A stretch of DNA of 64,000 nucleotides, taken from positions 3,472,001-3,536,000 of the forward strand of contig OZ024765.1 of the NCBI GenBank assembly GCA_964016885.1. Direction: 5' to 3'. Position numbers and translations under genes: made by a program. The notes under the pieces were generated by a model. The model did not search any database. It was not told the DNA's origin and saw only the letters and a program-made list of their open reading frames with translations. This DNA comes from Eledone cirrhosa. Lineage: Eukaryota. Position 1 is the stretch's first letter, and every line of letters begins with the position of its first letter. Positions 1 through 64,000 of the stretch are shown here, piece by piece.

Positions 1-43860: not shown

Positions 43861-45323
43861 ACCACAGCGGGATTTCAACTCAGAATGGCAAGGGCCGTAA
43901 CTCTGTGCATCAAAGCACGGCGTCCGACCCTCTGCCAGATCAGAGAACTTCCATCTTATTAGAGTTGTTAGAACGTATCTCGGGGTTTCATCCTTGTGAG
44001 CTCGATAAAAAAAAGTACCAGTCTAGTACTAGGGTCGAATCTTCCTCTATACATCTTTCTCATTTCCTGTACTCAGGCATAGAGAGGGGGGGGGGGGGTA
44101 GTTGTTCAGTAAGTGAGAAATGTCTATATTTAAATAACTTTTGAACACTCCTTGATTGTACCTAACACAATGGAGATTAAGACACACACACACATATACA
44201 CACAGACACACACACACACATATATATACACACAGACACACACACACATATATATATACACACAGACACACACACATATATACACACAGACACACATATA
44301 TATACACACAGACACACACACATATATACACACAGACACATATATATACACACAGACACACAGACACATATATATATATACAGACACATATATACACACA
44401 CAGACACACACACATATACACACAGACACACACACACATATATATACACACAGACAGACACATATATATACACACAGACACACACACACACATATATATA
44501 CAGACACATATATACACACACAGACACACACATATACACACAGACACACACACACATATATATACACACAGACAGACACATATATATACACAGACACACA
44601 CACATATATATACACAGACACACAGACACACACAGACACACACACATATATATACACACATACACACACATATATTCACACAGACACACACATATATATA
44701 CATACAGACACATATATATATACACACAGACACACACACACATATATACATACAGACACACATACACATATATATATACAGACAAACACACATATATAAA
44801 CACACAGACACACACACACATATATACACACACAGACACACACACACATATATACATACACAGACACACACACAGACAAACACACATATATATACACACA
44901 GACACACACACACATACACACATATATATATACAAAGACACACACACACATATATATATACACACACAGATATATATACACACAGACACACATATATTCA
45001 CACAGACACACACACATACATATACATACAGACACACACACACATACAGACACACTCATACATATACATACACACCCGTAAACACACATATACATATACA
45101 GACACAGACACACACTGGCACACACATACATACATACACACACTGGCACACAGACACACACACACATATACACACACACATATACAGACACATATTTATA
45201 TATACACACCTCACACACACACATATATATATATATACCTATATACACATACACATACATTCATATATATATATATATACACTTCTATACACACACATAT
45301 ATATACAGGTATATATATGTATG

Positions 45324-45449
<126 letters not shown>

Positions 45450-45454
45450 GTATA

Positions 45455-46064
45455 TGTCAGGTCACCAGTTGGTGCTACTGGTAACATGTATCCCAGTACA
45501 ACCTGTCTCATGGTCGGGTCGTTGGCGACTAAACTGGCAACCCCACCAAGGTTTCTTGGTGAGGAGGGTGACTTTGGACATCCTGCAGGACTAAAAACAA
45601 AACCTGTCAAAGGGCAAAGGAGCTCTTAAGAGTTAATGGCCATCCAAAATCACCAGGAGAGATGACCCCTTAGACTTTGTCAAGGCAGAATTCTAGGAGA
45701 AGGAAAACTCTGATATAACACCTGCAACCCTGATGGTATCCAATGATGTTGACTTGTTCTACTTTTTGGTAAATATCATCTTGGTTAAGAGAGTGGGACT
45801 GGCTTTGTGCAGTGCCTTTGCTCACTATAAAAGCTTCATGGCACAGGCATTGCTTTATATCTGGAGATCTCTTTGCACTTGTCGACACATGGTACCATGG
45901 GCCCAGCACTATGTGTCAGTAATTGTCACAAGTGTAGTGTTTGTACCAGAGTTTTCAAGTCGCTGGCTGGACTAAAACGTCACACTCGTTCAGCGCATCG
46001 GTAGGGGTTCTCCTACATGGATATAAAGTAGTGGCCGTACTCGAAAACGAGTTGGCAGCCACCA
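45455..46064 (+). mobile_element. ~610-bp non-autonomous RTE-derived element, copy 2
   Basis: Same termini and high identity to 13092-13702. Lies in a TA tract. Confidence 0.75.
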
Positions 46065-46468
46065 TATATATATGTATGTACGCTTTTAAGAAAACCCACT
46101 GTACTAATAGGAAATTTATCATATGTAAGGTAAACCCCCGGATACATGTATATATATCAGACAGACTGAACAAAAAAAAATGGCGTAGACATACAACACA
46201 ACAGGAGGAACAATGAATATAACACCACTGACGATGTTGCAGATGTGCAACGAAAGATTTATGTAAACTATATATATATGTGTTTGTCTATATTGTATCT
46301 GTATTATTTTTGACCGCCGGTCAGTCAATGGCAACATTGAGGACCGAGTAAGTTAGATCGCAGATATATATATATAAAAGACAGCGAGAAGCGAAAACCA
46401 ACCAAACAGTGAGTGTGTTCTGTTATTAATTCTGGCAATATTACGCAAATATGACCCTCCCCAAATAT

Positions 46469-46505
<37 letters not shown>

Positions 46506-46563
46506 TATAAATTAGCGAGAATCGAATTTTAGCTCAAGAATTAATATATATATATACACATAC

Positions 46564-46607
<44 letters not shown>

Positions 46608-47061
46608 GCACATATACATACGCACGTTTCATGCGTAAATAATCGCTTGCACACACAATTGTGTGTGTGTGTATGTATATGTATGTATGTGTATGCGTGT
46701 GTGTGTGTGTACATGTATGGTTGTGTGTGTATGTATGTGTGTGTGTGTGTGTGTGTATGTACATGTTTGGTTGTGTGTGTATGTATGTGTGCGTGTGTGT
46801 GTGTACATGTATGGTTGTGTGTGTATGTATGTGTGTGTGCGTGTGTGCATGTACATGTTTGGTTGTGTGTGTGTGTACATGTATGGTTGTGTGTGTATGT
46901 GTGTGTGTGTATGTGTGTGTGTGTGTGTAGGCGTGTATCTATCGTTTCATATTGAATTTCAAACGATAGATTCTATCAGGAAAAGGAATCACATGTATTC
47001 ACCCATACCCACCCCGTTTCACCCATACACACATGTATGGTTGTGCCTGTGTGTGTGTGTA

Positions 47062-47152
<91 letters not shown>

Positions 47153-47208
47153 ATATGAAACGAGACGTCCGTCTGGGAAGAGATATATTCGATATATCTC
47201 ATAAGAAA

Positions 47209-47710
47209 CAATTGTTTCTACTTTTGGTACAAGGCCAGCAATTACTCAGTGCATTACTGATACTTTATTTTATCGACCCCGTAGGGATGAAAGGCAAAGT
47301 TAACTTCGGCGGGATTTGATCTCAGAATGGCAAGGGCCCTAACTCTATACGTCAAAGCATGGCGTCCGACCCTCTATGGATACTGCCAAGAAATAATACA
47401 GCCAATTTTCCACACAATACAATTAGTTAACACCCCGAACGTTTAATTAGGAATCTACTCACTTATTTCCTAATGTTTGTTGAGTGAGTTGGAATTTGGC
47501 TGGAGTATCGCAATAAAAGCTTTCTCCGATAATTGTTTCTACTTTAGGCACAAGGCTAGCAATTACCCCAGTGTATTACTGGTACTTTATTTTATCGACC
47601 CCGTAAGGATGAAAGGCCAAGTTAATCTCGGCGGGATTTTGAACTCAGAATGGCAAGGGCCGTAACGAGTTGCAAAGCATGGTGTCTGACGCTCTACCGA
47701 TTAATGCCAA
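47209..47710 (-). mobile_element. Two SINE S1 copies (47209-47388; 47530-47710)
   Basis: Reverse complement of the S1 head and core occurs twice. Confidence 0.87.
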
Positions 47711-48424
47711 ACCTCTTTAATATAATAATAAACGAGTAAGAACATGAATGAAGTTATTAGGACATAATTAGAAAAATACTACATATAATTAAAAACGGAA
47801 AAGGAAGGGAAAGGCAAGGGCTCTAGGTTTACAAAATAATGAGGGGGGGGTGAGGGGGGGGGGGCTCTGGGTCTAAGGCGCGGCTGTGTTTCGGGTGCGC
47901 TCCGCGGAGAAGACCGCAAAATCATTTCCGTGCACAATGGCCAGTGACACCCGCTACAACGGTCACCTCCACCTCGGCCTTCTTTTAGGTAATATATAAT
48001 TACATGATGGTCAACTTAACAATTTGAGAATGAAGGAGGGGGTGAGGGGCCTAGATTTTGGAGAAGAAAAAAAGGGGGCTCACTTACCTCAATTTCCGGA
48101 GCTTTTATTCAGTATTCTTACTTGTATGTAACATGATAACTGGTAGATTGAATCTGTCACACATTTTAAAATTCATCCCTGCCCAGGGGTATTTTTGGTG
48201 GAGCTTCTTCTGATATAGGCATTCGGGGCACGTCTTTAGCTTAACCCATCTGGCAGTATATTTCTAATGAAAGAAAGACACCCTGTGGTTTTTAAATCAT
48301 TCTGAAAAAAAAAAAAAGAATTTGAAGGGGTTTAGTAATATAACTAACTCTCTGATTGTTAAGCTGGTGATTGGAACATAACTCAACAAAGGTTCTTTCA
48401 TAAAATGATGATGGAAGAAGGTTT

Positions 48425-48775
<351 letters not shown>

Positions 48776-48884
48776 AACAGAAAAAATGAAACAAAAGTCT
48801 TAGTACGGCTGTTACTTAAATATAAGTATGTACACATACATATATGTATACAGACGTACAGTAGTATGTGTATATATATATATA

Positions 48885-49691
48885 TTTTTTATCTGTTTGT
48901 CCCGAATCTTCCTCTATCGATTTTAAATCGTATGGTTGATTGTAGACTTGTTCTATATGTGACGGTATTTTAACGATAGTTATAGCTCTGATTCTTCTGA
49001 ATTATTGAGCCCTCTGCCGCTCATATCGAATCTCGTTTATCGTGAACTCGTGCGCCGATTTTTCGATACTCGATCTTTCTAATATATTTAGCTCTGGACA
49101 TAGCTATCCACCAGTTAATTTTATTGCTCATTTTTTGTCGATTCTATTGAGTGATGAATAGCTTTTGTTTTATTTTAACATGTCTATTGAGCACTCTAAT
49201 TCGATATGTGTATTTCCACATTCACTCGAATTGTTTTCGCGGATATAGGGGTCATCTCCCTTGTCTAATGCCATGTGCGTTTTTCACTGGTAGTTGGCTC
49301 CTCTGCCGCCAGGAAAAAACTCGTTGAGAAAGTAAAACTCCGTTCCGCTTACTCTAGTAGGCTTTTATATTTATATGTGAGCTGATAGAGTACAGTCTAA
49401 GGATTTACAGAAACCCATGAAGCTAGATTTAACACCTGTCTAGTGGGTCCGGGTATGATTTTACATTCATTTAAATTATTGACGTATTGTTTTATTGATA
49501 TTTTTTATCTGTTTGTCCCGAATCTTCCTCTATCGATTTTAAATCGTATGGTTGATTGTAGACTTGTTCTATATGTGACGGTATTTTAACGATAGTTATA
49601 GCTCTGATTCATCTGAATTATTGAGCCCTCTGCCGCTCATATCGAATCTCGTTTATCGTGAACTCGTGCGCCGATTTTTCGATACTCGATC

Positions 49692-49702
<11 letters not shown>
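48885..49702 (+). mobile_element. 616-bp unit with ~200-bp terminal direct repeat in (TA)n
   Basis: 48885-49086 matches 49501-49702 with one mismatch seen. Internal TTGAGCACT and hammerhead-like CTGATAGA..GAAA at ~49382-49420. Confidence 0.8.
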
Positions 49703-49741
<39 letters not shown>

Positions 49742-50038
49742 ATATATATAAGGAAAATGGAGTGCTGCGTGGTTGCACATGGGTTACATATGAATAGAAT
49801 TAGTCCTTCATCAGAGATCTTCCAAGCTTCATTGGTATTTCTTTGCTTTAAAAATCATATACCTCTGGTTGGTGCGAGCAATAACTAAATACAGTTATTG
49901 GGACAAGTAAAATAGGGTGAAGCGAGACATGTAAACAAACAAAGATGTTATTGCAACAGAAAGATAGGAAGAGACAAGTACATGATACCTGTAAGCTTAA
50001 GCTTGGTGAAATAATGGACGAGAGATACAGACCATCCG

Positions 50039-50090
<52 letters not shown>

Positions 50091-50419
50091 GAAAAAGTAT
50101 GACCCCGACGGCAGAGCTCAAGCCATTTCGACGGCTATTTCTGGACTCAGAAGAGTCCAGAAATAGCCGTCAGACATGTAGATAGATAGAGTTAGATAGA
50201 TAGATAGATAGATAGACATGTAGATAGATAGACAGACATACAGACAGACAGAAATAAATTAGGTGAATTGCAGTACAAAAGAAAATAAATGAATAAAAAT
50301 ATTAAAAAGAAGAAAGAAAGAAAGAAGGAAAGAAAGAAGTGAAAGCAATGAAGAAGAACGTTTTATTTTTTCGTTATTCATAAAAGAAACATCTGCTGAG
50401 GAACTGGTCATAGGTAACT

Positions 50420-51404
50420 TTGATAACAACAACAACAGCGGCAATAACAGCGGCAATAACAGCAACAACAACAACAACAACTGCAGCAATAACAGCAGCA
50501 GCAATAATAACAACAACAACAGCAGCAGCAATCGAATGTCCATATGTAACTACAACAATAACTACAACAATAACAGTAACAATAACAGTAACAATAACAG
50601 TAGCAGTAGCAGTAGCAATATGGCATTCATAGGGGACAACATCAACACCACCACCAACAACACTACCACCACCACCACCAACACCAACACTACCACCACC
50701 ACCACCAACAACAACACTACCACCACCACCACCAACAACACTAGCACCACCACCACCAACAACAACACTACCACCACCACCAACAACAACACTACCAACA
50801 CCACCACCAACAACACTACCACCACCACCACCAACAACAACACTACCACCACCACCACCAACAACACTACCACCACCACCACCAACACCAACACCACCAC
50901 CACCACCAACAACAACACTACCAACACCACCACCAACAACAACACTACCACCACCACCACCAACAACAACACTACCACCACCACCAACAACAACACTACC
51001 AACACCACCACCAACAACACTACCAACACCACTACCACCACCACCACCAACAACACTACCAACACCACCACCACCACCACCACTAACAACACTACCAACA
51101 CCACCACCACCAACACCACCAACAACACTACCAACACCACCACCAACAACACTACCAACACCACCACCACCACCACCACCAACAACACTACCAACACCAC
51201 CACCACCACCACCACTAACACCACCACCACCACCACCACCACCACCACCACCAACAACACTACCAACACCACCACCACCACCACCACCACCACCACCACC
51301 ACCACCAACAACACTACCAACACCACCACCACCAACACCACCAACAACACTACCAACACCACCACCAACACCAACAACACTACCCCCCCCCCCCCACACA
51401 CACC

Positions 51405-51447
<43 letters not shown>

Positions 51448-52995
51448 ACACCAACAAGAACCATTGATATTTGATGAAGCTGCAATCCTTTGCAGAACGT
51501 AAGACTCCCGCCATATTTCGCCCCTCCCCCGGCTACCAACCGTCACTCTATCCTCCCCCACCACCACCACACAATTAACACCACTACCCCCACCACCCTC
51601 CATAACACTATCACCCCCACTTCTTCATTCAATCACAAACACAGACACACACACCAACACACAGACACACACACACCAACACACAGACACACACACCAAC
51701 ACACAGACACACACACCAACACACAGACACACACACACCAACACACAGACACACACACACCAACACACAGACACACACACCAACACACAGACACACACAC
51801 ACCAACACACAGACACACACACCAACACACAGACACACACACCAACACACAGACACACACACACCAACACACAGACACACACACCAACACACAGACACAC
51901 ACACCAACACACAGACACACACACCAACACACACCAACACACAGACACACACCAACACACACACACCAACACACAGACACACACACCAACACACACCAAC
52001 ACACAGACACACACACCAACACACAGACACACACCAACACACACACACCAACACACAGACACACACACCAACACACACCAACACACAGACACACACACCA
52101 ACACACACCAACACACAGACACACACCAACACACACACACAGACACACACCAACAGACACACACACCAACACACAGACACACACCAACACACACAGACAC
52201 ACACCAACACACACACACACACCAACACAGACACACACACCAACACACACCAACACACAGACACACACACCAACACACACCAACACACAGACACACACAC
52301 CAACACACAGACACACACCAACACACAGACACACACACCAACACACAGACACACACCAACACACAGACACACACACCAACACACAGACACACACCAACAC
52401 ACAGACACACACACCAACACAGACACACACACACCAACACACAGACACACACACCAACACACACACACACACCAACACACAGACACACACCAACACACAG
52501 ACACACACCAACACACAGACACACACACCAACACACACACCAACACACACACCAACACACACACACACACCAACACACACACACACCAACACACCAACAC
52601 ACACCAACACACTCCAACACACACACCAACACACAGACACACACACTCCAACACACACACCAACACACAGACACACACACACCAACACACACACACACAC
52701 ACCAACACACACACACACACCAACACACAGACACACACAGACACACACACCAACACACACACACACACCAACACACACCAACACACTCCAACACACACAC
52801 CAACACACAGACACACACACTCCAACACACACACCAACACACAGACACACACACTCCAACACACACACCAACACACAGACACACACACCAACACACACCA
52901 ACACACTCCAACACACACACCAACACACACACACACACCAACACACACACACACCAACACACACACACACACCAACACACAGACACACACACAGT
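50420..52995. repeat. (AAC/ACC)n array and (CA)n-derived CCAACACACAGACACACA array
   Basis: 50420-51450 and 51635-52995, separated by a unique island. Confidence 0.93.
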
Positions 52996-53234
52996 CAACA
53001 CATTGCATTGTTTAACATCACCGTTCTCCAACATCACTCTCCCGTCCCGCCATACCCCCTACTTACTCTCTAAACCACCACCACCACAATTACCACAATC
53101 CCCCACTCTCGCTCTAACCCCCCACCCCCCTCACAATGACATCTCCCGGACTTATATTTTCCCGCCATTCGATGGGAAACGTACATGCAACTGCACATTT
53201 CTACACGTACAGTGATATCAATTAATATATACAT

Positions 53235-53310
<76 letters not shown>

Positions 53311-53451
53311 TTAAGAGTTAAACAAGATTCAATGAGTACATCAAAGAATGAGTTTTACAATAGATTGGAAGCACTCAACAGTGAATATTTTCCAGAGTTA
53401 ATAATATTAATTCCAAATATTAACAAAATAGATATTCTTGTGATCAATTAA

Positions 53452-53516
53452 ATTTTATTATACATATTTCAGAGGTACTGAATTAAGTTCAACAGTACGT
53501 CCTCATCAGATAAAAT
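53452..53516 (-). ncRNA. Type-I hammerhead ribozyme
   Basis: Minus: ATTTTAT-CTGATGA-GGACGTACTG..CAGTACCTCT-GAAA-TATGTA-TA^ATAAAAT. Perfect 7-bp stem I. Confidence 0.87.
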
Positions 53517-53770
53517 AAAATGATATATGACATACCCTGATATATATATTGTATATTTACTCCACTAATCTGTTGAGTGCTTTATATCAGTAATAAAAAT
53601 GTTTAAGCTCGTTGAATCCCAACAAGTTAAATATAACCTCTGTATATATATATGTATTTAATATCATTGAATATTTACTCCAGAAAATCTGTCGAGTGCT
53701 CTGAATCAGCTATAAACATTTATGTACTTCCAAGAAATTAAATATCGCTTCTACTTATATATATATATAT

Positions 53771-53962
53771 ATAGGAACAAGTAAGACCCCGACGGCTGAG
53801 CTCAAGCCGTTTCGACGGCTAATTCTATACAGAATTAGCCGTCGAAACGGCTTGAGCTCAGCCGTCGGGGTCTTACTCGTTCCTATTACCCACTCTACTA
53901 CCCTAAGTATTGAGTACTTTGGTGCGTTATGGTCCACCTGGTTCCTTACCACATTTCATTCG

Positions 53963-53965
<3 letters not shown>
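53771..53965 (+). mobile_element. Most abundant hairpin micro-element (GACCCCGACGGCTGAGCTC.. family), representative copy
   Basis: ~55-bp-arm hairpin plus ~80-bp tail with TTGAGTACT. Copies at 10194-10309, 13753-13955, 17367-17525, 19458-19668, 26352-26545, 33355-33545, 39581-39620, 39860-39905 and 50090-50172. Confidence 0.88.
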
Positions 53966-54035
<70 letters not shown>

Positions 54036-54305
54036 ATCGGAGAAAGCTTTTTAGCGATAGTCCGGCCAAATTCCAACTCACTCAACAAACATTAGGAAAT
54101 AAGTGATTATATTCCCAATTATGCGTTCGGGGTGCTAACTAAAAGTATTGCGTGGAAAATTTGCTGTATTATTTCATGAGACATATCGAATATATATATA
54201 TATATAAAACAATTTATCGTTATAGGTAATCCAGTTAGAGGTTGTGAATACTCCGTATTGTGGATAGTTTCAGCGTATATTACAAACGCCGTGTATAATC
54301 TTAAT

Positions 54306-54416
54306 CAGTTTCTGACGATTTGGTTAAGCATACATTGTATTTAAAATTGAGTGACACAACTTCAAGTGATTAGCAATTTTAAGACAACTTAACCAATGAA
54401 ACAATTGTTAATACTG
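54306..54416 (+). ncRNA. Type-I hammerhead ribozyme with extended stem II
   Basis: CAGTTT-CTGACGA-T-TTGGTTAAG..CTTAACCAA-T-GAAA-CAATTG-TT^AATACTG. ACAATTGT palindrome. Confidence 0.82.
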
Positions 54417-54463
54417 TAAATAAAACCCTTTTTGTATTGTTGACCATGTTATTCTTCACTCTT

Positions 54464-54511
<48 letters not shown>

Positions 54512-54703
54512 GTGACAATAAGAATTGCAGTAGTTATATATTGTGTTATTCGCTTTCTAACTAAATAGTTCTGTTTTATACATAGAGCACTCTTTTTTCC
54601 ACTGCTTTTCCTTCGGAAATATTTGACATATTTATATATATATACATATATCATATGTCCCAAGGCTCTGATACCATCAACACTATAAACACAGAGCTGA
54701 CTA

Positions 54704-54759
54704 ACTGCTTGATGAGGTCATAGCCATTCAATGGCTATCATCGAAATATATATAACAGT
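54704..54759 (+). ncRNA. Hammerhead ribozyme, C3 mutated
   Basis: ACTGC-TTGATGA-GGTCATAGCCATT-C-AATGGCTATCATC-GAAA-TATATA-TA^ACAGT. Confidence 0.7.
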
Positions 54760-55242
54760 AAATAAAGGATTATGAATTCATGCAATTGACTTATGTTTCG
54801 TCACTATATATATATATATATATATATAGTGACGAAACAGAAGTCAATTGTATGAACTCATAATCCTTTATTTACTGTTATATATATTTATTTAGCAGTG
54901 AGATTTAGTTAACGTATGGAGCAGTACTGAGGAACGCCCCCAACCGTGACTAACCCCACTGAAAAGTTTCGTGAAATAGTCTTTTAAGACTATATAGTGC
55001 ATTTGTAGATTTCCCCAAATTGAAGGCTAAGTATTTCGTTCCTGATTTTATTTTGAGTTAAGATAGTATGGTTTTTCCCCAGCTTACACAAAATCTGAGG
55101 ATAAAATGTTTCTTCTTGACTTGTTTTGAATTAAGATGAATTATTTCTCCCATATCTTACGTTAAAAATATTTCATTTTGAGGCTATAGTCACTTATATG
55201 TTTGAATTATTGTCGGCTTTTTGCTTACATTAATTTCTCTAT

Positions 55243-55298
<56 letters not shown>

Positions 55299-55491
55299 CA
55301 CAATAGGATTTTGTATACATGCCTTTTTGGAAAATCTCTAAATCTCTGAAAGGGGTAATACATAGCCTTTTGTGTTGCTTGTATAATAAATTACTCTATT
55401 TTGAGCAGTGTTTAACTTCTCAACCTATCTTTACAATTTTTGTATATTGTTTGTGTAAAAAACGATATTTATTACTTATATATATTTATTT

Positions 55492-55552
<61 letters not shown>

Positions 55553-55641
55553 ATGTAAAAGGTAAACAGAAATAACAACACAATCGGTGCAGTATATGGA
55601 AGATATATATTAGGTTAATGCTTGATATAGCAGGAAGAGGG

Positions 55642-55676
55642 TCTTAACGTTTCGGACGCTAGTCCTTCATCAGAGG
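55642..55676 (-). ncRNA. Minimal hammerhead ribozyme (GAAACGTT)
   Basis: Minus: CTGATGA-A-GGAC-TAGC-GTCC-GAAACGTT-AAGA. Confidence 0.68.
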
Positions 55677-55753
55677 CAAGAATGAGAATTAAGATAGATT
55701 GAGGGAATGGGCGGGCTGGAATTGGAAAAAATGTCTTTAGATAAAAATAACAG

Positions 55754-55830
<77 letters not shown>

Positions 55831-55877
55831 CATAATTTGGTATACTTATGAAACATAATTTTGGTATATTTATATAC

Positions 55878-55922
<45 letters not shown>

Positions 55923-56323
55923 CATAATTTTGATATGCTTATATACATTTTTTCTTCTCACTTAGATTTTATACCTAATTGTGTATGGTTGACGATATAT
56001 TTAATCGATTTCCACGTGCTATTGGAAATGCTGGGTAAATATTCTATGGCTGTTGATCGCGAATAGATGGCTGTCGTTTATTTATCTATTGTTTCTTCAT
56101 AGGTGTCTTTTAATCTTATAGCCTGGTTTAATTGTTTTTTTGTGTGGTTGATTATGCTGATTGGGAGAGGAGATGGTGTATATATTTTATCAAATGATTC
56201 TATGGACATACTTTATTGTATATATATATATATATATAGAAATTACAGTATAGAAATTGTTGTGAACGTGAAGCCAACAGTATTTCATAATATATATATT
56301 TCATAATATATATATATATATAT

Positions 56324-56697
<374 letters not shown>

Positions 56698-56803
56698 TTT
56701 GCAACCCAAACCAAACCAAACTGTTAGTGTGTTTTATTATATATTTCTGGCAATATAATAACAATATGACCCTCCCCAAGTATAACAATATAGATACATA
56801 TGA

Positions 56804-56842
<39 letters not shown>

Positions 56843-56989
56843 TAGAGAGAGAGAGAGAATAATAATATATATGAATATATATATATGTACGTATGTATAT
56901 ATATACACACAGACACATATATATATATATTTCCACATATATTTTCTTGACTATTGTACGCGAAACCCTTCTTATGTATTCTCCAACCT

Positions 56990-59900
56990 TCACCGCCACC
57001 ACTACTACTACTACCAACACAGTAACACTACTACTACCACCACTACTATCAACACAGTACCACTACCACCACTACAACCTCTACTACCACCACAGTACCA
57101 CTACTACTACGACCACCACCACCACCACCACCACCACCACTACCATCAGAGTACTACTACTACCACCACAGTGCCACCACCACCACTACTACTACCACCA
57201 CCTTCACCACTACCACCACAGTACTACTACCACCACCTTCACCACTACCACCACAGTACTACTACTACCACCACCTCCACCACCACCACTACTACTACCA
57301 CCACCTTCACCACTACCACTACCACCACCTCCACCACAGTACTACTACCACCACCACCACCACCACCACTACTACTACCACCACCTTCACCACTACCACT
57401 ACCACCACCTCCACCACAGTACTACTACCACCACCCCTACCACGACAGTACCACTACTACCACCACCTCCACCACCACCACTACTACTACCACCACCTTC
57501 ACCACTACCACTACCACCACCTCCACCACAGTACTACTACCACCACCCCTACCACGACAGTACCACTACTACCACCACCTCCACCACCACCACTACTACT
57601 ACCACCACCTTCACCACTACCACTACCACCACTTCCACCACAGTACCACCACAGTACTACTACCACCACCCCAACCACGACAGTACCACTACTACCACCA
57701 CAGTGCCACCATCACCACTACTACTACCACCACCTTCACCACTACCACTACCACCACCTCCACCACAGTACCACCACAGTACTACTACCACCACCCCAAC
57801 CACGACAGTACCACTACTACCACCACAGTGCCACCATCACCACTACTACTACCACCACCTTCACCACTACCACTACCACCACCTCCACCACAGTACCACC
57901 ACAGTACTACTACCACCACCCCAACCACGACAGTACCACTACTACCACCACAGTGCCACCATCACCACTACTACTACCACCACCTTCACCACTACCACTA
58001 CCACCACCTCCACCACAGTACCACCACAGTACTACTACCACCACCCCAACCACGACAGTACCACTACTACCACCACAGTGCCACCATCACCACTACTACT
58101 ACCACCACCTTCACCACTACCACTACCACCACTTCCACCACAGTACCACCACAGTACTACTACCACCACCCCAACCACGACAGTACCACTACTACCACCA
58201 CAGTGCCACCATCACCACTACTACTACCACCACCTTCACCACTACCACTACCACCACCTCCACCACAGTACCACCACAGTACTACTACCACCACCCCTAC
58301 CACGACAGTACCACTACTACCACCACAGTGCCACCACCACCACTACTACTACCACCACCTCCACCACAGTACCACCACAGTACTACTACCACCACCACTG
58401 CCATCACAGTACTACTACTACCACCACAGTGCCACCACCACCACTACCACTACCACCACCTTCACCACTACCACCACAGTACTACTACCACCACCACAGT
58501 GCCACCACCACCACTACTACTACCACCACCTTCACCACTACCACTACCACCACCTCCACCACAGTACTACTACCACCACCCCTACCACGACAGTACCACT
58601 ACTACCACCACCTCCACCACCACCACTACTACTACCACCACCTTCACCACTACCACTACCACCACTTCCACCACAGTACCACCACAGTACTACTACCACC
58701 ACCCCAACCACGACAGTACCACTACTACCACCACAGTGCCACCACCACCACTACTACTACCACCACCTTCACCACTACCACTACCACCACCTCCACCACA
58801 GTACTACTACCACCACCACCACCACCACCACTACTACTACCACCACCTTCACCACTACCACTACCACCACCTTCACCACTACCACTACCACCACTACCAC
58901 CACCTCCACCACAGTACTACTACCACCACCCCAACCACGACAGTACCACTACTACCACCACAGTGCCACCACCACCACTACTACTACCACCACCTTCACC
59001 ACTACCACTACCACCACTTCCACCACAGTACCACCACAGTACTACTACCACCACCCCAACCACGACAGTACCACTACTACCACCACAGTGCCACCACCAC
59101 CACTACTACTACCACCACCTTCACCACTACCACTACCACCACCTCCACCACAGTACCACCACAGTACTACTACCACCACCCCAACCACGACAGTACCACT
59201 ACTACCACCACAGTGCCACCACCACCACTACTACTACCACCACCTTCACCACTACCACTACCACCACTTCCACCACAGTACCACCACAGTACTACTACCA
59301 CCACCCCAACCACGACAGTACCACTACTACCACCACAGTGCCACCATCACCACTACTACTACCACCACCTTCACCACTACCACTACCACCACCTCCACCA
59401 CAGTACCACCACAGTACTACTACCACCACCCCTACCACGACAGTACCACTACTACCACCACAGTGCCACCACCACCACTACTACTACCACCACCTCCACC
59501 ACAGTACCACCACAGTACTACTACCACCACCACTGCCATCACAGTACTACTACTACCACCACAGTGCCACCACCACCACTACCACTACCACCACCTTCAC
59601 CACTACCACCACAGTACTACTACCACCACCACAGTGCCACCACCACCACTACTACTACCACCACCTTCACCACTACCACTACCACCACCTCCACCACAGT
59701 ACTACTACCACCACCCCTACCACGACAGTACCACTACTACCACCACCTCCACCACCACCACTACTACTACCACCACCTTCACCACTACCACTACCACCAC
59801 TTCCACCACAGTACCACCACAGTACTACTACCACCACCCCAACCACGACAGTACCACTACTACCACCACAGTGCCACCACCACCACTACTACTACCACCA

Positions 59901-64000: not shown

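Follow-up and report, generated by a model that had tools for sequence, protein, structure and literature searches.

A young non-LTR retrozyme family of Eledone cirrhosa with a variant hammerhead fold and a candidate Penelope-like partner

From our analysis of a 64,000-nucleotide stretch of the Eledone cirrhosa genome (hereafter the window), the insertion at positions 48882-49702 (+) is in all likelihood a 5'-truncated copy of 1.33 units from a non-coding tandem family, whose RNA carries a variant hammerhead and is likely to cut itself. Copying of this RNA into (TA)n is likely the work of a Penelope-like reverse transcriptase borrowed from elsewhere, and the template is probably often a circular monomer. 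The copies form tandem arrays in (TA)n that share a fixed 3' end and a conserved fold but differ in their 5' ends. It is a young non-LTR retrozyme, and from its copies we infer cleavage, a circle and a partner enzyme; the kind is known, and the hammerhead variant is apparently new. How animal retrozymes re-enter the genome has so far been proposed only, and what hammerheads do for Penelope-like elements is not settled. Copies of the 616-nt unit record a probable RNA cut, the start of copying, and a stem held in common with an intact candidate enzyme.

The 616-nt family and its ends

The insertion contains a direct repeat of 206 nt (48882-49087 / 49498-49703) with a period of 616 nt and one mismatch, and this period scored 202 and the runner-up 17. 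The initial annotation had described a direct repeat of ~200 bp with this period, TA on both sides, no long ORF and an internal GAGCACT at ~49189, and each of these was recovered: (TA)n flanks lie to the left (48868-48884) and right (49703-49750), none of the six frames of 48882-49702 holds a long ORF, and GAGCACT is found at 49189, one of 13 occurrences in the window (2.2 expected), several of them close to repeat ends. Both ends of the insertion merge into TA microhomology, and the (TA)n flanks mask target-site duplications. In the family register, where unit position 1 is window position 49087, the left "terminal repeat" is a 5'-truncated partial unit (48882-49086, +; unit positions 412-616), followed by one full unit (49087-49702, +) that closes on the right with the main fixed 3' end. 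Immediately past this main junction lies a stem (49090-49196, +) with GCUC and GAGCACUC arms, a putative reverse-transcriptase signal; GAGCACT is internal in the unit because this stem sits beyond the main 3' end.

The unit gave 192 matches within the 40 places scored out of 906 candidates in the 3.0-Gb genome. By exact pattern, 747 terminal 3' junctions into (TA)n (control pattern, 0) and 1423 internal unit-unit junctions were counted genome-wide, and array size ranged from 0.07 to ~19 units, the longest seen. The 3' end fell at unit 614-616, followed by (TA)n, at 37 of the 40 loci, a set which favours near-identical copies of at least 1.33 units and in which two loci are a single insertion assembled twice; the 5' ends were scattered. 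A further 70 loci were taken from the 747 consecutively along contig C1, skipping four already sampled. Among these, 41 were longer than one unit and 27 reached two, while 55 resolved 5' ends occupied 43 distinct positions and 15 arrays extended past the sequence fetched. The fixed 3' end, 5' truncation and partial tandems are of the Penelope type, and a fixed 3' end with random 5' truncation is the product expected of target-primed reverse transcription that begins internally.

Fixed LTR-type ends in all copies, or a duplication unique to this locus, had been named in the initial annotation as observations that would speak against its reading. Neither applies, as the genome holds many copies, TG..CA ends were not seen in the family and the length of the terminal repeat differs from copy to copy, which sets it apart from LTR/TRIM elements; as a non-coding tandem repeat dispersed in the genome, it conforms to non-LTR retrozymes. 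The locus had also been read as a circularly permuted 1.3-mer of a ~616-nt RNA, with the suggestion that other copies be compared for different permutation points. What survives of this proposal is a retrozyme-type copy of more than one unit of a hammerhead RNA, with Penelope-type tandems, and the 5' ends of other copies do vary. Free circular permutation was rejected, because the 3' position is the same at 37 of 40 loci and variation is confined to the 5' end.

Sister families with a period of ~600-630 nt and 70-85% identity have an identical 3' end (1012 pattern matches; 30 loci examined), and more distant members are 56-61% identical. One of the latter, slightly more than one unit long with 56% identity and a period of 594, lies in the window itself (23301-23917, +), and its hammerhead is of the same type and apparently decayed (GAAA to GAAG). 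The family was present in the contigs of six of seven public sequencing runs (organisms B-E); for X1, a credible family match was not obtained among the contigs of the seven runs.

A variant hammerhead and its footprint

The region 49319-49454 (+) forms a variant type I hammerhead, a well-supported fold by comparative and energy-based prediction and likely self-cutting. Stem I (49319-49323 / 49450-49454) encloses a UUGAGAA core with a U3-A8 pair of positions (49324-49330), a stem II of 77 nt (49332-49408), an extra A before G12 (49409), GAAA (49410-49413) and stem III (49413-49448), with a predicted cut after the GUC, at 49449/49450 (all +). Rfam matched no hammerhead in the unit, and CUGANGA is absent from both its strands. 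A descriptor that tolerated the U3-A8 core, long stems and a single additional base flanking stem II on either side, and that was loosened after the motif had been seen, found a single site per unit (core 238, GAAA 324, C17 at 363) and none on the minus strand, and it matched 1 of 2000 shuffles.

Across 77 arrays, core positions 3-6 and 9 were invariant, N7 was G, T or C, and position 8 was A in 70 (UUGANAA) and G in seven (UUGANGA, U3 with G8), so that the canonical CUGANGA strand (C3-G8) is not found. The extra A between 11.1 and G12 was present in all nine aligned monomers, and stem II, at ~77 nt, is not the canonical short stem. GAAA, A15.1-U16.1 and H17 are in place and the three stems close in register; each unit carries a type I hammerhead fold, as retrozymes do, with a variant core. 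Locally, the hammerhead is the fold of minimum energy (-36.4 kcal/mol), and in the fold of the whole circular monomer stem I has a probability of 0.01, that is, it is predicted to be almost unformed.

With nine monomers, RNAalifold paired 233-237 with 364-368, UUGAGAA coming right after 237. Hammerhead pairing held in 95% of cells of the nine closer monomers vs 23-46% when slid, and their covariation score, reached by 39 of 500 shuffles, was not clearly above chance. For 11 diverged members, RNAalifold returned the three-way junction unprompted, and once the distant members were added, double-sided changes were seen at 19 of 36 pairs. These include stems I, II and III, each of which shows compensatory changes across families 56-100% identical. 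This architecture escapes Rfam and would escape CUGANGA descriptors, yet covariation holds it at 56% identity; similar families may therefore hide among "unknown" repeats.

A hammerhead had previously been placed at 49382-49415. Of this, GAAAC (49410-49414) is indeed a core strand, and CTGATAGA as the other is not. When CTGATAGA (49382-49389, +) was tried as the core, stem I exceeded 1 bp in none of 12 members, and the A9 equivalent varied between A, T and G. It lies within the long stem II, where it covaries with its partner strand, and the true partner of GAAAC is TTGAGAA at 49324-49330. Apart from the family, the window carries a C3-G8 type I hammerhead at 20099-20153 (+), which belongs to a different repeat family and also has an extra base before GAAA.

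The 5' ends of other copies cluster from the predicted cut onward (49450-49473, +; unit 364-387). Unit 372-387 held the 5' ends of 10 of 29 sub-unit copies, where 0.85 were expected from the rest of the first lap. Junctions to a TA run numbered 22 at unit 368 and 15 at 376 genome-wide, with 2 at 355 and 3 at 338, and four insertions start bluntly at unit 364, directly after GUC. True junctions were found nowhere in the genome at unit 362/363, 365 or 366 (the 365 pattern misses some TA flanks), the matches at these positions being internal rearrangements or one-base deletions. At unit 367 there were four matches, three of them ambiguous with a TG-containing microsatellite and one unrelated. We read the cluster as left by RNAs with a 5' end at 364, whose cDNA would mostly be trimmed to the next TA microhomology. 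The 37 copies starting at 368 or 376 comprise 27 0.4-mers, nine 1.4-mers and one longer copy, and since 10 of them exceed one unit, linear multimers appear to serve as templates too. An apparent confinement of stops to the first lap (10/63 vs 2/66, 70 loci) was weakened by these multi-unit copies and is not used here as evidence for a circle. Two further rearrangements were noticed near this region, namely a duplication of unit ~272-387 in which stem III is skipped (L391:1340-1700, -) and a 15-nt duplication next to the predicted cut (L344).

Three other readings of the fold and its footprint were weighed. The hammerhead could be a non-cutting relic or a protein-binding structure, with the 5' hot spot arising from reverse transcriptase stalling at stem I/III or from a transcription start. 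The core does depart from consensus at two points, stem I ends at unit 368, the site of most stops, and the accessible portions of two reports describe no cleavage in 8 of 9 Xenopus retrozymes tested (bioRxiv 10.64898/2026.07.22.740005) and a Poseidon hammerhead dispensable for insertion in vitro (PMC11167929). We nevertheless hold this improbable, in view of the unpaired catalytic positions, which are invariant where N7 and the flanks vary, and of the four blunt ends exactly at 364 with none at 362/363, 365 or 366. The conserved motifs may alternatively be spliceosomal signals (branch CTGAT, acceptor CAG at 49410, donor GT at 49453), the short copies deriving from an excised intron; a GTRWG donor-like word in 11 of 12 closer members and a branch-to-AG spacing of 24-25 nt would suit this. 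It is very improbable all the same, considering that distant members lose the donor consensus yet retain stem I pairing, that 5' ends at 364 fall outside the predicted intron, and that exon-exon and lariat read-through junctions were not found in the genome; family copies in the contigs of the public runs also gave no splice-type joint. It is scarcely credible that the family is a simple dispersed satellite or a rolling-circle DNA element of the Helitron or Replitron type. Such elements are expected to give tandem arrays with one fixed end, but the family combines an RNA structure on one strand supported by covariation, 5' ends at the ribozyme cut site, fold-backs, and two ends tied to stems common with a Penelope-like element.

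Templates and candidate mobilisers

For the preferred reading, in which a likely self-cutting RNA is copied into (TA)n, we considered whether the template is circular or linear. Among 194 monomers, units differed by 1.4 within arrays and by 16.7 between arrays; 50 arrays hold 40 haplotypes, and in 14 of the 50 private variants occur in all units. Three long arrays had identical units in the stretches examined (13/13, 14/14 and 15/15), although assembly polishing could also homogenise the units of such arrays, and three others were mixed (10/13, 7/13 and 4/8 identical). Over four laps the rate of stops stayed flat, at 0.0006-0.0009 per nt; just beyond the end of the first lap lay 5 of the 41 stops (post hoc, P about 0.007). 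A circular monomer, which we consider rather likely and which the available text of PMC7229834 reports for other animal retrozymes, fits both the homogeneity and the even stop rate. Variants common to adjacent units in several arrays are indicative of post-insertion duplication or mixed templates, and the 1.4-unit copies starting at the cut site suggest that linear dimers also appear to be templates. In addition, unit variants recur with period 2 in one array (L034) and period 3 in another (L061), for which dimer or trimer templates or later duplication are possible.

That no circle is involved, the templates being linear, partly cleaved multimers and the long arrays growing through template jumping or through unequal exchange once inserted, seems unlikely to us, though it has evidence to draw on. 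Of the 37 copies that begin at 368 or 376, nine are 1.4-mers, neighbouring units have variants in common in seven arrays (L038, L047, L055, L056, L063, L228, L410), and one haplotype is common to five young arrays, as from one long master locus. Against this stand the arrays of 13-15 identical units, whose 5' ends differ and one of which has a haplotype of its own, the flat stop rate over laps together with the 5 of 41 stops just after the first, the absence of a recurrent indel at the 363/364 joint in multi-unit arrays (194 monomers), and the circles which related retrozymes make, according to the portions available of PMC7229834.

A second 3' end at unit ~508-514 was seen at 15 loci; it is situated at 49594-49630 (+) in the window copy, where it is followed by a second stem, GCUC...GAGCCCUC. 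Nine of 14 second-end loci examined are fold-backs, and in four of them the other arm ends at 616. Each 3' end of the family is followed by a stem with GCUC and GAGC(A/C)CUC arms, and the ~105 nt from the alternative to the main end act as an optional Penelope-type tail. Such a tail with two starts, along with inverted 5' copies, is characteristic of Penelope-type elements.

Other GAGCACT-bearing repeats include the ends of an element encoding a 714-aa protein, whose ORF lies upstream at 5 of 11 loci and whose open frame is full in 16 of 150 genome hits. Its copies stop at either of two alternative ends (5 + 5 of 10 resolved), and past each of these lies a stem of the kind seen in the family. 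A canonical minimal hammerhead precedes the ends, and the targets are (TA)n; the order of parts is alike in this element and in the 616-nt unit. A 12-nt word is common to the unit (in the 49090-49196 stem) and the 5' UTR of the element, a length reached by 48 of 2000 simulations; with two autonomous families compared, the family profile showed no longer homology to the UTR of the 714-aa element. Neither Pfam nor PDB yielded a significant identity for the 714-aa protein, which resembles the reverse transcriptase core of a 784-aa RT/GIY-YIG protein (E 1e-6), and it is classed as Penelope-like because of this similarity and of the structure of its element. The intact 714-aa Penelope-like element is the likely mobiliser of the 616-nt family, through a link at the level of motifs. 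Beside the insertion studied, 3' ends or tails of the 714-aa family or its relatives occur in the window at 1290-1350, 1825-1895, 54560-54630 and 56330-56545, the last being a fold-back.

The 784-aa protein carries RVT_1 and GIY-YIG domains. We take the clades concerned to be Nematis-like and Neptune-like, the 784-aa element presumably being the Neptune-like one. It could be the mobiliser instead of, or together with, the 714-aa element, which we think improbable. Its frame is fully open in 21 of 150 hits, it likewise inserts in (TA)n, and at one insertion (L064:1420-4600, also L032) 4.8 units are joined at unit 480 to its 3' UTR and tail. This chimera, however, is a single event, probably a template switch, and the GAGCAC stem was not found after the ends of the 784-aa element at the loci examined. 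Both autonomous families have microsatellite-rich 3' UTRs, and one copy of the 784-aa element (L186:6799-8163) has an overlapping upstream ORF of ~450 aa in another frame.

Taking the 714-aa Penelope-like element of the same genome as the partner, multimeric transcripts would self-cleave at GUC (49449/49450) into linear monomers and dimers, some of the monomers being ligated into circles. The enzyme would bind the GCUC...GAGC(A/C)CUC stem and, primed by a nick in (TA)n, start DNA synthesis on the UA-rich stretch just upstream. A linear monomer would then give a 0.4-unit copy ending at the cut site and a linear dimer a 1.4-unit copy, while a circle or a long uncut RNA would give arrays ending at random, the 48882-49702 copy among them. 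We put forward a more specific version tentatively, with somewhat less than even confidence: the hammerhead, an undescribed monomer-competent type (U3-A8, extra A before G12, 77-nt stem II), would cut in vivo and be off in the circle, the stem would, much as in telomerase RNA, place the Penelope-like enzyme next to a short stretch of UA template, and the 616-nt circle would be lapped up to ~19 times. If so, a defined RNA, a cis-signal and a protein would be at hand for reconstituting retrozyme transposition, and descriptor-based surveys would undercount retrozymes.

Known retrozymes, Penelope-like elements and neighbouring repeats

Animal non-LTR retrozymes have been proposed as non-autonomous Penelope derivatives (PMC7229834; bioRxiv 10.64898/2026.07.22.740005, in the parts available). 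Like the metazoan non-LTR retrozymes described in the accessible text of PMC7229834, the family has non-coding, AT-rich tandem units with one type I hammerhead each, forms dimers to long multimers and lacks LTR features, and for both Penelope-like mobilisers are proposed; the 616-nt unit also falls inside the 51-972 bp range given by Li, Clavereau and Pollet 2026 in the available part of their report (bioRxiv 10.64898/2026.07.22.740005). It differs from them, as far as those texts extend, in its U3-A8 core, the extra A before G12, the 77-nt stem II, and a stem III of 4-5 bp with an inserted hairpin, an architecture owing to which the hammerhead would need no dimer and is missed by Rfam. Unlike in those reports, the insertion ends, the cut-site footprint and the signal of the candidate partner are here taken from the copies themselves.

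The U3-A8 covariation occurs naturally and is reported active in vitro (PMC3088659), and it is found in Penelope-like elements of Schistosoma (PMC4209133). In the accessible text of these two papers, natural U3-A8 variants carry insertions at 6a, 13a or near C3, whereas the 616-nt family has an invariant A between 11.1 and G12; the motifs in Schistosoma, minimal and in most cases solitary, lie outside tandem retrozymes (PMC4209133), whereas ours lie in tandem units.

Penelope-like elements with an endonuclease have, in the portions available of three reports (PMC11167929, PMC8557442, PMC3846280), an optional tail with two start sites. The 616-nt family is like them in its two internal initiation sites, partial tandems and inverted 5' copies, its AT-rich or (TA)n targets, and a hammerhead upstream of the start sites, and unlike them in having no ORF and a tail of ~105 nt, against 30-40 nt in theirs. 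In Poseidon, according to the available text (PMC11167929), RNA reads did not end at the hammerhead site, whereas genomic 5' ends of our family do. MRC1 and other non-autonomous elements of Chlamys (PMC8557442, in part) share with it multicopy head-to-tail insertions. The Chlamys elements, however, have 3' sequence in common with their partners and in most families are without canonical hammerheads, as stated in the accessible part of the same paper, whereas the 616-nt family shares only a short stem motif and has a hammerhead. In the literature we found no account of the family, of the U3-A8/extra-A hammerhead architecture or of the common stem, though repeat libraries, supplements and figures may list the family; the available part of an octopus repeat annotation gives counts only (PMC13282606).

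Other repeats lie in the window. Perfect fold-back ends of another GAAAC-containing repeat family, with very many copies at the loci fetched, are present at 50090-50175 and ~53790-53900. A broken reverse-transcriptase ORF of a non-LTR retrotransposon, presumably RTE-like, occupies 24365-25536 (-).
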